Assembly (NCBI GenBank): GCA_024613925.1 | Contig: GCA_024613925.1_4713.1 | Direction: 5' to 3' (one strand) | Length of the DNA: 64,000 nucleotides | Source: a phage | In this document: one piece after another, positions 1 to 64,000 of the stretch | Layout: each line of letters begins with the position of its first letter | Numbering within the stretch: position 1 is the stretch's first letter | The notes under the pieces: model-generated | The model's database searches: none | Told to the model about the DNA's origin: nothing | What the model saw: the letters and a program-made list of their open reading frames with translations, nothing else | Made by a program: the position numbers and the translations under genes

Positions 1-14
1 AAAAAAAAAAAAAA
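1..14. repeat. A14 homopolymer tract at window start (T14 on minus strand)
   Basis: 14 consecutive A read directly; lies 14 nt from an 8-bp-stem hairpin (29..50), too far for a canonical terminator U-tract. Confidence 0.9.
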
Positions 15-62
15 TAATGATAGTCACAGGCTCTCCAATGAAGGAGAGCCGTGACCGTCAGT

Positions 63-764
63 TTAGGATGCGGATAATCTCGTGTACTTCTGGCGAATAT
101 AGTTCTTACGGCGAGCTTCGTCATCCTCGTCACGCCATTCGAGGTAAGCAACGAATCGACGTAACTGCGCTGCAGTCATCGTTGACGAGCGATCTTCTAC
201 ATCTAGAACAACGTAACGAACGCCACCAACGCCATCGCAATCAACGTAACTGAATACCAAAAGGCCATCGCCGTATTCAACGATGGTAACTTCGAATCGT
301 TTATCGAACAAATAAAACAGTTCCGATTCAATGATCATTGGAATGACGCATAAATCGGCACGATTGAGGATTTCCATCATCACCCGTAACGCGCGAGGAG
401 TATGGCGAGCGAACTGGTCGTTAAAACGTTGTTTTATCGCTTGTTCCACGCCATCTGTTTTTGTTCCAAACCAAGGACGTACTACAGATTTCGGTGGTGT
501 GAGACGAAAGCGATATGTTTGTATAAACAACAGAATATCAGCGACGTTGGGAACTTCTTCCTGGTCTTCGTATATCTTGCGGATAATATCCGGAATCGTA
601 ACCATCAAGTATTTCTTATCGCCTCCCACTTTCTCGAGATTAGCAATATGTCCTTCTACCACCGGCTGGTAAACGAAATTATACCAATGACGGTATCTTG
701 CGGCACGCTGGTAGTTCGGGATAAAATTAAGAATGATATTCACTGCGCGTTTTAATGGGTTCAT
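63..764 (-). CDS. hypothetical protein (acidic C-terminus)
   Basis: 233-aa ORF in a minus-strand gene run; no recognisable motif. Confidence 0.45.
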   Translation of the reverse strand: MNPLKRAVNIILNFIPNYQRAARYRHWYNFVYQPVVEGHIANLEKVGGDKKYLMVTIPDIIRKIYEDQEEVPNVADILLFIQTYRFRLTPPKSVVRPWFGTKTDGVEQAIKQRFNDQFARHTPRALRVMMEILNRADLCVIPMIIESELFYLFDKRFEVTIVEYGDGLLVFSYVDCDGVGGVRYVVLDVEDRSSTMTAAQLRRFVAYLEWRDEDDEARRKNYIRQKYTRLSAS

Positions 765-778
765 CGGAAGGATCCTTC

Positions 779-1213
779 TTATGTTTTAATATGCGCATCG
801 TCAATCCCCTCGGTAATCCAGCCGATGGGAAGGACAATCGTTGTTATCGTGTTATGGGTGTAATGATTGAGAAAATGGAAATAGTAATTTTTGTTAGACT
901 GTTCGATCCGCAGGTCGAGGTGCGCGTCTTCAGGTAACCGTAACCAAGCACCGTACAGTTCATTAAACTTGCGCTGAATTTTACCAGGGTTCATTGGAAC
1001 CCCACGACCGTGGTGGCGTAGCTGACGTAATGATTCAATCAAACACTCAGAGATACCCGTTGTCGTTCCGTTATCGCTTGTATCAATAACGATGAACTCT
1101 CGTGACCCACGACCGAGATAAAAACCAGCGACAAAAGCTGTAGCAACAAAAATTATCGTACCGATACCAATATACCAATAGTAAGTATCCATAACGACCT
1201 CACTTATACCCAA
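779..1213 (-). CDS. hypothetical membrane protein
   Basis: 144-aa ORF; N-terminal hydrophobic helix YYWYIGIGTIIFVATAFVAGFYLG; 10-nt overlap with the upstream gene. Confidence 0.45.
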   Translation of the reverse strand: MGISEVVMDTYYWYIGIGTIIFVATAFVAGFYLGRGSREFIVIDTSDNGTTTGISECLIESLRQLRHHGRGVPMNPGKIQRKFNELYGAWLRLPEDAHLDLRIEQSNKNYYFHFLNHYTHNTITTIVLPIGWITEGIDDAHIKT

Positions 1214-1779
1214 TAGTCGGCAAGCGGTTTTACCTTATTAATAGGCAACTGTACTTTACCGATGTTCTCTACATCCGCATCCGCGTAGAGAACAATTTTA
1301 TCATCGTCTCTTTCCCAACGAATTATGAATCGACCAGGAAGAAGATTACTCTGTTCAAGAGACGCAGTAACCTGTTGTGTTAAAACAGACAACCAAGCAG
1401 GCATCAGTGTTGCAACATCTAAGTCATTTGACCACTCAGCACGTTGCTCCACTGGACGTAACATACGTTCGACGGTGCGTTGAACCGTTGCGGTGATATA
1501 GCCTTTATCTTCGTCACTGATTGGATCAGGGCGAGACACAAAACGTTCAGCAGGTTTACGGGAAATATGCTCATGTAAATCGATGAGTGGTGTTGTCATA
1601 GTACTCGCTCCATCAGAATGTAATTGGGTAACCCGTAGGGTTGTCTGCATGCTATTCAGAAGCGCAAAAGCGCCATAAACAACAACGATACTAAGTATGG
1701 TCAAAACAGAAAGCATTAACGTGTATTGCATTGTCATCTCCCCTACATACGCATCTTGAAGATCGGTTAAAAACAACAA
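1204..1779 (-). CDS. hypothetical membrane protein
   Basis: 191-aa ORF; N-proximal hydrophobic segment LMLSVLTILSIVVVYGAFALL. Confidence 0.45.
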   Translation of the reverse strand: MLFLTDLQDAYVGEMTMQYTLMLSVLTILSIVVVYGAFALLNSMQTTLRVTQLHSDGASTMTTPLIDLHEHISRKPAERFVSRPDPISDEDKGYITATVQRTVERMLRPVEQRAEWSNDLDVATLMPAWLSVLTQQVTASLEQSNLLPGRFIIRWERDDDKIVLYADADVENIGKVQLPINKVKPLADYWV

Positions 1780-1832
1780 AAGAAAAAATGATATAAAGCA
1801 AGGTCCCCTGATATCAGGGGACCTTGGGTCAA

Positions 1833-2498
1833 TTAGCTTGCAGCTTCTTCATTTGTATCAGGTTTGCTTCCCCCTAACAAACCGTCAAACAGACCCGTAT
1901 GTTTCAGGTAGAAGAGAGCGATAGCGCCCATTGCTGCTGCGCTCGTCGCCGTTAACGCAACCCCAGCACGATACTGCCATTTACGGTCAGGCTTTTGATC
2001 AAGAGCCATACGACGCATGTATTCAGCCTCTGCTTCATTCCGATGAATTTCGGATTCGGCCAGACGGGCTAAGGTATCGCGGTCAAGGTTATCATAACGT
2101 ACGTTCATGGAAGTTTCCTCTTGTTTGGAAGTTGATTGCTTAGTGGATTCTTGGTCAACAGTCGTTTCAGATGGTTCAAACGGCTGGTTGTTCATTTTCT
2201 GATCTTTATTGGTCATGATAGACTCCTTCGATTTTTGAGATGAAGTTGATTTAAACCATCGTGGATGACGGTATTCGGTTTTACAGGTACAGTTAAGTTT
2301 CTCGTGCAGGAAAGCGTAAAAACGTTTTGCGCCTATACGTAAGGCTTTCAGCATTACCCATCCACGAGCACTCAAACGGTGTAGCTGTTGCGGTATGTCT
2401 AGTTTCCTAGCCAAGCGAAAGTATCTTTCAATCACTTCGATAGGAAACCATTGTTGTTCCACATCGGTGAGACTGAAAGTCTTATCCATGAATGACAT
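1833..2498 (-). CDS. hypothetical protein with C-terminal transmembrane helix
   Basis: 221-aa ORF; C-terminal hydrophobic segment GVALTATSAAAMGAIALFYL; promoter-like motif about 23 nt upstream of start. Confidence 0.5.
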   Translation of the reverse strand: MSFMDKTFSLTDVEQQWFPIEVIERYFRLARKLDIPQQLHRLSARGWVMLKALRIGAKRFYAFLHEKLNCTCKTEYRHPRWFKSTSSQKSKESIMTNKDQKMNNQPFEPSETTVDQESTKQSTSKQEETSMNVRYDNLDRDTLARLAESEIHRNEAEAEYMRRMALDQKPDRKWQYRAGVALTATSAAAMGAIALFYLKHTGLFDGLLGGSKPDTNEEAAS

Positions 2499-2512
2499 CT
2501 CGCTGGCTTACT

Positions 2513-2537
2513 TCACCTAAGTAATATAGCCGTGAAA
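2513..2537 (-). promoter_or_regulatory. conserved promoter-like motif, copy A (minus reading TTTCACGGCTATATTACTTAGGTGA)
   Basis: one of four near-identical 25-nt copies, all in the same orientation and all upstream of minus-strand gene starts. Confidence 0.5.
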
Positions 2538-2621
2538 AATGATGGAATAAGTTAAATACCGCAACCGCCGCTAATTTTATAGGCTTTTAGCCTAAACCAA
2601 CCATCTTCGGAATCATCATCT

Positions 2622-3461
2622 TTGAAACAGGAATCTATCATGGAAAAAGTATTTGTTTGTAAGTTGTTTACCAACGGCAATAGCCAACCAATGTATCTGA
2701 CCGATCCTGTTCTAGGTAATCGGAACAGTACCGTATTCAAAGAAGCTTTCGAATACGCTAAAAATAAAGCCGTGAGAACACTGACGTCCGATGACTGTAT
2801 CAATGGTATCACGTGGGCAGAGTTATTCGGTGATGCTGTTAGACACTTCGTTCGGGATGCAAGAAAACAGGAAATCGGTCTCACGACTATTGTTGTGCGT
2901 GAAAACGCAGAAATTTTGTCGAACGTTTTGGTTGATTTTAATGACGTTTGCGTGTTTAATCCAGAGAACACGTTTGAACAATACCTTACTGCCCTGAACA
3001 ACCAGCTGGGTAAAGATATTCATCCCGAATTCGCCAAGTTAACATATCAGTTACTTTTTGACGACGTCGATCCAAATACGAAGATCAATACCAGCTCGTC
3101 ACACCTGGTAAAGAAATACGGATCGGTTCTCGCTACGGCAACACCCACCACCGATGGCGGTTATGATATAGAATTGGATGGTCCATTAAAAGAACAAGAG
3201 CCTACTGGGGTTCGGGCGGTACATCACAACCTCGTCGTTAAATCTGATGGATGCGATGAACATTACGCTATGATAAACGATGAAAACAATTACCGTTTAA
3301 GTCAAGCGATTGGTGTTCTACGCTATACCGAACCCACTGTTGTAGACGATTATACATCGACAACAACGCACACCACGTGTTTCATTTTCATTTATCCCAA
3401 TGAAAGTGTGTACATTACCGACTGCTATGGCAATACCGTAGATAGCTTACGTCGTTATTAA
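2622..3461 (+). CDS. hypothetical protein
   Basis: 279-aa ORF (alternative ATG at 2640); followed by a strong intrinsic terminator. Confidence 0.5.
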   Translation: MKQESIMEKVFVCKLFTNGNSQPMYLTDPVLGNRNSTVFKEAFEYAKNKAVRTLTSDDCINGITWAELFGDAVRHFVRDARKQEIGLTTIVVRENAEILSNVLVDFNDVCVFNPENTFEQYLTALNNQLGKDIHPEFAKLTYQLLFDDVDPNTKINTSSSHLVKKYGSVLATATPTTDGGYDIELDGPLKEQEPTGVRAVHHNLVVKSDGCDEHYAMINDENNYRLSQAIGVLRYTEPTVVDDYTSTTTHTTCFIFIYPNESVYITDCYGNTVDSLRRY

Positions 3462-3467
3462 TCATCA

Positions 3468-3493
3468 AGCCTGTCCTTCGGGGCAGGCTTTTA
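3468..3493 (+). terminator. intrinsic terminator (9-bp stem, UUCG loop, U-tract)
   Basis: agcctgtcc-ttcg-gggcaggct followed by ttttat, 7 nt after the stop of 2622..3461. Confidence 0.7.
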
Positions 3494-3569
3494 TGCTGTT
3501 AAATATCAGGAATAAGAATTAACAAAATAGGAAAATGGTGTGAATATAACACAAAGGAGGGAGATGATT

Positions 3570-3686
3570 ATGTTACTCATTCTAATGGAGAGAGCATTGC
3601 TGGCGGGTATCTGCGCATTCTCTGTTAAACACGCTGTTGCTATCATGGCTGAAGAAAGGCGTAATACGCATAATGTATTACGCTGA
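3570..3686 (+). CDS. small ORF (38 aa), hydrophobic or amphipathic peptide
   Basis: AGGAGG 9 nt upstream of ATG; peptide MLLILMERALLAGICAFSVKHAVAIMAEERRNTHNVLR; sits between two hairpins; below the ORF-track length cutoff. Confidence 0.35.
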   Translation: MLLILMERALLAGICAFSVKHAVAIMAEERRNTHNVLR

Positions 3687-3725
3687 AAACACTGTGTGCA
3701 TTAGTGTATGACGAGAAATCGTCGA

Positions 3726-3747
3726 GGCCCCCGTCTTCACGAGGGCC
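3726..3747. other. GC-rich hairpin (8 of 9 bp stem, CUUC loop), no U-tract
   Basis: ggcccccgt-cttc-acgagggcc read directly; lies between the small ORF and 3796..4104. Confidence 0.4.
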
Positions 3748-3795
3748 AACACCTATGCATGATTATCCATCGTCTGTTAAACAAAGGTTATAAAC

Positions 3796-4104
3796 ATGAG
3801 CAATTTGAACGTTGAGTTTACTTCAACAACGCCTGTCATGAATGGTGTTGGCACTGAAACCAAAATCGTATTAGAACCCATTCCAGGGTTACGTGATCTC
3901 GGTGATTTTTATCCACTGATGCCGCGTATACGGAAGGCCTTAAACAGTATCGATCTTGATTCCAATAAAGATTTCCAACACGATACGGAAAATACCGATC
4001 ATGTGTTGCTACCGTCAGGGATCGCAAAATTCACCTACACGCAAACATTGAAAGCCTCCGATGGTGAAATCCGTCGTTTTATCGTTGAAGTAGAAAGCGC
4101 ATAA
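3796..4104 (+). CDS. hypothetical protein
   Basis: 102-aa ORF; stop TAA at 4102..4104 runs directly into hairpin 4109..4140. Confidence 0.45.
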   Translation: MSNLNVEFTSTTPVMNGVGTETKIVLEPIPGLRDLGDFYPLMPRIRKALNSIDLDSNKDFQHDTENTDHVLLPSGIAKFTYTQTLKASDGEIRRFIVEVESA

Positions 4105-4108
4105 AAAC

Positions 4109-4140
4109 CATCCTCCCAACCCGTAAGGGAAGGGAGGATG
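4109..4140 (-). terminator. intrinsic terminator, CCTCC/GGAGG-arm hairpin family
   Basis: catcctccc / gggaggatg stem with inner ccc-gtaa-ggg; minus strand continues GGTTTTTATG; follows tmk (minus) and also abuts the plus gene 3796..4104. Confidence 0.7.
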
Positions 4141-4157
4141 AAATATGCCGTTAAACG

Positions 4158-4799
4158 TTATTCAACAAACCCCGCATTCAACAGATTGTCGTAAACACGA
4201 TTAGCGACATCAACAGGAGAATGTGTGTTACTGGTATCTATACACAACGTTTTCGCGTCGCCGAGATAGTCCATAAAATCCATGTAACGATAACGTCGTT
4301 TATTGAATGTCGCTTCATCGATGTTATCAAACATCTGATGTTTAGCGTGACGAAGACGGAACCGTCTTAAATACGTAGGATAGTCAATATCCAGATAAAC
4401 ATAGTAAGACGGCATGATAATAGACGGTAAGTTCGGCAACAACGCGTCAAACAACTTAACGTTGGCATCATTAACCTGATAAACATACGTCGAAGCAATC
4501 GAACGATCGCTAAGCACGGTCTTCCCTTCGTTAAGGGCTGGATGAATCACCTTGTTGAAGAGATGATTGCGTTGCGACATCATCGCCAATAGTTCGGTTT
4601 CTGGATCGAATCTGTTCGTTGGCGTCTGATCTTCCAGGATAAGTTTACGAATGGCTTCTCCGTAGAGCGTACCACCAGGCTCACGTACGACGCAGACGTT
4701 GTTTAAACGACTATGTAAAGACGAGATAACCGAACTCTTTCCTGAATAATCCAGGCCTTCAATAACGATATATTTATTACGAGACATTCCCCGCTCCAA
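4158..4799 (-). CDS. tmk: thymidylate kinase (dTMP kinase)
   Basis: P-loop IVIEGLDYSGKSS near the N-terminus and DR(S/Y) motif LSDRSIASTYVYQ; 213 aa, typical length. Confidence 0.8.
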   Translation of the reverse strand: MERGMSRNKYIVIEGLDYSGKSSVISSLHSRLNNVCVVREPGGTLYGEAIRKLILEDQTPTNRFDPETELLAMMSQRNHLFNKVIHPALNEGKTVLSDRSIASTYVYQVNDANVKLFDALLPNLPSIIMPSYYVYLDIDYPTYLRRFRLRHAKHQMFDNIDEATFNKRRYRYMDFMDYLGDAKTLCIDTSNTHSPVDVANRVYDNLLNAGFVE

Positions 4800-4803
4800 T
4801 TAA

Positions 4804-6081
4804 CTATTTCGTTTTTGCCGTCAGCGGCTGCGATACCGTAATCTCCACCCGATCGACATCGGTACGTTTAACGATGATAAGGCTACGTTCATCACCGAAT
4901 GGTGCTGCTACCTTACAAGCCTCTTTAAGATTTTCGAGAATCATGCCGTGGGGTTCAAACACCGCAAAACCGGAACTAGCGTCGATTCTTATTAGACTTA
5001 CACGCACATTGTTTACGGTAATGGTGTCATCCGTCTTGAACCCACAGCAGGAGGGTAGACGGAACTGACCATTAACGCAATTAGCTAAGTATGCTTCACC
5101 GCCGAACATTTCTATTAACGTCACCGGTTTAAATGTTTTCTCTGGGAAAGCACTATTAAGGGTATCGTTTCCATTCACGAACCAGATCGTTACTTTATCT
5201 TCGGAATACACCAGCCGGTACGGTTGGGTTGCGGACGCTTGCGCTTTATGCTGGTTAAATAACTTTGATTTTGTCGCAATCGCAGCACGACCTTCGGCGT
5301 CGAAGTACAGAACTTCATATCCGACACATCCGATAAACACGCGACGGTTATTAAGTTCCGGAATTCTGACTAATAATGCTTCACCGTTGTATCCAGTAGG
5401 AACAATACCACGTAGGATGATAGATTCATTGTTCAATACCGAATTTTTCATGGTGATGCTTCGCATTATCGCTGGCGTCACTATTTTATCTTCGACAGGT
5501 TCAAGCTGCTCCGCTGTTACAGTCATGGATCTGTCTTCGTTTTCAACCGACCGATTAAAGACTATTTTATTAAGACAAACAATCGGTAGAATCCGGTCTA
5601 CACACACGGTCTCATCGAAATGTGCAGGAAAGCGAAAAATATACGGAACAAAAACATCAATATCGTCGGTTGCTTTTTCAAGCATATTAGCATATTCAAC
5701 TGCTTTAGAACGACCGTTGAGAAGAATAACCGCATAGATAACACTATCTTCCAACCATGCGCGGGTCGTACGCCCGATAATACGATTGGTGTCTATTTCA
5801 GCGCGCTGAGACTCCGGCGACCACTTTACTGAGTTGACACCATCTACAACCACGTCGGCACCATCATCACACAAACTTCGTATGAACCGACTGACGGTCG
5901 CTGCATCGATCTGAATCCCAGCAACCTCAATTTTCATCAATGGGATAACAAACTCATTATTACCGCACTTCTTTGCTCCGCGAATAATAGGAGTACTCTT
6001 CTTGTTTTCACCCGACCCCCAGATAACTTTAGTCATTTTCTGTTTCCTTCTGAGTTTTGTACTAAGCTCTGACGACATCAT
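4804..6081 (-). CDS. hypothetical protein
   Basis: 425-aa ORF co-oriented and tightly packed between tmk and the RuvC-like gene; no phosphoesterase, ligase or kinase motif recognised. Confidence 0.5.
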   Translation of the reverse strand: MMSSELSTKLRRKQKMTKVIWGSGENKKSTPIIRGAKKCGNNEFVIPLMKIEVAGIQIDAATVSRFIRSLCDDGADVVVDGVNSVKWSPESQRAEIDTNRIIGRTTRAWLEDSVIYAVILLNGRSKAVEYANMLEKATDDIDVFVPYIFRFPAHFDETVCVDRILPIVCLNKIVFNRSVENEDRSMTVTAEQLEPVEDKIVTPAIMRSITMKNSVLNNESIILRGIVPTGYNGEALLVRIPELNNRRVFIGCVGYEVLYFDAEGRAAIATKSKLFNQHKAQASATQPYRLVYSEDKVTIWFVNGNDTLNSAFPEKTFKPVTLIEMFGGEAYLANCVNGQFRLPSCCGFKTDDTITVNNVRVSLIRIDASSGFAVFEPHGMILENLKEACKVAAPFGDERSLIIVKRTDVDRVEITVSQPLTAKTK

Positions 6082-6719
6082 CGACGTTTCGTACCGACCT
6101 TCCCGTTTCGATGGTCATCAAGAATACGCCATTCTTCGAACAGGAGTTCAGCAGCGAAATAACCTACGGCGATGCTGTCTATCGCATGCTCATCAAGATT
6201 CGCTAACACAACACCGTTCTTGGGTGTGATGTTCATGAGGTTCAATACTTTCTGGCGAACATCGTCCTTACCAACACGGGACGTCATAATCCCAACAGCG
6301 CGTTTTGCGCTTCGGTTATCAACCCCTAAGAAAGACACCGTAGGGTCAAAATCGATAACCGTTGTCTGAATCGCTGAAAACAGCTCGCTGAGCGCCATAC
6401 CGCTTTGCTTGAAACGACCGATAAACGGTGTTTCACAAGCGACCGCTTGCGGTTGGTACTCTTGCAATAACGATGTCAGCGAACGACGGTGTTCTTGGAT
6501 ACGTGCGGCACGATTACCGTAGCCAAGCGCAATATCGCCATCAGGATCATATCGGCGTGAGGCGTGCCATGTCCCCGCATACAGCAGTTCAATATCTTCG
6601 ACACGCACGTCCAAACGTAGTAACGACGCACCGAGCGTATCGGTGCCAGGGTCGATTGCCAGAATATCGTAAGCGTATTCTGGTGGGATCATGGTGTTAC
6701 AACAGCCTCTACTGACCAT
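6078..6719 (-). CDS. RuvC-like Holliday junction resolvase
   Basis: ILAIDPGTDTLGASLL (RuvC N-terminal Asp motif), internal ACETPF, C-terminal DEHAIDSIAVGYF (D-x-x-D-A-L-A-I-A pattern); likely true start at MIPPEY (about 6692), which makes an ATGA overlap with the upstream gene. Confidence 0.65.
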   Translation of the reverse strand: MVSRGCCNTMIPPEYAYDILAIDPGTDTLGASLLRLDVRVEDIELLYAGTWHASRRYDPDGDIALGYGNRAARIQEHRRSLTSLLQEYQPQAVACETPFIGRFKQSGMALSELFSAIQTTVIDFDPTVSFLGVDNRSAKRAVGIMTSRVGKDDVRQKVLNLMNITPKNGVVLANLDEHAIDSIAVGYFAAELLFEEWRILDDHRNGKVGTKRR

Positions 6720-7507
6720 GGGAAGGTTTTCGCAACAACACCCTCCAGGAAGCGTTCAACTTCCGATTGCTCATACACCGAAAGCTTTTCAAACGGTGTT
6801 TGGTCTTCGGTTAAACCTACCGCATGAATAGGACCCAGGTCTTTAACCAGGGTAACTTCGCCTTTAACGCCTTCGCGTTTAACGATGATCGCATGATCGT
6901 TAACCTTGGGATCATACAACACACGCATCATGGTTACCGCGTCATCCGGTTCATAACCGAAATCGATCGCAACGCGAGCACTCGTCCCTTCTTCATCCAA
7001 GAGCTTGCTTAGCGCTTTACAGCGATCTTCAATCCAATCCAACGCAACCACGGTTTCTTGGCGTAGCTGAACCTCAACTTCTTTTCCTTGTTCATCGATA
7101 CGTTTTACGGTAACGAAATCATGCAATAAACGATCCGGAAGGAGAGAAGCGATAAGCTCAACGTTGGGTTCAGGTTTTTCGTTTTCCAGAATGATGGTCG
7201 CTTGTGCATCCAGATGTTCTTTAAAACGGATGTAACGTGTTAATCGCAGAACCTCGTCTTGAGATTTTGCGTCTTCGGGAATAATCTCCGTCATGACGTT
7301 ATAGATCTTTTCAGCGAACGTCGGAATTACGGTGATTGTAATTCGTGCCGGTGTACCACGCTCCTGGTACTCATCGGCTAACTTCTTCGCCATCCCGTTA
7401 AAGTAGGTCTGGAGAAACGGTTGCTGTGTTAAAAACATTTTCTCCAGATCGGAATAGCGATGCTTGCGTGCATGGCCTAGCTTCTTCATGGGCTTTTTCA
7501 TCAACAT
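6689..7507 (-). CDS. hypothetical protein
   Basis: 272-aa ORF between the SbcC-like and RuvC-like genes; no Mre11/SbcD phosphoesterase motifs seen. Confidence 0.5.
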   Translation of the reverse strand: MLMKKPMKKLGHARKHRYSDLEKMFLTQQPFLQTYFNGMAKKLADEYQERGTPARITITVIPTFAEKIYNVMTEIIPEDAKSQDEVLRLTRYIRFKEHLDAQATIILENEKPEPNVELIASLLPDRLLHDFVTVKRIDEQGKEVEVQLRQETVVALDWIEDRCKALSKLLDEEGTSARVAIDFGYEPDDAVTMMRVLYDPKVNDHAIIVKREGVKGEVTLVKDLGPIHAVGLTEDQTPFEKLSVYEQSEVERFLEGVVAKTFPWSVEAVVTP

Positions 7508-7522
7508 AAATCCTTATTTGTC

Positions 7523-10042
7523 TTAAATAATCGTGACGTGTTCGTTATACGTTTCAGGGAGGATGATGTTCGTTTTATCAAGAACCATACACTCGGCTTT
7601 ACGGAATGATGCATGGTTGATCACATAGTGGCTGATGAACCACACTTGGCTTACGCGGTGGCCATCAACCAGACGACGAACAAAATCCATGGCATTAGAT
7701 TGGTGCTGGGGATCAAATGTTGATGCGAATTCATCTAACATCAACGGATAATCCGTGAACCCTTTGTAGTGCATCATCGCGATGATGAACGCGATGTTGA
7801 TAATTTCCTTTTGTCCCTTACTCCCACAAACAATATCTTTTCGCGGTGTCGGATACTTCTCAGTTAAAAGCGGAAAACGATAGTTCAATCCTTGCGCGTC
7901 GATAGCACACGGGAGTATCTGAAGTTGGTATTCCCAAATACTCGCAATGATACCGTTCATGTACTCAACGAACGCGTTGATGGGACCCGCAATTGTTTCG
8001 GCAATCAGTCCGTTAGATGGACTTAACTCATCCAGAACAAGTTGTGCATAACCGAGTTGTTCTTCCACCTCTTTTTGTGTCGTTTCCAGCTGAGCCAGAA
8101 GCTGTTGGTCGGTTTTAGCTTCTTGTAACTGCTGTTCGACATGGCTTATTCGGCGAACCGTATCAGACATCGCGGCACGTAACGATTTCGTGTAGAGGTG
8201 TTGCAAGTACTCTAACCACAGTTGGGTTAACGCTTTATCGCTGTTATCAGAACGCACTTGATCTTCCATAATCGCCGTAATGGTTTCTAGTCTACCTTCC
8301 GTAGCTGTAATGGCTTGTGTTAATCGCTCAACGGTCATTAACAACTCTGTCCTGTTCTTATAAAGCAATTCTCGGCGTTGCTGTAACGGTTCAACATCAA
8401 CCGCTTGTACACGTTCGAGCATGCCTTGAAGATGCTTCCGTTCTTGTTCGGCTTGTGTGTAACGCGCAAGTTTCTCAAACGCAAGCAACCAATCGTTAAT
8501 GATTCCAATGCTGCGGAATCCTAAACCGTTTTTACGTCCTTCTTCCAGCAGATTATCCCACATGGGTTTAATGGCGTAATAATCCTTCGTCCAACGTGTT
8601 AACTGACGATGCTGTTCCATCCAGAGCGTATAGCGCTGAACCTTCTCGCTAAGCTCGGCTAACGATTTCTCTTGTTCTTCAACCCAAGCACGGCCTTTCT
8701 GAATGCGTTGTTCAATACCCGCTTTGCTGGTCTTTTCTGTTTCACCAACATGAAAGCGATAGTTGCATTTTGGACAGCTGGTCTGGGGTTGATGATTCAG
8801 GTGGTCGAGATGCGCTTCCAAATCAGCTAACGCATGTTTCGCGTTACGCAAACGCATTCTTGCCGCCTCTTCCTCCTTGATGTAAGCTTCAGCATCGTAA
8901 ACATGATAGGTGTTGTCGGTATCAATCCATTCTTGGAGTAATTCCGTTAATGGAGCCTGAACTTGCGTGAGCTGTTGTAAACAAACCGCAGCGTCCAGAT
9001 TCATTGTTAAAAGCTCACCTGGATGATCTTGCTGAAGCTGTTCGTCCAAACAAGCAAGGCGGGCTTTAATCTGATCAATATCACCTTCTCCAGACTGTTT
9101 CAACTGGTCAAGGATATTATCGATACCCAACAGCTCATCAACCTGACTTTCGAGTTTTGCATTCGCATTCGCGAGTTGCTCTCTTAGTTCAGCCAGATTC
9201 TGCTGTTCTTGTTGCGATGTTCCTCCTTGGTAACGAACAACTGCACGTAGAAGCTCACGATTAAAATGATGGGCACGTTGTGCGGATTCCAGAAGCTGTC
9301 GTTGATCAACATCGCTATCGAATAACGGCAATCCCATCATCGCTTCGAGTGCTGAGCGTTGCTGCTTTAACTCTGCTTCTAATCCCTGGTGGTCGGTGCC
9401 GGTGTATTTCGCTTCAATGCGCTGTGATGTTTCAACCAACTTATTCAGTGTATGCTCATTCACCGCTTTCAGTGAACGTACTTGTTGCTTAACCACCTGA
9501 AACAACTCAAGCGCATAATCGACGTTAACCGGACATATCTGCGTTAATCGTTCGCGTCGTTTCATCGGACCCATTTCGGTGAACTGGTAAGCTGTTTCGT
9601 AACCTAACAACAAACGAATAGTGTCGTCATTAAGCTCGAAATGTTCCTCGATTAGTTTCCACTGGGCTGGTTGTGTACCACCACCATTCAGGTTCTCGCT
9701 GTCGTTAACGTAGAACTCATGCTTAAACCCTTTTTCTAAACGACTGATAAGACGGTATTGCTTATTACGGTGTTCGCAGCGGTACTCGTAATACCCGTCT
9801 TTATCAAAATCGGCACGCTCAGGAACGGTCGGATACAGCAAAGGCAATAGACTACTCTTACCGGAACCATTACTGCCTAAAATGAGTTGTACGGGATTAT
9901 CTGGCCGGATGACCAGCTCCCGAATCATCCCGGTATCAAAACGATTGAATCCACGTAAGTGGAGATAGGTGCATCGCATGCTATGATAATCCTTCTTCGA
10001 TACCTTCTGAACCCGTGGTTCAGAATGCGAAGCTGAAGCCAT
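7523..10042 (-). CDS. SbcC/Rad50-like SMC-family ATPase
   Basis: N-terminal Walker A LILGSNGSGKSSLL, long coiled-coil region with central CPKC zinc-hook-like CxxC, C-terminal signature-like CGSKGQKE, Walker B LMLDEF and H-loop ISH; likely true start at MRCTYLHLRGF (about 9979). Confidence 0.7.
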   Translation of the reverse strand: MASASHSEPRVQKVSKKDYHSMRCTYLHLRGFNRFDTGMIRELVIRPDNPVQLILGSNGSGKSSLLPLLYPTVPERADFDKDGYYEYRCEHRNKQYRLISRLEKGFKHEFYVNDSENLNGGGTQPAQWKLIEEHFELNDDTIRLLLGYETAYQFTEMGPMKRRERLTQICPVNVDYALELFQVVKQQVRSLKAVNEHTLNKLVETSQRIEAKYTGTDHQGLEAELKQQRSALEAMMGLPLFDSDVDQRQLLESAQRAHHFNRELLRAVVRYQGGTSQQEQQNLAELREQLANANAKLESQVDELLGIDNILDQLKQSGEGDIDQIKARLACLDEQLQQDHPGELLTMNLDAAVCLQQLTQVQAPLTELLQEWIDTDNTYHVYDAEAYIKEEEAARMRLRNAKHALADLEAHLDHLNHQPQTSCPKCNYRFHVGETEKTSKAGIEQRIQKGRAWVEEQEKSLAELSEKVQRYTLWMEQHRQLTRWTKDYYAIKPMWDNLLEEGRKNGLGFRSIGIINDWLLAFEKLARYTQAEQERKHLQGMLERVQAVDVEPLQQRRELLYKNRTELLMTVERLTQAITATEGRLETITAIMEDQVRSDNSDKALTQLWLEYLQHLYTKSLRAAMSDTVRRISHVEQQLQEAKTDQQLLAQLETTQKEVEEQLGYAQLVLDELSPSNGLIAETIAGPINAFVEYMNGIIASIWEYQLQILPCAIDAQGLNYRFPLLTEKYPTPRKDIVCGSKGQKEIINIAFIIAMMHYKGFTDYPLMLDEFASTFDPQHQSNAMDFVRRLVDGHRVSQVWFISHYVINHASFRKAECMVLDKTNIILPETYNEHVTII

Positions 10043-10093
10043 ACTTCAGCGTTATTTTCTATATCGTTATTTAAATCAGTAGGAGATTACAGC

Positions 10094-11182
10094 ATGAGCG
10101 ACCTGGCAACAGACAATCGCACAAAAGGGAGTCAGCTAGCTCCAGACAACAACGTAAGCGTTTTCCGTATCTATGCCTTGGGTACTGTTGCTGCCGACTT
10201 TTCCAATAAAAGTCTGGAGGAAGATCCTAACCAGGCGCTGGAGGTCTTTCTTGATGAGATGATGTCAGGCGCTGATGGGAAAGTTGAAGCGGCGGGAAGC
10301 GTGAAAGAAGTCAGTGCAACAGACGCTCAAGGGAACAGCTATACGGCGAAAGCGGCAACAACAACCAGCGTACAGTGTTACTGGTTACCCTTCGGCAGTA
10401 ACCGGATGACAGCACCTAACTTGAGGAAAGGTCAGCGCGTGGTGGTTTGGCGAACCGCGGATGAAGAACAACTCTACTGGCAGCCCAAAGGAGGGGATAG
10501 TGAGCTGATGACCATGGAATCGGTTATCCTCACCGTCAGCGCACGTCCTAGCGCCAAGAAGGACCGTAAATCGATTTCAACGGAAGACTGCTATTACTTA
10601 ATGGTTGATACCTTCCTCAAGAAAGCGGTTATCGGCACCAGCGCACAGCTTGGTGAAGTTACCCAAGTCTACATGGAACTTAATCTGGACGAGGGTTACC
10701 TACAGGTTGCGGACAGCGTCCATCAAAACCTGTTGTTGCTCCATTTTGTCGAACATATGCTGCGTTATCAAAACCAGGACGACAGCATCATCGACGTGAC
10801 AAAAAAGAACATCACATTCCAGTGCGAGGATACGCTCAAAGCAATTGCTAAGAACGATATCCGAATGAAAGCAAAAAACATTTATACCGAATGTGAGAAC
10901 TTCGAGCGTACCAGCAAAACAGAAAGCGTTACGAGTCAGAATGTTTCTTTGAAGTGTGACCGTTACACCGCGCAAGTATCAGGACAGACCACGTTCAAAT
11001 GTCCTAATACGGTATTCACTGGAGCTGTAAGCTTCACAGGTGAAGACGGGAACACGATGACGTTGAATGGGAACTTCATACACATCGCAGGCTCTTGGCG
11101 TTCACCAACCGGAACAAACGTATACACCCACGATCACGGCGGTGTAGATCGTGGCAGCGGTCGTACAGACCCGTTCCAATAA
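10094..11182 (+). CDS. hypothetical protein (possibly virion-associated)
   Basis: 362-aa ORF with AGGAG 8 nt upstream of ATG; followed by terminator 11203..11254. Confidence 0.5.
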   Translation: MSDLATDNRTKGSQLAPDNNVSVFRIYALGTVAADFSNKSLEEDPNQALEVFLDEMMSGADGKVEAAGSVKEVSATDAQGNSYTAKAATTTSVQCYWLPFGSNRMTAPNLRKGQRVVVWRTADEEQLYWQPKGGDSELMTMESVILTVSARPSAKKDRKSISTEDCYYLMVDTFLKKAVIGTSAQLGEVTQVYMELNLDEGYLQVADSVHQNLLLLHFVEHMLRYQNQDDSIIDVTKKNITFQCEDTLKAIAKNDIRMKAKNIYTECENFERTSKTESVTSQNVSLKCDRYTAQVSGQTTFKCPNTVFTGAVSFTGEDGNTMTLNGNFIHIAGSWRSPTGTNVYTHDHGGVDRGSGRTDPFQ

Positions 11183-11202
11183 AAAAAAGAAATGCTATAC
11201 AA

Positions 11203-11254
11203 CCTCCTTCCCTAGCCATCAAGGCCGGGGAAGGAGGATTATAGTTTATTTATT
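11203..11254 (+). terminator. intrinsic terminator, probably bidirectional
   Basis: cctccttccctagcc-atcaa-ggccggggaaggagg (13 to 15-bp stem) followed by attatagtttatttatt; A8 tract upstream; lies between convergent genes. Confidence 0.7.
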
Positions 11255-11642
11255 AACGCGTTGCATTCTGGATGATTTCTTTTCCGATCTTAACCAAAGC
11301 GGGTATCTGTACAGCGGTTGCGCCTCGATGACGAAACGCGGTCGTTAACGCAGTATCGATACTCACCGCACGTCCGTGAAGACGATCGAAATAGACTTGA
11401 GTGATTGCAGTAGCGTAATCCTTTCGCTGTTTCTTGGTTTGGCTCAACAGCGCCGCACTATGACTAACGATGAAGTAAGCGATTAAGAAGAACGCCGCTG
11501 AACGCGAACCGGGTAGAAAACCTTGTCGCTTAGGGAGCATCTCACAGTCGCGAACAGAATTATCGTTCGCGAGCTCTTCCATGTCAACGCAGCATAATTT
11601 TGCATAGGTGTGGAGATAGTGGGTAAAAGTTGAATTTAACAT
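11253..11642 (-). CDS. hypothetical protein (small, last gene of early-type cassette)
   Basis: 129-aa ORF with hydrophobic segment AAFFLIAYFIVSHSAALL. Confidence 0.4.
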   Translation of the reverse strand: MLNSTFTHYLHTYAKLCCVDMEELANDNSVRDCEMLPKRQGFLPGSRSAAFFLIAYFIVSHSAALLSQTKKQRKDYATAITQVYFDRLHGRAVSIDTALTTAFRHRGATAVQIPALVKIGKEIIQNATR

Positions 11643-11747
11643 TTTCTTTCCTCGATTACAATGAGTTCAATGTATAGCTTAAACGTCACAGAACGACGTA
11701 TAACGGTTTGTTTTAATTTCTAAGGGGTTTCCCTATCTAAGATTGAA

Positions 11748-12110
11748 TTAAAGCGTTCTGAAGAGTTCTGTCGCGTTCTCGTCACGTAAACAGGCTTCGT
11801 TCAACAACTCCGCCAACAACTTCGATCTAACTTCAACGAATGTCCTGGTACGATGCTCCCAGTCTAAACGGATGGTGTAGGTATCATCCATGTTTCTGTG
11901 GTCCACAACAGATGTTGAACAGCGCGTTTCTTGTTTATTCACAGCACTCCAGACATCACGGATAATCGTCATGCCTTTCTTGGTACACGTAAACGTTAAG
12001 ATACAACGATTATTCGCTGCTTCTTCACAAACGTGAATAAATTCGCTTCGTAGCGATGAGGTCTTGGTCAATCGATCGATAGCGAGCGATAAACCGATAC
12101 GTTGTTGCAT
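11748..12110 (-). CDS. hypothetical protein (small, early-type cassette)
   Basis: 120-aa ORF; start adjoins the stop of 12112..12537. Confidence 0.4.
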   Translation of the reverse strand: MQQRIGLSLAIDRLTKTSSLRSEFIHVCEEAANNRCILTFTCTKKGMTIIRDVWSAVNKQETRCSTSVVDHRNMDDTYTIRLDWEHRTRTFVEVRSKLLAELLNEACLRDENATELFRTL

Positions 12111-12111
12111 A

Positions 12112-12537
12112 TCAAATCCCCTCTTTCAGAATCTCATTAAGACCGTCAGTAATCCAGTCGAACTTCGTCTTAATCATGGCTGGGTTCAATCCATATACTT
12201 CCCACACAAGCTGGGGTTTATGTGTTCCATCGTCCAAACAAAGCACATCGATTGAGAGTACCATACCACCCGTCAATTTCATGTTCTCGCAACTACGAAG
12301 ATATGCGGATTCTAGCAATACTTTCCCTAACGCAGTGCAAGCAAATGTTAACCGGGAAGAGTACAGGTACGATGACGTTTTACAGTAGGTTGCTGATATC
12401 GGTTGAATATGTTTGCGGAGTTTGGCGTCTTCACGTAAAAGCAATAACGTGTGATGTAACCGCGTATGCTCGGTAACCGATGAGCTATACTCACCGATAC
12501 ACTCTTCGGCGACTGATTTAGGCCATTTAATTTTCAT
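12112..12537 (-). CDS. hypothetical protein (small, early-type cassette)
   Basis: 141-aa ORF; N-terminus MKIKWPKSVAEE resembles MEIKFCKSIAIV of the next gene. Confidence 0.4.
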   Translation of the reverse strand: MKIKWPKSVAEECIGEYSSSVTEHTRLHHTLLLLREDAKLRKHIQPISATYCKTSSYLYSSRLTFACTALGKVLLESAYLRSCENMKLTGGMVLSIDVLCLDDGTHKPQLVWEVYGLNPAMIKTKFDWITDGLNEILKEGI

Positions 12538-12552
12538 ATTCGATTCCTCGTA

Positions 12553-12996
12553 TTAACACTGTGTTCCATTCGATAAGCGGGTGGTATCAAAACGATCCAG
12601 TTGGTGTACAATGCTATCAGCAACACGATGCAAATAGTGTATTTTGTCCATTCGTGAAATCGCAGAAATCGTCCAGCAAGCCTCTGACGTCCAATAGGTG
12701 CCGTCTTCACTAAGGCTAACGTTATAAACTAACTTCGTCATCACATTTCTCGCCTTATGCTCAGCAGACCAGAATATGTTTTCTAACACATCCTTCCCCG
12801 TTTGTGAAAACACGAACCCAAGCTTCACGTCGAAGTCGGATGCTTCAAGATTAACGCAGTGAAGATGATTCTCTAACGGCGCAAAAGAGGCTAAACGTTC
12901 CAGCGCATGTTGCAGTGTGGGATGATCGAGCTTTTCGAGATCATCCACAGGTTGTTCAGGTACAATCGCGATCGATTTACAGAATTTAATTTCCAT
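12553..12996 (-). CDS. hypothetical protein (small, early-type cassette; possible paralog of 12112..12537)
   Basis: 147-aa ORF; shared N-terminal pattern with the neighbouring gene. Confidence 0.4.
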   Translation of the reverse strand: MEIKFCKSIAIVPEQPVDDLEKLDHPTLQHALERLASFAPLENHLHCVNLEASDFDVKLGFVFSQTGKDVLENIFWSAEHKARNVMTKLVYNVSLSEDGTYWTSEACWTISAISRMDKIHYLHRVADSIVHQLDRFDTTRLSNGTQC

Positions 12997-13108
12997 GGTA
13001 GGTTCCTCTTGATAGTGGTTGATGATAGTAACGGGGACGGCGATGTCCCCTTGGTTTCTTATTGCCCCGCCCGAACCCGATGAGGTACAGGCGGGTGATG
13101 TTGATGCG

Positions 13109-13516
13109 TTATAGCGGCATCAGACGTTCTTTAAGTTGGGTTAACTTATTTGCAACGATGTTCTCAACGTCGATCATCTTGTTCATGTTGTCGAGGGTAT
13201 CCTGCCAGATGAAAATATCCACGGAACCGGTTCCGACTAACGCGTTCTCAGGACGATGGTCGCGGGTCACGTAGCGTGGTCTCTGCGGGCAGGTTTGTAA
13301 CTCGATCCAAAGCGCATCTAACGGACCACGGTCCGTGACACCTAAGGCGAAGAATTCACCTCGTACGACCAGAACATCATCAGCCGTCCTGACACGGGTT
13401 GATCCTTCGTACACCAATTCCATCTTTGCTCGACAGGCTGGGTTCTCGTTCCATGCCTGGACGGCATCGGCAAGGGCTATTGACGTTGCGGTGGTGTTCG
13501 TTTGATCATGTTGCAT
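13109..13516 (-). CDS. hypothetical protein (small, early-type cassette)
   Basis: 135-aa ORF, co-oriented. Confidence 0.4.
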   Translation of the reverse strand: MQHDQTNTTATSIALADAVQAWNENPACRAKMELVYEGSTRVRTADDVLVVRGEFFALGVTDRGPLDALWIELQTCPQRPRYVTRDHRPENALVGTGSVDIFIWQDTLDNMNKMIDVENIVANKLTQLKERLMPL

Positions 13517-13593
13517 TCTAAGCTCCTGTAACGCTCTCTAAGCGTCGTTTTAAGTTAAGGTATAGTTTCCCTTCTTTGGATTCGTTTATTGCG

Positions 13594-13869
13594 TTATACG
13601 GCTTTTCTGTGCGCGTAGAACGCCTTCGTTCCGTTGTTGATTGCTTCAACCACATCCCGGGTTAACACAACGGCGTTATCGCTTCGAGACGACGGTGCGT
13701 AATACCCTTCACCGTTCTCGGTAATCAGGCGATAACGGACTAAGCCTATGCTCGGTTCAACACGTAGCACCTTCTCAAGTTTGTATTTGATGATCTTCGT
13801 CAGGCTGACTGTGTCTGACGCGTAGATTGCTTTATAAACCTTGTTCTTTGCTGTCGGTTTCATCAACAT
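13594..13869 (-). CDS. hypothetical protein (small, early-type cassette)
   Basis: 91-aa ORF, co-oriented. Confidence 0.4.
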   Translation of the reverse strand: MLMKPTAKNKVYKAIYASDTVSLTKIIKYKLEKVLRVEPSIGLVRYRLITENGEGYYAPSSRSDNAVVLTRDVVEAINNGTKAFYAHRKAV

Positions 13870-13909
13870 GATTTCTGTTGTACTTTCCTTTTCGCTTGTT
13901 GGTGTTGGA

Positions 13910-14263
13910 TTAAGGTTTAGGTTCCGTTTTGTGTTGTGCGAGTAGTGTGTTGATCTGCTCCCGTTGTTCTTTTAAGCATGCAGGAAGCTGGTCTTCCCGT
14001 ACCGTTCCGATTTCCAACGTGATGTACCAGCGTTGTTCGGAAGCCTGCCATTGAAAACTGCTCTGTAACCGCAGGATGTTAGGATCACGTACCTTGTTTG
14101 CGCTGTAGCGGTTGAACCAATCCAGGTAAGCGGCTTTTCCTTCATCATCGGCAACGTAACGCTGCACGCTGTTCTTGCCTTTGTTCTCGTATCCTGTTGT
14201 ACGTATCATGCGAACGTTTCTCCTGTAACGTGTTGTGGATGGCGTAGCATGGTAGCATCCCAT
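13910..14263 (-). CDS. hypothetical protein (small, early-type cassette)
   Basis: 117-aa ORF; true start probably internal (MIRTTGYENKG) just after the stop of 14206..14988. Confidence 0.4.
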   Translation of the reverse strand: MGCYHATPSTTRYRRNVRMIRTTGYENKGKNSVQRYVADDEGKAAYLDWFNRYSANKVRDPNILRLQSSFQWQASEQRWYITLEIGTVREDQLPACLKEQREQINTLLAQHKTEPKP

Positions 14264-14988
14264 TGTACGATCCGGCTCCGGCTTACCCGCATCATGATGG
14301 ATTCATCGTCAAGCCCTGGTTGTGCAACCGGCAACCAACGTTCGTTAAGCACCTTCGCTTCAACGCGTTTCTTGCGGGGATTGTAACGCACCTCGCTGAC
14401 CCAAGCAAATCCAAGTGGATGCACAACCCGTGGATAATACATGCGAAGCAATTGATGCATCCGATCCGTTGCCTCCAAGCTCGCATCCGCCAGGTAAGGT
14501 TTCACCATGGTAAGCTTTTTGGTGTAATACGTTCCAACGGTATGGTTACGCCAACTTGGCAAGGCATGATCCCCTTCTCTCAGTTTGCTATCCGGGTTCA
14601 TCGGCCAGACCTGCTGTTTACCGGCCAGCATCGCGTACTGCCGATCAACGCAACGAACCTGATCGGCGAACAATGGATCCAGAACATCATCCACCGCACC
14701 CTTATTGCGATAACCGTGATGTACCACCAACCTGCTTGCGCTCATCGATGCGGGATGCTGGCTCTTATGCGCATACAGCCCTCCGTCACCGCGAGCGTCG
14801 TAAAGATAACCGCATGCGCCACGCCATATCACCTTGCCTACGGTTCTCTCGTTTTCAAGCAGCATCGTCGGCCCATCAAGCAAATTGGTGAACCACTGCA
14901 CCTTCACGCATTCCGCTTGGACATGCTCGGGTAATGCCTGATACTCTTTTTGGGTGTATAAGGTATCAAAAATGATTTCATCGTTCAT
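14206..14988 (-). CDS. hypothetical protein (first gene of early-type cassette)
   Basis: 260-aa ORF; promoter-like motif copy B about 85 nt upstream; the fully overlapping plus ORF 14263..14934 looks like its antisense shadow. Confidence 0.5.
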   Translation of the reverse strand: MNDEIIFDTLYTQKEYQALPEHVQAECVKVQWFTNLLDGPTMLLENERTVGKVIWRGACGYLYDARGDGGLYAHKSQHPASMSASRLVVHHGYRNKGAVDDVLDPLFADQVRCVDRQYAMLAGKQQVWPMNPDSKLREGDHALPSWRNHTVGTYYTKKLTMVKPYLADASLEATDRMHQLLRMYYPRVVHPLGFAWVSEVRYNPRKKRVEAKVLNERWLPVAQPGLDDESIMMRVSRSRIVQWDATMLRHPQHVTGETFA

Positions 14989-15062
14989 CTAAAAAGTTCC
15001 TCTGTTTCACGTTAATTAAACAACGTATTGATTTCTGGTAACGATAACATCACTAGGTTTGT

Positions 15063-15090
15063 CATCACTAAGGTAATATAGTCGTGAAAG
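15063..15090 (-). promoter_or_regulatory. conserved promoter-like motif, copy B (minus reading TTTCACGACTATATTACCTTAGTGATGA)
   Basis: near-identical to copies A, C and D; partially duplicated (catcactagg 10 nt upstream); heads the 8-gene cassette. Confidence 0.55.
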
Positions 15091-15546
15091 GATTTGTGTT
15101 ACAGCGAGGGGTTTTGTTGTTTTTAAGAAGGGATGGATTTAGAAGAGGTGTTTCAAGGAAGGTAAACGAGGATAGGTATTTTGATTTAAGTAATTAAGTA
15201 AGATGTTATCTGTATTCGTTAAAAGTGTATTGTCTATCTTAAGTTATGTCTTATTGTTTAATCGTTTAATATTTTTATCTAAATAGGTTTAACTCTATCT
15301 TGTTTGTGTATTTAAATTAATTTAAAAAGCTTATCTTCAAAACAATGGATAACATGTGTTTACTACCTTAACGGTAACACATGTCATCTGTGCATTACAC
15401 TTCGTTACATGCTAGTTAAATCCGGATAACTCAAAAAACATTTGTGATACTCTTCTTCACGTTGTTCATCAGAGTATCTCGTCTATACTCATTGCATTCG
15501 TATACGACATAACCGTTATACGCTAACGCTACGCTTATAGCTTGAT

Positions 15547-15610
15547 AACTCTAAGGATAAAAACATAAACTCGCTTCGCTCGTTTAGTTTTTCTTTTTCT
15601 TAGAGTTATC
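15547..15610. repeat. 12-bp perfect inverted repeat (GATAACTCTAAG / CTTAGAGTTATC) separated by about 40 nt
   Basis: read directly; the spacer holds a smaller TAAAC/GTTTA hairpin. Confidence 0.6.
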
Positions 15611-15777
15611 CTGTTGCTCGTCTCTAAAGGACTTCGCTCCTCCCCCGTCCCCCGAAGGGGCCGAGGTCGTGGAAATTTTACTTTCCAAATACATTTACAA
15701 CATCTGTAAACTTTTACTCCAGGTACTTAATCTTATCATTAGAAATTATAAAAGAGAAGAATAAACACAAACATAAA

Positions 15778-15809
15778 CCTTCCTCCAACCCAACAGGGAA
15801 GGAGGAAGG
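15778..15809 (-). terminator. intrinsic terminator, CCTCC/GGAGG-arm hairpin family
   Basis: ccttcctcc-aacccaacagggaa-ggaggaagg; minus strand continues GGTTTATGTTTGTGTTTATT; 15 nt downstream of the stop of 15824..16723. Confidence 0.7.
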
Positions 15810-15823
15810 GGGATTAATTAAAA

Positions 15824-16723
15824 TTATACGGGAGCGTAAACGTTATAACCGAATACGGCTTTACCGTAGGTGTGAGTACCGTCAGCTAACGACAGCACCA
15901 GCACATTGCCGTACGTAACGTTAACGCCCTTGTCGGTAGACTCGAGGGTATCACCGTTATAGACAAAGGTAGCTGTTTGCAGATTGGCTTTCAGTTCATT
16001 AATGATATCATCACTTACACCAGTCTGTTCTTTGATCAGCGTAGTCAGGTTACCTGCCAGGCTTGCATCGATCTTGGTGTCGTTACTGGTAATAGCTTGT
16101 AAAGCTACAGTGTAGGTGCTGAAGTCTAACGGATAGGTTAACAGACGTGCTGACGTTTTGGTACCATCGCCTTCATCAACGTAGGTTAAGTTACCCAGGT
16201 TGGTAACCTTGATGATGTTAGCCAGATCCAGCGTGGTGTTATAAACTTTAACTTGAACAGAGCCATACCACGCCAACGAATCTTCTTTGGCTTCCAGGGT
16301 GATCGTCTGGATACCATGCTCGTCGAAGGTAACCGGCGTAGTTAACGTTTCGGCTTTGATGTCTTTATCTTTATCCAGGAACTTCTCACCGGAAGGTGTG
16401 ATCATACCGTAGCGTTGAGCTACAAGGTCAACCACGTCACCAATAGTGGTGTTCGCATTAACGTTAACACGTACGGCGATCTTCTGGAACCACTTAGCCA
16501 GATCCAGACGATGGTAGGTAACATCGCGTTCATTGAAGTAAGGGGTACCTTCACCTGGGCTAAGCGTTAAAGTTGCTTCTGGAGCAGAAGGATTCTTTTC
16601 TTTAAGGACGTATTTAAGGTCGGTGTATTTGAAGCTGGCACCAGTATCGGCGTTGAGTTTGTTAATCTCATCAACGATAAGTTGCCATGGTGTTTTTAAA
16701 GTAAGCGATACTTGAGCTGTCAT
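15824..16723 (-). CDS. paralog family A member (P1), probable abundant structural protein
   Basis: 299 aa; shares ordered motifs with 27780..28685, 29602..30453, 30464..31399 and 16766..17407 (Y.HRLDLA, LAWYGSV, C-terminal GNVLVLSLADG). Confidence 0.55.
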   Translation of the reverse strand: MTAQVSLTLKTPWQLIVDEINKLNADTGASFKYTDLKYVLKEKNPSAPEATLTLSPGEGTPYFNERDVTYHRLDLAKWFQKIAVRVNVNANTTIGDVVDLVAQRYGMITPSGEKFLDKDKDIKAETLTTPVTFDEHGIQTITLEAKEDSLAWYGSVQVKVYNTTLDLANIIKVTNLGNLTYVDEGDGTKTSARLLTYPLDFSTYTVALQAITSNDTKIDASLAGNLTTLIKEQTGVSDDIINELKANLQTATFVYNGDTLESTDKGVNVTYGNVLVLSLADGTHTYGKAVFGYNVYAPV

Positions 16724-16765
16724 TTTCTACCTCTATGGTTGTTACATCACTCTCAAAAGATGTAA

Positions 16766-17407
16766 GTGTTTACAGAAATTAATATATTTTATATTAGTGT
16801 GAATAGTATGGAGAACGACTCCGAATCTCCTTTTCGACCATCAAAAATCAGAGGACACATAATCATGGCCTTAGACTTTAACAAAGCAGCGAAATCCCTT
16901 CTGCTTGATCTTATCAACACCAAAGCAACCCGTGCACTGTCCGAAGAAGAACTGCAGTTCGGTACTCCGCAGACGTCTTCCGAACATTCTAAGAACACCG
17001 TTATTCAGCTGGACGCTGCGCCTGAAGCAGCTAACCTGCAGGGTAGTCAGCAGTTCTACTACGATCGTCTGGCTCTGTCCGAAGTTTTCGCTGATGTAAC
17101 CGGCGATGTTACTTTCGAACTGCCGCACGGTACCGACAGCATCCAGGCTTCTGAACTGGTAAGCAAGCTAGTCACCAAATTCGGCCTGGCTTCCCTGACC
17201 GGTGAAATCCAGGAAGAAACCTTCCAGCTGTCTGCAGGTACTGTTGGTCAGGTAACCCTGACTGCGATCGAGGGTGGCATGGTATATACCGGCACTCTGC
17301 AGGTTGCACTGACCTATGCAGCAGCACCGAAAGACCAACTGGCAACCGTTCTGGCGGATAACGTAGCTGATGGCTTCGTGAAACCGACCGTTAGCGCTGT
17401 TGGCTAA
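16766..17407 (+). CDS. paralog family A member (P2, short form)
   Basis: FYYDRLALSEVF and MVYTGTLQVAL motifs; likely true start MALDFNKAAK (about 16865), giving about 180 aa; divergent from P1. Confidence 0.5.
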   Translation: MFTEINIFYISVNSMENDSESPFRPSKIRGHIIMALDFNKAAKSLLLDLINTKATRALSEEELQFGTPQTSSEHSKNTVIQLDAAPEAANLQGSQQFYYDRLALSEVFADVTGDVTFELPHGTDSIQASELVSKLVTKFGLASLTGEIQEETFQLSAGTVGQVTLTAIEGGMVYTGTLQVALTYAAAPKDQLATVLADNVADGFVKPTVSAVG

Positions 17408-17606
17408 TAAGCACATAGAGCAATAGTATGGGTTTTGTACAGCTCGGCTATTGCTCTTCTACAATTTGGTTGTAACAATCTGCGTGGTTGCACGCTTATC
17501 TTTCTCATTGAGCGCTTCGTATGAAGCGCGGTGTTGAAAGGGTTGTGGATCTCCTCAAGCGGCCAGGGACCCAGACCAACCTGAATAAACACGAACACCT
17601 GTTAAG

Positions 17607-17655
17607 CCCCTCCTCATCCGTTATTGGGTGAGGAGGGGTCTTATACGTCTTTATG
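17607..17655 (+). terminator. intrinsic terminator (13-bp stem, 6-nt loop, U-rich tail), plus orientation
   Basis: cccctcctcatcc-gttatt-gggtgaggagggg followed by tcttatacgtctttatg; same arm composition as the minus-strand hairpin family. Confidence 0.7.
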
Positions 17656-17701
17656 CGTTCCGTTCGTTCTGGAGCGTTTTAGGACGGTTTACGGCGGGGT
17701 T

Positions 17702-18337
17702 TTACTCAACACTGAACCCGTTCAAACGAATAGCTTCATAACGCTTACGTTCACGACGTTTACGTGCCTGCCAACCGTAGATGAATTTCTCGTCTTTCTC
17801 ACGACGTTCAGCTAATTCGATGTAGTAAGTGCTCTGCATATCCAGCATCGCGTCGATGAGATAATCTTTACCGGTTTCTCCGCGTTTAGCGATGTAAGCG
17901 TCGAGTACGCCTAACGTCGCAGGTCCCATCAAACCGTCGGCGTTGATATCTTTCCAGTAAGTTTGACGGTTGTTCATGACGTTAAGGTAACGCTGGAGGT
18001 TCTTAACCGCAACCGTTTTACCTGCATTGATACCCAGGTCAAAGAGACGGTCAGCTAAGAACACAGAACGTTTCATGACTTCATCAAGCTTCATCTTATC
18101 CCAGAAGTGAGTCTTGTAGATAAAGAACGCCATTTCCGTGGTAAGGTTACGCATGTTACCGTCCCACCCGAATTTCGTTTTCAGTGTGGTTTTGTATTGT
18201 TCCGCCAAAGCTTGCGTCACGCCGTGGTTTGTGATTCCGCCCGAATCATCGGGATCGTCGACGTAACCTGCTTCGATGCTAGTTTTGTCACGAATTATGA
18301 ATTCGCAGGTAAAATCTTTTTCTGTAATCTTAGCCAT
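17702..18337 (-). CDS. GH108-family lysozyme-like peptidoglycan hydrolase
   Basis: N-terminal IEAGYVDDPDDSGGITNHGVTQ matches the E-G-Y-x-D-P-x-D-x-G-G-x-T-x-x-G-(I/V)-T core of GH108 lysozymes; 211 aa. Confidence 0.6.
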   Translation of the reverse strand: MAKITEKDFTCEFIIRDKTSIEAGYVDDPDDSGGITNHGVTQALAEQYKTTLKTKFGWDGNMRNLTTEMAFFIYKTHFWDKMKLDEVMKRSVFLADRLFDLGINAGKTVAVKNLQRYLNVMNNRQTYWKDINADGLMGPATLGVLDAYIAKRGETGKDYLIDAMLDMQSTYYIELAERREKDEKFIYGWQARKRRERKRYEAIRLNGFSVE

Positions 18338-18437
18338 TAGAACTCCTCGTTGGAATAACGATTTAGAGGAACTGGAAGGGTCTAGAACGCGATAAACGAT
18401 TTAATCCAGGCAAACCCCAGGTTAAACTTTTCTAAGC

Positions 18438-18449
18438 GTTACAACGCGT
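18438..18449. promoter_or_regulatory. 12-bp perfect palindrome CGTTCTAGAACG, with a related half-site about 45 bp upstream
   Basis: read directly in the leader region of the lysozyme-like gene; operator-like symmetry. Confidence 0.35.
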
Positions 18450-18463
18450 TCTAGAACGTTGAA

Positions 18464-20512
18464 TTAAATACCCTTGGTTCCTTTCACGTGATGTGCGATT
18501 TCTTCAACCATTGCACGCAGAGCACGAAGCTGTTGGTCGTGTTCGTACCAACCGCCTAACAGAACCCCGCTATACACCATGGTGTCAAGACTTAACAGCC
18601 CTTTATCTGATACGTTGATCATTTCAGGGAACTGTTCTTGAACACGCTGTGCAATAACACCGATCTTCTCGACATCAGGATCGTAGTTGTGACGGAAACG
18701 GGCAAGCCCACTGCGTGCCATTTCACGTAAACGATCGCTAAGAGATTCTGGATGATCTTTCAGATAACGGATGTCATGTTTACTACGCTCGTCTGAACGG
18801 ATGTAAGCGTTAGGGACATCGATGTTGCTGTTGAAGTACAGCGCGCTACCACCACCTGCAGAGTTCCCCCAATAGAAGCGAGTGATCTCACCGCCACCAT
18901 TCTCCGTGATGATAACATGTTTACCTAAACGCGTACCACCATTACCATCAACGAAGACCAGTTTGTTTCCGCTGTAAGAACCCCAGAACAAGCGCGTATC
19001 GATGATGTGCGTTGCAGCGAGACGGGCGTTACGTGGTGTAGAATACACGGTGTTAACATCTTGCTGAGCATGTGCATCGGAAGCGATACCATAGTTCTGT
19101 ACGTTACCCAACCCAACCTGCGCTTTCGTAACAGCGTGAGGGTTGTCTCGACGGTTAGCGTGAGCGTTAACCAGATCGCCCGCTAATTTCTGAATTGCCC
19201 AGTTGGTAGACTGCGGTGTCATGTAACGGTTAGTTGCAGAACCACCTTGCGCTTCAGCTTGGTTAGCGGTTGGATAGTTCTCAACACTTCCTAACCCTAC
19301 TTGTGCTTTAGACACTTGGTGTGGGTTATTCTTGTCAGCGATGTGTGCATTAAGCGGAACTAACGCAAAGGTCTCAATGGACGCTTTGGTTGTGTTCGGT
19401 GCCATTAATCGGTTAGCTGCAACCCCGGCACGCGCTTCTTCTTCAGAAGCCATCGGATAGTCTTGCACATTCCCTAATCCCACCTGGGCTTTCGTTACCC
19501 TGTGTGGGTTGTTATAATCGGCTTTGTGTGCATTAAGTGGAATCAATGCGAACTGTTCAATTGCTGCAACGGTACGTAGCGGTGTCATGAAACGGTTGTT
19601 CGCTGTTCCGGCTTTCGCCTCGTCATCCGAAGCAGTCGGGAAGTTATCAACGTTCCCAAGGTTAACCTGCGCTTTGGTGACGCTATGCGGGTTATCCCGA
19701 CGGTTAGCGTGCGCATCGACTAGATCGCCCGCCAGTTTAGCAATCGCCCATCCAACCGTTTGTGCGGTCATGTAACGGTCAGGTGCGGTACCGGCTTCTG
19801 CCTCCGCCTTGTTGGCGGTAGGATAGTTCTGTACGTTACCTAGTCCGACTTGGGCTTTTGTTACTTCGTGCGGGTTATCGGTACGGTTAGCATGCGCGTA
19901 ATGCAGATCGGTCAGATCTTTATCCGCTGCTTGCATATCTTTGCGTAGCTGATCGATTGCCGCCCAGAGACGGTTATCGGATGCAGCATCACCGATAAGT
20001 ATTGCGGCTTTCAGTGAATAGATCGCTAAGCAAAGATGTTCGGTACCGTAAATAGCACTAACGTGGTGGATGTGTGGTTCAGGCGGATAAAGTTCCGGTT
20101 TGTTCTTGATGTCATCCCAGTTGATCGGACGATCGTCAAGTTTGAGTTCTTCGATAGCCTGATATAACGCGTCAATAAGGCTTACGTAAACGCCACCGAT
20201 GATGCGATAGTCGTTAACTAACGTCCCCTCGATATCATCGTTGATAATGGCGATCGCCGCACAGATTTCTTTACCCGCGTAAAGCGTTGCATCCTGATAC
20301 AAGAAAATGGGTTTATAATCCACGCCTCGTACCAGTGTCTTACCGGTAAGCTTTTCAGTGATGACCAGACTTTCGGTGAAGAACGGTCCGCCATCGAGGG
20401 CGTAACATTTATTCTCGGTTCGTGGAACGGTGTGCTCTTCACCAACGATGTGGTTGCTATCGAGCGTGCCGGTCCAGTCCTCGGGGTACTTCAGGGTAAT
20501 TGGTGTTGACAT
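18464..20512 (-). CDS. tail fibre protein with about 61-aa repeats and C-terminal S74-type intramolecular chaperone domain
   Basis: five repeats of N-P-H-x-V-T-K-A-Q-V-(G/N)-L-G-N-V-x-N-(Y/F); C-terminal S-D-E-R-S-K (Ser-Lys dyad pattern of auto-cleaving fibre chaperones) and GVLLGGWYEHDQQLRAL. Confidence 0.7.
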   Translation of the reverse strand: MSTPITLKYPEDWTGTLDSNHIVGEEHTVPRTENKCYALDGGPFFTESLVITEKLTGKTLVRGVDYKPIFLYQDATLYAGKEICAAIAIINDDIEGTLVNDYRIIGGVYVSLIDALYQAIEELKLDDRPINWDDIKNKPELYPPEPHIHHVSAIYGTEHLCLAIYSLKAAILIGDAASDNRLWAAIDQLRKDMQAADKDLTDLHYAHANRTDNPHEVTKAQVGLGNVQNYPTANKAEAEAGTAPDRYMTAQTVGWAIAKLAGDLVDAHANRRDNPHSVTKAQVNLGNVDNFPTASDDEAKAGTANNRFMTPLRTVAAIEQFALIPLNAHKADYNNPHRVTKAQVGLGNVQDYPMASEEEARAGVAANRLMAPNTTKASIETFALVPLNAHIADKNNPHQVSKAQVGLGSVENYPTANQAEAQGGSATNRYMTPQSTNWAIQKLAGDLVNAHANRRDNPHAVTKAQVGLGNVQNYGIASDAHAQQDVNTVYSTPRNARLAATHIIDTRLFWGSYSGNKLVFVDGNGGTRLGKHVIITENGGGEITRFYWGNSAGGGSALYFNSNIDVPNAYIRSDERSKHDIRYLKDHPESLSDRLREMARSGLARFRHNYDPDVEKIGVIAQRVQEQFPEMINVSDKGLLSLDTMVYSGVLLGGWYEHDQQLRALRAMVEEIAHHVKGTKGI
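19010..19900 (-). repeat. in-frame tandem repeat array (5 units of about 185 bp) inside the tail fibre gene
   Basis: recurring ...gtgnggGTTnTc...cggttagcgtg... at DNA level and NPHxVTKAQVGLGNV at protein level; boundaries approximate. Confidence 0.6.
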
Positions 20513-20525
20513 AACCTGGAGGTCC

Positions 20526-23120
20526 TTATAACGTGACTGTACCTAATTTGGTTGTCTTATTGAGATTAATGACAGAGATCTGGGTATCGCTGGTCGTAAT
20601 CGTTCCGATATTAACGCGCTGTCCTTTATCATCCTCTTGCTTATGGATGGTTAACTCCAGCTCTAGCTGGTCACCGTTAGGAACAACGGAAACGTACCAT
20701 GTTTTATTACCTGGTGAGCTATTATAGTTTTTTAGGTTATAATGGCCTTTAGGTAAGGTCATGGCCTTACCGGCAAACAAGCAAGTGATGTCTTCGTTGA
20801 TGTAGATATCGTAACCGGAAGCAGCAACGACCGTAGAAACCATGTAGACATGTTTGACGGTACCTGCGAGGTATTCGGCTACGCTTGGCCCATATGCTCT
20901 GAATACCTGTCCGCCATTGGATAAACGGTACGCTTCCCCAAGGTCAACGTACCCCAGACCCCATACCGGATGGACGTTGTAACGACGTCCGCTGCTGGCC
21001 AAATACTCATAAAGCTCATCTACCGATAACCCAACCCACGCACCACTGGCGTTCTTAGCACCACGGAATTGAAAATCGTTTGCGTTTCCTGGAGTAGCAA
21101 CGCGCACGGACATCGCCCCGGCGATTAACCAGCCATCAGCGCATTTACGATACCCTAATGGTCCCCACGCCCCCAGAGTGTTATCAATGTTATTGATTTG
21201 GTCCCGAGGCGTGTAAGTTACCGTTGTGACGACCCCCGTTACGGTAATGTTCCCTTCCCGAGCGCTAGTCGTTACTTCAGACGTCATGATAGCCGCCTTC
21301 CTGGAGACAGGATCGTACACCGATATGAACATCAAGCAGGGGGCCCCTGTGGACGCTGGAGGAACCACGATAGAGCCGCGTATAACGGAGTATCTCTCAA
21401 GCTTCGGCGACGTGTAGGTATCCCAACAAAGTTTGGCCGCTCTGTCGAGTTCTGCCTGCGTGATGCTTATCGATGCCCCCTTTAAGGCTAACGTATCAGG
21501 GTCGACCTCAACCCTGCTGCTTAATCTCCCTTCCTGTAACCAGCTACCAGTCACTATCGTCTGGTCGTCGCTCATGTGAATTGTCGCGAAACGTTCGCTC
21601 ACTGAACCGCCTACGTGGACGCGACTGGTTGGCGGGAATCCCGTCACATCGACCACGCTGTTCTTATAGCGATAACTCAAATCCCAATCAGTGGTTATTA
21701 ACCGCTTTTCGAAATTGCTCTGACCCCCTGGGATGCGGGATAAGACATAGACCTTGTTCTTCGCCGTGAAGCCAACGAAGCCGTGTGGACCACAGGACCC
21801 AACAACGCGGTCCATGATGTTAATCCAGCCCCCCACCTCGTACGCGGATATTGGGGTGAGTTTCGCAAGTTCGTCGAAGACATTACCAGCGTAGTCACCA
21901 ATGCGATACGATCGAACCATCGGCGAGGCCAGGTTATCATTCACACAGCTGGTAACCAGACCGTCCTCGCGAATGACCATGTTCCCGGTAAGGTTGCCCC
22001 CACCCCATGCCCAGAATCCGTCTTTATAATCACGGTCACGAGTTGACATCGTACAAGGGCCACGAAAGGACACCGAACCATCGGAGTTCACTTGTAATGA
22101 CGGCGTTCCAGCATTGGGACTTAATGTCCATTGCTTCGTATCCAGGTTCAAATCGACGTACCAGATCGTTGTCCCCTGATCGGCGATATTCGCGGTACTG
22201 TTAGTGTACCATGCCGTCGTACAGTAGATTCGCGCAATGTTACCTCTTACAACAGCGTAATTTCTAACACCCGCACGAATAGGGATAAGCGTCGTTAATT
22301 GACTAGGGTACGCTGTATGGTTTAACACTTCCCAGAAAAGAATATGGTCGAGGTTAGTTTTCGTCGTTCCCTCAAAAATCTTTCCACTAAACCCGGTTTC
22401 TTTGGTGAACTGTACAGCCGCACCATTTTTAATGTCCGATAACATACAGGTATGTACATCGAGTCCGTTTTTCCCTTCATGCGCCCACCAGACTAACAGG
22501 TACACTTTGTTTTTGTAGACGAACGTACTACAGCGCGCCATGCTGTCGGTAATACCCTCTACCGACCCGGTACACATGGCGGCGACATGCTTCTCTACGT
22601 TGAATGTGCCGTTAGTCAGAACGATGTATGGCTGTGTGTTCTCGTCGTTTTCGTCCATCGCGACACCCATCATCACACCGTGGTTATGACACCAGACCGA
22701 TTGTGGGATTTTAGGTAGTGCTGTAGGGTTGTACTGGCGACTGGTACCTATGGCGGTATCGAGCAGCCCTTCACCATTGTTTTTACAGATAGCGTAATAC
22801 ACCCCGTTTTTCATGCTGTTGGATGCAGAGCGAAGGATGGAAACACTCCCGTCTGCTTCCTGACAGATTCCGTAGGTACGACGTTCGGTCATGGCTATCG
22901 CGCCATCAGCTGACCCTTCGATGGCGAGAGGGAAGTAACTTTGATCGCCAATTTGTTCGATATCGGTTACGTCAATATCAATGTACTTTTCCATCTCGGT
23001 GTTGAACTCTGCAGTGCTGTACGCGCCGAGATCGCCAGCCTTTAACCCTGTTGGATTGCTTCGACTAGCGATACGTTCGGTAACGCTGGTCACCAGTTCG
23101 CTAAATTTTTTCATTGCCAT
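20526..23120 (-). CDS. large tailspike-like or fibre-associated protein
   Basis: 864-aa ORF embedded between two fibre genes; Gly/Ser/Thr/Asn-rich composition typical of receptor-binding proteins; no specific catalytic motif recognised. Confidence 0.5.
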   Translation of the reverse strand: MAMKKFSELVTSVTERIASRSNPTGLKAGDLGAYSTAEFNTEMEKYIDIDVTDIEQIGDQSYFPLAIEGSADGAIAMTERRTYGICQEADGSVSILRSASNSMKNGVYYAICKNNGEGLLDTAIGTSRQYNPTALPKIPQSVWCHNHGVMMGVAMDENDENTQPYIVLTNGTFNVEKHVAAMCTGSVEGITDSMARCSTFVYKNKVYLLVWWAHEGKNGLDVHTCMLSDIKNGAAVQFTKETGFSGKIFEGTTKTNLDHILFWEVLNHTAYPSQLTTLIPIRAGVRNYAVVRGNIARIYCTTAWYTNSTANIADQGTTIWYVDLNLDTKQWTLSPNAGTPSLQVNSDGSVSFRGPCTMSTRDRDYKDGFWAWGGGNLTGNMVIREDGLVTSCVNDNLASPMVRSYRIGDYAGNVFDELAKLTPISAYEVGGWINIMDRVVGSCGPHGFVGFTAKNKVYVLSRIPGGQSNFEKRLITTDWDLSYRYKNSVVDVTGFPPTSRVHVGGSVSERFATIHMSDDQTIVTGSWLQEGRLSSRVEVDPDTLALKGASISITQAELDRAAKLCWDTYTSPKLERYSVIRGSIVVPPASTGAPCLMFISVYDPVSRKAAIMTSEVTTSAREGNITVTGVVTTVTYTPRDQINNIDNTLGAWGPLGYRKCADGWLIAGAMSVRVATPGNANDFQFRGAKNASGAWVGLSVDELYEYLASSGRRYNVHPVWGLGYVDLGEAYRLSNGGQVFRAYGPSVAEYLAGTVKHVYMVSTVVAASGYDIYINEDITCLFAGKAMTLPKGHYNLKNYNSSPGNKTWYVSVVPNGDQLELELTIHKQEDDKGQRVNIGTITTSDTQISVINLNKTTKLGTVTL

Positions 23121-23132
23121 TATTCACCTCAG

Positions 23133-23618
23133 TTAAATCGGCGAATCAGGTAATTGACCATCGACAATCTCGATAGTGGCCACTTTACGTGTCGCAGCAA
23201 GATGCGCTGTGCCCTGAACTTTGTTCCAGGTACCGATACGCATCACGTTTTTATAGCTGCTGTTACTGTCGCTCAATGTGTAAACAAAACCGTTATCCGT
23301 GACAGCAAGATAGATCCAACCGGTTGATGCGCTAACACCAGAAACATCCAACGTGGTCGCGGGAACCGTTCCTGTTATCGTGTTGTATTCCGCTTCACCT
23401 TGGCCGATGCTGATCCTCCCGTTGTTGTAGCTGGCTGCTGGAATTATTTTATTTCGGCTGAAGAAAAGGAACGGAAGATAACGTTGTGTAACAAGAGGCG
23501 TAAGTTTAGGAGCCACTTCTGTCTTAGCGTACACGTTTGTCTGCGTCGTTGTTACTGAATGAGGATTCTTCTTGGCCAGGTAGGCTCCCCATTCAGAAAG
23601 CAATGTCGATAACTTCAT
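23133..23618 (-). CDS. small fibre-like protein (possible distal fibre tip)
   Basis: 161 aa; N-terminus KKNPHSVTTTQTNVYAK resembles the NPH-VT-AQ fibre repeat. Confidence 0.4.
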   Translation of the reverse strand: MKLSTLLSEWGAYLAKKNPHSVTTTQTNVYAKTEVAPKLTPLVTQRYLPFLFFSRNKIIPAASYNNGRISIGQGEAEYNTITGTVPATTLDVSGVSASTGWIYLAVTDNGFVYTLSDSNSSYKNVMRIGTWNKVQGTAHLAATRKVATIEIVDGQLPDSPI

Positions 23619-23622
23619 ACGG

Positions 23623-24138
23623 CTACCCCATGTAACGTTTTTGGCCGAGGATAAAGACCTTGTTAAGGACCACCGAGGTAATGCCTGACGCGTTGCAACT
23701 CACCTGCCCAACACGAATAGCTGTTGATGAATCAGCCCCAGCACTACTGTTCCAACTCCAGCCGACCGACCCACCTTTCTGATGAATAAACAGATATCCG
23801 GTTTTGTTTGCCCAGTCGGAAGTAAGATTTTTGATGTCTAGCGTTCCTTTCGCCAGAATATAGTCGGTACCGGCGATCATGACGGGGATTTCAGGATACG
23901 AGATTACCGTACCGCTAGCAGTAACATTGCTGATGCGATCACTACGGATATCGGTACAGTCACCGAAATACGCTACGGGGAGTATCCCCTTAGGGAGCTT
24001 TTTGCCGATTTTCGTATCGACCGTGCTTTTATCGGGTGCGTCGATTTGCGCTGCAGTGACTTGGTTGGGGTTATCCTTCCTTGTGTACCATGTCGTCATG
24101 CGAGCACCCAACTCACTCATTTTTGTGCCCATTTTCAC
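23623..24138 (-). CDS. small fibre-like protein (possible distal fibre tip)
   Basis: 171 aa; N-terminus RKDNPNQVTAAQIDA resembles the fibre repeat. Confidence 0.4.
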   Translation of the reverse strand: MKMGTKMSELGARMTTWYTRKDNPNQVTAAQIDAPDKSTVDTKIGKKLPKGILPVAYFGDCTDIRSDRISNVTASGTVISYPEIPVMIAGTDYILAKGTLDIKNLTSDWANKTGYLFIHQKGGSVGWSWNSSAGADSSTAIRVGQVSCNASGITSVVLNKVFILGQKRYMG

Positions 24139-24166
24139 GTCCTATCGAAAAATAAAAAGATGGAAA

Positions 24167-24183
24167 GGTGGGTAGAACCCACC
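24167..24183 (-). terminator. short hairpin with minus-strand U-tract (probable terminator after the fibre gene)
   Basis: ggtggg-tagaa-cccacc; minus strand continues TTTCCATCTTTTTATTTTTCG. Confidence 0.5.
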
Positions 24184-24189
24184 CATCCG

Positions 24190-26343
24190 TTATAACGTTT
24201 CGAAGTCTTTTGCCTTGATGACCGCGTTGAAGTTGGCAAGGAATTCCTTAAGTAATGCTTGGAAAACATCGCGGAACGCCGCGTTCGTCTTCAAGCTGGT
24301 TAAATAATCGTTCTTAAGGTAATCACTCAGCTTACCGATCTTCTGCATCTTCTCGCCGTCTTGGTTCTCTCCAGGTTCTTGGCTGTTGATGTTAACCCAT
24401 TTGATCCCTTCGAGATCGCCATCGGCAAGGAAGTTAGCGGGTGTCTCATCATCGTTCAGGATTTTAATTGTATCACTGGATTCAATGCCGCCGTAAGCTT
24501 CCAGAAGCTGGTTGATGGTCAACTTATTGACGTTGATTGAACCATTGACACCATCGATAACGATGCCTGCACCTGTGATAGACGTTGCTGAAAGATCGAT
24601 TGGTCCGGTTAACTTACCCCCATTGATAGGGAGCGCACCGACTTGTTCGGCTGTGTGCGTATGATCGGCTAACGCCGCGAACGCTGCAATCGACTTGTAA
24701 GTCGAGTACGGTGTCATGTACGCTGTCTGGTTAGTCCTGTCAGCAGCTTGCACATCGGTGGCGACAGCAAAGTCCTGTACGTTCCCTAACCCCACTTGTA
24801 CCTTGGTTACTTCATGCGGGTTACTCTTATCGACAACGTGTGCTGCAAAACCATCACCTGCTAAAGCGATGATCGCTGCTTTTGTCGCAGCCGGTGTCAT
24901 ATAGCGGTTGGTCGCTACACCTGTTTGTGCTTCCACATCAGAAGCAACGGGATAGTTCTCAACGCTTCCCAACCCCACCTGCGCCTTGGTGACCCTGTGT
25001 GGGTTCTCGGTATTTGCGATGTGGCTACTGAACCCCTGACCAGCCATTTGCTCGATTGCATAACGAACAAGTATTGGTGTCATGTACTTGTTGTTAACCT
25101 GACCGTCGATAGCTTCTTGGGTAGTAGCAACCCCAAAGTTCTGCACGCTTCCCAGACCGACTTGGGCTTTGGTCACCCCATGTGGGTTGTTGGTGTTACC
25201 GATATGTTCGGTTACGGTTGGGGTGATTAACGCTGCGATGGCGGCTGCTGTGGTTGCAGGCGTCATGTATTTGTTGTTAGCAACACCCGCACCGGCTTCT
25301 GTGTTAGATGCTAAACCAAAGTCCTGCACATTACCTAACCCAACTTGGGCTTTGGTCACCCCATGTGGGTTGCTCTTGTTTCCGGTATGGGCTGTCAGCG
25401 AAGCATTAACGTTATCGATACGCGTACTTAAGCCATCAGTGATTGCTTTGATTGCTGCTCGTACACCCGCTGGAGTTGTGTACAGATTAGTGGCCGTACC
25501 GGTAATGGTTGCATTACTATCGGCTACACCGTAGTTCTCAACGTCCCCGAGTCCCACCTGGGCTTTGGTCACCTTGTGTGGGTTGTTGCGGTTACTGATG
25601 TGTGCGGCGGCACTATCACCACTAAGGTTAGCGATCATCTTACGCGTCATCGCCAACGTCATGTACAGATTTTCACCAACGGTTTCCAGATCGCTCTCGG
25701 TCGCTGTTGTGAAGTTCTGCACGTTCCCCAACCCAACCTGGACTTTCGTAACGCCGTGGGGATTATCGCGTCGATTCTCATGCTGCACTAACGCAGTCAT
25801 TGCTTTATTGAACCCTTCTTCAAGCGGTTCTTTCAATGATTCGATTGCCGCCACCACATCGTCCCACGTCATTGTGTCGGTTTCGACATTATGTTGGTGG
25901 TTGATTGGTGGGAATACGGAAGGAACGTCAGCAACCTTTTCCCAGAACGTAATGCGGGGGTCGTAGAGGTTGTTGGCTAAAACGTTAAGAATTTGTTGTT
26001 GATCAAGTGTAAACTCACCCCCCAGTGAATAGTAGTTCAGTTGCAACTGTCCACTGAATGCGGTGTCCAACAGCATGATGGAACCGTATAATTCCAGGCC
26101 GGTCAGCGCAGCCATGGCACGGAAGGGGTGAGTGCATAAAAAGTCAACGCCTTCTTCCAGATACGCGTTTGTTTCAGGGTTGTAGATCTTTAACCCATTA
26201 CGAAAATATGGCGCGTATTTAGGAACGAGAAAGTTAAATCCGGTCCCCGTGGAAGGACGGACAGTGACGAGTTCTTCTGGAACCCATGCGCCATCCAAAT
26301 TCCCCTGCGGGTTATACGGAAGGCGTTTAATTTCATCTGTCAT
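24190..26343 (-). CDS. tail fibre protein with NPH-VTKAQVGLGNV repeats
   Basis: 717 aa; at least 7 repeats of N-P-H-(G/K/R/E)-V-T-K-(A/V)-Q-V-G-L-G-(N/S/D)-V-(Q/E)-(N/D)-(F/Y), the same repeat type as 18464..20512. Confidence 0.7.
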   Translation of the reverse strand: MTDEIKRLPYNPQGNLDGAWVPEELVTVRPSTGTGFNFLVPKYAPYFRNGLKIYNPETNAYLEEGVDFLCTHPFRAMAALTGLELYGSIMLLDTAFSGQLQLNYYSLGGEFTLDQQQILNVLANNLYDPRITFWEKVADVPSVFPPINHQHNVETDTMTWDDVVAAIESLKEPLEEGFNKAMTALVQHENRRDNPHGVTKVQVGLGNVQNFTTATESDLETVGENLYMTLAMTRKMIANLSGDSAAAHISNRNNPHKVTKAQVGLGDVENYGVADSNATITGTATNLYTTPAGVRAAIKAITDGLSTRIDNVNASLTAHTGNKSNPHGVTKAQVGLGNVQDFGLASNTEAGAGVANNKYMTPATTAAAIAALITPTVTEHIGNTNNPHGVTKAQVGLGSVQNFGVATTQEAIDGQVNNKYMTPILVRYAIEQMAGQGFSSHIANTENPHRVTKAQVGLGSVENYPVASDVEAQTGVATNRYMTPAATKAAIIALAGDGFAAHVVDKSNPHEVTKVQVGLGNVQDFAVATDVQAADRTNQTAYMTPYSTYKSIAAFAALADHTHTAEQVGALPINGGKLTGPIDLSATSITGAGIVIDGVNGSINVNKLTINQLLEAYGGIESSDTIKILNDDETPANFLADGDLEGIKWVNINSQEPGENQDGEKMQKIGKLSDYLKNDYLTSLKTNAAFRDVFQALLKEFLANFNAVIKAKDFETL
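24710..25775 (-). repeat. in-frame tandem repeat array inside the second tail fibre gene
   Basis: recurring ccccatgtgggttg / ccttgtgtgggttg DNA units at about 180-bp spacing; boundaries approximate. Confidence 0.6.
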
Positions 26344-26375
26344 GATGCGCCCTTTACAAGTTGTTAGTAAGTATG

Positions 26376-26393
26376 GGATACCCTGGGGTATCC
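26376..26393. other. 7-bp-stem hairpin (ggatacc-ctgg-ggtatcc) in the divergent leader region
   Basis: read directly; lies between the starts of 24190..26343 (minus) and 26448..27728 (plus). Confidence 0.35.
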
Positions 26394-26447
26394 TGTGTTA
26401 ACAGCGGTAAAATATTACTGTAACTATAAAATAAGGGGGCCTCTCCC

Positions 26448-27728
26448 ATGTATACATTGGTAAAAACTTACGGGTTACCCGTAGGTTCTGGCACGGCCTG
26501 GACAGCGCTTGAGGCGGGTGAAAGTGTCCTGAGTACGTTGTTCTCAACGTATCAAAAACTCAAGATCCAGGTCCATGAAAGCTATGCTGACCAGCAACAA
26601 GTTATTGATCTGTACACATTTCAATCCGAGCTTCAAAACAGCAGTGATACGCTCAATGCGTGGTTGAAAGCGAAATCGGATGCACATACCAACCTTCGCG
26701 GACAGCCTGGTGAGCTGTCGATTAAAACTCACAAGCTTTATTGTCATGACGCTATTACGGTAGGCTTTCTCCCTAAAGTCGGTAATAGCGGTTATCATCC
26801 GAGCAATGCGATCCCTGAGTCGGAACGCACTGATATCCTGTTGACGAAAGCGAATACGAATTACGAAAATATCGGCAAACACTGCTTGTTCACCGTAGGC
26901 GGTTATGTTCATCCTCACGTCTACGGTAAAGACGTTGGTGTCTATATCCAGGGTGGGTTCAAGACGGCACAGCGTAGCCAAGAAAACGATATCGGCATGA
27001 TTGATTTTAGCCGTATCGGGAGTTTGGAAATTCATGCTATCACAGAAGAGATGATTGCTGATTCCACGAAGCTCTTGCCGTATAAGGACGAGATGTACTT
27101 GCGGTTACCGCGCAAGGTCGCCGAAGATGAAACCGTCGCGCTGGTGTTCGGGGGATATTTACATCTTCTTGACGATTGTTACACGATCGTTAGCGACACG
27201 ACAGCGAAAATAAACTGCATTAACATGTTTCTCTATGAACGATACTTCCGTTCCCGCAAATACCTTGATCTAACATCTCTTGGTATTCTGTTGAACGAAG
27301 AAGACCCGCAGTCCGACATTGTTGCCAATCGTTTATTGTCCGATAAAGCATTAAAAGCGTGGGTGACGCATCCTTGCAGTTTCTGGGTGTATATCAAAGC
27401 AACATCGATTCAGGTTACGCAAGAACCTTTACCACGAAGTGGCGTACCAGGACAGTATTTCTTAGGTAAGAAACCGGAAGGACTGATTCGAGCCGATCTC
27501 GGCGAGTTACCGGCTTACGTACAGACCTATGAAAAACCGTTATGGGTACTTCACTCGCGCTGGGGACTTCGTAAGAACATGTTGTTTGAAAATACGTTGT
27601 ACAAACATACGCGCGTTAAGCGGCTTAACGATACGCCTTATCTTCACCAGGTCTGGTTGGAAACGCATGCGACGTTGCAGACAGTACACAAGCTCGAATT
27701 GATCGATTCCAGTCAGAAAAACAAATAA
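26448..27728 (+). CDS. hypothetical protein
   Basis: 426-aa ORF; SD-like aagggggcc upstream of ATG; followed by hairpin 27739..27770. Confidence 0.5.
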   Translation: MYTLVKTYGLPVGSGTAWTALEAGESVLSTLFSTYQKLKIQVHESYADQQQVIDLYTFQSELQNSSDTLNAWLKAKSDAHTNLRGQPGELSIKTHKLYCHDAITVGFLPKVGNSGYHPSNAIPESERTDILLTKANTNYENIGKHCLFTVGGYVHPHVYGKDVGVYIQGGFKTAQRSQENDIGMIDFSRIGSLEIHAITEEMIADSTKLLPYKDEMYLRLPRKVAEDETVALVFGGYLHLLDDCYTIVSDTTAKINCINMFLYERYFRSRKYLDLTSLGILLNEEDPQSDIVANRLLSDKALKAWVTHPCSFWVYIKATSIQVTQEPLPRSGVPGQYFLGKKPEGLIRADLGELPAYVQTYEKPLWVLHSRWGLRKNMLFENTLYKHTRVKRLNDTPYLHQVWLETHATLQTVHKLELIDSSQKNK

Positions 27729-27738
27729 CCAAACATAA

Positions 27739-27770
27739 CCCTCCTCCAACCCAACAGGGAAGGAGGAGGG
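27739..27770. terminator. CCTCC/GGAGG-arm hairpin between convergent genes (probably bidirectional terminator)
   Basis: ccctcctcc-aacccaacagggaa-ggaggaggg; convergent gene ends at 27728 (plus) and 27780 (minus). Confidence 0.6.
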
Positions 27771-27779
27771 AATATGCTG

Positions 27780-28685
27780 TTATGCTACATATAACGTTAG
27801 ATAACCATCGATGAGCGTATTCATCACACTAAGTTGAAGTACGACGGCTTTACTAACATCCGTACGCACGCCAAACGGTAGTGTTTTGAATTGCTCTGGA
27901 TCGGCTATTACTCTCGCATTCTGCAAGTTGAGTGGTCCAGGCATTGCTGACAGTACCCAGCGATCGTTGACCGTAAGACCGTCGATCTCTTCAGAGAGAC
28001 CCAATTGCAGCATGTTCATTTCTGCAATTAGTGCCTCCGATTGCGTATCACCTGAGGTTAACGTATAACCATCGGTAAGTGATGCCAGAACACCAGCAGA
28101 TACGAACCAGTTGTACGAAACAATAGCGCCTGGGAGTTTACTGCTATCTCGATCGATGATATAATTCAACCCAGCCAACATATTGTTGCGAACGAGGTTG
28201 TTGAGGTCGTTATGTCCTGAGGTTAACTCAACAAGTAACTGACCAACCCATACTTGGTTACCGGGTTTAGGTGTTATCACAACCTGTATCGGTGACTTGG
28301 ACTTATCCAGATCCGCGTCGACAATCTCGGTTTTGTTGAGAAGGATACCGTACGTCGATGCTAAGACAGGTAGGATCTCAGAAACCTTGGTTAATGCATC
28401 TAAGGTTTCGATCTCGATAGGCCAGCGGTGCTGTCCGCCAGACCAAGTACCCAGTTTACCAAGATCGATGCGGTTATAATAGATGTCGACAGAGTTCACC
28501 AGCCCTGAACCCGGTTGGGGATGCACGGTTAACTTGCTGTTACGCTTGTACCCTGTGCTTTCAGAAGCCTCACCGATAACCAGTTTATCCAGCGTTACGC
28601 CTCGAGCATCGAAATCGCTATGCTTTCGAATCAGCCGAAAGAGGATTTCTTTCGATTCTAACCCTAGGATTTCACTGTACTCCAT
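27780..28685 (-). CDS. paralog family A member (P3)
   Basis: 301 aa; motifs YKRNSKLTVHP, IYYNRIDLG, LPVLASTYGILL, DRWVLSAM shared with P1, P5 and P6. Confidence 0.55.
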   Translation of the reverse strand: MEYSEILGLESKEILFRLIRKHSDFDARGVTLDKLVIGEASESTGYKRNSKLTVHPQPGSGLVNSVDIYYNRIDLGKLGTWSGGQHRWPIEIETLDALTKVSEILPVLASTYGILLNKTEIVDADLDKSKSPIQVVITPKPGNQVWVGQLLVELTSGHNDLNNLVRNNMLAGLNYIIDRDSSKLPGAIVSYNWFVSAGVLASLTDGYTLTSGDTQSEALIAEMNMLQLGLSEEIDGLTVNDRWVLSAMPGPLNLQNARVIADPEQFKTLPFGVRTDVSKAVVLQLSVMNTLIDGYLTLYVA

Positions 28686-28700
28686 TTAACACCCCTTAGG

Positions 28701-29585
28701 TTACGGTAGGATTTCTGCGCCCGTCGGGCCTGCCTTACGAGCTTCCAACGCACCAAGGTCGTATTTCAGTGTCAGCGTATCGTTGGTGGTATAAAGGTTG
28801 TGGTAAGTCGAAATCAGATCGGTAACCTGCGCGCCGACGATTTCGTTCATGTCGAAGGTAGAACCTTGACCATCATCAGCACGAACGATTTTGTCACCAG
28901 CAGAGACCATCCCAATTTCAGAAATAACCGCGTACTCTTCGCCACCTTCGGTGAGTTTAGCCACATTGAGATATTCGTTAATATCCCACGGCGTCCAAAC
29001 CAAAGAGACTTTACAGCTGTAGTCGTAGTACTCCCCGGTCGCTACCAGAATTCCGGTTGTTGGAATATCCGGTCGGGCGGGGTTGAGGTTCGCGTCGGTT
29101 GGATGCCATTCGATGGTCTGAGCGACGCCGTCGACGTATTTGGTATAACGCATGGAGCGGACAACGTTATCGAAATCGATGCGACGACCGTAATAACAGA
29201 TATACTTTTTACCGCTTTCCAGTGTCTCAATACGACGTAACCCAAATCTAGCGCGTTCGTCCGTGGTCAAATCGTTACCAACTTCACGCATCACGAAAGG
29301 CTTGATTTTCCACGGTGAAAGATCGCTTGCTTCGTGAGCGATCGGCATCGAGGAAGGGATACCGTTAGCGTTGCGGATGAATTCATGACCTTGGTTGCCG
29401 ATACAGAAGTAACGTACAGCAGGATTACCCTCGGGGTAAACCTTTGATTGAATCTGAAGCTTTTCATTCAAGGTGCTGTGTTCTTCCCACGCATGAGGAA
29501 GACCGAGCGTAAGGTTAGTTTGTACTTGACCGCCGATAATCGTACGGACGATACGATCGGTAGCACGGATTTGTGTAGAAGCCAT
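28701..29585 (-). CDS. hypothetical protein (possible distant family A relative)
   Basis: 294 aa; only a YYGRRIDF-like motif is shared with the family; embedded in the paralog array. Confidence 0.45.
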   Translation of the reverse strand: MASTQIRATDRIVRTIIGGQVQTNLTLGLPHAWEEHSTLNEKLQIQSKVYPEGNPAVRYFCIGNQGHEFIRNANGIPSSMPIAHEASDLSPWKIKPFVMREVGNDLTTDERARFGLRRIETLESGKKYICYYGRRIDFDNVVRSMRYTKYVDGVAQTIEWHPTDANLNPARPDIPTTGILVATGEYYDYSCKVSLVWTPWDINEYLNVAKLTEGGEEYAVISEIGMVSAGDKIVRADDGQGSTFDMNEIVGAQVTDLISTYHNLYTTNDTLTLKYDLGALEARKAGPTGAEILP

Positions 29586-29601
29586 GTCTTTTCCTATTTA
29601 A

Positions 29602-30453
29602 TCAGTTATATTGCATCAACAGGATACCGCCGTAGTTCGTGCAGTAATCTTGGCTAAGCGTAACGATAACAGCGTTAGCGAACGCTGGGTTAACAGGATA
29701 ACCCTGTGCGATAAGTTCTGTTGTTTTACCGGTCGCGAGCACGGTGGCTCCGTAAAGGTTGTTTTCATCTTCACGGCCGTTATACACCCACGGGGTTGGC
29801 GCAACGTTGTTGAATAAGCTAACCAATGCGCTTAAGTTACCACCAACTTTTAACCCAGCAAGATCGGAACGGATCGCTGTACAGTCTATGGCGTAACTGT
29901 AGACCAATGCCTGGATACGATTTGCGGTGTAGTACGGGAAATTGAGACCGGTCATCACCGTGGTCTTCATCATCCCCGCAATATCGTGGGCACTATCGAG
30001 GAGATAGAACGTAACACTTCCCGTCCAGGCCAATCCGGTTGTTTTCAACTCTACGGTGTGAGGGAACGGATATTCATCACCTCGTACAATCGGAGAATCG
30101 ACGCAGCTATCCTGATCGATAACGATACCGTACGTTGATTGAATCAGAGGGATAAGATCGTGCGTCGTTTTAACCCCGGCATCGATAGCAAGCTTCGGTT
30201 CCATTCCCAAGAAGAAGTCTTGGATAGGAATACGATCGTACCACACGTAGCTGCTTTCGCGGTATTGTGCTGGTGTTACTGTTGCCGAAGGCGATACCTT
30301 AGCGCGTGTGTTCCGTTTATACGCATGGTTTCCGTTTTCAGCAACGTCCGTGATATCAAGTGCATCGAAGTTAAAGTCGAAGTCAGGATTGGCTGTCTGA
30401 ATAAGTTCAGCGACCAGTACTTTAGGACTTTTGTTTAACAATTTCTGACTCAT
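29602..30453 (-). CDS. paralog family A member (P5)
   Basis: 283 aa; motifs YKRNTRAKVSP, VWYDRIPIQDF, LAWTGSV, PTPWVYN, QDYCTNYGGILL. Confidence 0.55.
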   Translation of the reverse strand: MSQKLLNKSPKVLVAELIQTANPDFDFNFDALDITDVAENGNHAYKRNTRAKVSPSATVTPAQYRESSYVWYDRIPIQDFFLGMEPKLAIDAGVKTTHDLIPLIQSTYGIVIDQDSCVDSPIVRGDEYPFPHTVELKTTGLAWTGSVTFYLLDSAHDIAGMMKTTVMTGLNFPYYTANRIQALVYSYAIDCTAIRSDLAGLKVGGNLSALVSLFNNVAPTPWVYNGREDENNLYGATVLATGKTTELIAQGYPVNPAFANAVIVTLSQDYCTNYGGILLMQYN

Positions 30454-30463
30454 TGTTTATTCC

Positions 30464-31399
30464 TTAGCCTTGTTCTTCTGGAGAACGACCCTGGAGGCTT
30501 GCGGTATGTCCGTCGACATTGTAATAGAAAATCAATGGACCGCCAACGGCAGTACAGTAGTTTTCATCCAGACTGATCTCGATACCGTATTGGTAACCTG
30601 CTCTTGCTGGAATACGTCCGCCTAACTCACCGTTGAAAGCCACTTTAGCATTATACAGGTTATACGGTGCGGCGTTGTCGTCTAATACCCAACGGTCGGT
30701 AGTCATTTCAGCCAGAAGATCGGCGACCACCACATCGCTAATAACGGTACCTGTTACCAGCGAAGCCAGCAGTTCACCGTAATCAGAAGTATCACGACTG
30801 TAACTGTAGATCTCGCCGCTAGCGCGTACGCCTTGACCGAAGAACTTAAGACCATCCAGCTCTTTGATCGCGATAATATCATCAAGATTCGGTACACGCG
30901 ACTTCATCAAGATACGAACGCTCCCCGTCCAAGCCAGGCAGCTAGATGAAACACGAAGCAATTGTCCGTTAACGGTATCCCAGCTAAGTTCGTCGTTGAC
31001 GATTTCTTCCGCGGTAAGGCCAAGACCGAAACGTTCTTTGATGATAGGCCAGATATCACGCATCTTGGCGGCGTCTGGCGCATCGATAAGAATAGGCGCT
31101 ACGTTACGCAGATACGCACCGATGTTAATACGATCGTAATACAGCGTCGTCGAACCTTCATAATCGTCCAACTCGGTAAGCTTAGCGGTTGCTGTCGCCG
31201 TAATCTGGGTGTCGCGCTCGTAGGCGCTTTGGTTGGTGGTTGGTGTTCCTAAAACCAATAATTCAGGGGTTAGAACATGCTCTCCGTTCTGAGGTGGGTT
31301 ATCGTGGTTGATAAGACCATACACGAGATCGGATGAGGGTAAAGAGACGTCGACCGGGTAAAGTTCGGTGTCGTCAATAGTTGTTACCGTATCACTCAC
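30464..31399 (-). CDS. paralog family A member (P6)
   Basis: 311 aa; motifs LYYDRINIG, LAWTGSV, TDRWVLDD, DENYCTAVGGPLIF; GTG start with AGGAGG 5 nt upstream. Confidence 0.55.
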   Translation of the reverse strand: MSDTVTTIDDTELYPVDVSLPSSDLVYGLINHDNPPQNGEHVLTPELLVLGTPTTNQSAYERDTQITATATAKLTELDDYEGSTTLYYDRINIGAYLRNVAPILIDAPDAAKMRDIWPIIKERFGLGLTAEEIVNDELSWDTVNGQLLRVSSSCLAWTGSVRILMKSRVPNLDDIIAIKELDGLKFFGQGVRASGEIYSYSRDTSDYGELLASLVTGTVISDVVVADLLAEMTTDRWVLDDNAAPYNLYNAKVAFNGELGGRIPARAGYQYGIEISLDENYCTAVGGPLIFYYNVDGHTASLQGRSPEEQG

Positions 31400-31458
31400 G
31401 GTGACCTCCTCGCCGGGAATTAGATAAAAAAGACTTTACGATTTGCTGCGCTATCACG

Positions 31459-33939
31459 TTAAACGTCCTCGATAGGCAAAGGTTTAACAATCAAACGATT
31501 GAGCGGATTCGATAGACGCATACTGATAGGCTTATACGCAACATGATTCGTCTCACTTAGAGCCACTGATCTGAAACGACCGTTCAACTGTTTGTAAATC
31601 GGTTCTATCCAGAGACCTCGAAGATCACGTTTACGGAAACGTTGTTCGAACGGTTTGATTGGGGTTACGGTTAACCCACGCAACGACTCTGACGGCAGAC
31701 GTTCACGAAGGTCGCGTGGTGCCCGACCTGGGAACGGCGCAAGCCACAAACCGTCGAGCGGATTTTTACGGAAACGCAACGAGACAGGATCGCTAATGAC
31801 TTGTGCCCAATATTGCGTACTGAATCGAACGGTTTGGGTGTTCTCGTAACCACTACAATCACACCAGGTTGGTTTCGGAGGCGCTTCCAAACTTTCAACC
31901 GCCGATTCACGCCAGTTCGTCATCGGGTTGTTATCATGTACAAATTTGATAACTTCCGTAGCCTGGTTATCCGTATCATGAACGTTTGCTTGCGCCCAGT
32001 CTTCCCACAGTTCTTCACTACCGCTTACTAAACTCGAGCCAAGACGGATGGCAATCTTGTTTAGCGGTTTGATTGGATCGCTGTTGATTGTCTGGATAAA
32101 ATGGATGGTGTAACTACTCAATGTCTTAAGCAGCTGCAGCATTCCGTATTGAATATCCTTAAGACTGGTGACATCTTCCAAATCTTGACCGGTGGCCTTT
32201 GTGAAGATATCGAGAGCCAGAATTCCCGCCTCTTCTTGACTGATTGCGTCAAGCTCCCAATCCATCGATAAGAACCATTCCTTGTAGAGCTGTCCAATAC
32301 CGAAGTCGACACCAACATCCATGTAGAAGTTTTCAACGATTGCTTCAGCCATGCCTCGAGCTTGATAATGTTCCTGGAGCTGATACATGAACTGATGGCG
32401 ACGCCAACCCTGGTAAATCTCGGTAACGGCGCTCAGAAACTCTTCAGTACTGACGACCGCACGCAGCGTCACTTGCTTATCCAAACACCACCAGATCAGT
32501 TTATCGGGAATGATAGCAGGATCGGTAATGCTACGGAGATGGTCGAATGTCGGTAGCGTTAATACCCTGACGTGGTTAGCATGGATCTTAGGTACTTCAA
32601 TCAGCGTCATACCCATCGAATAGTTCAGCAAATACAAGAACAGCTTGTATGCATCTTTCATCGACATCGTCATGGTATCACCCGTCACCGGGTTGGTTGT
32701 TGTCAACCGTGACTGATACATGCCTATCGCGCTAAGATGAATCCATTCGTTCAGCAGGAAATCATACTTAGGATACAATTCACTGTCTGTAAGGTCTTCC
32801 GCTTCACTTTCCAACACCTTGGTCGTTAAGGTATTGTTGTCGTGCATCGACATCTTCTCTATCGTGCGGTTAAGCTCGGTATAATACTCCGCTTCGTTAT
32901 CCCGCGCTAGAGGGAACTGTTGTTGCATCACGGTAGTGACCTTACGTCTTACCGTGCCATTACCGACGATCTCTTGAAGGTTAAGCGGTTTACGCTCCAT
33001 GTAAACTGTGGGTTTTAACGTCTGAGGTATCTCGGAAGCGTCTTGTTTGATCGAGAACGCACCGATTGGAATCCCACGATCGGTTAATACCTTTTGAATG
33101 AGCTTATCGTAGTTTTCCGTTCTGCCCATGTTTCTTTCAATGTAAGCGATGTTACGATAGAACCAGAGCATTTGGGATTCGGTCATGTATCGCTTGAATC
33201 GATCAAGACCTTGATGGCTTGCCAGATAACTCCAGATATGGAAGCTATGGGCATAATGGGTATGACAGTTTTCCCAACGAATACCTTTTATCATCTCAGG
33301 TATTTGTGTGAATAGGATGGCGTATAGCGCAGGCCAATGAAGCATATCGACGCTCTCATATGCCGGATGTTCCCAGCGTCTGAAGTAATCGTCGATTTCT
33401 TGCTGTAAACGTGGAATAAGATTGGCCTCGCGCGACTCAACCTCTTGTGTATCGTACCAGAGAATCTCATGATTGCGTGCCGCAATTGCTTTCTCGATAT
33501 CGATGGGGTTAAGGATACCCAAGATCAACATACGTTGTTCCGGGTACCGCGCAATTAAACGATTGAAATAATCTCCACCATACGCGTATTCCCTTGCTGT
33601 CATGCGATGCCGTAACATGTTTTCCTTGGTGAACTCGATCTCTTCGAGCGTATCCAGGGAATTTACGGTCATCATTGTCTGACAAGGATGATACTCGCCA
33701 GCGAGATTCATGTAGTATAACCACGTGCGTGGGTCGTCCCCGACGGCCATCTGGTAGACTTCGGAAACCTTGAGGTTTAACCGTTCTGCCGTGATGTCGC
33801 TTTTAATAATCAGGGTGTCCGTTAGACGCTGCACGCTTTCCGAATAAAGCTGATAGTCAGTGTTGGACACGATCGGTCCTCCAAGGAGCCAGTGTAAATG
33901 AACGATATAAATAAAGGGCGCGTCGCCCTCGAACGTCAA
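31459..33939 (-). CDS. large hypothetical protein with basic C-terminal tandem motifs
   Basis: 826-aa ORF; C-terminal RFRKNPLDGLWLAP ... RFRKRDLRGLWIEP ... NGRFRS; the N-terminal 14 codons overlap the divergent gene 33898..36807, so the true start is probably internal. Confidence 0.5.
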   Translation of the reverse strand: MTFEGDAPFIYIVHLHWLLGGPIVSNTDYQLYSESVQRLTDTLIIKSDITAERLNLKVSEVYQMAVGDDPRTWLYYMNLAGEYHPCQTMMTVNSLDTLEEIEFTKENMLRHRMTAREYAYGGDYFNRLIARYPEQRMLILGILNPIDIEKAIAARNHEILWYDTQEVESREANLIPRLQQEIDDYFRRWEHPAYESVDMLHWPALYAILFTQIPEMIKGIRWENCHTHYAHSFHIWSYLASHQGLDRFKRYMTESQMLWFYRNIAYIERNMGRTENYDKLIQKVLTDRGIPIGAFSIKQDASEIPQTLKPTVYMERKPLNLQEIVGNGTVRRKVTTVMQQQFPLARDNEAEYYTELNRTIEKMSMHDNNTLTTKVLESEAEDLTDSELYPKYDFLLNEWIHLSAIGMYQSRLTTTNPVTGDTMTMSMKDAYKLFLYLLNYSMGMTLIEVPKIHANHVRVLTLPTFDHLRSITDPAIIPDKLIWWCLDKQVTLRAVVSTEEFLSAVTEIYQGWRRHQFMYQLQEHYQARGMAEAIVENFYMDVGVDFGIGQLYKEWFLSMDWELDAISQEEAGILALDIFTKATGQDLEDVTSLKDIQYGMLQLLKTLSSYTIHFIQTINSDPIKPLNKIAIRLGSSLVSGSEELWEDWAQANVHDTDNQATEVIKFVHDNNPMTNWRESAVESLEAPPKPTWCDCSGYENTQTVRFSTQYWAQVISDPVSLRFRKNPLDGLWLAPFPGRAPRDLRERLPSESLRGLTVTPIKPFEQRFRKRDLRGLWIEPIYKQLNGRFRSVALSETNHVAYKPISMRLSNPLNRLIVKPLPIEDV

Positions 33940-36807
33940 ATGAGTAATAATGACGTTGCGAAGGCACTCATGAACAAATTTGTCGCTCCTGCTCCGCAGT
34001 CACGTCTTTATAATACACGTGATGCGGAAGGAGCGAACGGTCGTTTCGGGTTAGTTGTTCCCGACCAAATGACGATGAACACGGTTACGCGTGCGACCGC
34101 GACAAACATCGAGGATAATAAAAACATCCTCGAGTTGTTCCCTGAACTTAAACGCGTGATGCAGATCTATGTTGCCGCGTTGACGAACCCTAACGATCTT
34201 AAGACGGTCGAGATGTTTATCGACAGCGAAGATTTCCCCGGCAGAGTCGCAGAAATCGTTCAGCCGATGATCGATACCATCGACACGCATTTTAAGAATA
34301 TCTATAAAATAAAGACGCTTATCCCTCGTATCATCGAAGACGTCTTCTTTATCAAGGGCAGTTATAACTTCGTTGTTCTGCCAGAAAGCACGCTCGACCG
34401 CGCCATTAATGGTAACGGTCAACTGAAACTTGAAGAATACGGATTTAAAGACAACCATTTTGCAAGTTGGGGGCTTCTAGGTAACGACAGTCGCAAACGC
34501 CACGAAAATCAATTACCTGCGACGGTTTCGATGGAAGATTATTTCTCAGGCGTTAATGAAACCATACCGTACGATCCTGTTGTTCGCATAGACAGCATTA
34601 AGTTTACCAATACCCTGCTTCGTGATAAGGACGGTAAATTCATTGAAGCGAAGATCGATATTCCGGATATGGTTACGGTTGTCGATAACCCAGACATCCT
34701 CCGCATGCCTATTCTACATCAACGTCGAGCAGCGACCGCGGTACAACGTGCGTTACGTGCGAACACGTTAGGTGGTAGTGGTTTGGTAACACTGTCAGGT
34801 GACCCAACCCTAACCGCTAACCGACGTGAGCTGACGCAAGAACAGGTTAACGAGATCTGGAATAAACTCAACATCCAGCGCCACACCAAGGTATCGCCCG
34901 TTTACGCGCTGGCAACCCCAGATACACTCGATCGTCAAAGCGTCGGTCATCCTGGTGTGATGCATGTACCACCTGAGGCATTAGAACCCGTACATGCGCC
35001 CGGTGATCCTGAGAACCATATCGGGTATTTGGTTCAGTTGGATGAGTTTGGTTATCCAGTACGTTTGGTTGAAGATGCAGCGTATTACAAGCAGTTGGAA
35101 GGTCGGTTGTCGAAGATCACCGCGGATATCGCAGGGACTTCAAGCAACGGCATGGCGAGCGAGATGATTGGTGCAGCCAAGAACATGATCCAAGGTACGT
35201 CATGTAATCAGGTAGACATGTCGGCCTTCGTATCGTCGTACGAATCGCTGATGCAACGTTACATCGTTGAACGTATTGTCAACGGTTATCTTGGCAGTGC
35301 GGTGGAAATCGGCGCGACATCATCGTTTTATCTGTCGATGCTTGCCCGTAGCCTCGCTCACAAGCAGACCCGTGTTTTGTTTATTCCTCGAGAGATGGTG
35401 ACTTACATCGCCTATGAATACAACAAATACGGTATCGGTCGTTCGCTGCTTGAAAGTACGAAGATGATCTCGTCGCAACGAGCCATGCTCATGGTTCAAG
35501 AACTGATGGCGAAAATCAAAAGTTCGTTGAACTATACGACGTTAAGCGTAATGCTTGAAGACACCGACAGAAACCCGGTCGATACCGTCGAACAAGCGCT
35601 GCATAGTTTCGCTCGCGTCTACCAGTCTGGTTTCCCGTTGGGTGAAACTAACCCAATGGATATCATCAACGCGTACGAACGAAGCTCGATTCGATTGAAG
35701 GTTGAGGGGAATAACCCACGCTTCCCGAAATTGAATACAGATGTCAGCGTTGAGCAGCGTAACTATCAGTCTCCTGATAATGAATTGATGGATCGTTATC
35801 GTCGTGACCATTTCATGGGCTTGGGTGTGTCTCCGGAGATTATCGATACTTCCTACCAATCTGAATTCGCAGCTTCTGTGATTACAGCTAACGCGATGCA
35901 AGAGAAACAGTTCACGGTTTGTCGTGAGGTGATCACGAATGGGTTATCGGACCACATCAAGAAATATACGGCATACAGTCCCGTGTTGTTGACGTCGTTA
36001 CGAAACACGGTTCGTGCGAACATGTCTAAGCTCTCCCAGGCACAATTGAAGCAGCTTTTTGGTAGCGATTTCGAAAACGGTGTTATCCGTAACGTTAACG
36101 CCTATCAGGAGATTGACGACCAATCAGCAACAATGGATCTGGATTACACTAAACCAGAAGTCCAGGAAGTTATTGCCGATGCTTATGTGTCCATGTTCTT
36201 AAACAGCCTGCGTGTGCGTTTACCGGATAGCAATGCTCGTCGCCTTGAAGATCAGGTACGTGAATATAATCAGTACAAGGAAGCGATTACTGCGCAACTT
36301 GATGATTATTTAACGCCTGATTACGTCATGGGTCTGGGTGGGGTTGATGAAACAACGCTGCAGATGATCCGCGCATGCATTATTGGTACCGCGATGCGTA
36401 CGTGGGCAAAAGAGAACAACTTCAATCAGGAGCTGGCTGATCTCTTCAGTCTTGACGATAAGAAGAATGCCGTGCAAGATTGGAAACGTATGTCCATGGA
36501 ACATATTGAAGTCATGGGTAAATGCATGGGTGATTTTGCATTGTATATTCAGAATCTGACGAAGAAGATTGAAGAGAAGATGGGAGCTCAAGCACAGGAC
36601 GGCAGCGTTTCATCTGACGGTTCGTGGTCATCCGATTCAAGTAGCGATACCGGTTCTTCTGATGACTTCGGTGGCGGTGACGATTTCGGAGATACCGATT
36701 TCGATACCGAAACGATGGAGGAAACCTCAACAGAAGAAACAACCACATCTGAGGAAACGACTACCAACACAACGTCAGAAGACGACACTTCAGGTGACAT
36801 TGTCTAA
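33898..36807 (+). CDS. large hypothetical protein with acidic Ser/Thr/Asp/Glu-rich C-terminal tail
   Basis: 969-aa ORF; last about 70 aa are low complexity (SSDGSWSSDSSSDTGSSDDFGGGDDFGDTDFDTE...); candidate virion protein. Confidence 0.5.
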   Translation: MNDINKGRVALERQMSNNDVAKALMNKFVAPAPQSRLYNTRDAEGANGRFGLVVPDQMTMNTVTRATATNIEDNKNILELFPELKRVMQIYVAALTNPNDLKTVEMFIDSEDFPGRVAEIVQPMIDTIDTHFKNIYKIKTLIPRIIEDVFFIKGSYNFVVLPESTLDRAINGNGQLKLEEYGFKDNHFASWGLLGNDSRKRHENQLPATVSMEDYFSGVNETIPYDPVVRIDSIKFTNTLLRDKDGKFIEAKIDIPDMVTVVDNPDILRMPILHQRRAATAVQRALRANTLGGSGLVTLSGDPTLTANRRELTQEQVNEIWNKLNIQRHTKVSPVYALATPDTLDRQSVGHPGVMHVPPEALEPVHAPGDPENHIGYLVQLDEFGYPVRLVEDAAYYKQLEGRLSKITADIAGTSSNGMASEMIGAAKNMIQGTSCNQVDMSAFVSSYESLMQRYIVERIVNGYLGSAVEIGATSSFYLSMLARSLAHKQTRVLFIPREMVTYIAYEYNKYGIGRSLLESTKMISSQRAMLMVQELMAKIKSSLNYTTLSVMLEDTDRNPVDTVEQALHSFARVYQSGFPLGETNPMDIINAYERSSIRLKVEGNNPRFPKLNTDVSVEQRNYQSPDNELMDRYRRDHFMGLGVSPEIIDTSYQSEFAASVITANAMQEKQFTVCREVITNGLSDHIKKYTAYSPVLLTSLRNTVRANMSKLSQAQLKQLFGSDFENGVIRNVNAYQEIDDQSATMDLDYTKPEVQEVIADAYVSMFLNSLRVRLPDSNARRLEDQVREYNQYKEAITAQLDDYLTPDYVMGLGGVDETTLQMIRACIIGTAMRTWAKENNFNQELADLFSLDDKKNAVQDWKRMSMEHIEVMGKCMGDFALYIQNLTKKIEEKMGAQAQDGSVSSDGSWSSDSSSDTGSSDDFGGGDDFGDTDFDTETMEETSTEETTTSEETTTNTTSEDDTSGDIV

Positions 36808-36837
36808 ACGGATGTAAAAAAAATAACACATAGTTAA

Positions 36838-36872
36838 CCTTCTCCCCAACCCGATGAGGGAAGGGGAGAAGG
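36838..36872. terminator. CCTCC/GGAGG-arm hairpin between convergent genes (probably bidirectional terminator)
   Basis: ccttctcccc-aacccgatgagggaa-ggggagaagg with A8 upstream and a T-rich run downstream. Confidence 0.6.
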
Positions 36873-36889
36873 GCTATGCGCTATTTAAT

Positions 36890-37165
36890 TTATTTCGAGG
36901 TTAACCACGATTCAATTGTGGTGAGTTTGCTTCTCAGTACGCGCCAACTAGGGTGTGGTGGGATCACAGCGCCTTTGTCGATTACGGTTAGCTGAACCTG
37001 GTACTTCTGTTGCATACGTGCTACCGTGTCGCTTATCGAGAGGAAAAGCTGGTAACGTTCATATGCCGTCAGTTCACTGTCCTGTTGAACTGCGTTGGCC
37101 GCTAACGTAATTTCGCGTAAGTCCTTTGCATCCACAGAGACGGTAATGAGTTTATATTGACTCAT
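36890..37165 (-). CDS. hypothetical protein
   Basis: 91-aa ORF, co-oriented with the downstream large genes. Confidence 0.4.
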   Translation of the reverse strand: MSQYKLITVSVDAKDLREITLAANAVQQDSELTAYERYQLFLSISDTVARMQQKYQVQLTVIDKGAVIPPHPSWRVLRSKLTTIESWLTSK

Positions 37166-37226
37166 ACGGTTTCCTTATCAACTAGGGTATTGCAGATACA
37201 ATACCCGTCGTCGGACGATAAGTTAA

Positions 37227-39785
37227 TTACTGCTCTTCACGTTCCAGCAGATACTCGGAAGCGGTAATACCGTTTACCGTACGTACTGCTTTCAGACGAG
37301 TATCATCACTCAGAATCACGGTAACAGATTGCAGACCTTTTACTTTGGTTTCGAAGGTCTTGAACACCTGATCCAGCATACGAGCAATGCTTGGGTTGGT
37401 TGCAGCCGATGCGTGAGTGTAACCGCTCTGGTTCAGCTTCAGAATCTTGGCGTTGGTCGGTACGCGAACAACAACATGCGGACGCATCGCGAACACGCTG
37501 TGATTAAACCAGTAAGCATCGTTGCTATCTTCGTCGGTAACGATGTCCGGATTAACACGCATATCCTCGATAGCCGCATCCGCCAAACGACGTTCGATTT
37601 CGTCAGCATCCAGAGAGCCATCTTTCTCCAGTTCTGCACGATACTCGCTCATGGCAACCAGATGACGTTCACGATTCGCTGCGGATTTTTCGTGAGCTGC
37701 TTTCAGGTAGTCATGCATGTTGTACAGTTCAGCCATGGAAAGACGAATGTTCCACTGACCTTCGCCATCACGATTGCAGTAGAGACACTTCAGCATGTTG
37801 ACCCAGGTGTAGTAGCAATTGGAGAACTCATCTTCAATGAACTTCTGGTCCATTTTAAGATCGTGAATCAGCCAACCGGACAGTTCTCCGATATCATCAA
37901 CGAAGCTAGAGATGGTGGTTTCAGAGAAGTTCTTCGGTACGATACGTTTGATCAGCTTATTGACGTCTTTGGTCATGCTATCGTTCAGGAAATGCCAGAT
38001 ACGCAGAGGAATGACATCTCGATACTGTTGCATGATCTGACGATAAGCTTTGATATCGTCGCTACGACCTTTATCAATAGACAACGCATCCAGGAATTCA
38101 TGGATTGCATCCAGCTCTTTGTCGGTATAGGTTCCCAGATAGGAATTGACGGTGGCCAGGAATGCTAATGCGTCGTTTTGGTTAACGTCGGTGTTGGTCT
38201 GCTGAATGATCGCCACTGCGGCTTTAGTTTCAGCATCCTCAACGCTTGACGCTGCGATTGCATCGGTGACGGTAAACAGTTTCATTTCGCGCTGCTCACC
38301 GACAACGATTGGCTCACGCTGAACCGGCTTGTTAAGACTAACACGAACAACTTCTGCTTGCGCGATGCGATCCAGTTTTGCCATTTCCTGCTCTGCCATA
38401 CGACGAGCGGTTGGATCTGATTCAAGTTCGATGTATTCCACTTCTTCCTCCGTGAGGGATGTAATGTCAACAATGGTTTCATGAAGAATTCCGTTTTCGT
38501 CGATACGTGCCCGACGAGCGAAGTGCCTGAAGTCATACAACGTTGGCCAGCGACTATTAGGTGCGTAGTCTTTGGCTTTCAGACGCATCTGCATAAATTC
38601 TTCATGTTGAACAACACGACCGTAACGCTTAGCATCTTCGGTCGCATCAATTGGATTAACGGTCTTTGTTACCGTAGCGGAACGAGCCGTACGAATGGGT
38701 TCCGGTTTCACCTGCGCAGGTTCAGGTTGAACGGGTTTCTGCTGCCCAGCCTTAACATGCCATTCGGGCTCTTCGTACTGCTCAGCAAATTGCTCAGCCG
38801 CTGCAAAGATATCGTTGATACCACCAATATCTCCTTCAGGATTTGTCGAGTAAATCCGTGGTTGTGGTGCCTCGTAACGCGGCGCTGTAGCAGCAGGTGC
38901 ATCATCAACGATAGGATCGTCATCACCAACATCATACAAACGGTTGAACGCACAATCCTTCGAATCGATGTACGATGGCGCTTGTGGTTGAACAACCGTC
39001 GGCCGAGGTTGTGCGCCGTATCCTGGCGTTGTTGGAGCCATACCACGCATAACTGCCGGATTAGGCCGGTATTGCGGTTGTGGATAGGTTCCACCATACA
39101 TGGCATATGCAGGCTGTTGTGGTTGACCGTACCCGTTGCTAACCATTGCGCTTGCTTGCGGCCCACGATAAGTCATCCCCATCTGCATCACCTGCTGCTT
39201 CAAACCACGTGACTTCTGAGCGATTTGCGCTAGGCTTCCGCTTTTATTCAGCTGCGTGTACTTATTCGCGGCTTCCGGGTTAATGCGTGATAATTCAATC
39301 GCGCGATAATATTCCGGGTACTGATTAGGTTCAAAGAGCCACGTTACAAGATGATACAGCGCAACTGTGCTCACAGCAGCAGAGACGATCTGGTCGTCGG
39401 ACGCGTTCTGCGGCATCGGGTTGATGTAAGAGAACACGTTCCAACAACAGTCTTCAACAAGCGATTCCATCATCATGTCGTTATTGGTATAACGTGCGAC
39501 GAACTCGGTTTGTATTTTGTCTTGCTGAGCGAAGTCTTTCAGGACATTAAAGATAGCTTGACGGATTTTAACGATCGTCGCTTCTTGGGTGATGAAGTTA
39601 TAGTTCTGCTGATATGAGGGTTGTTGGTATTGTGGTGGTTGATAGGCGTTATTCGGGTATGCGCCGTACGGTGATTGCTGATACTGTTGCTGACGAACCT
39701 GTTCAGCCGCATAATTAACCGTGCTCGTATAAGGGTTTTCGCTATAGCCCATTTGTTGATACATGTTGTTACTACCGTTATACAT
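37227..39785 (-). CDS. large protein with Q/Y/P-rich low-complexity N-terminal and internal regions
   Basis: 852 aa; N-terminal about 65 aa and residues about 215..260 rich in Q, Y, P, N, G (YQQ, PQQP, QPQ repeats); long codon-aligned antisense ORFs suggest strong codon bias. Confidence 0.55.
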   Translation of the reverse strand: MYNGSNNMYQQMGYSENPYTSTVNYAAEQVRQQQYQQSPYGAYPNNAYQPPQYQQPSYQQNYNFITQEATIVKIRQAIFNVLKDFAQQDKIQTEFVARYTNNDMMMESLVEDCCWNVFSYINPMPQNASDDQIVSAAVSTVALYHLVTWLFEPNQYPEYYRAIELSRINPEAANKYTQLNKSGSLAQIAQKSRGLKQQVMQMGMTYRGPQASAMVSNGYGQPQQPAYAMYGGTYPQPQYRPNPAVMRGMAPTTPGYGAQPRPTVVQPQAPSYIDSKDCAFNRLYDVGDDDPIVDDAPAATAPRYEAPQPRIYSTNPEGDIGGINDIFAAAEQFAEQYEEPEWHVKAGQQKPVQPEPAQVKPEPIRTARSATVTKTVNPIDATEDAKRYGRVVQHEEFMQMRLKAKDYAPNSRWPTLYDFRHFARRARIDENGILHETIVDITSLTEEEVEYIELESDPTARRMAEQEMAKLDRIAQAEVVRVSLNKPVQREPIVVGEQREMKLFTVTDAIAASSVEDAETKAAVAIIQQTNTDVNQNDALAFLATVNSYLGTYTDKELDAIHEFLDALSIDKGRSDDIKAYRQIMQQYRDVIPLRIWHFLNDSMTKDVNKLIKRIVPKNFSETTISSFVDDIGELSGWLIHDLKMDQKFIEDEFSNCYYTWVNMLKCLYCNRDGEGQWNIRLSMAELYNMHDYLKAAHEKSAANRERHLVAMSEYRAELEKDGSLDADEIERRLADAAIEDMRVNPDIVTDEDSNDAYWFNHSVFAMRPHVVVRVPTNAKILKLNQSGYTHASAATNPSIARMLDQVFKTFETKVKGLQSVTVILSDDTRLKAVRTVNGITASEYLLEREEQ

Positions 39786-39819
39786 TTCTTACGATCCTTT
39801 TTATTTATTCGGTTAGGTG

Positions 39820-41619
39820 TCAATCGATTATGTCGTGATCGTTAATTTCTACAATTTCTTCATCGAATCGACCGACGTCTTTCTTCAAGCCTGCATTGGT
39901 TGCTGCAACGTCATTTGCAATTTGTGGGGTAATGATTAACCGACCGCGTTCGTCGATAGGTGCGTACATACTGAACTTCTGACGTCCGGTTGGTTCGGAG
40001 TGTGGAAGATTCAGATAGCTTGCACAGAACGGGATGGAACCACTAACCAAACGACTCTCGTCAGCCAATGCAGCACCGCCTGCGTTTTGGCTCTGGAGAA
40101 CAACATGCGTGCTCACTTTGAACAGCATGCAATCACCAGGTGACTGAATCGATGTTGCCACTTTTTCACGTTTGTCACGATTGCTCTGGATATTGAGAAT
40201 CGCTTCCGTTGCAACTTGATTTCGCAACGCCTTCTGTACATCGCGATTGGTCATCTCTTTACGGTTGTTCTGTCGTTTACCACGTTCCGTGGTTTTAAGA
40301 TGGAACCCCAGTTTAAAGATGCTCTTACGCACATCCTCCATGACATATTCCAACACCATCAATTCCTTACCGAACATCGTCGTGGTATCAACACGACTCA
40401 TTTCGATAGTGACATTATCAATCAGATACGCCATAAATTCGTAGAAGTCGTCGCAAGGAATATTTTCCTGTTTGAACTTCTTCTGTTGAATCTCGTCAAC
40501 GTAAAGATCGAGACTGTCGATGTGGTGGTTTACATCACGCAACAAACGCGCATCCGCATTGTTGTTATTAAAGATAATCAAACCGAGTAATGTACGCCAA
40601 TGGTCTGGCGCATTCGCGAACTCTTCAACCGGATAGTCTTCCGGAAAACGATCGTAATAACGGTCGATGAGATACAAGAATGCACCGACAAGGCCAAGAA
40701 CAATACGTTCCGTGCCTCCACGTCTTACAGCAATTTGAATATCAGGATGTTTGTAACGTACAGCGCTAGCGCTACGACTTTTACCGCTTTTGCTGATACT
40801 AAAGCCTTTAGGAATAACCCCCATGGTGCGATAGATTACCCATTGGTCACGCGGAAAATCACGTTCAGCAAGGTTCCGTCCGGTTACGGCTTCGACACCT
40901 GCAAAACGTCGGAAACACTCACCCACCCCGTACTTCGCAAAGAGATAGTGACCCAGTGTGGTTACGCTGGTGTGGTTGATGTTGTCGCCGTTCACTTTAC
41001 TTTGTTTGGTAAGATGATAGATTTGCGACCAGGGTAATGACAGGTAATGACGATAATCGATACCGGTCGGTGTATCATTGCTCAGGAACTGATACGGTGT
41101 ACGTTTAACCGTGATTTTGTCACGCGGAAGCATGATGAACGCCATGTCTTTCGTGTAACTGATTACAGGGTCAGCGAGCACCGCACTGAGAATGAAGTTC
41201 GCACCACGTAGACGCATTTTACCACCCTGACCTACTGCGGGCAATAGGAGAGGGTGTCGGATAATACAGTAGTCCTTTCCTGGTTCACGACGGTCACCTG
41301 ATTCCATCGCGCCGTACCAGCGGAATTCTAGCATCACCATAAACACATCGGAAGGCGCAAGGTCGAAGGTCAGCTTACCGCTATCCTTCCCTTTGGTTTT
41401 CTTTCCTCCGCTTAAGTAGTGGAACTGTTCGCGGGCCATACAGCGACGCAGGCCATGATACACCAGATCCTTAGGTAAACTATCTTTGCTGTTCCGCCAA
41501 AGACGATCAACATAGGACTCAACATCTTGCATCTTATCGACGACGATGTTGCGTGCTATCTTCTCGTTCATCTTCGGTGCAAGCTCAGCGACAGCTTTGC
41601 AGAATCTAGGATCCATCAC
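39820..41619 (-). CDS. hypothetical protein
   Basis: 599-aa ORF; no polymerase (NADFDGD-type) or other motif recognised. Confidence 0.5.
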   Translation of the reverse strand: MMDPRFCKAVAELAPKMNEKIARNIVVDKMQDVESYVDRLWRNSKDSLPKDLVYHGLRRCMAREQFHYLSGGKKTKGKDSGKLTFDLAPSDVFMVMLEFRWYGAMESGDRREPGKDYCIIRHPLLLPAVGQGGKMRLRGANFILSAVLADPVISYTKDMAFIMLPRDKITVKRTPYQFLSNDTPTGIDYRHYLSLPWSQIYHLTKQSKVNGDNINHTSVTTLGHYLFAKYGVGECFRRFAGVEAVTGRNLAERDFPRDQWVIYRTMGVIPKGFSISKSGKSRSASAVRYKHPDIQIAVRRGGTERIVLGLVGAFLYLIDRYYDRFPEDYPVEEFANAPDHWRTLLGLIIFNNNNADARLLRDVNHHIDSLDLYVDEIQQKKFKQENIPCDDFYEFMAYLIDNVTIEMSRVDTTTMFGKELMVLEYVMEDVRKSIFKLGFHLKTTERGKRQNNRKEMTNRDVQKALRNQVATEAILNIQSNRDKREKVATSIQSPGDCMLFKVSTHVVLQSQNAGGAALADESRLVSGSIPFCASYLNLPHSEPTGRQKFSMYAPIDERGRLIITPQIANDVAATNAGLKKDVGRFDEEIVEINDHDIID

Positions 41620-41655
41620 ACACTCCTTTCAGAAAGTTGCTTAAGCAGATTAAAG

Positions 41656-43098
41656 TTACTTTTTCGATGCCGCTTTCTCAAGAATCTTGAAAAAGGTCAT
41701 ACCTATACCGACAACGGCCGCAGTTATACTCGCAGCGGCTTTCCAAACATCGACGTTACGTTGACGTCGCGCTTCTTCCGCCTCACGTTGTCTTTTTGCC
41801 TCCTCATCACGTCGACGTATCTCAGCAGCAAACTCGTCGTGCTTACGTTTAGCTTCTTCGTCTCGACGACGAAGTTCAGCGACGAATTCTTCATGTTTGC
41901 GTTTAGCCTCGTCATCACGACGTTTTAAATCAGCTTGATAATCTTCGTGTATTTGTCTACGTAGATCATCTTGACGCTTCATTTCGGCTTGGTGTTGTTC
42001 CATCCTACGTTTTTGTTCGTCTTTAAGCTGATCGAGTTCGGCTTTATGTTGTTCATCGCGCAGCTTTGCGTCGGCGCGATGCGCCTCATGCATCTGTGCG
42101 ATAACTGCCTTGTGTTCATCCGCCATACGTCGCATTTCAGCCATCACCCCTTTAAGGGTTTCTTCTGATGCCTTACGTTCGTAGCTACGTTGGTCGAAAT
42201 CATTTTTGTAGGCTTCTTTTTGGATGGGGTCGCGCCAATGCAATGCCGATTCACGTGTCGGAAAAACATTGTACTTCCACATCTCTTTTTCCAAATCTTC
42301 GACCGGTACGAAGATGGAGTCATTATTCCCGAAGGTAACCAACATACCTGGCGCGCCTGCTCCATTCGTTGGTTTTATTTCGAACGCTTTCCCCAGCACG
42401 TTAACCCATAAGCTATACGGATTATGAAAGTCGGGTGGCGTCCAATGGATAGTGAGTTGCGTTCCGAGAATTCGGAAACCCTCTGTTTTTCCCGTCAAGC
42501 TCCGCGCGCACGTTGCGATGTAGGGGTGATCAATCCCTTTCGTAACGTGGTCTGCGCTTTTGTATTCTCCTTTAACTTTTACGATTGCCACGTTGATTTG
42601 CGCGACATAAGCGGGTTGATTAAAGTTCAACGTGTTGAGGTCAATTTGACATATTTCATCCAGCGTATCGTACCAGTCTTGCTGGTCTAATAGGCGCGGC
42701 ATTTTCTCGGTGTTAACAATACGACGGATATGCGGTTTCCTTATCGCGTAACCTGTGCCGTTTTTAACACGGAGTATATCCCGACGTCTACCCGCGTAGA
42801 CGAAGTTTCTGAATGCACCATTCGCATTAGATACGTCATGGCTGTCAACTATTACAGGACTACGAAATTTTGAACGTCGTACGATCCTGAATGTATTGCC
42901 GTCCTCAACCCTACCAGGAATGTACTGGAACATATTGTCGGAGGTGATCACCAACACGGTATGGCCAGATTCATTAATACATGCCCATCCTAATTCCAGG
43001 TCATATAACGGTTCAGCATAACCGTCAATGCGATAAGCGTGCGTACCATCCCACGGTTCGAACGCGGTATCACATATTGGCATGGAGGGCATCGTCAA
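41656..43098 (-). CDS. tail-anchored membrane protein with charged coiled-coil tandem repeats
   Basis: 480 aa; C-terminal hydrophobic helix AAASITAAVVGIGMTFFKIL; repeats RRDEEAKRKH(E/D)EF(V/A)AE(L/I)R; likely ATG start at about 43092 with GGAGG 6 nt upstream. Confidence 0.5.
   Translation of the reverse strand: MTMPSMPICDTAFEPWDGTHAYRIDGYAEPLYDLELGWACINESGHTVLVITSDNMFQYIPGRVEDGNTFRIVRRSKFRSPVIVDSHDVSNANGAFRNFVYAGRRRDILRVKNGTGYAIRKPHIRRIVNTEKMPRLLDQQDWYDTLDEICQIDLNTLNFNQPAYVAQINVAIVKVKGEYKSADHVTKGIDHPYIATCARSLTGKTEGFRILGTQLTIHWTPPDFHNPYSLWVNVLGKAFEIKPTNGAGAPGMLVTFGNNDSIFVPVEDLEKEMWKYNVFPTRESALHWRDPIQKEAYKNDFDQRSYERKASEETLKGVMAEMRRMADEHKAVIAQMHEAHRADAKLRDEQHKAELDQLKDEQKRRMEQHQAEMKRQDDLRRQIHEDYQADLKRRDDEAKRKHEEFVAELRRRDEEAKRKHDEFAAEIRRRDEEAKRQREAEEARRQRNVDVWKAAASITAAVVGIGMTFFKILEKAASKK
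41735..41945 (-). repeat. in-frame tandem DNA repeat (about 48 bp units) encoding the coiled-coil repeats
   Basis: recurring cgtttagc(t/c)tc.tc.tc.cgacg units read directly; boundaries approximate. Confidence 0.55.
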
Positions 43099-43240
43099 CC
43101 TCCATCTGATTGAAAACTATCACGCATAACGCATTTCCCTTTTCTTGTTCTTATCGAGCCGACAGCCGACGGTTTCAGCATCGTTCCTAGCGCGAGAACG
43201 ACCTTACGTGTTGTCTATGCCTTATTCATCGCAGGCGTCT

Positions 43241-43266
43241 GTCACCTAGGTAATGTAAGCGTCAAA
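43241..43266 (-). promoter_or_regulatory. conserved promoter-like motif, copy C (minus reading TTTGACGCTTACATTACCTAGGTGAC)
   Basis: near-identical to copies A, B and D; about 150 nt upstream of the start of 41656..43098 and just downstream of the terminator of the major structural gene. Confidence 0.5.
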
Positions 43267-43299
43267 TTTTTTCTATTCGCAACGTAAACGGCATAGAAA

Positions 43300-43329
43300 C
43301 CTCCCCCAACCCTTACGGGCTGAGGGAGG
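43300..43329 (-). terminator. intrinsic terminator: perfect 13-bp stem with GUAA tetraloop on the minus strand
   Basis: minus reading CCUCCCUCAGCCC-GUAA-GGGUUGGGGGAGG followed by UUUCUAUGCCGUUU; about 100 nt after the stop of 43429..45651. Confidence 0.75.
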
Positions 43330-43428
43330 CTGACTTATGTATCACGGTGCCGGATGAATGTCCGGTGCAATGAAACCATCCGCAACGTTGTCGTCAAGAA
43401 TATCGTCCAACGAAGCAGCTACGGTAGT

Positions 43429-45651
43429 TCAGTTAGTCTGAACAGGCAGCTTGATGTTTTCAGTGTAGACCTTACGCAGGTTCACAACGTTAATCAGACC
43501 CAGCAGCGGGCAGTTGTTAACGAAGCGGCAGCGCGGCTGAACCATGGTTTCTTTAGAAACCTGACCGTTACGGGTAACCTGAGCAACAGATACCAGTTCC
43601 GGTACGTACAGGAACATACCGAAGGTCAGCGGATCCGGAGAACCCTGGATACCACGAGACAGGGTCACGAAGATCTTATCACGCAGCAGGACGTTCGGGT
43701 TATCTACAACCACGAAGTTGAAGCTTACACCAACGGTACGGAAATCACCATCGGTCTGCAGGAACTGCGGGATGTAGTTGTCAGTTGCTACTACGCAACG
43801 CGGTTTCTCATCAGCGTTGGAAGACAGCAGCTGCAGAGCTGGCTGATAACCAGACTCGGAGTACATGCGATATGCCATCTCACGAATCACGTTCATGATC
43901 GCAGCGGACACTTCAGCACGACGTTCTGCAGTGGTGGTACCCTGAACAGATTTCTCCAGGTCCAGATTGATTTCTTCGAACCACGGACGGATCAGGTAAC
44001 GACCGAAACCTTCGATCTGGATGTCGCCGAACTGACGGAAGCGAGAGGTCGCAACCGCTTTCAGTGCGTCTTTGTAGCTGAACAGTTTCTCAACCATCAG
44101 GTTGTCGAAACGTGCGTTAGCAGCTTGGATCAGAACGTCCAGGTCGGCAGCGTTTTCTTCCCAATCCAGCGGACGAGGAATGGAGAACGGAGCCAGCAGG
44201 CCGATTGCGTAACGTTCTTGCTTCATGTTGAAGTCAAGGTGCTTACCGCGTTCACGACGGTTGCTGTTGTTACGACGGATACGCAGTTCGTAACCAACCA
44301 GTTTGAAGCTCAGGTCTTCAGCCAGTTGTTTGAACTCTTCGCTCTTACGCGGTTGTTCGATGTTGTCCTGATCAACCAGGCGATACAGTTCAGCGTTAGC
44401 GCCGTTAACACGCAGACCGGCTTTCTCTACGTTGGAAGAACCGTAAACTTCGATTGCCAGCTGAGCAGCGGATTTCGAATCGATGATGTCCTGCAGCGCT
44501 TCAGCTCGTGCACCTTTAACGTCAACGGTGTGCTCATCAACGAAGATGGAGTGGGTGTCGAACGCCAGGGTCATTTTGCGGAAGTCGCCTTCCAGGGATT
44601 TCTGGAAACCGTTGGTGATCAGACCAGATACGTCGAACGGTACGTAAGAGGTTTTGCTGTGCTTGGTAGATTTGATTTCCACCAGGATTTTGGTCAGCGT
44701 GATCTGGGCGTCCAGCGCATCGGTGTTGTCGCTGTAACCGTTAGCCAGGATGCTATCGTCTTCAGCAATACCGATCATGTCGATCAGTTTATCAACAGCC
44801 AGGTAAGACGTTTTATAAGTTACGCCTTTAATTTCGATGTTGCGCGGAGCAACGATAGCTTTGTCAACGAAGTACTGCGCGTTGGCATCGTCAGCACGAT
44901 AGATCGGATGCAGATCGGTCACGTCGTTGGACAGAACGTCGTTGTACATGAACGCATCCAGCAGCGGACGACGTACCCAATCAGCCGGAGTACCGTCAGC
45001 GTTACGACGCAGGTGGTTGAACACCAGCGGACGACGGAAAGATACGTCGTAACCGATCTGGTTCGGAGCCAGAACGATGGTGTTATACAGTTCGTTACCC
45101 ATGCGGCTCAGACGAGAAGCCTTCACGTTGAACACAACGGAGTACGGCATCATGTCACGCAGTTCTTTCTGGTCGTAAGACAGCTGAACCAGTTCTTCAG
45201 ATTCGCAACCGCAGGAATCAGCAGCCATCATGACGAAGTTAGAGCTGTCAACTTCACGGCCAGACGGAGTGGTGCTGATGTTCATGGAACGTGCTTGTTT
45301 AGCGTATTCCACCGGGTTACCATGAGCCAGCATGATCAGTGCTGCTGCACGAGCCTGCTGTGCGTTCATGGTGAACAGCTGTTCTTCAATACGCTGCTTC
45401 TCTTCCGGAGTGGTGGTTTCGAAGCCCAGCATGGACAGAACCGGTTCTTCTGCTTTACGGATGTCGCTGCTGAAGCTCTTAACATCCATTTCGTTAACCA
45501 GTTTGTCCATGGATTTGAAATCAACCTTAGAAGCAGATTCCATAGACAGGAAGGTGTTCTCCAGACCTTTGTCTGCTGGTTTGCTACCATTAGCGGTCAG
45601 GAACTGGCGAGTGGCCGCGACCTGTTGGCTAAGAAGGGTTTTATCATTCAT
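43429..45651 (-). CDS. major virion structural protein (major capsid protein-like; tail sheath not excluded)
   Basis: 740 aa, a size typical of giant-phage major capsid proteins; the whole gene lacks TTA, CTA and TCA codons (hence the 766-codon antisense ORF), indicating strong expression bias; flanked by a strong terminator. Confidence 0.45.
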   Translation of the reverse strand: MNDKTLLSQQVAATRQFLTANGSKPADKGLENTFLSMESASKVDFKSMDKLVNEMDVKSFSSDIRKAEEPVLSMLGFETTTPEEKQRIEEQLFTMNAQQARAAALIMLAHGNPVEYAKQARSMNISTTPSGREVDSSNFVMMAADSCGCESEELVQLSYDQKELRDMMPYSVVFNVKASRLSRMGNELYNTIVLAPNQIGYDVSFRRPLVFNHLRRNADGTPADWVRRPLLDAFMYNDVLSNDVTDLHPIYRADDANAQYFVDKAIVAPRNIEIKGVTYKTSYLAVDKLIDMIGIAEDDSILANGYSDNTDALDAQITLTKILVEIKSTKHSKTSYVPFDVSGLITNGFQKSLEGDFRKMTLAFDTHSIFVDEHTVDVKGARAEALQDIIDSKSAAQLAIEVYGSSNVEKAGLRVNGANAELYRLVDQDNIEQPRKSEEFKQLAEDLSFKLVGYELRIRRNNSNRRERGKHLDFNMKQERYAIGLLAPFSIPRPLDWEENAADLDVLIQAANARFDNLMVEKLFSYKDALKAVATSRFRQFGDIQIEGFGRYLIRPWFEEINLDLEKSVQGTTTAERRAEVSAAIMNVIREMAYRMYSESGYQPALQLLSSNADEKPRCVVATDNYIPQFLQTDGDFRTVGVSFNFVVVDNPNVLLRDKIFVTLSRGIQGSPDPLTFGMFLYVPELVSVAQVTRNGQVSKETMVQPRCRFVNNCPLLGLINVVNLRKVYTENIKLPVQTN

Positions 45652-45800
45652 TGAAAGTATCCTTTACAGAATTAACTTATATAAGTCGGTCGATAGACCA
45701 TAGCGTACACGCGTGCATGCGCCACTATAGTATCAGTAAACACTTACCGTTATTGAGGTCGTGATACAACACTAAAAATGCCGCATAACTTTTCCCTACG

Positions 45801-46421
45801 TCACAAACGACGCAGGCGATAATGGATGGAACGATTGGTGCAATATGAACGGAACAGCGGCAATTGCGCAACTTCCGCAAGACTCATATTAATTCGCAGG
45901 TGTTCAATAACGGCGCTGTAGTTATCAGCAATACGATCGCTCAATAACTCTTCTGCCAATAAAGGAAGACAATCGACAACAATCGCGATCACATCCTCAT
46001 TAACATAACGCACCCGAACACTCAACGGACGTTTGTCTGGGCTGTAAGTTGGATCCGCCAAACGACGTTCAATATCACGTGGATAGCTCGTCAGTAAATG
46101 GTAATAACCATTGTCATAACGATTGATGTACTCACACAGCACATCAACATTCTTCTCTGGCGGCAAACCTGTTTCGTCATAGTGATACGCAAACATACCA
46201 CCAAGCAGGTTGTTAAGATGAACCGCAGGGTTCGCTTGTTCGTGTTCTTTCGTGATGAAGAAAGGCACGTTCTGGGCTGCGAAATAAAAACCTACATCAT
46301 TGGGCGATAGTATGCCGAAAAGACTTTTAGGGTCTAATAACACCTGTAAGTCATCACGCGCATTTCGAATAATCGCGTGTTCTACCCAATTCGGAACGAC
46401 GAGATATCGGAGTTCCTTCAT
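45801..46421 (-). CDS. hypothetical protein
   Basis: 206-aa ORF immediately upstream (in transcription order) of the major structural gene. Confidence 0.45.
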   Translation of the reverse strand: MKELRYLVVPNWVEHAIIRNARDDLQVLLDPKSLFGILSPNDVGFYFAAQNVPFFITKEHEQANPAVHLNNLLGGMFAYHYDETGLPPEKNVDVLCEYINRYDNGYYHLLTSYPRDIERRLADPTYSPDKRPLSVRVRYVNEDVIAIVVDCLPLLAEELLSDRIADNYSAVIEHLRINMSLAEVAQLPLFRSYCTNRSIHYRLRRL

Positions 46422-48071
46422 TATGATTACCTCTTTGCAAGTATCGAAAGGATTGAGTCGATGGACCCAAAACAGATAGCCATTAAGATTATTACGTTAC
46501 TGTTTCGTAATGCACAATTGAACCATCCCGATCCCAGTACGATCGAACATGTTAAATCCGTCTTAGATAAAGTCGAACCCCCGAAAAACCATCTCGCTAC
46601 GGACGTAGATAGAGAGGTTTTCAACAACCTGATGAATACCATTCATTGGATGTTGGAACAACCATTATCGGAACCTTTCGATAAACAACAGTTGTTACAA
46701 AGGATACGTTTAGATTGCCTTGAACAAAGCAACCTTTACGAGATTCTTGCCGACGGACTGTACGATATCGAAGACGACGCTCATATCAGTAAGGTCTGTT
46801 CACTCTATTACAACGAATTACGTAATCTGGTTACCCGCCGTCGTGTTTTCGAAACCTTTAGAAACACGTACATGGATATCAGTAACGGGCGACTTGGGGA
46901 TAAAGAATTTTTCGATGCGATGGCGAATTTGAAATTATCGCTAGACAGTATCGAAATGGATACCGAAAATCCCGAAGAGATGGCGTGTATGATTGACGGC
47001 TTTATCGCCGACAGCGAAGACGATATCGAGAAAGTTGAACGTATGTTCGTCAAAGCGATGGAACGTAACAGTCCTGAAGGTGGATTTGTAACCGGCTGGC
47101 AAGGCTTTAATAAAATGTTGGGGTCGGTCGGCGTTTTACGTCGCGGTACCTTAGGACTGATTGGTGCAATGCAGCACCGGAACAAGTCAGGTGTGTTGTT
47201 AAAACTGTTCACGCATCTGGCACTGTACAATAAACCCCATTTCTTTTTTCCGGAGCGAGCAAAGAAAGCATTACTGATTCATTTGTCGACAGAAAACGAA
47301 GTGGAAGAAAACACGCTTCAAATATACAAGAACATGCGAGAACAGGAAACAGGCGAATATGTCGATATTCGTAAGATTGACCCTCGCGAGGCATCACGTT
47401 ATGTGTTGAAGGTGTTCAATGATGCGGGTTTCTCTGTTTGTATGCGTCGTGTTGATGGGATGAGTTATAAACAACTCGCTAATCTCATCGACCATTTCGA
47501 ACGCATGGGTTATGAAGTCATGGCATTGTTCATTGACTATCTGAAAATGTTCTCATCGGAAGGGCTGGATAGAAATGGACCGACCGGCGCATGGCTCCAA
47601 GAACTCTTCAACAAAGTACGTAACCTCTGCAGCGTTAAACGTATTTTAGGTATGACCGTACACCAGCTGTCATCCGACGCGAAGATGCGTGCACGTGACG
47701 GTAACGATGAAGAGTTTGTTGACCAAGTCGCAGGTTTAAGTTACTGGGATGGTTGTAAAGGGATTGACCGTGAGATTGACCTTGAAGTGATTGTTGATAT
47801 CGTTAAGGAACCGGGCAAACGTCAAAGCTGGCAAGTCTTTGCATTAGGGAAAGACCGTCAACCGGATAACGGTTCAACGAAACCTGAAGACAAACATTTC
47901 GCGATGCCATTCCAAACCATCGGGATGCTTCCTGATGATTACGGTAAGAAAGCGGTATATTGCCGCAAGGTTGGCGGACAACCTGTCTCCGAGGGAGGTA
48001 AAGGTCCGTGGAACAAGTTCGATGAAAACGCAGCACCGAGTAATGAATTACAATTTGATTTAGAATTTTAA
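46377..48071 (+). CDS. DnaB-family helicase-like protein with a variant P-loop
   Basis: VTGWQGFNKMLGSVG...LGLIGAMQHRNKSGVL aligns to the DnaB H1 region (VTG...LIIVAARPSMGKT) but has N where the glycine before the lysine is expected; VMALFIDYLKMF matches the DnaB Walker B box LIVIDYLQLM; likely true start MDPKQIAIKI (about 46453). Confidence 0.45.
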   Translation: MFYPIRNDEISEFLHYDYLFASIERIESMDPKQIAIKIITLLFRNAQLNHPDPSTIEHVKSVLDKVEPPKNHLATDVDREVFNNLMNTIHWMLEQPLSEPFDKQQLLQRIRLDCLEQSNLYEILADGLYDIEDDAHISKVCSLYYNELRNLVTRRRVFETFRNTYMDISNGRLGDKEFFDAMANLKLSLDSIEMDTENPEEMACMIDGFIADSEDDIEKVERMFVKAMERNSPEGGFVTGWQGFNKMLGSVGVLRRGTLGLIGAMQHRNKSGVLLKLFTHLALYNKPHFFFPERAKKALLIHLSTENEVEENTLQIYKNMREQETGEYVDIRKIDPREASRYVLKVFNDAGFSVCMRRVDGMSYKQLANLIDHFERMGYEVMALFIDYLKMFSSEGLDRNGPTGAWLQELFNKVRNLCSVKRILGMTVHQLSSDAKMRARDGNDEEFVDQVAGLSYWDGCKGIDREIDLEVIVDIVKEPGKRQSWQVFALGKDRQPDNGSTKPEDKHFAMPFQTIGMLPDDYGKKAVYCRKVGGQPVSEGGKGPWNKFDENAAPSNELQFDLEF

Positions 48072-48096
48072 ACGCAAAAAAAAAGATTGTACGGTT

Positions 48097-48128
48097 CCCT
48101 CCTCCAACCCGTAAGGGAAGGAGGAGGG
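48097..48128. terminator. CCTCC/GGAGG-arm hairpin between convergent genes (probably bidirectional terminator)
   Basis: ccctcctcc-aacccgtaagggaa-ggaggaggg with A9 tract upstream. Confidence 0.6.
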
Positions 48129-48144
48129 GTTATGACCGCTTTGA

Positions 48145-48471
48145 TTAACTTATTGTCATGAATTCATTAGGTGAAAATTTCCAGCCGTTCTCAGTGAGAA
48201 GCGTGTTGAGTTTCGCCGCAACGATAAGCCATGCGTGCATGGCTGTTACATCGTATTGGCGATTCACTCGACGTTGGTTTTCGATATTGATTTGCTCCTG
48301 TTCAGTGATGTTTGGATAAAGTGCGATAGCGCTAGGTTTACCCAGCGCGCTAGTCATCACCGCCGTACATTCACTGATAATGTTGTTTAAGTGGTAGTTA
48401 TACACCGTTCCACGCATGACGCGATGACGGCATTCGATAATAGCGTCGTAAATGATTTCTCGAGTAATCAT
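48145..48471 (-). CDS. hypothetical protein
   Basis: 108-aa ORF. Confidence 0.4.
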   Translation of the reverse strand: MITREIIYDAIIECRHRVMRGTVYNYHLNNIISECTAVMTSALGKPSAIALYPNITEQEQINIENQRRVNRQYDVTAMHAWLIVAAKLNTLLTENGWKFSPNEFMTIS

Positions 48472-48477
48472 GATAAT

Positions 48478-48879
48478 TTAAAACATACGGTCGTTTTTAG
48501 CACGGGCGTTCATTACCAGATCGTAGATGCCTGCGGTTCGTAAGCACTCTTCGTAGTAACGATGTGCGCCTTCATCAGCCATCCATGATAACCCTCGGCT
48601 ATCCGCAACAATAACCAGTTTATTATTGTTGAACGCACACACCACACGGTAGGTCGCGTTGTTATTCGGATCGCGAGTGATAAGTTCGTAGACGCCGTTA
48701 ACAGGTTTACTGAATTCACCATTTAACGGAACGAGTTCGGTAGTACCTTCAGCAAACGTTACGTTGATCGGTGATGGATCTTTAGCGATAACAGTATATT
48801 CCACATTGTGTTCTTTACTGGTCATAATACCGAAGTAAGAACTCACAGGGGAACGTGGTACACTAAGAATATTAAACAT
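48478..48879 (-). CDS. hypothetical protein
   Basis: 133-aa ORF. Confidence 0.4.
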   Translation of the reverse strand: MFNILSVPRSPVSSYFGIMTSKEHNVEYTVIAKDPSPINVTFAEGTTELVPLNGEFSKPVNGVYELITRDPNNNATYRVVCAFNNNKLVIVADSRGLSWMADEGAHRYYEECLRTAGIYDLVMNARAKNDRMF

Positions 48880-48949
48880 AGATGTTGTCCTCTTAATTGG
48901 ATTTAGATTGTTGGGTGTGTTATTGGGAAATGAAAACGTTGTTTCGGTT

Positions 48950-49519
48950 TTAGACGATGAGTGACCAGGTAGTAAGCACCCCGCTCGCGAATTCGAGCTT
49001 AAGACGTTTACCGATAAGTTGTTGCTGGATCATCTTCTCGGTGATACGTCGATCGTGCTGAACCGCTTTATCAAACGCTTCTTTCGCTTCAGCTTGGTAG
49101 AAGTTCGTTTCTTCGTTTTCGTCGATCTCTTCGAGAGCATCGTCGTCGATGTCAGCAAGTTTCACTCGACCGTTTTCATCAGGTTGTTCTGCAGGTTCAT
49201 TGTCATAAGGCGTGTCTTTTGTTGGTGCGACACGATGTTGCAACTCGACCTGCGTTAACATGATCTCCATCTCACCATCGATAGGAATGATTTCATCGAC
49301 GCTGCCGTTTTCGGTCAACTCCCGACTTTCCAGTAATGTCGTCGTAACAGAGAACACCTCTTCAACAGGAACCTCATCATCGTCGATAGTGTTAACCGTA
49401 TTGCTGGTAACTTCAGCAACGACCATCAAATCAAATGCGTGAGGGTCACCTGGCATTTTGATTCCTGGAAGTTTGTTGAGGTACCAAGGATCAAGAATCA
49501 TGATTTCTGGATTAAACAT
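48950..49519 (-). CDS. strongly acidic hypothetical protein
   Basis: 189 aa with a large excess of D/E (for example IDDDEVPVEEVF and ADIDDDALEEIDENEETNFY). Confidence 0.45.
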   Translation of the reverse strand: MFNPEIMILDPWYLNKLPGIKMPGDPHAFDLMVVAEVTSNTVNTIDDDEVPVEEVFSVTTTLLESRELTENGSVDEIIPIDGEMEIMLTQVELQHRVAPTKDTPYDNEPAEQPDENGRVKLADIDDDALEEIDENEETNFYQAEAKEAFDKAVQHDRRITEKMIQQQLIGKRLKLEFASGVLTTWSLIV

Positions 49520-49834
49520 CGTATTTTACCTTTCTATGTTAGGTGGGTTGCGGATAGAAGAATCAATGCATAGATTGATCGTTCTTTGTTAGAAATTATT
49601 GCCGAACCGGTTATGGTTATATGGTTGGTAGTACGCCATAGGCTCCGGTTTAGGGATTTCCATGGTCGGATTTTTGGAATTGATTGCCATCACGTAAATT
49701 GTTACGGGCGATACCGCGTGATTCATTTCGACGGCCACACGGTTGTTTGATCGATTGTTCAACTGGTACTGATTACGATTGGTTGATAACAGTAGAGCTA
49801 CTGCCTAAAACTCTACCGTTGTTTAGATACCGTA

Positions 49835-50695
49835 TTAGGATATACGGTGCATCGTCGGTGCGATTGGTCGTTGACCAAGGTAGAATGTATATCTCGGACG
49901 ATTTTTCGGTGCCTGGTTCGGTTGAGGATTCTTCGAATCGATAGCTAACACGTAGTACTGAAGTGTGGGGTTGAGTGTCGTCAGATAGTTTCTGATGAAC
50001 TCCTCGTTTAAACTTTCAGTCGGGGTTAGTATGTGCCCGTTGATTGTAACGACGGTACCATCGGAACGTATTTCACGAACAATGCACCAAGCCCCCGCAC
50101 CAACATCGGTAGGAATAGTCGTGCTGGGAGTAATGGTTAGATATTTATCGAAGAATTCGCAACAAAGAGGATGCATGTAGACCGTTACGGTATCATCTCC
50201 TGGCGAGGTTCTCTCTTTTGTTACAGGATCCTTCGTCGGTACAAATGTGTTAATTTTGGCTACCTTATCAGCATCTTCGTTCGCTTCGATATAAATCTCT
50301 GCTTTACCATGTACGCTCTGAGCTATACGACGTAACTGTTCGTATGTTTTCGGTGAGGTTAGCTGTACCCGACTGAGCAGCTCATCGTACCAAGCTTCGA
50401 AGGTGCTTGTTGGTATCTTAACGTATGCCTTATTTCCGGTTTCATTTTCATCCCGGAAGATAATCGCAACGGTATCAGGCTCATCAAGAGAATCCAGGTA
50501 AACAATGTGTTCGACCAACGCAGAAAACGTTTTACGTCCGGTTCCTCCATAGTACGGGTTTGCTGAATGAACCAGCCGCCAGTTACATGAAGTTTGGATA
50601 TGATCGAAGGCGTTGATCATGTTTTTACTGTAACGAAAAATTTCAGTAAAATATTCTTTACGTTCTTTACTAAGACGTTTGTATATCTTGGTCAT
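49835..50695 (-). CDS. paralog family B member
   Basis: 286 aa; C-terminal half (YMHPLCCEFFDKYLTI ... GAGAWCIVREIRSDGTVVTINGH ... LNEEFI) matches 50749..51549. Confidence 0.5.
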   Translation of the reverse strand: MTKIYKRLSKERKEYFTEIFRYSKNMINAFDHIQTSCNWRLVHSANPYYGGTGRKTFSALVEHIVYLDSLDEPDTVAIIFRDENETGNKAYVKIPTSTFEAWYDELLSRVQLTSPKTYEQLRRIAQSVHGKAEIYIEANEDADKVAKINTFVPTKDPVTKERTSPGDDTVTVYMHPLCCEFFDKYLTITPSTTIPTDVGAGAWCIVREIRSDGTVVTINGHILTPTESLNEEFIRNYLTTLNPTLQYYVLAIDSKNPQPNQAPKNRPRYTFYLGQRPIAPTMHRIS

Positions 50696-50748
50696 TTTTG
50701 TAGCTCCTTGATTAAAGTAAGGATGGATACGATTATTTATTATCGCTT

Positions 50749-51549
50749 TTAGTTTTTACCATTCCCCCAGCAGGGTTCTTCGTAAAAATGGTGCGGATAG
50801 CGATAATGAGAATTATTGGGTCTTCCTGTCGTTTCTTTCTGTGAGTCGACGACTAACGCGTAAAATAATTGGTGCTTGTCCATCATCGAAAAGTAAGAGG
50901 CAAGCAGTTTTTCGTTTAACGCGTCGCATGGTCGACAGGTACGACCACAAAGCGTTACGATACGGCCGTCAGGATAAACTTCACGGATCGTTCGCCATTC
51001 ACCGATACCAACCGGCGATGGTGCTGATGTGCCGCCCGCTATCGTTAAATATCGGTCGTACGTAGTACGGCATTCGGGATGAACGTAAATTGGCTGGGTA
51101 TTAGTACTGTCGTTTTCGGTTTGATGTTTACTCACGTATACCTCAAGGTAGATCGTTGGTAATCCGATTAGAACGCCGGTATCACGACGTTTTTTGGTAA
51201 TCCGAGGACGGATACTATCGAGCACGCTTTCCAGTTTTTCTGCGACTTCGTCAGCCGGTAATATATACCAGTATTGTGGTTCTGGGTCATCACCATGACT
51301 GAATAAGATACGACAGTCGGTGCTATTATTTTCTTCTACTTCAGGCGGGAAGATGATGGTGTGAACCGTATGACGTTCTGCGATATAAAATCCTTCGGGT
51401 CCCTCAGTTTTGGTAAGTGTAAAGGACCAGGGTGAACAATCTTCAGGTGATAAGCCTGCTAGGAAAAAGTTCGTCCGGATTGGCGCGTCCCATTTCGTGA
51501 TCATGTTAGCGTGACCAATAACACCTAACTTTTGATAAATATCTGTCAT
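50749..51549 (-). CDS. paralog family B member
   Basis: start set at ATG of MTDIYQKLGV (51549) because the track ORF (to 51675) runs through promoter copy D and into the terminator hairpin; YVHPECRTTYDRYLTI ... GIGEWRTIREVYPDGRIVTLCG ... LNEKLL. Confidence 0.5.
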   Translation of the reverse strand: MTDIYQKLGVIGHANMITKWDAPIRTNFFLAGLSPEDCSPWSFTLTKTEGPEGFYIAERHTVHTIIFPPEVEENNSTDCRILFSHGDDPEPQYWYILPADEVAEKLESVLDSIRPRITKKRRDTGVLIGLPTIYLEVYVSKHQTENDSTNTQPIYVHPECRTTYDRYLTIAGGTSAPSPVGIGEWRTIREVYPDGRIVTLCGRTCRPCDALNEKLLASYFSMMDKHQLFYALVVDSQKETTGRPNNSHYRYPHHFYEEPCWGNGKN

Positions 51550-51604
51550 GATTGTATCCTCGATTATTAAGAGAAATTTACAATGATAACAGTAACCGCT
51601 GTTA

Positions 51605-51629
51605 TCACCTAGGTAATGTAGTCGTGAAA
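51605..51629 (-). promoter_or_regulatory. conserved promoter-like motif, copy D (minus reading TTTCACGACTACATTACCTAGGTGA)
   Basis: near-identical to copies A, B and C; about 64 nt upstream of the ATG at 51549. Confidence 0.5.
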
Positions 51630-51664
51630 TAAACTGGGGTAATGCGAAATAAGACAGCATAGAA

Positions 51665-51696
51665 CCCTCTCCCAACCCGTAAGGGAAGGGAGAGGG
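51665..51696 (-). terminator. intrinsic terminator, CCTCC/GGAGG-arm hairpin family
   Basis: ccctctccc-aacccgtaagggaa-gggagaggg; 6 nt after the stop of 51703..52434; minus strand continues TTCTATGCTGTCTTATTTCG. Confidence 0.65.
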
Positions 51697-51702
51697 AATA
51701 TA

Positions 51703-52434
51703 TCACCAATGATCGAAGGAACCAGGAGTGTTACGAACGATCTCAACTTGGAAGGTTATTGGTACTGATGGCAATGAAACATATTCGCGTTGCGATAGCG
51801 GGACGTTGTCTTCTCGCTCATCGATGCGAGCAGAACCTGTCAGAAATTGGAACATAGCGACTTGAAGCTCATCGGTGAAACGGAGGTACTCACCGATGTG
51901 TGGTGTTGCATCATATCGAATAAGTACGTTGCCAAACCGTCGTGCGATATTTGGAGTATCTGTGAACGAAACAGGGAAATCCAAAGTCATTCCCATCGTT
52001 TCACCTGGCTTCATTTTCCGAATCGACGCAATTGGCACGTCGAAGATATTCCATTCTTCTTTCATCGTGTCTGGAAACACACCGCGATACAAGATGGTCT
52101 TTTGATGACGATGAACGGGTTGTAAACGGTCAACCAATATTTTCAAAGGTTTAAGTTCTTCAGCCAATTCATAATCTGCTTGGATGTTCCACTTTGCCGC
52201 AAGTTCCATTAGGTTGGGATACGCGCTATATTTATTGACGATAGCCCAGTTAACATTACGCAAATCAATAGGAAGGAATTTGATAATTTCCTTGTTGAAT
52301 ATCCATTGGTTTAATTTCTTAATCTCCGAAAGCATGATGTACTCACTACAGCTAAACGGTTGGACGAACGGTGTTGTCTTTTTCTGGTGCAAGCCATAAC
52401 GTGACCGTACCATGGCATGTCCACTGTGGTTCAC
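51703..52434 (-). CDS. hypothetical protein
   Basis: 243-aa ORF; true start probably internal (MLSEIKKLNQ, about 52335), which removes the overlap with the upstream gene. Confidence 0.45.
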   Translation of the reverse strand: MNHSGHAMVRSRYGLHQKKTTPFVQPFSCSEYIMLSEIKKLNQWIFNKEIIKFLPIDLRNVNWAIVNKYSAYPNLMELAAKWNIQADYELAEELKPLKILVDRLQPVHRHQKTILYRGVFPDTMKEEWNIFDVPIASIRKMKPGETMGMTLDFPVSFTDTPNIARRFGNVLIRYDATPHIGEYLRFTDELQVAMFQFLTGSARIDEREDNVPLSQREYVSLPSVPITFQVEIVRNTPGSFDHW

Positions 52435-53719
52435 GTACAGAAGAACCAGCCATCGTTACAGCGCAATCGGTACGCATGACAACCCCGTATGCTTCGCAGA
52501 GATTGTTATCCTGCATCCATACAACTTTAGCAGGCATGCCGGGATACAACATATCCATGTTTGCGTATTCCCACACCAACTGCATTGTTCTACCGCGTAA
52601 TCCAGCAGTATTACTTAATTCACGCCACCGGTTATCGGTTACGCGTCCCATCCCTTTCGCCACCTTCACGTTATCGCTACGCTCTTCAGTTACGTACTCG
52701 CTAACGTTTACAGTACGACTGATTATTGTATCGCCTCCTTTTGATAACGTCATTCCCTGACTCATCTGACTTGCCGAAACAAAACGCCCACCCGCATTAC
52801 CTAACAACGAAGCCGCGTTATTGATGTCGTTTACCGACGCCCCTCTCGTACATGCAATTTCCACGTATTTGTCACGATTGATCCAGGTCTTGTCCATCCC
52901 CGGAAACATATCGGCAGGATAGTTGTAAAAGATAGCCGTACGGCGACCGTCAGAGAAACGGGTTTCGTCATAGAGAGGATAAATATACAGATACGGGGAT
53001 TGGTAATAACAACCGACGTCCGCTGAATAAATACCGACCTGGTTCTGGATTTTGTCTACGAGATCCATTGCGTTGGTACCATGCGGAAGAATAAGCAACT
53101 TGAACAGGTTGTCGTTATTCGGTGCAACAATATCCACACCCTGCATTTTGAATCCGGTGTCGGCTTCAACCGCAGAAAGTATCTTGCTGAATTCGAGCCG
53201 TAACACATCCAGCACTTTCGACCCGGTATAGTTCTCACCGGTTTCTGATTGCATGAAGCTTTCAAGAACAGGATCGAACAGTTGAAATTGAAGATCGACC
53301 ATTTGTTCGTAGTCTTTCTTCGAAGAATCGGTTGCGGTACGTTCGTCGTTAGCAGACATACGACTGTCTACGGTTGTTAAACAAACCGCTCGGTAGACGT
53401 AAGCTTGTGCAGCATCGTCTACGGTTTGGCGTTGTCCGCGCATCAGGCTGTACGCCTGCACGATGATGCGCATTTTAAGTTGTTGTTGGTACGGTAGAAT
53501 GTATTTTCCGTAACTGCCTGGCGGGAACTTTACAGAGATATAAAGTTCATCTCCTGCGTTACGTTCGTAGTCTCGATACGTGTGGACTTGAGTCACTAAA
53601 GGAACAGACACCGTCATTGACGGCGTGATTAATTCCGCGGTGACTTTATACGCAACAGCAACTGCTTCCTGCGCAAATGTACCGATATACCGTCCTAACG
53701 GCGTCTGTTTGTAATCCAT
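52352..53719 (-). CDS. hypothetical protein (possible virion component)
   Basis: 455-aa ORF in a long co-oriented run of large genes. Confidence 0.5.
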   Translation of the reverse strand: MDYKQTPLGRYIGTFAQEAVAVAYKVTAELITPSMTVSVPLVTQVHTYRDYERNAGDELYISVKFPPGSYGKYILPYQQQLKMRIIVQAYSLMRGQRQTVDDAAQAYVYRAVCLTTVDSRMSANDERTATDSSKKDYEQMVDLQFQLFDPVLESFMQSETGENYTGSKVLDVLRLEFSKILSAVEADTGFKMQGVDIVAPNNDNLFKLLILPHGTNAMDLVDKIQNQVGIYSADVGCYYQSPYLYIYPLYDETRFSDGRRTAIFYNYPADMFPGMDKTWINRDKYVEIACTRGASVNDINNAASLLGNAGGRFVSASQMSQGMTLSKGGDTIISRTVNVSEYVTEERSDNVKVAKGMGRVTDNRWRELSNTAGLRGRTMQLVWEYANMDMLYPGMPAKVVWMQDNNLCEAYGVVMRTDCAVTMAGSSVREPQWTCHGTVTLWLAPEKDNTVRPTV

Positions 53720-53721
53720 GT

Positions 53722-54327
53722 TTAACGACCCCGTTGCTGTTGTTGAATGATGAATTCTTCGATCTTCGTACCACGGAATTCGCTGTGACGAACCGCTTGC
53801 AGTTGCTCTTCAACGGTTGGGCCTGCATTGAGACCACCACGACGTGCGCGGTTGATGCCGATTTTACGGCGCTGGCCGATTTCACGTAAACGTGAAGATA
53901 ATCCGCTCATTTCGGTTGGGTCTTTAATGCGACCGCGTGCAACGTTCCACAGACCACCCATGAACTCTTCGAGGATACGGCTGGCTTCGAGAGACGGTAC
54001 GCGTGCGTTAGGATCGTTTTCGAGATTGTATTTAACGTATTCCGTGTGTTCCAGAAGAAGCATGAACATCTTCATGGCGTTCACGTCAGGATTTGCGATA
54101 CGCATAGGGACACCGCGAGAATGTTTTTCAGCAGCCTGCGGTACAGTGAGCTGTGCGGGCACCTCTTCGTTCATGGCCATATCGTCGATTTCTGCGACCC
54201 CTGAAGAGTAGACACCGCTGACTTCGTTGGTGTAGTTATCCACCATGAATTTACGGGGAATCCAGAATTCGAATTTACGTTCAAATAGACGTTTGGTTGG
54301 GGTATCTTTAACGTGTTGTAGACTCAT
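53722..54327 (-). CDS. hypothetical protein
   Basis: 201-aa ORF; ATGA-type 4-nt overlap with the upstream gene. Confidence 0.45.
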   Translation of the reverse strand: MSLQHVKDTPTKRLFERKFEFWIPRKFMVDNYTNEVSGVYSSGVAEIDDMAMNEEVPAQLTVPQAAEKHSRGVPMRIANPDVNAMKMFMLLLEHTEYVKYNLENDPNARVPSLEASRILEEFMGGLWNVARGRIKDPTEMSGLSSRLREIGQRRKIGINRARRGGLNAGPTVEEQLQAVRHSEFRGTKIEEFIIQQQQRGR

Positions 54328-55640
54328 GGTTCAATAGCTCCTGCTCGTAACAGCATGATAACGAACGGTGTGAAATAATAACGATCTAGCGGAGAAAGCA
54401 ACGGTATTGCGTCAACCATCTGTTTTAGTGCTGGATGGCTGATCGCTTTCTCATCGACCATATCACGTACCATACTCTCAATGATCGTCATTGGGGCTTG
54501 ATTGCGGTAGAAAGCCTCTGTGAAAACATAGTACGGATCGTCCGCTACCGATGGAAACAACGGAACGCCGTCATACTCCATCGATGTAAGGTTGGTCACC
54601 AACGGGTTTGTCGGTGGTGTGTTTTCAGGTACAGCCAACTCTTTACCGACGTCTTCACCGAGCGACGTGGTCGCAGGCCACATACAGAACCGCGCACCAC
54701 TAAAACGAATCCCGCCTGCAGCCGGGTATTGATAGAAACGCTTTGTTGACAACAGTGTGAATTTCACCGTCAACCGCGCCTCGTCTTCCCGACGTCCGTC
54801 CATGACCCATTCATAGACAGAAATCGCATTCGCTTCCTGGCTGTCGTCTACGTTAAGACGTCCGAAGTTCCATGAAGGTTTTCCTTCAAGCGACGACCAT
54901 AATTTCGTAAACGCGTTAACGCACCAGGGGTCGTAGGTTGCAGCATCTTGACCAGGAACAAGCAGTGTGTTGAGTTCACGGCTGTAGAATTCATGGTAAT
55001 ACGCGTGACAAAGTCCCAGTGCACGACGGAGATAATCATACTTACGATTGTATTTCTCCGTTGCCATTACGGGATGTTTTCCGTGCTTTAACTGGTCTTG
55101 GTCGTATAGTGTATCCTCAACGATTTTCGCTTCCAGTTCGATAAGCTGTTTTTCGTCAAGAATACGTTGGAAGGAAATATCGCATTCGTAAGCCGGTGCT
55201 AAGCTGATGTTCTTCGGCGTGATTCGGGTGATCGTGTACACCGCGATACGATGATCGAGACCGGAGATTAACAGCATGTTACCTAAAAGAGGAACCGATA
55301 CCGCCGGAAGTACACATGTACCCTCTGATTGAAAACGTGCGGTACCGTTGTCATACGACGGCGTCAATGATGACATTAACTTGATAGGGTAATGTCTGAT
55401 GCGGCGGTACTGCTGTTCAGCGATGTCGCGGTTAGCCTGAAAACTGCTTTGTTCATCATCACGACCGAGAATCTGTTCGTAATAATCGCATTCTACGGAA
55501 TAACCGGATGCGTAATTCACCAGTCCGATTTGACTATTGTATTGCTCATCCACCACCGCAGAACGATAAACATCGTCGCGAGCCTTCGCGGGCTGTTGGG
55601 GGTTGATGATGGGTTTCGCGGGCTTCTTAGCGAGCGCCAT
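54324..55640 (-). CDS. hypothetical protein
   Basis: 438-aa ORF; 14-nt overlap with the upstream gene. Confidence 0.5.
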   Translation of the reverse strand: MALAKKPAKPIINPQQPAKARDDVYRSAVVDEQYNSQIGLVNYASGYSVECDYYEQILGRDDEQSSFQANRDIAEQQYRRIRHYPIKLMSSLTPSYDNGTARFQSEGTCVLPAVSVPLLGNMLLISGLDHRIAVYTITRITPKNISLAPAYECDISFQRILDEKQLIELEAKIVEDTLYDQDQLKHGKHPVMATEKYNRKYDYLRRALGLCHAYYHEFYSRELNTLLVPGQDAATYDPWCVNAFTKLWSSLEGKPSWNFGRLNVDDSQEANAISVYEWVMDGRREDEARLTVKFTLLSTKRFYQYPAAGGIRFSGARFCMWPATTSLGEDVGKELAVPENTPPTNPLVTNLTSMEYDGVPLFPSVADDPYYVFTEAFYRNQAPMTIIESMVRDMVDEKAISHPALKQMVDAIPLLSPLDRYYFTPFVIMLLRAGAIEP

Positions 55641-57219
55641 AGCGTTTCACTCCTACGATGGTACCGACAAGAATTCTCGGCACGAATAAACTACGATGTT
55701 TGAACCACGAAGCGGTTGTTGGGATACGTTTGATGGCTTCGATAAGCCCGATTAGCGTATAGCATCCCCGACTGTTCTTCTTAGGCCAGTACTTTTTATC
55801 TAAACCTAATACCGCAAACAGTTCATCCACCAGATTGGGATAACAACACAACGCTTCAAGTGTTTCAACCTGTAACTGACTTAAATCTAACAGTATCGCT
55901 AGACGAACGTGGTAATCACTCCGTAAGTCTAACGGATCTTTCGCTTCAAGATCACCAACATCGGTTAATGTCCACGCGTCTCTTGCGTAGCGGTATTTAC
56001 CCTTCCAAACCTCAAGGAAAAAAGGAGACTGGTAATGGCATTTTGACCATTCCGGGTACTCACGGAACCACCGAACAAGATCGGGATGGAATTCACCTTC
56101 TTCGGCTAACGAGTCCAACGTCACCAACAGGTTAGGTTGTTCAGGATCGATAGCAAGCAGTGCGGTGAAAAGCGTGCTTGATGGAAGCTCGGTCTCCACG
56201 CTCGATGGAGGCAGCCATTCATCCAAATCGGGATACCGATACGCTTGAATCGACGCACCTTGTTCCGGCAAGAACGAATCACGAAGAATGTCCTGATACT
56301 GCACCACCATACCACCACGACGCGCACGGGATTTATCGCGCACCGAGAGGCTTGGTTTGTAAAGGTACTCTTCGGGGAGTATCTGTTGGTGTACTTGAAC
56401 AGGATACCGTGCTACGATGTGTGTTGGTGTGTCGTACGTGTAACGGTAAGAGAAGGTTGCGTTGTACGAAGAACTGTTCTCGTTCTTCTCTGGCTTCGGA
56501 GCGTCGGTGAAATCAAATTGACCAGAGATCTCTTCTTGCATTTCCCTGATAACCAATTTAACGCTCTTACCGTCACCGGCAACTGTCGTCATGGTGGTTG
56601 CACGGTTGTCGAACCCGTCTCTAAGGTATTCGCTGAACTTATCCCCGTAACCCGCTAATGCTTCTCGGTGTGTGTGAATAACTTTTAACAGCATGAGAAA
56701 CTGTGTTGGGATCGCATAGCTGTATTCAGCGCTAAGAAAGGCAGCGACGTGCTGGCTTGTCAGCAAACGTTTCATGTCATACCACCAACGTTCGGCAGTG
56801 ACCTGATCTTCGAACCGTTTGGTGATCTGCATGGTTGCAACCATCGTACTGTAAACAGGTACCAGCGATACACCAAGGTTACGGTCTTCAAATACGGGAA
56901 GACTGTTTCGTTTGTAAACGGTATCGTACATAGAGGCCTGTTCTTCAGGGACAATGTTAAGTTCAATTTGGATAAACCCGTCAGCAGGCCCTTTTACATC
57001 CTGATCAACAACTTGCGGCGGTTGCTCGTTCGCAGCGCTCATTTTAGCGTGAAGCGCTTCCCCTCGAAAAAGAATGTTCTCCCGATTATAATCCCACCCG
57101 CAAAGCTCGCTGATCTGCCGTAACACCGCGATTGCAACCGGACGTGTTACCGTCGCGTATACGTCATTGATTTTTCGATCAAGTTTAGGCATCGGTGTCG
57201 TCCTCGCTAATTTCCTCAC
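55627..57219 (-). CDS. hypothetical protein
   Basis: 530-aa ORF; alternative start at about 57192. Confidence 0.5.
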   Translation of the reverse strand: MRKLARTTPMPKLDRKINDVYATVTRPVAIAVLRQISELCGWDYNRENILFRGEALHAKMSAANEQPPQVVDQDVKGPADGFIQIELNIVPEEQASMYDTVYKRNSLPVFEDRNLGVSLVPVYSTMVATMQITKRFEDQVTAERWWYDMKRLLTSQHVAAFLSAEYSYAIPTQFLMLLKVIHTHREALAGYGDKFSEYLRDGFDNRATTMTTVAGDGKSVKLVIREMQEEISGQFDFTDAPKPEKNENSSSYNATFSYRYTYDTPTHIVARYPVQVHQQILPEEYLYKPSLSVRDKSRARRGGMVVQYQDILRDSFLPEQGASIQAYRYPDLDEWLPPSSVETELPSSTLFTALLAIDPEQPNLLVTLDSLAEEGEFHPDLVRWFREYPEWSKCHYQSPFFLEVWKGKYRYARDAWTLTDVGDLEAKDPLDLRSDYHVRLAILLDLSQLQVETLEALCCYPNLVDELFAVLGLDKKYWPKKNSRGCYTLIGLIEAIKRIPTTASWFKHRSLFVPRILVGTIVGVKRYGAR

Positions 57220-57568
57220 CTCCTTGTTGTCGATATCCGGTATAATGAATCAGACTGCTCTGTAGAAGCTCTTTAACGAGCCCTAGACGCGTTTTATCTG
57301 TTTCATTGGACGTTTCCATTAATGTTTCTATTTCGTTGTTTAAAACAGCGTATAGCGCTTCTAACGGCAATCCTTGGATGATTGGTTTGATGGTACCTTC
57401 CGGTAGTGCCGCAACAGGAATCTGCACGACGGTTTCATGTGCGGTATGTGGGTTGATACGGCAAATATACATACCGGGTACTGAATGTCGCGGGCACGCC
57501 GCTACCAAGCATGTCTGTTGCTGCGCACCGTTAAGTGCGAGTGAAAGAAATTTTGCTTCACGTGTCAT
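57185..57568 (-). CDS. hypothetical protein
   Basis: 127-aa ORF. Confidence 0.4.
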   Translation of the reverse strand: MTREAKFLSLALNGAQQQTCLVAACPRHSVPGMYICRINPHTAHETVVQIPVAALPEGTIKPIIQGLPLEALYAVLNNEIETLMETSNETDKTRLGLVKELLQSSLIHYTGYRQQGGEEISEDDTDA

Positions 57569-57619
57569 CGCAGATTCCTGTTTGAAAGATAAGATATCAC
57601 ATGATGGTCGACAGCATAA

Positions 57620-57641
57620 AGCCCACCCCGAAGGGCGGGCT
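57620..57641 (-). terminator. GC-rich hairpin after the 1128-aa gene (possible terminator)
   Basis: agcccaccc-cgaa-gggcgggct (8 of 9 bp); weak U-run on either strand. Confidence 0.4.
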
Positions 57642-57656
57642 GTTTATGCGTACGGA

Positions 57657-60600
57657 TTACTTGTAGGCACCGCAATGGGCTTTGATGAGGAAAAGCACCG
57701 CTTGCATCGGTTTATTGAACTGTTGCCATAACGTCAATGCCGGATGGAACAACCAATCTTCCAGGCCAAGAACAATGCCGTAGTTAATGACATTATTAAC
57801 ATCGTTCTCAATGTTGAATTCGCTATCCAGGAATTTATCGATTGAACGCAGGGTCTGCATGGCGTTGTCAGCAATAAGCCAAGCTTCATGCGCTTCACGA
57901 GCCGCACGCAGCACTGCCTCCAGTTCGCTGATAGTAGCTACCGGTAATTCCTCACTGGTGAGGTCGTCAGAAACCGTAAACTGGCGATTGATACCGGTGT
58001 AGATCCACTGCATCAGTTTCGCTGCTTCCTCGTTCGGGTTGTTACGCGTTGTCGCATAAGTCGCGCTCACCTTCACGATGTGCGTTTCACCAAGATACGC
58101 TTTGGAACCAACGCCTTTACGATCGCTGTTTTTCCACGGTTGTACGGTAGCGACCATGAGCTTGTCCCATTTCTGAATAGGAATACGCTTCAGACCAACA
58201 ACCGATCCAGCGGATGTTTCGGACTGGTTGCTCTTCCGCACTTCGCTGAGTTCACGATCGATAGCAACGATTAATTCACGCGTCATGTTACCAAGCATTT
58301 TGATTTCACCCAACGCAGCGATGAGCTTCTTCACATCGGTAACAGGTTCACCACCGATGGTAAGATGACGGATGAAACGTTTCAGAATAATCCGTTCCGC
58401 TGCTGGGTTACCGCGACGCGCTTTAGCCAATGCTTGCTGCGTTTCGGCGAACAGCTTATCCCATGGAGCCGTAGCGGCGGTATAGTAACGGTGGTTGGTT
58501 TCAATCCAGTTACCGATACGGTTGACCGCACTCTTAACGGTATCCATGAATCCTTCCATCGCAATTTCGGTAGCTTCGACGTTACCCTGGAAGTTATCAG
58601 GACCGATCTCACGTGCCGCTACCAGAATACCTTCCACAGCACTCACCGCATGGCGACCGATAGCCAGATTTCGCTGCGCTTCTTCAGCTCGCTCAACGAA
58701 TTCCACCACCGCAGGATCATCAACGATTTCCGCCTCAGCAACAACACGTGTACCGGCATCGCCTTCCAGCGTCTCGATCGTTACAACAGGATCGTTTTCA
58801 CCAGCAACATCCTGGTACTCTTCCTGTTTAAGATCACCGTTATCTGCCGCAGCGATAGCGTTCATTATGCGGATGGTGACCTCACCAAGTTCTTGCGAAA
58901 CGAATCCATAAACGGTGCAAGCAGTCGTTGCGAAGTTCATCAATGTGCGCGTACGCTGCGTGATGTAACGTGCGCCGGATTCGTTTTCCAGTTTATCGAG
59001 ATCCCGGATTAACTGCTCGGCTGTTTCTTGAAGCTGTGTTACCGCCTTCAAGAGATCTTCGTCGAACAGTTTCTTCGATGCATCAACTAACATATCAGCA
59101 TTGACGTTGGATGGTACCGTATCGCCTTGCTGTTTCATCTCGCTCAGCTCATCGCGGAACTTACGGATACCTTCTAAAGCGTCGTCAACGGAATATCCGA
59201 ATGCCTTAACGCCCGCCATTCCGAGAGCTGCTTTCATATCGCCAGGATGTTGAACTTGCTCGCCTTCCTTGCTGTTCTTTAACTCATCGAAATATTGACG
59301 TGATGCGTCCGCAATACGCTTGCTGTCTTTTACTGCGTTAACGATCTTATCAACCGATTTCGAATCGTTTGCAAGTAACGTGTCAAGCTTGTTCCATGCA
59401 ACATCAACTTTCTTCCCGTTGTTAGCCTCGCCCGGCGGTGGAAGCAGCTTCATCACTGGTGTTGTGCGTTGTTCTTTGGTGAGCTTACCAGCTTTCTCTT
59501 CGATTTTCTTTTTATTAACACCGAAAAGTTTTCTTAGGCGCGCCACGATGGCTTTTAAGAACTTCACAACCGCTTCGTAAACCGACTTCAGAATCTGTTT
59601 AAAGCGACCGGGTTTCTTGTCACCGTCTTCCAGATTAAGATCGCTGTTCAGTGCGACATCAAGCTGTTTGTACGATTCCATGATGTATTCGTCTTTGATT
59701 TCAGGACGAATCTCGAAGCTTTCCATCGGACCTTCAGCCGGACGGAATTCCATTTTCAGTTCGCCTTGCAGAGTAGGGTCGACGATGGCGATTGCTTCAC
59801 CCTGACCATCAGCGTTAAAGCGTTCAGCGTAACGAGTACGGCGAACAATAACGCTCTTATCCCCATCAAGACGACGTACCACCATGGTACCAGGAATGTA
59901 TGGTTGTTCTGTTTCAATGACGGTTACATCTGCCTCACCTTCACCGAGAATAACAGATGCGCGCTGCTCAACAACAGGAACATCTAACACACCACGGGCT
60001 TCCAGCTCTTGATGAATTTCGAACGACTCTTGTTTCAGATCTTCATCTTCTTCGTTTTCGTCGTCCTCATCATCGTCACCTTCGGTGTTTTCATCACCCT
60101 CGGTGGTTGTGTCGTCGGTGGCACCAGCGTCAGCGTCGGTGTTAGCAGGTTCTTCGGACGCAGGTTCGGTGGTGTTGTCCTCCGTGGACGACCCGTCAGT
60201 GTTATCGACATCAACATCACCTTGCAGTTCTGTTTCCTGAGCAACTGCTTCGGCTTTCTGCTCACCGGTATTACCGTCATTAGCGTCGACAACAGGTTGT
60301 TCGTCAGCGACGGTATCTTCAACCTTTTCTACTTTCTCCACGACACGTTTAATCACGGTGACTTTGATGGGTTCTTCCGTTGTTTTGGTTTCTGGCGTCA
60401 CCTCGGCTGCCGCAGCCGCTGTTTCAGCAATAGGTTCTGCTTTTTCCGGTTCGACGACATTACCCTTAACACCTTCGGTGGTTTCTGCAGGTTGCGCTGC
60501 CTGTTCGATTTGTGCCGGATTGGTTGGATCGATGGCATTAGCCGCATCCTGAATCTTGTTCTTCAGATTGTCGCGGTCAGCGCTAACGGTTGGGTCATTG

Positions 60601-61043
60601 GTTACTTTCGGTGCCGGTGTTTCGGTCGGTGCGTTTGCCGGATACGGGTTCTTCGGCTCTTCGCCAGGTGCGGTCGGTACCGCGATCAGAACGAACGGTT
60701 GAACGTCGTTACCGTCTTCCATGGTTACACCGCCGTTGCTCGGTGTGAAACGAATTCGCAAACTACCATCGATAGGACGGGTCACGATAACAGCACGCAC
60801 GACATCCTCACCGTTCTCATCCGTGCTACGAATCACGCGAACGGCATCATCAACGGTAGCCCCTTCCTCGAGCGTATCTGATTCGATCGTCGCTTCGATG
60901 CTGTCTGGCCGTGCCGCTGTAGGTAATGCGATCACTTGCTCTTCTTTATCAGTAGAAAGCGTTGCTTTGACTTCGATAGGTGTATCGCTGCTTTCCAGGT
61001 TAAGATGCGACTTACGCATCAGATCAGCTAACGATTTTTTCAT
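57657..61043 (-). CDS. very large protein with acidic low-complexity segment (candidate virion protein)
   Basis: 1128 aa; D/E-rich stretch TEGDENTEGDDDEDDENEEDEDL near residues 300..330; helical-looking composition; long antisense ORFs overlap it. Confidence 0.55.
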   Translation of the reverse strand: MKKSLADLMRKSHLNLESSDTPIEVKATLSTDKEEQVIALPTAARPDSIEATIESDTLEEGATVDDAVRVIRSTDENGEDVVRAVIVTRPIDGSLRIRFTPSNGGVTMEDGNDVQPFVLIAVPTAPGEEPKNPYPANAPTETPAPKVTNDPTVSADRDNLKNKIQDAANAIDPTNPAQIEQAAQPAETTEGVKGNVVEPEKAEPIAETAAAAAEVTPETKTTEEPIKVTVIKRVVEKVEKVEDTVADEQPVVDANDGNTGEQKAEAVAQETELQGDVDVDNTDGSSTEDNTTEPASEEPANTDADAGATDDTTTEGDENTEGDDDEDDENEEDEDLKQESFEIHQELEARGVLDVPVVEQRASVILGEGEADVTVIETEQPYIPGTMVVRRLDGDKSVIVRRTRYAERFNADGQGEAIAIVDPTLQGELKMEFRPAEGPMESFEIRPEIKDEYIMESYKQLDVALNSDLNLEDGDKKPGRFKQILKSVYEAVVKFLKAIVARLRKLFGVNKKKIEEKAGKLTKEQRTTPVMKLLPPPGEANNGKKVDVAWNKLDTLLANDSKSVDKIVNAVKDSKRIADASRQYFDELKNSKEGEQVQHPGDMKAALGMAGVKAFGYSVDDALEGIRKFRDELSEMKQQGDTVPSNVNADMLVDASKKLFDEDLLKAVTQLQETAEQLIRDLDKLENESGARYITQRTRTLMNFATTACTVYGFVSQELGEVTIRIMNAIAAADNGDLKQEEYQDVAGENDPVVTIETLEGDAGTRVVAEAEIVDDPAVVEFVERAEEAQRNLAIGRHAVSAVEGILVAAREIGPDNFQGNVEATEIAMEGFMDTVKSAVNRIGNWIETNHRYYTAATAPWDKLFAETQQALAKARRGNPAAERIILKRFIRHLTIGGEPVTDVKKLIAALGEIKMLGNMTRELIVAIDRELSEVRKSNQSETSAGSVVGLKRIPIQKWDKLMVATVQPWKNSDRKGVGSKAYLGETHIVKVSATYATTRNNPNEEAAKLMQWIYTGINRQFTVSDDLTSEELPVATISELEAVLRAAREAHEAWLIADNAMQTLRSIDKFLDSEFNIENDVNNVINYGIVLGLEDWLFHPALTLWQQFNKPMQAVLFLIKAHCGAYK

Positions 61044-61058
61044 AAAGCGTTATTCCTC

Positions 61059-62216
61059 TTAAAAGTAATATTTCAGCGCCTCGCGAGAGACATCAAGCAT
61101 AGCCGCTGTTGAATTCGTAAAGAACTCGGCATAGCCCACAAGCGGCACCTTGATCCACGCGGTATACGCTGTAAGGTATCGAGAAAGGGCTACCATAGCA
61201 TCATCAGAAGCAGTAGTAACTGACAACTGACCTTGTTGACGATAAACGTCGTTAAGTTTTGCTTGTAGATTCCCCGCAATTTCGAGTAACTCGTTGGCGT
61301 ACTTTTTACGATGGTAACTAACCAGTAAATCAACACCCTTATTCACAGACTCGAGCAGAATACCAACTTGTTCTAATGTTGGCATTGTAACCACCATATC
61401 CCGTTCAACGGACGGTACATCCTGGACTTCAAACCGTGCGGATTGAATAGCAAGGGACTGTTGAATTGAACCAGAACCTGATGTGGTAACCTGATCGAGT
61501 CGCAGCATACGGTTGCCCAGTAACGTTACGTTGACGAGTCTCGATTCGTTCAGCGTACTGTAGACTTTATGCAATAACGTGTACGCATCACGGTTAATCA
61601 CATCGATTAATGCGGTATCCGTCTGTTTTAAGATAATGTCGAGCGCTCGATCTAACGTATTAGCGAACTGCTTGAAATCATTACGGAACGACGAAGACAA
61701 GAGATATTCAGCGATCGCTAAATTCTGCTTGTATAACGTATTCCCGGTTGTGAAATCGAACCCAAAACTGTTTCCATACCGTAGGTGCGGAGCCAGCGTT
61801 GACGAAGCTTCGAAGCTTTGCGCGATGGGTTTACGACCAACGGCTTTTGTGTAATGACGACGGATGTTACTGAGTTCGAGTTGTAGTGCGCGACTACGAT
61901 CGATAAACCGTGCGATAAACGCGGTAATGTTCCGCAACGTTGTCCAGATTGCATCGATGATAGCTTTGATGATTTTCATCGCAAGCTGATCGTACGATTC
62001 CATTGTGAGGAGATCAGCACTTTCTGTGGTATAACTGGTTGCTGGAATACCGCCTGCTTGCTGATAAATAAGCTGGTGAATTTGTCGTTGCGTTGCTGTC
62101 TCTGGCACAGGTAATGTTTTTAACAAGCTTAACGCTTGAATCTGTCCATCATAGGTCTGCAGCATTGCTGGTTTCCTCAAGTTCGAGATGCGCGTCAAGA
62201 TAATCATTAAGACCAT
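61059..62216 (-). CDS. hypothetical protein
   Basis: 385-aa ORF; likely true start MLQTYDGQ (62165) with GAGGAAA upstream, reducing the overlap with the upstream gene to about 17 nt. Confidence 0.5.
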   Translation of the reverse strand: MVLMIILTRISNLRKPAMLQTYDGQIQALSLLKTLPVPETATQRQIHQLIYQQAGGIPATSYTTESADLLTMESYDQLAMKIIKAIIDAIWTTLRNITAFIARFIDRSRALQLELSNIRRHYTKAVGRKPIAQSFEASSTLAPHLRYGNSFGFDFTTGNTLYKQNLAIAEYLLSSSFRNDFKQFANTLDRALDIILKQTDTALIDVINRDAYTLLHKVYSTLNESRLVNVTLLGNRMLRLDQVTTSGSGSIQQSLAIQSARFEVQDVPSVERDMVVTMPTLEQVGILLESVNKGVDLLVSYHRKKYANELLEIAGNLQAKLNDVYRQQGQLSVTTASDDAMVALSRYLTAYTAWIKVPLVGYAEFFTNSTAAMLDVSREALKYYF

Positions 62217-63450
62217 CGATGACGTCGCAGACAGTTAACAGGAATCGGGCAAAAGCAACCGCCTGGAAGCCGACGACGTTACGCGCGATACCTACACGTT
62301 GAACGATAGCGGATGCTGCGGTATCGCTGTTATCCATCTGTTGTAGCAAACGCTCGTAAGGTTGAATCCATTCGTCCTGGTCGGCAAGGCTTGCTTCAAG
62401 ACAACGCTTAAATTCCAACTGTCGTAACGTCGACCATAACGTACTTAATGCGTTGATGATCGCGCTGGTTCCGTCGATAACATCGTTTAACGGCAAGAAA
62501 CGGAATCCGTCTTTTGCTGATTGGAAAGATACGGCTTCCCACACAACGCTGAATTGCGTTCCTGTTGCGTCTTCGATGTTGTGTAATTTAAGATAGGAAG
62601 CACCAACAGGTACGTCAACGACCAGATCGTCTGTTCCGGTAGGCGTTAACGGCTTCTCGCATAACGCATCGTTGATGACCTCGAGAATATTCTCCCAACA
62701 GGCTTCGTTTTCTGCAGCGATACCTTCTTTGTTATCCGCTGATGGTGCTTTTAGTAGCTGCATTAATAACGGATCAAGTTGACGATGCCATGCTGCGAGG
62801 ATTCCTGTGTTCGTTACGATGTTTTCTGCGGTTTGTCGTAGATCAGCAATACTGCTTACGGCACCGCCTTTCGGATGAAGATATCGCCAGTTGTAGGGAA
62901 AGTTCTCCCAGAATGCGTTATCTTCATTAACATCGTATTCGGAAATAGTTTTCAACGCAGCCGCTTTCTTTAATAACGGCTTCACCTGACGAACGAATCG
63001 ACGATGACAACGATTGCAGATATCGATCGCGTAGCGGTACAATTCGTTCATGTAAAGCCATAATGCTCGGGTTGCTTCTTTTGCGGTCTTGTCAAAACTT
63101 TCCATGTTCAAGCTCATCCCGCCGGAAGTTTCCTCTTCCAGACCCTCGATGATGTGGTTTGGATCCATTCCCATTCCGGCTGCTGCGGTCGATGCGATAT
63201 GTTTGATCGTGCTGATATCGCGTTCTTCAACTTCAGCCATGTTTGGGACAATATCCAGCCTGAGTTTATTTAATGTTTGAAGGTGTTGTTCACCTTCTTT
63301 CATCACCGTGTTTGTTTCGTCGATTGAGTGAAACTGGTTCTCAATATTACTGGCATCGAGAATGTTGCCAGCGATACCGAACGATTCTACAGGTTCATCA
63401 TCAATCCCTTGAAACAACGATGTCATGGGTTGTTGTAACACGTTTTCCAT
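62149..63450 (-). CDS. hypothetical protein
   Basis: 433-aa ORF. Confidence 0.5.
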   Translation of the reverse strand: MENVLQQPMTSLFQGIDDEPVESFGIAGNILDASNIENQFHSIDETNTVMKEGEQHLQTLNKLRLDIVPNMAEVEERDISTIKHIASTAAAGMGMDPNHIIEGLEEETSGGMSLNMESFDKTAKEATRALWLYMNELYRYAIDICNRCHRRFVRQVKPLLKKAAALKTISEYDVNEDNAFWENFPYNWRYLHPKGGAVSSIADLRQTAENIVTNTGILAAWHRQLDPLLMQLLKAPSADNKEGIAAENEACWENILEVINDALCEKPLTPTGTDDLVVDVPVGASYLKLHNIEDATGTQFSVVWEAVSFQSAKDGFRFLPLNDVIDGTSAIINALSTLWSTLRQLEFKRCLEASLADQDEWIQPYERLLQQMDNSDTAASAIVQRVGIARNVVGFQAVAFARFLLTVCDVIDGLNDYLDAHLELEETSNAADL

Positions 63451-63557
63451 TTGGGACTCCTACGTAGGAAAATCTTGGCGGGTGATCATGTCCGCCATTT
63501 ACCTTCTGAACCGTTGATTCAGAAGTCAAAAGATAACCGGATACCAACGCCATAAAA

Positions 63558-63589
63558 CCTTCCTCCAACCCAACAGGGAAGGAGGAAGG
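63558..63589 (-). terminator. intrinsic terminator, CCTCC/GGAGG-arm hairpin family
   Basis: ccttcctcc-aacccaacagggaa-ggaggaagg, identical to the copy at 15778..15809; 11 nt after the stop of 63600..63923; minus strand continues GGTTTTATGG. Confidence 0.65.
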
Positions 63590-63599
63590 GATATGATGA

Positions 63600-63923
63600 T
63601 TATGCTTTTTCGGTTACAGCATCGAAATATTTCGCTGCGGCAAATACAGCATCTGCATATTGACGGTTAGCAACACGGAGAATCTTAGCTGCTAATACCG
63701 CGCTCAATCGCGCCATTTCAGAAATGGCGCTTATATAAGGGCGAACGGTTTCACGATCTGCTTCCGGTAGATTGTCGAGCATACCGTCCCATTTAGTTTT
63801 AATTTTCATACCGTTTAGTTTAGCGGTACGTTCGACAGTACTCGTTAAACTTTCCGTCTGGTTAAAATACGCAGGGTCAACAATACGAAACGCGTTAAGA
63901 TACGAAGTCAGTGCAGCTTTCAA
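63600..63923 (-). CDS. hypothetical protein
   Basis: 107-aa ORF. Confidence 0.4.
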   Translation of the reverse strand: MKAALTSYLNAFRIVDPAYFNQTESLTSTVERTAKLNGMKIKTKWDGMLDNLPEADRETVRPYISAISEMARLSAVLAAKILRVANRQYADAVFAAAKYFDAVTEKA

Positions 63924-64000
63924 TTCGTCGTCGTTATTGAAAATGTTCGCGTTTTCGATACTACCGGTCGCGGTTTCTTCAACTTCGATCTGAATATTCT

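Follow-up and report, generated by a model that had tools for sequence, protein, structure and literature searches.

A gene for a probable DnaB-like replicative helicase with a glycine-less P-loop in a Goslar-like phage

Background

Among the hallmarks of the phiKZ-like (group-1) jumbo phages is a divergent DnaB whose ATP-binding Walker motif is modified and whose Mg2+-binding site is intact, and which was judged to be probably active (Iyer et al. 2021, PMC7824862). The modified motif is named "Walker B" in that paper, which we infer to be probably a slip, since in the alignments described below it is Walker B that is intact and Walker A that is modified. Prichard et al. (Cell Rep 2023, PMC10299810) used the replicative helicase as a conserved phylogenetic marker of the chimallin-encoding phages, reported its family among the core genes of nucleus-forming phages, and located the orthologue of phage RAY, gp315, within the phage nucleus.

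The replisome of the chimalliviruses is only now being resolved, in the form of a split polymerase and Rhc. In the preprint of October 2026 on the split polymerase of phiKZ, the helicase figures in the replication set of chimalliviruses by its annotation alone, "DnaB-like replicative helicase", and no primase, clamp or helicase loader is known for chimalliviruses (PMC13648687). In our search of the literature, no member of the divDNAB helicase family turned up as the subject of biochemical or structural work.

The DNA analysed here is a stretch of 64,000 nucleotides from a phage (GenBank assembly GCA_024613925.1, contig GCA_024613925.1_4713.1), called the window in the following. Its DNA identity (window/helicase gene) to Escherichia phage vB_EcoM_Goslar (NC_048170) is 98.1%. 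Goslar, a chimallivirus, is a jumbo phage that encodes chimallin and forms a nucleus, and its genome of 237,307 bp encodes a nuclear shell protein, PhuZ tubulin, subunits of multisubunit RNA polymerase and a split PolB, that is, B-family polymerase in pieces. Judged by sequence identity, the phage of the window is Goslar-like and a near-twin of Goslar.

The helicase gene

In the window, the region 46377..48071 of the plus strand forms one long open reading frame in which the in-frame starts are limited to GTG 46377 and ATG 46461. We take ATG 46461 as the real start because a Shine-Dalgarno-like GAAAGGA, recognized by direct reading and identical in Goslar, is placed 8 nt 5' of it (46446..46452, plus strand), because a start at GTG 46377 would produce a 45-nt overlap with the divergent gene 45801..46421, because in the family alignment all homologues open with M-D/N-x-K/R-L-L at the position aligned with this ATG, and because the RefSeq annotation of Goslar has the same start. 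A first-pass annotation of this DNA, made by a model from the sequence alone, had proposed the same start (MDPKQIAIKI) and was correct on this point.

The coding sequence (46461..48071, plus strand) is complete, with 536 amino acids plus the stop codon, and is the equivalent of Goslar gene gp043; by its matches to Pfam PF20307 and PHROG 3213 it is a divergent DnaB-like replicative helicase. Its product is 99.3% identical to Goslar gp043, annotated as "DnaB-like replicative helicase". The two genes differ in 32 of 1611 nucleotides, 24 of them at third codon positions, and the four resulting amino acid changes (N55S, V124I, R134K and A175S) are all found in the N-terminal domain and none in the ATPase domain. 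Since 32 nucleotide differences give only four amino acid changes, the gene is under purifying selection.

Family membership and distribution

The protein matches the Pfam family PF20307 ("divDNAB, Divergent DnaB-like ATPase") with E=1.8e-120 and 402.3 bits, against a cut-off of 26, over profile positions 3-355 of 356, which as a sequence match is far above chance level. It also matches PHROG 3213 ("DnaB-like replicative helicase"; E=1.8e-122, covering 1-516), and more weakly the canonical-DnaB PHROG 19 (E=6e-11). A comparison with profiles of the DnaB C-terminal domain had been suggested in the first-pass annotation: Pfam DnaB_C (PF03796) gave no match with the helicase protein, even at E<=10, and the profile that matched was the divDNAB one. 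A precomputed PF03796 match is present in a few homologues, and no NCBIfam model matches the helicase protein.

Exhaustive comparison by phmmer with 1.84 billion cluster representatives yielded 697 matches at E<=1e-3, of which 545 at E<=1e-10, and by tblastn 289 of 50,697 phage records contain homologues, many of them already carrying a DnaB-like helicase annotation. Among the matches listed, the phages with homologues range from 197 to 317 kb and their hosts include Pseudomonas, Erwinia, Salmonella, Vibrio, Serratia, Aeromonas, Klebsiella, Ralstonia and Bacillus.

The window helicase has the same domain order as other PF20307 members, such as Goslar gp043, RAY gp315, PhiPA3 gp134 and that of phage 201phi2-1. 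It shares with the family the deviant Walker A pattern and the invariant catalytic residues, and its genomic setting is also the same, namely the major capsid protein block of a chimallivirus. The differences are found at the level of the clade: the Goslar clade has a short insertion at about residues 165-175 and a longer C-terminal tail, and its arginine-finger region reads LGKDRQ, whereas other divDNAB proteins have RGKHR. The residue before the Walker A lysine, usually Phe or Tyr in divDNAB proteins, is Asn in the window helicase, again a clade-level detail.

Predicted structure

An AlphaFold2 model of the monomer was built from a 24-sequence alignment (mean pLDDT 80.6). It consists of a helical N-terminal domain, a linker helix and a C-terminal RecA-fold ATPase, which is the architecture of the DnaB/SF4 helicases. 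The N-terminal domain (46461..46961, plus strand) is predicted to be all-helical, with a globular part (residues 1-99) followed by a long helical hairpin (helices 106-142 and 147-167), and in the model and in Foldseek comparison it resembles the N-terminal collar domain of DnaB. The helix at residues 186-203 (47016..47069, plus strand) lies between this domain and the RecA domain, and to judge from full-length Foldseek matches it would be equivalent to the DnaB linker helix. The alpha/beta ATPase domain of RecA fold covers residues ~208-485 (47082..47915, plus strand).

The C-terminal tail (residues 494-536; 47940..48068, plus strand) is predicted to be disordered, and pLDDT falls below 50 for residues 516-536. 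By the AlphaFold2 model and the family statistics it has a patch of basic residues, a linker rich in Gly and an end of acidic and aromatic residues (...NELQFDLEF).

Foldseek comparison of the model with the PDB gave chains of DnaB, DnaB-like helicases or T4 gp41 as all of the best 50 matches, with E down to 1e-15, and these matches span ~500 aligned columns, so that both domains are covered. A single-sequence phmmer search of PDB sequences returned nothing relevant, and the family profile was needed to reach DnaB. The earlier description of the protein as a DnaB-like RecA-fold helicase is therefore upheld by the PF20307 match, by profile and hhalign matches to DnaB and by the structural matches to DnaB and gp41.

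A Walker A motif without its glycine

In the window helicase the Walker A motif, or P-loop, reads AMQHRNKSG (residues 236-244; 47166..47192, plus strand), as located from the translation and from alignments to DnaB. Lys242 and Ser243 are kept, and immediately 5' of the Lys242 codon there is a codon AAC (47181-47183) for Asn241. When a profile of 24 family members was aligned with Aquifex DnaB (4nmn), ALqhnfKsG was placed opposite ARPGMGKTA (E=1.5e-5), and the same profile also matches Geobacillus DnaB. With the 161-sequence family, hhalign gave a match to E. coli DnaB (probability 94%, E=2e-8) in which IGAMQHRNKSG stands opposite VAARPSMGKTT. The multiple alignments of the family are consistent with both, placing Asn241 on the Walker A glycine of DnaB and Lys242 on the Walker A lysine.

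These three alignments confirm the first-pass reading of AMQHRNKSG as a P-loop with asparagine in place of the glycine that precedes the lysine. That reading implies that there is no canonical G-K-[ST] elsewhere, and none was found in the whole protein by regular expression or by direct reading. The loop departs from the canonical Walker A (H1) pattern of DnaB/SF4 helicases, [AG]xxxxGK[ST], by having Asn241 at the Gly position, and agrees with the divDNAB pattern A-[LM]-Q-H-x-[FYWN]-K-[ST]-G, which has no glycine before the lysine.

Conservation was assessed in 161 full-length sequences, comprising the query, the full-length members of a representative set at 50% identity and closer homologues. 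The pre-lysine residue is Tyr in 63 sequences, Phe in 61, Asn in 20, Trp in 7, Gly in 6, His in 2, Cys in 1 and Asp in 1. It is therefore other than glycine in 155 of the 161; an aromatic residue (Tyr, Phe or Trp; 131 sequences) is the consensus and Asn a minority state of 12%. The consensus loop of the family is A-L-Q-H-N-[FY]-K-[ST]-G, in which 135/161 sequences share His239 and 94/161 have Asn at position 240. The sequences bearing Asn or Gly are scattered and their nearest neighbours almost always have Phe or Tyr, with the exception of four sequences of the Goslar clade. Since the Asn and Gly states are scattered among Phe/Tyr neighbours, the position has switched state repeatedly, and in this alignment Asn is the pre-lysine state of the Goslar clade.

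The first-pass annotation had presented the asparagine as a peculiarity of this protein, a view that does not stand: across the aligned sequences, loss of the P-loop glycine characterizes the family as a whole and is not a defect of the window helicase, and it has already been noted in the literature and in Pfam. At the family level the finding is indeed known, since the helicase is annotated in Goslar, the family has its own Pfam entry and the odd Walker motif was noted in 2021.

The P-loop glycine before the lysine is normally considered important for phosphate binding. The position is usually described as left-handed, and Asn is the non-glycine residue that tolerates such a conformation best, so that the Asn of the Goslar clade would be a conservative variant. 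The glycine-less loop probably still presents its backbone amides, together with Lys242 and Ser243, to the phosphates.

Conservation of the other catalytic motifs

The remaining motifs of a DnaB-type ATPase were all located on the plus strand. By hhalign, the H1a motif LSTENE (47283..47300), which contains the catalytic Glu278 (161/161), is aligned to FSLEM of E. coli DnaB. Walker B/H2 is FIDYLKMF (residues 357-364; 47529..47552), aligned to MIDYLQLM of E. coli and VDYLQLL of Aquifex, and its Asp359 and Tyr360 are each present in 161/161. The H3 motif HQLSSDAK (residues 401-408; 47661..47684) is aligned to SQLNR and has Gln402, found in 161/161, at the position of the gamma-phosphate sensor. 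Both FIDYLKMF and HQLSSDAK had been picked out in the first-pass annotation, and both are matched to their counterparts in E. coli DnaB. Also by hhalign, the H4 motif IDREIDLE (47763..47786), with a near-invariant Asp440 (158/161), is aligned to IEQDADLI of DnaB, and GKDRQ (47847..47861), with Lys464 (158/161) and the arginine-finger Arg466 (161/161), to GKQRNG of E. coli DnaB.

In Walker A itself Lys242 and Ser/Thr243 are each present in 161/161 of the family representatives, some of which are only ~25-35% identical to the query. Chemistry that is fully retained at such identities is the pattern of an active NTPase and not that of a degenerate paralog. As the glycine-less loop is common to the family and every other catalytic residue is intact, the finding is to be regarded as ordinary.

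Search for a second helicase

The family HMM of divDNAB was compared with all six-frame open reading frames of the 237,307-bp Goslar genome, and exactly one matched. As far as sequence comparison can tell, the divDNAB gene is the only DnaB-family gene in the Goslar genome. The second, canonical helicase for which the first-pass annotation had recommended a whole-genome search was not found in Goslar, a near-identical stand-in for the present phage, which is itself known from 64 kb. The other annotated helicases of Goslar are only the SNF2/DEAD protein gp160 and the SF2 helicase gp164. A phmmer search with E. coli DnaB against the six-frame open reading frames of Goslar and of the window found nothing, not even the divDNAB gene, and as it missed that known gene it is a low-power test for a second helicase.

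The Walker A expression [AG]xxxxGK[ST] was also applied to open reading frames of at least 100 amino acids. It matched SbcC, thymidylate kinase, the SF2 helicase gp164, the equivalent of gp040 and a number of chance cases, namely a ligase, a tail fibre and unannotated frames. The gp040 equivalent (41656..43098, minus strand), which contains ARSLTGKT, was considered as a second P-loop protein and rejected: in most of its homologues of 85-92% identity the Thr is Pro, Pfam gives no match, and the protein is a coiled-coil one that ends in a charged repeat of this kind and, after it, a hydrophobic C-terminal helix.

Proposed function and alternatives

The window gene very probably encodes the DnaB-type (SF4, RecA-fold) replicative helicase of a Goslar-like nucleus-forming jumbo phage, as a member of PF20307, and judging from its conserved residues the protein is most likely the active replicative helicase of this phage. 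By analogy with DnaB, gp41 and gp4, we infer hexamer formation, NTP hydrolysis, unwinding and a role in the replisome. The subunits would come together as a ring hexamer by way of the helical N-terminal collar and the linker helix, and NTP would be bound at the subunit interfaces by Lys242 and Ser243 of Walker A, with Glu278 as catalytic base, Asp359 of Walker B and Gln402 as sensor, while Lys464 and Arg466 would act in trans as the arginine finger during hydrolysis. The ring would then translocate on ssDNA and unwind the fork ahead of the split B-family DNA polymerase of the phage, inside the phage nucleus.

The resemblance to the helicases that serve as models has its limits. Identity to bacterial DnaB and T4 gp41 is ~12-16%, the protein falls below the Pfam DnaB_C threshold, and the Gly before the Lys that is present in the DnaB Walker A (ARPSMGKT) is missing from AMQHRNKS. 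Moreover DnaB and gp41 differ in context, since neither a DnaG-type primase partner nor a helicase loader is known in chimalliviruses, and the replisome context of the proposed helicase is for this reason incomplete. When compared with the helicase domain of T7 gp4 and with mitochondrial Twinkle, the window helicase is without a fused primase domain and carries a DnaB-type N-terminal domain; the Walker A of T7 gp4 is canonical (GSGMGKS), unlike that of the window helicase.

It is possible, although we suggest it tentatively, that the protein is an active helicase in which nucleotide handling is altered, a modified phosphate geometry giving another NTP or dNTP preference, affinity or hydrolysis rate than in DnaB. 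The family has conserved loop residues of its own, His239 and an Asn at position 240, while the pre-lysine Gly is missing from nearly all its members, and in the AlphaFold2 model helix alpha1, as assigned by DSSP, begins at residue 239, three residues ahead of the Lys. T7 gp4, another SF4 helicase, prefers dTTP, which offers a precedent. The modified Walker motif noted by Iyer et al. (PMC7824862) points in the same direction. Nevertheless the residues responsible for the chemistry are canonical throughout, and the pre-lysine position is variable (Y/F/W/N/G/H/C/D) and has repeatedly switched, which argues against a specific role for its side chain. Altered nucleotide handling is a refinement of the replicative helicase assignment and not an alternative identity.

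A bolder proposal, rather doubtful, would have the glycine-less P-loop, which hundreds of chimallivirus helicases have conserved, represent a truly different nucleotide-binding mode, with an NTP/dNTP preference or a slower or regulated hydrolysis suited to the phage nucleus, and the acidic/aromatic C-terminal tail serve as a docking element that couples the helicase to the split DNA polymerase, in a replisome for which neither primase nor loader is known.

The same protein could in principle be a RecA-fold motor with a role away from the fork, such as RadA/Sms-like branch migration or recombination, the fork being unwound by one of the SF2 helicases or by a host enzyme. We consider this improbable, as in both structure and sequence the protein is matched best by DnaB, gp41, Twinkle and gp4 and not by RadA, as the window helicase has the DnaB-type helical N-terminal domain with its hairpin and linker helix, and as the zinc finger and Lon-like domain of RadA are absent from it. 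Host proteins, moreover, are largely excluded from the phage-nucleus compartment where the phage DNA replicates. Least credible of all is the structural, non-hydrolysing DnaB paralog raised in the first-pass annotation, a pseudo-ATPase acting only as replisome scaffold, regulator or DNA binder, because pseudo-enzymes normally lose the residues that are here present in 161/161 (Lys and Ser/Thr of Walker A, catalytic Glu, Asp of Walker B, sensor Gln and arginine finger), because the Goslar genome has no other DnaB-like gene of which it could be a paralog, and because the gene belongs to the vertically inherited core of the entire phage family and is under purifying selection.

With the protein read as an active replicative helicase, the remaining value of the observation is modest and concerns the divDNAB family and not the window locus. 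A family of P-loop NTPases that has no pre-lysine glycine and yet keeps all its catalytic residues is a tidy test case for the need of that glycine.

Elements flanking the gene

A scan of positions 45600-48300 for sigma-70 promoters and terminators gave fewer matches than shuffled sequences, and it missed a hairpin downstream of the gene. This strong hairpin (48092..48138; dG -30 kcal/mol, z about -4 on both strands) is located in the convergent intergenic region 3' of the helicase gene. Read on the minus strand it has U9 after it, and it probably serves as a terminator there.

The DnaB-like helicase and its possible partners

The helicase of this phage (536 aa, Pfam PF20307) ends in a disordered C-terminal tail (residues 494-536, positions 47940-48068 on the plus strand) whose style is conserved across the family and combines a basic patch with a linker rich in Gly (13% versus 6% overall) and with an acidic end that contains aromatics. 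Among 161 full-length representatives of the family the last 12 residues include an aromatic in 154 and are net acidic in 150, and in the present protein the end reads NELQFDLEF. This tail is similar to that of T7 gp4, which is also acidic and terminates in Phe, and to the tails of SSB, which, like the T7 gp4 tail, dock partner proteins. By analogy with these systems, we suggest that the helicase tail may be a docking element for the polymerase or another partner.

An ORF on the opposite strand, approximately 5 kb upstream of the helicase (39820-41619, minus), matched PHROG 2943 'polymerase' (E=7e-120) and no Pfam family. The B-family DNA polymerase of chimalliviruses is split (PMC13648687) and, since the equivalent product in phage Goslar (gp039) is annotated as 'polymerase', this ORF may encode one piece of it.

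The equivalent of Goslar gp040 (41656-43098, minus) is located between this polymerase-like gene and that of the major capsid protein; it encodes 480 aa, and the only homologues found were close ones (at least 83% identical). The protein carries an extended stretch of charged repeats (RRRDEEAKRKHEEF...) and, at the C-terminus, a hydrophobic helix (AAASITAAVVGIGMTFFKIL), and looks like a tail-anchored coiled-coil protein. Its ARSLTGKT motif resembles a Walker A by chance, as most of the relatives carry GKP.

Surroundings of the helicase gene

The helicase is flanked by four small minus-strand genes (45801-46421, 48145-48471, 48478-48879 and 48950-49519), none of which had a match in Pfam or PHROG. 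Because the gap to the divergent neighbour (45801-46421) is only 39 bp, the promoters of these two genes must be placed inside or overlapping coding sequence, or else transcription must come from further upstream. On its other side the helicase gene converges with gene 48145-48471, and the two are separated by a strong GC-rich hairpin (CCCUCCUCC...GGAGGAGGG, 48092-48138; dG -30 kcal/mol, z about -4) that is followed on the minus strand by a U9 run 7 nt past the stem. This hairpin, which was not detected by a simple terminator scan, is probably a terminator.

In Pseudomonas phage PhiPA3 (NC_028999.1, around 118348-119502; hit H27 of the tblastn search with the helicase against phage records) the homologue was matched at two separate places, the better match spanning only 73% of the query. 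This sequence pattern suggests that the PhiPA3 helicase gene contains an interruption, such as an intron, an intein or a homing-endonuclease insertion.

Follow-up and report, generated by a model that had tools for sequence, protein, structure and literature searches.

T7 Ocr (gp0.3) and ArdA are small early non-structural proteins with a pI near 4 and a net charge of roughly -25 to -30, and show their carboxylates on a rigid DNA-shaped dimer. T7 Gp2, T4 Arn and SPO1 Gp46 are small acidic early inhibitors of the DNA-binding surfaces of host RNA polymerase, H-NS and HU, and illustrate the range of possible decoy targets. The early chimallivirus protein Dip (gp37) of phiKZ is an inhibitor of the RNA degradosome, its acidic patches occupying the RNA-binding sites of RNase E. 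The acidic protein described here, the ortholog of gp046 of Escherichia phage vB_EcoM_Goslar, is encoded by a Goslar-like phage of the Chimalliviridae (nucleus-forming jumbo phages; Goslar belongs to the genus Goslarvirus). Like Ocr and ArdA it is small, early, non-structural and very acidic, but it shows no sequence or fold similarity to either of them, and its main acidic block is a predicted disordered hypervariable loop. The setting differs as well, as the DNA of the phage is, going by published work on chimalliviruses, already hidden from restriction enzymes. To Gp2, Arn and Gp46 the protein is unrelated in sequence and fold. By analogy, Dip may be the closest functional precedent in the phage family for a nucleic-acid mimic, and it is the most relevant one because the cytoplasm gives access to phage mRNA but not to phage DNA; no homology to Dip was seen in PDB profile and fold searches, however, and size and predicted architecture of gp046 are different.

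Over 3 kb around 48950-49519, the window (the whole stretch of 64,000 nucleotides that was analysed) is 96% identical to Goslar, whose coordinates run about 10 nt ahead of those of the window. The 189-aa ORF named in the initial annotation was confirmed on the minus strand, and both peptides quoted there were found in its translation. The encoded protein has 97.9% amino acid identity to Goslar gp046 (YP_009820731), found at the same position and already carried in the Goslar annotation as 'hypothetical protein'; a literature search for Goslar gp46/gp046 found no paper discussing it. Some gene callers choose a start at Met22 (168 aa) for this gene. The upstream ATG is favoured over M22 because the N-terminus aligns with the distant clade from residue 1. 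The low dN/dS of 0.03-0.06 among the Goslar-clade copies, the transcription of the Goslar ortholog and a syntenic homolog with ~28% identity in a second clade indicate a real gene. All features of the locus are listed in Table 1.

Table 1. Features at and around the gp046 locus (window positions, or residues of the gp046 ortholog where so marked).
Feature	Position	Strand	Remarks
Acidic protein CDS	48950..49519	-	ATG-to-stop ORF, 189 aa; ortholog of Goslar gp046 (YP_009820731)
N-terminal region	residues 1-96		inter-clade identity 26%; net charge -16 to -17 in both clades
Loop	residues 97-134		inter-clade identity 15%; net charge -11 (window clade), -19 to -22 (other clade)
C-terminal helix and hairpin	residues 135-189		inter-clade identity 34%; net charge 0 (window clade), -5 to -6 (other clade)
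Predicted disordered polyacidic loop, residues 97-134	49118..49231	-	D/E 37% here, 44-49% in other clade
Ribosome-binding site GAAAGG	49529..49534	-	9 nt upstream of ATG, read from sequence
Imperfect 12-bp inverted repeat, ATGCAT centre	49556..49585	.	in 69-nt gp046 leader; present in Goslar, absent from distant clade
57-aa ORF	49589..49762	-	5'-truncated remnant of third paralog of upstream gene family
286-aa early-operon cargo gene	49835..50695	-	paralog of 266-aa gene; absent from Goslar
266-aa early-operon cargo gene	50749..51549	-	ATG 51549 with GAGGA ribosome-binding site; absent from Goslar
Early-promoter motif ACGACTACATTACCTAGGTGA (virion RNA polymerase type)	51605..51625	-	operon head, ~2.1 kb upstream of gp046
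GC-rich hairpin closing preceding late tail operon	51665..51696	-	~40 nt before early promoter; arrangement shared by L002
gp045 ortholog, 133 aa	48478..48879	-	co-transcribed downstream partner, kept with gp046 in both clades
gp044 ortholog, 108 aa	48145..48471	-	last early-operon gene
Intrinsic terminator, 14-bp-arm GC hairpin and T9	48076..48128	-	ends early operon after gp044, faces convergent helicase gene
Early-promoter motif, Goslar gp001-004 cluster	2513-2533	-	
Early-promoter motif, Goslar gp014-021 cluster	15065-15085	-	
Early-promoter motif, Goslar gp037-040 cluster	near 43257	-	hairpin-then-promoter likewise at 43.3 kb

With 42 Asp and Glu residues (22%) against 15 Lys and Arg, the gp046 ortholog has a net charge of -27 and a pI of 4.15, and thus shows the acidity of Ocr/ArdA-type mimics (small, pI below 5, strongly negative). 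It ranks first in acidity among the 57 proteins of the window, with a net charge per residue of -0.143 compared to a mean of -0.016 (s.d. 0.036), and only two of the 57 have a pI below 4.5; as the top outlier of this set, its acidity goes beyond chance. The earlier description as Asp/Glu-rich with few basic residues was borne out by these values as well as by conservation in the clade with ~28% identity. When a 16-sequence alignment was divided into three parts (residues 1-96, 97-134 and 135-189), the loop turned out to be the fastest-evolving part, hypervariable in sequence and length but with its charge kept (37-49% Asp/Glu). Within clade B, loop identity falls as low as 27%, with indels, and the flanks stay at 80% or more. 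As the loop diverges yet remains 37-49% Asp/Glu, the selected trait appears to be the charge plus the folded core.

No family match was obtained for gp046 in Pfam (including Ocr, ArdA and other anti-restriction families) or NCBIfam at E<=0.1, nor in PHROGs at E<=0.01, and a PDB profile search gave nothing below E=0.1. A fold search with the model revealed no similar solved or viral structure, solved DNA mimics included. AlphaFold2 was run twice, with 3 sequences (mean pLDDT 63) and with 16 sequences (59.5), and both runs agreed in topology; the model is of moderate confidence only and the alignment spans just two clades. Predicted were N-terminal strands, a long strand pair to residue 95, an acidic disordered loop (97-141), a long helix (135-168) and a C-terminal beta-hairpin (172-188), with pLDDT below 50 in both runs at residues 97-141, the main acidic block, and 57-77. 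From this model, gp046 is predicted to form a small alpha+beta core, in which strands and the C-terminal hairpin are packed on helix 135-168, with a loop of about 40 residues, and its fold is predicted to be novel. As regards the DNA-like surface charge that the initial annotation proposed to check by structure prediction, the stretch richest in acidic residues is predicted as disordered and not as a rigid DNA-shaped surface. PDB sequence searches with gp044, gp045 and an inserted 210-aa gene of the window (see below) found nothing.

The expression class of gp046 could be taken from Goslar RNA-seq data comparing a control with knockdown of the nuclear shell protein ChmA (bioRxiv 10.1101/2023.09.20.558163, Sup. 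Table 2). The log2 ratio of knockdown to control was +0.7 to +1.3 for gp044-gp047 (+1.06 to +1.19 for gp046 itself, measured in Goslar and not in this exact phage), -3.9 to -5.5 for gp041-043 and -2.5 to -3.8 for gp048-050; the drop for gp048-050 and the capsid gene was 8- to 40-fold. Hence, gp044-gp047 form an early, ChmA-independent class, unlike the late genes on both flanks. Read density of gp046 at 30 min was about that of the major capsid gene, and its transcripts were abundant with or without a nucleus. Nucleus-independent expression is regarded by the authors as the early programme run from the early-infection vesicle, and transcription of gp044-gp047 without the phage nucleus thus points to the injected virion RNA polymerase acting from this vesicle. 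As 'early' is broad in Goslar, with 175 of the 249 genes detected at 5 min (bioRxiv 10.1101/2023.09.20.558163), the timing rules out little except a purely late role. Copy numbers in the LC-MS/MS table of Goslar virions are ~6 for gp045, ~2.6 for gp049 and ~1.5 for the helicase, and non-structural enzymes are found at the same background level of 1-6 copies (bioRxiv 10.64898/2026.04.21.720040, Table S4). For gp046 this table of purified virions has no entry, though its neighbours gp045, gp049 and gp043 are listed (1.5-6 copies).

The early operon is arranged in the order hairpin, early promoter, variable cargo genes, gp046, gp045, gp044 and terminator, and the succession of hairpin and promoter explains the split between early and late operon in the RNA-seq data. 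At 51605-51625 the promoter motif has the consensus ACGnCTAyATTACyTAGGTGA, with a longer form TTTCAsGnyTAyATTACCTAGGTGA across sites, and the same motif stands at the head of each of the three other early clusters in the window, all on the minus strand and frequently in the same arrangement with a hairpin; as a rule it is preceded by a GC hairpin and 'TCTATGCCGT'. Distant phage L002 keeps the motif at the syntenic position, as does Goslar with a single base change, and a further copy is located 65-88 nt before the start codon of Goslar chmA (L014 12964-12988). The chmA transcription start site was mapped in published work, where the displayed sequence begins 91 nt upstream of the start codon. 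An early-promoter function is in line with a published rule for RNA-polymerase-encoding jumbo phages, by which early operons are marked by AT-rich motifs near -10 (review PMC7598289), and the motif probably serves Goslar-like phages as the early promoter of the virion RNA polymerase. The motif and the operon map together allow a simple sorting of the genes of the genus into early and late units. A scan for sigma-70 and terminator consensus sequences near gp046 gave fewer matches than in shuffles, 'CTATGCAT', present in the gp046 leader, is about as frequent as expected by chance, and a literature search for the motif string 'TATATTAC' retrieved no relevant paper. One match to ATATATTAC at 51258-51266 (-) lies inside the 266-aa cargo gene without the flanking TTTCACG and CCTAGGTGA; it probably arose by chance, since the counts of the 8-mer TATATTAC (3 matches, 1.8 expected) and of the 9-mer CTATATTAC with up to one mismatch (9 matches, 11.6 expected) are near expectation. 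A hairpin equivalent to the operon-ending terminator follows the gp044 homolog in L002. The hairpins at 48097-48128 and 51665-51696 are near-identical (CCCTCyTCC-TTCCCTTACGGGTT-GGAGrAGGG), and the L002 hairpin (about 11385-11420) has almost the same sequence, loop included; a reused terminator module is suggested by this likeness.

A tblastn search of 50,697 phage genomes with gp046 (E<=10) returned Goslar only, and exhaustive phmmer analysis of 1.84 billion representatives gave two clusters only. The Goslar cluster comprises 292 members, many of them derived from isolate assemblies of Salmonella, E. coli and Shigella; the other, P0002 (196 aa, 30% identity to the gp046 ortholog), derives from a second, uncultivated Goslar-like clade of 255-259 kb phages. 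Beyond these clusters, a profile search added close relatives of P0002 only, and IMG/VR contributed three Goslar-clade loci. By the tblastn, phmmer and profile searches, gp046 is restricted to one phage genus. Phages of the P0002 clade show the order spike-cap gene, variable genes, homologs of gp046, gp045 and gp044, helicase region and major capsid gene, the helicase region being accompanied by additional genes and encoded on the other strand. Identities between the window and L002 are 41% for gp045, 40% for gp044 and ~28% for gp046. No relationship of gp046 was found by hhalign either to gp045 or to the acidic protein at a comparable position in phage RAY. Near-identical gp046 copies (P0001 cluster) are located on contigs of ~237-247 kb in assemblies labelled Salmonella enterica, Shigella flexneri and E. 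coli, and such copies in isolate assemblies indicate that Goslar-like lytic phages are common passengers in enterobacterial genome assemblies.

The region upstream of gp046, initially annotated as about 315 bp of non-coding sequence, is not a plain spacer: positions 49520-49834 hold a 57-aa ORF that is the remnant of a truncated paralog. No early-promoter motif was found in this interval, and gp046 is without one of its own. The C-terminus of the 57-aa ORF resembles those of the upstream 286-aa and 266-aa genes, which are mutual paralogs, and in L011 the third paralog is intact at the same position with 148 aa, showing that the window has lost 287 nt of it. For the 266-aa gene, the true start is ATG 51549; a longer TTG-started ORF would cross the promoter. 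Three paralog copies are found in L011, two and the truncated remnant in the window, and none in Goslar and L010, from which all three have been lost; L002 has three different genes at the cargo position. In Goslar both cargo paralogs and most of the remnant are deleted, and the extreme 3' end of the remnant survives within the annotated 'gp047'. This annotation begins upstream of the promoter motif and merges sequence of the promoter region with the final codons of the remnant; it resembles the scar of a deletion and is probably not a gene. Thus, gp046 closely follows a cargo hot spot that forms the head of the early operon and differs in gene content between all relatives examined. The paralog family itself is specific to the Goslar clade (window 49589-51549; L011 3653-5930; L001 7575-7763) and shares a C-terminal domain of ~110 aa with the pattern Y-x-H-P...D-x-Y-L-x-I...G-x-W...R-E...D-G. 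The inverted repeat in the gp046 leader could be an RNA hairpin or an operator.

The gp046 protein is early, has abundant transcripts, is missing from the virion table, is confined to a single genus and is under strong selection with its charge conserved. These facts fit a host-interaction protein made early in the cytoplasm, and the restriction to one genus together with the site just downstream of a cargo hot spot is typical of host-interaction genes. As the best-supported mechanism, we tentatively infer that gp046 may serve early in infection as a polyanionic decoy in the cytoplasm, directed at a host protein that binds nucleic acids. Translated in the host cytoplasm early in infection, it would act as an electrostatic decoy, a nucleic-acid-like polyanion, that disables a host protein by covering the surface with which this protein binds DNA or RNA; the target might be RNA polymerase, a nucleoid-associated protein, an RNase or a defence sensor. 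The folded core would then provide specificity and the acidic loop the charge. Against such a decoy speak the missing sequence or fold likeness to any known mimic (Pfam, PHROGs, NCBIfam, PDB and fold searches), the moderate structure model (mean pLDDT 60-63, two-clade alignment), and the occurrence of acidic disordered regions in chaperones and assembly factors too. In addition, the usual selective reason for a DNA mimic is gone when, as published for chimalliviruses, the phage DNA is already sequestered.

A reasonable, though unlikely, rival is an acidic chaperone that escorts basic phage proteins. It would shield nucleic-acid-binding or injected proteins while they are in the cytoplasm, for instance ahead of nuclear import, much as histone chaperones do, and gp045 and gp044 could take part. 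An acidic disordered loop on a folded core, as predicted for gp046, would suit this function, as would the invariable linkage to gp045 and gp044 in both clades, the abundance of Goslar transcripts at 30 min irrespective of the nucleus, and the strong purifying selection, which a housekeeping phage function would lead one to expect. However, all chimalliviruses face the same import and assembly problems and gp046 is absent outside the Goslar-like phages, and the hhalign comparisons revealed no relationship to gp045 or to the acidic protein of phage RAY.

Much less probable is a classical anti-restriction DNA mimic, that is, a rigid DNA-shaped acidic surface blocking type I restriction-modification enzymes in the manner of Ocr and ArdA. 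In its favour, gp046 is small, very acidic, expressed early and not detected in virions, and missing homology is indecisive here because known mimics have unrelated folds. On the other hand, gp046 matched neither the Ocr/ArdA Pfam models nor any sequence or fold in the PDB, and its most densely acidic segment, disordered by prediction, is hypervariable in both sequence and length. Chimallivirus DNA is described in published work as shielded from restriction enzymes and Cas nucleases, first by a vesicle and then by the protein nucleus. On this account, anti-restriction is the least needed kind of mimic, and only weak selection would be expected for such a factor, yet purifying selection on gp046 is strong. 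Of the initial proposal, a candidate DNA mimic or anti-restriction factor, the refuting condition set there was decided in favour of the proposal by the rejection of a structural role, and the strong conserved charge and the restriction to one genus fit a host-interaction protein. Positive support was found neither for DNA mimicry nor for anti-restriction, and the latter is unlikely.

An acidic structural, scaffolding or tail-assembly protein of the adjacent late tail/baseplate operon, which the initial annotation had named as the finding that would speak against a mimic, is suggested by the position just downstream of the spike-cap, adaptor and tail terminator genes (gp048, baseplate spike cap; gp050, tail adaptor; gp051, tail terminator in Goslar) and 3.3 kb from the major capsid gene and by the frequent acidity of scaffolds and tail chaperones, but is highly improbable, since hairpin terminator and early promoter divide gp046 from the late operon, its expression is nucleus-independent whereas gp048-050 and the capsid gene fall, and absence from the virion table together with early expression leads to rejection of a structural, scaffold or tail-chaperone role. 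A late tail-assembly chaperone or scaffold as read from gene order was discarded by the same three observations of RNA-seq class, terminator-plus-promoter boundary and virion proteomics.

Nucleus-forming phages dodge DNA-targeting immunity by compartmentalisation, and the remaining conflict is expected at cytoplasmic early proteins, which are mostly uncharacterised. A further step, possible but doubtful, would be to see in gp046 the first member of a new nucleic-acid mimic family of nucleus-forming phages, in which a disordered polyacidic loop, conserved in charge and free in sequence, is mounted on a novel alpha+beta core and neutralises a cytoplasmic host factor. This factor (an RNase, RNA polymerase, a nucleoid protein or a defence sensor, but not a restriction enzyme) would be one that endangers the exported mRNA or the early takeover steps, which the phage has no means of hiding. 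With its abundant transcripts, strong selection and conserved negative charge, the protein lends itself to study as a candidate effector of host takeover or anti-defence in jumbo phages of E. coli and Salmonella; at present it is one more acidic ORFan.

Two further observations concern other genes of the window. Between the spike-cap gene and the hairpin terminating the late operon, a 210-aa gene (51703-52335, minus strand) is present that is absent from Goslar but found in L010 and L011. By eye, its product shows an R...S-x-T...Q-x-E pattern (LYRGV, VSFTDT, SQREYV) reminiscent of ADP-ribosyltransferases, a likeness that no Pfam, NCBIfam or PDB match backs; its homologs are only hypothetical proteins in other jumbo phages (Erwinia pEa_SNUABM_54, Shewanella SXP01). 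In the start region of the helicase (window 46377-46470), the longest ORF, from GTG 46377, overlaps the gp042 ortholog by 45 nt, and the true start is probably ~84 nt further in (window about 46461), as in the Goslar annotation.

Follow-up and report, generated by a model that had tools for sequence, protein, structure and literature searches.

Accessory Loci and Early Operons in Related Systems

The internal-protein (IP) locus of T4-type phages is a hyperplastic accessory locus of virulent phage, and the IPs are small, capsid-packaged proteins with a cleaved targeting peptide. The gene array described here lies in a 64,000-nucleotide stretch of phage DNA (the window, to whose first letter all positions refer). 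It resembles the IP locus in its variable content between near-identical flanks, in holding several divergent genes of one kind that appear to be dispensable in the laboratory, and in the presence of a short conserved N-terminal sequence (MT.IY..L in the array proteins) on otherwise divergent proteins. There is no sequence relationship between the two systems, and the array proteins differ in being two-domain proteins of 254–300 residues encoded behind an early-type promoter.

Escherichia phage Goslar is the E. coli model for nucleus-forming phages. The flanks of the array in the window are 96–98% identical to this chimallivirus, and almost all of its relatives are known just as contigs of ~240 kb from assemblies of clinical E. 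coli, Salmonella, and Shigella. For jumbo phages that possess virion RNA polymerases, AT-rich motifs occurring in excess have been confirmed as early promoters (PMC7598289, PMC5312081), and 33 of the 34 early promoters predicted in AR9 were confirmed (PMC5312081; reviewed in PMC7598289). The array is similar to the virion-RNA-polymerase early operons of phiKZ and AR9 in that an over-represented AT-rich motif stands upstream of operons of small, non-structural genes (PMC7598289, PMC5312081). In contrast, the AR9 motif (AAATATATATTAT-N6-G; PMC5312081, PMC7598289) differs in sequence from the Goslar-type motif, which has the core CTATATTAC and has been seen at the sequence level only. A third comparison is offered by gp22 and gp23 of Goslar, a paralogue pair of the same lineage (DUF7941) that is likewise built from an N-terminal globular domain, then a linker, then a globular domain at the C-terminus (bioRxiv 10.64898/2026.04.21.720040). 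These are very abundant virion proteins with a Pfam family (bioRxiv 10.64898/2026.04.21.720040), whereas the array proteins A and B have no Pfam match and are absent from Goslar.

The nearest analogues of the array, namely hyperplastic accessory loci and the motif-defined early operons of jumbo phages, are organizational and not homologous. Variable accessory early-gene loci are already known, and the array proteins are already present in databases as "hypothetical"; the array is built from a protein family without detectable relatives. An uncharacterized ORFan family is of a sort abundant in jumbo phages and is not surprising there. The array locus is among the clearest differences in gene content between Goslar and its relatives, and its probable expression as soon as infection begins, the time of greatest exposure for the phage, makes it a concrete, testable candidate for host-range, counter-defence, or persistence functions. 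Goslar offers a ready knock-in background, as the array is absent there.

Organization of the Array Transcription Unit

The features of the array unit and its upstream boundary, in the order of transcription, are as follows.

51703..52335, minus strand: ORF3, 210 aa, last gene of the baseplate-hub operon (NCBI HCJ5982377)
51665..51696, minus strand: strong hairpin at the operon boundary, ending the upstream late baseplate-hub operon (−26.4 kcal/mol, z = −5.3)
51605..51633, minus strand: early-promoter-like motif of the array unit, TTTATTTCACGA-CTACATTACCTAGGTGA, over-represented and conserved
51582..51609, minus strand: leader hairpin GAUAACAG-CGGUUA-CUGUUAUC, just after the motif copy called D below (−11.8 kcal/mol, z = −4.0)
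50749..51549, minus strand: gene B (subfamily B, 266 aa), the first to follow the promoter motif
49835..50695, minus strand: gene A, 286 aa, subfamily A, paralogue of B
49589..49762, minus strand: remnant of a third paralogue, subfamily C, 57 codons (hmmsearch E = 7e-9 against the family profile)
48145..49519, minus strand: three conserved ORFans of the same operon, 189, 133, and 108 aa, homologous to Goslar gp46, gp45, and gp44
48097..48128, minus strand: closing hairpin, between the last gene (108 aa) and a convergent DnaB-like helicase gene (−30.3 kcal/mol, z = −5.1)

The unit thus runs from the promoter motif and leader hairpin through B, A, the C remnant, and the three ORFans to the closing hairpin. 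An initial sequence-only reading of this DNA had noted a promoter-like motif, copy D, just upstream of a gene pair. The motif CTAYATTACYTAGGTGA (17 nt) is a real repeated element: the window contains four minus-strand copies (2513–2529, 15065–15081, 43242–43258, and, as copy D, 51605–51621), where 0.02 would be expected. Copy D ends 55 nt upstream of the ATG of B, and in all 13–14 related loci the motif directly precedes whatever family gene or remnant comes first, irrespective of subfamily. Of the three remaining copies, two lead into runs of small ORFans and one into an operon with a polymerase-like gene (phrog_2943); within the window the motif heads solely small-ORFan or replication-gene operons and never structural genes. 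By analogy with the virion-RNA-polymerase phages, early transcription of the array unit is plausible and a well-founded expectation.

Both genes of the pair possess good Shine-Dalgarno sequences (GAGGA at 51557–51561 for B; AAGGAG at 50704–50709 for A). The start of B is the ATG at 51549, in agreement with the N-terminus MTDIYQKL of 19 database orthologues; a longer ORF for B beginning with TTG (to 51675) overlaps the promoter. The leader hairpin is kept in most of the related loci and is missing where an N-domain-only gene of 134 aa comes first, and no covariation was seen in it. Near-identical hairpins of the form CCUCUCC..UUCCCUUACGGGUUGG..GGAGAGG occur at operon boundaries at 51665–51696, 48097–48128, 4111–4138, 27737–27775, and 43290–43320, all on the minus strand. 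The first two were folded, with the energies given above, and these boundary hairpins, which lack a clear U-tract, may serve as terminators for phage RNA polymerases.

Paralogy of Genes A and B

The sequence-only reading described the two ORFs as a tandem paralogue pair with a colinear C-terminal half marked by three motif blocks, and it proposed a formal pairwise alignment as a check. Both ORFs are present as adjacent genes on the minus strand, all three blocks are found in order, and the alignment is significant rather than showing an absence of similarity. By BLASTP, A and B share 35 of 110 positions (32% identity, 55% positives, ungapped, E = 3e-21) over residues 168–277 of A and 150–259 of B. 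With this E-value and all three motif blocks present, the similarity is real and far beyond chance.

Homology also reaches past the C-terminal half. Direct profile-profile comparison of the N-terminal halves of A and B is marginal (E = 1.4e-3). Each of them matches subfamily D, introduced below, colinearly from residue 1 (hhalign probability 93–95%, E = 3e-7 and 8e-8), and on these profile matches the N-terminal halves of A and B are judged to be homologous too, with subfamily D as the link. Proteins identical to A and B are in the NCBI database (HCJ5982375.1 and HCJ5982376.1, respectively), as is one identical to ORF3 (HCJ5982377). An E. coli assembly encodes them on one contig of 238,567 bp, and each carries the annotation "hypothetical protein".

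Extent of the Family

A word-indexed search of 5.8 billion proteins returned close orthologues only (3 for A, 19 for B), and a third group, subfamily C, surfaced when a domain profile was used as the query. An exhaustive HMM search of 1.84 billion cluster representatives yielded four true clusters, one for each subfamily:

Subfamily A: cluster P0001
Subfamily B: cluster P0015
Subfamily C: cluster P0026, 291 aa
Subfamily D: cluster P0027, 277 aa

Paralogues of different subfamilies are 25–35% identical. One locus with the family was found in IMG/VR. No family locus was found in the GTDB representative genomes, and there was no match among 50,697 phage records including Goslar (tblastn with A and B), in PLSDB (tblastn with B), or in complete E. 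coli genomes (DNA megablast of the region). In the 64-kb window itself, no further family copies were found beyond A, B, and the remnant at 49589..49762. As judged from these searches, the family is confined to Goslar-like chimalliviruses.

The sequence-only reading recognized no family for these proteins, correctly, as none was recognized by any tool. Scanned against Pfam, PHROGs, PADLOC, and NCBIfam, A, B, and the full set of 26 family members gave nothing consistent, with no match to the anti-phage defence models of PADLOC, and a sequence-profile search of the PDB gave zero matches at E ≤ 10. The profile and fold search suggested with that reading was run and yielded no known family or fold; a Mop/TOBE-type small β-barrel, for example, gave no significant structural match. 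The AlphaFold2 models are of moderate quality only (mean pLDDT 67 for B and 57 for A), and the fold searches may have missed relatives for this reason.

Domain Architecture and Conserved Residues

Alignments and AlphaFold2 models divide the family proteins into three parts: a fast-diverging α/β N-domain of ~140 aa (pLDDT ~80 in B), a conserved, β-rich C-domain of ~95 aa (pLDDT ~70) whose predicted structure includes a four-strand meander, and a disordered tail rich in Tyr, His, Asn, and Pro. The boundaries in the two proteins are as follows.

Protein B: N-domain, residues ~1–147; C-domain, residues 148–240 (window 50752–51108, minus strand); then a disordered Tyr/His/Pro-rich tail
Protein A: C-domain, residues 166–260 (window 49838–50200, minus strand); then a disordered tail

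The two domains are also found singly, the N-domain in a 134-aa gene (loci L008–L010) and the C-domain in a 148-aa gene (loci L003 and L014). The conserved N-terminal MT.IY..L forms a core β-strand in the model (pLDDT 88). Seventeen positions are invariant, which in the numbering of B are Y155, H157, P158, D165, Y167, L168, I170, V180, G183, W185, R189, E190, D194, G195, T199, G202, and P207. Subfamily B, unlike A, C, and D, has a CGRTCxPC cysteine cluster within its C-domain and a basic RPRITKKRR patch where its N-domain ends.

It had been suggested at the outset that the conserved Cys, His, and Asp could form a metal site or catalytic center. The His (H175 in A, H157 in B) and the Asp (D183 in A, D165 in B) proved to be invariant, together with an Arg-Glu pair (R207-E208 in A, R189-E190 in B). 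The Cys of the HPxC motif (C178 in A, C160 in B) fared differently, being replaced by His or Tyr in subfamily C (His in most of its proteins) and by Tyr in P0025 and P0022. Because of these replacements, a Cys-dependent metal site is not a feature of the family, while the invariance of His, Asp, and Arg-Glu makes a polar functional site in the C-domain possible.

An enzymatic or metal-binding function of the C-domain, with the conserved Cys, His, and Asp as the active or metal site, is the first rival to the host-interaction reading developed below. The invariance of His, Asp, and Arg-Glu is held across four subfamilies at 25–35% identity, the substitution of the Cys by His in most subfamily C proteins would preserve a possible ligand, and the extra CGRTCxPC cluster in subfamily B would fit as well. 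No sequence or fold similarity to a metalloprotein or enzyme was found for the A/B family, and this explanation is considered unlikely.

Variation among Related Loci

The flanks of the related loci are mostly 94–98% identical at the DNA level, and the content of the array differs in almost every locus, comprising 0–3 full genes of the four subfamilies together with N-domain-only and C-domain-only fragments. This is the variable gene content between conserved flanks by which hyperplastic loci are recognized. The arrangements, in the order of transcription, are listed below.

L005 and L006: B, A, C
L003 and L014: B, A, C (148 aa)
Window: B, A, C remnant
L004: B, C
L007: B, D (295 aa)
L008–L010: N-domain-only gene (134 aa), B, D (277 aa)
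L011–L013: B, D (300 aa)
L002: A first; the contig ends there
Goslar (L001, MK327938): no family gene

At least one full family gene is thus present in 13 of the 13 related loci from assemblies, metagenomes, and IMG/VR, and only the isolated phage Goslar has none. What is left of C in the window is the last ~50 codons of the gene, which match the C-terminal end of two full-length C proteins of 291 aa, P0026 and that of L005. Relative to L005, 750 nt are deleted, the start of C included; with no ATG or ribosome binding site, the remnant is probably a pseudogene. Goslar retains a still shorter trace directly behind the promoter, MTLLIRDPSEYENTRYNHNQFGNNF, in which 13 codons from the start of a subfamily C gene and 11 from its end are fused in frame in a remnant of 25 codons. 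In the Goslar annotation, gp47 (62 aa) consists of this remnant plus an upstream extension over the promoter motif and leader, and its region (MK327938 6091–6279) corresponds to window positions 51545–51701 plus 49589–49621. The description of gp47 as a simple C-terminal remnant was therefore rejected by alignment, as the ORF overruns the promoter and the real remnant has 25 codons.

The alleles of B differ unevenly along their length. Identity between the B proteins of the window and of L003 is 31% over the N-domain and 92% over the C-domain, and between those of L007 and L011 it is 33% and 87%, respectively. By these comparisons, B alleles are mosaics, with N-domains swapped between alleles. 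The values of dN/dS among orthologues (0.09–0.3 for B, 0.04–0.22 for A, 0.17–0.7 for D) indicate that the genes are maintained as coding sequences under purifying selection. The values of dS range from 0.13 to >1 and mostly exceed by a wide margin the DNA divergence of the flanks (a few per cent), suggesting old alleles that have been shuffled by recombination. Taken together with the 25–35% identity of the paralogues, the sequences show an array that arose by old tandem duplications and is continually remodelled by deletion and by recombination in the inter-domain linker. Neutral mosaicism in a recombination hot spot could be an alternative source of the deep allelic divergence.

As Goslar lacks all of these genes, the family is probably dispensable for lytic growth, with the loss in Goslar being a single observation. 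The carrier contigs are 235–250 kb in length and are labelled E. coli, Salmonella, or Shigella, and the E. coli assembly contigs of the window type match the "persistent" Goslar-like phages of a survey in which 59 "persistent" genomes stand against one phage isolate (bioRxiv 10.1101/2024.12.31.630880). A second rival explanation takes up this contrast, holding that the array serves carrier-state persistence or superinfection exclusion in Enterobacteriaceae isolates and was lost in the one lytically propagated lineage. The presence of a full family gene in every non-isolate locus, the carrier contigs, and the survey counts would agree with such a role. However, the contrast depends on the one isolate, no observation ties the proteins to the timing of lysis or to exclusion, and laboratory phages often lose early accessory genes for unrelated reasons. 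A function in persistence is regarded as distinctly unlikely.

Likeness to NHL-Repeat Propellers

The other 133 matches of the exhaustive HMM search were NHL-repeat β-propellers (Pfam PF01436 and the related Teneurin NHL domain). The likeness resides in a C-domain hairpin, W..VREI.sDG.v.T..G or IR(K/E)I.PDG.V.T..G, of 17–21 residues that is present in one copy per family protein, while the propellers contain 5–10 repeats. The propeller matches score by adding up many repeats of one 17-aa hairpin. An NHL propeller would call for five or more tandem repeats of ~40 aa, whereas each true family match to the HMM consists of a single matched stretch. What is held in common falls short of a whole blade. 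Homology was rejected, as the similarity ends after 21 residues and there is no Pfam NHL match even at E ≤ 1. A comparison with single NHL blades is circular, its test set having been picked by that very motif. The resemblance is thus read as one of motif and not of homology or family membership.

The hairpin nevertheless enters a third explanation, in which the proteins would be accessory structural or compartment components (of the virion, the early infection vesicle, or the nuclear shell), perhaps forming oligomers to which each C-domain contributes one NHL-like propeller blade. The array adjoins the baseplate-hub operon, the 21-residue hairpin is common to the C-domain and the 133 matched propeller proteins, and the predicted C-domain contains a four-strand meander. 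On the other hand, a hairpin and an early-type promoter divide the array from the structural operon, and a complete Goslar virion is assembled without the family (virion model, bioRxiv 10.64898/2026.04.21.720040). The limits of the NHL likeness given above, with its single motif copy per protein and motif-selected test set, further weigh against this explanation, which is judged to be quite improbable.

That these are selfish mobile genes of the free-standing homing-endonuclease type, inserting and deleting at the array site, would fit the presence/absence variation between highly conserved flanks but is extremely improbable, and homing endonuclease identity was rejected, as there is no match to HNH, GIY-YIG, LAGLIDADG, or any other nuclease family, no copies occur elsewhere in the window, and the genes keep a fixed locus, tandem paralogous sets, the same promoter, and purifying selection.

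A Proposed Role in Host Interaction

It is possible, and is tentatively favored here, that the family consists of accessory proteins that work early, in the cytoplasm, to aid host takeover or counter-defence, with the C-domain as a constant module and the N-domain as a specificity module. In this mechanism, the injected virion RNA polymerase would transcribe the array unit early, and the proteins would then interact with the host from its cytoplasm in an accessory role. A constant activity or a docking function would come from the conserved C-domain, with its invariant His, Asp, and Arg-Glu, and specificity from the swappable N-domain, and the possession of several paralogues would widen the range of targets. 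The host-interaction reading is an argument from pattern, in that the genes are dispensable, variable in copy number, mosaic, probably early, and located beside another accessory gene. Against it stands the finding that no homology or fold match indicates any activity. The deep divergence of the alleles could also be neutral, as noted above, and the invariant polar residues would be as much at home in an enzyme as in a binding protein.

In a more far-reaching and speculative form, which is unlikely to hold, the proteins would be modular early effectors of jumbo phages with a new fold, built from a constant C-domain and interchangeable N-domains, with copy number and allele set tuning a host-specific counter-defence or carrier-state lifestyle in E. 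coli, Salmonella, and Shigella. If true, this would account for the loss of the whole array in the only lytically propagated isolate.

Neighboring Genes

The operon upstream of the array is the late baseplate-hub operon, which includes a 455-aa gene corresponding to Goslar gp48, the "spike cap". Its last gene, ORF3, is an accessory gene that belongs to this variable spot and that Goslar, L005, and L007 lack, and it is not a member of the family. The order of the ORF3 motifs LYRG (R84), SFTD (S123), and QRE (E184) is that of T4 ModB, as is the distance from the R to the E (~100 residues). In jumbo phages of Erwinia, Shewanella, and Klebsiella, distant homologues retain the YRG, the SFT[TD], and a conserved xE[WY] glutamate motif (QxEW or MHEW). 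Comparisons of ORF3 with ModA/ModB-type ADP-ribosyltransferases fall short of significance, with BLASTP E-values of 0.29 and 1.7 and an hhalign probability of 24%, and ORF3 may be a Mod-like ADP-ribosyltransferase, an assignment to be taken as a lead only.

At the other end of the array, the homologue of Goslar gp46 (48950..49519, minus strand, 189 aa) is a second variable gene in the array operon, with alleles of 189 and 168 aa among the relatives. The protein is very acidic (pI 4.15, 42 Asp + Glu) and might be DNA-mimic-like.
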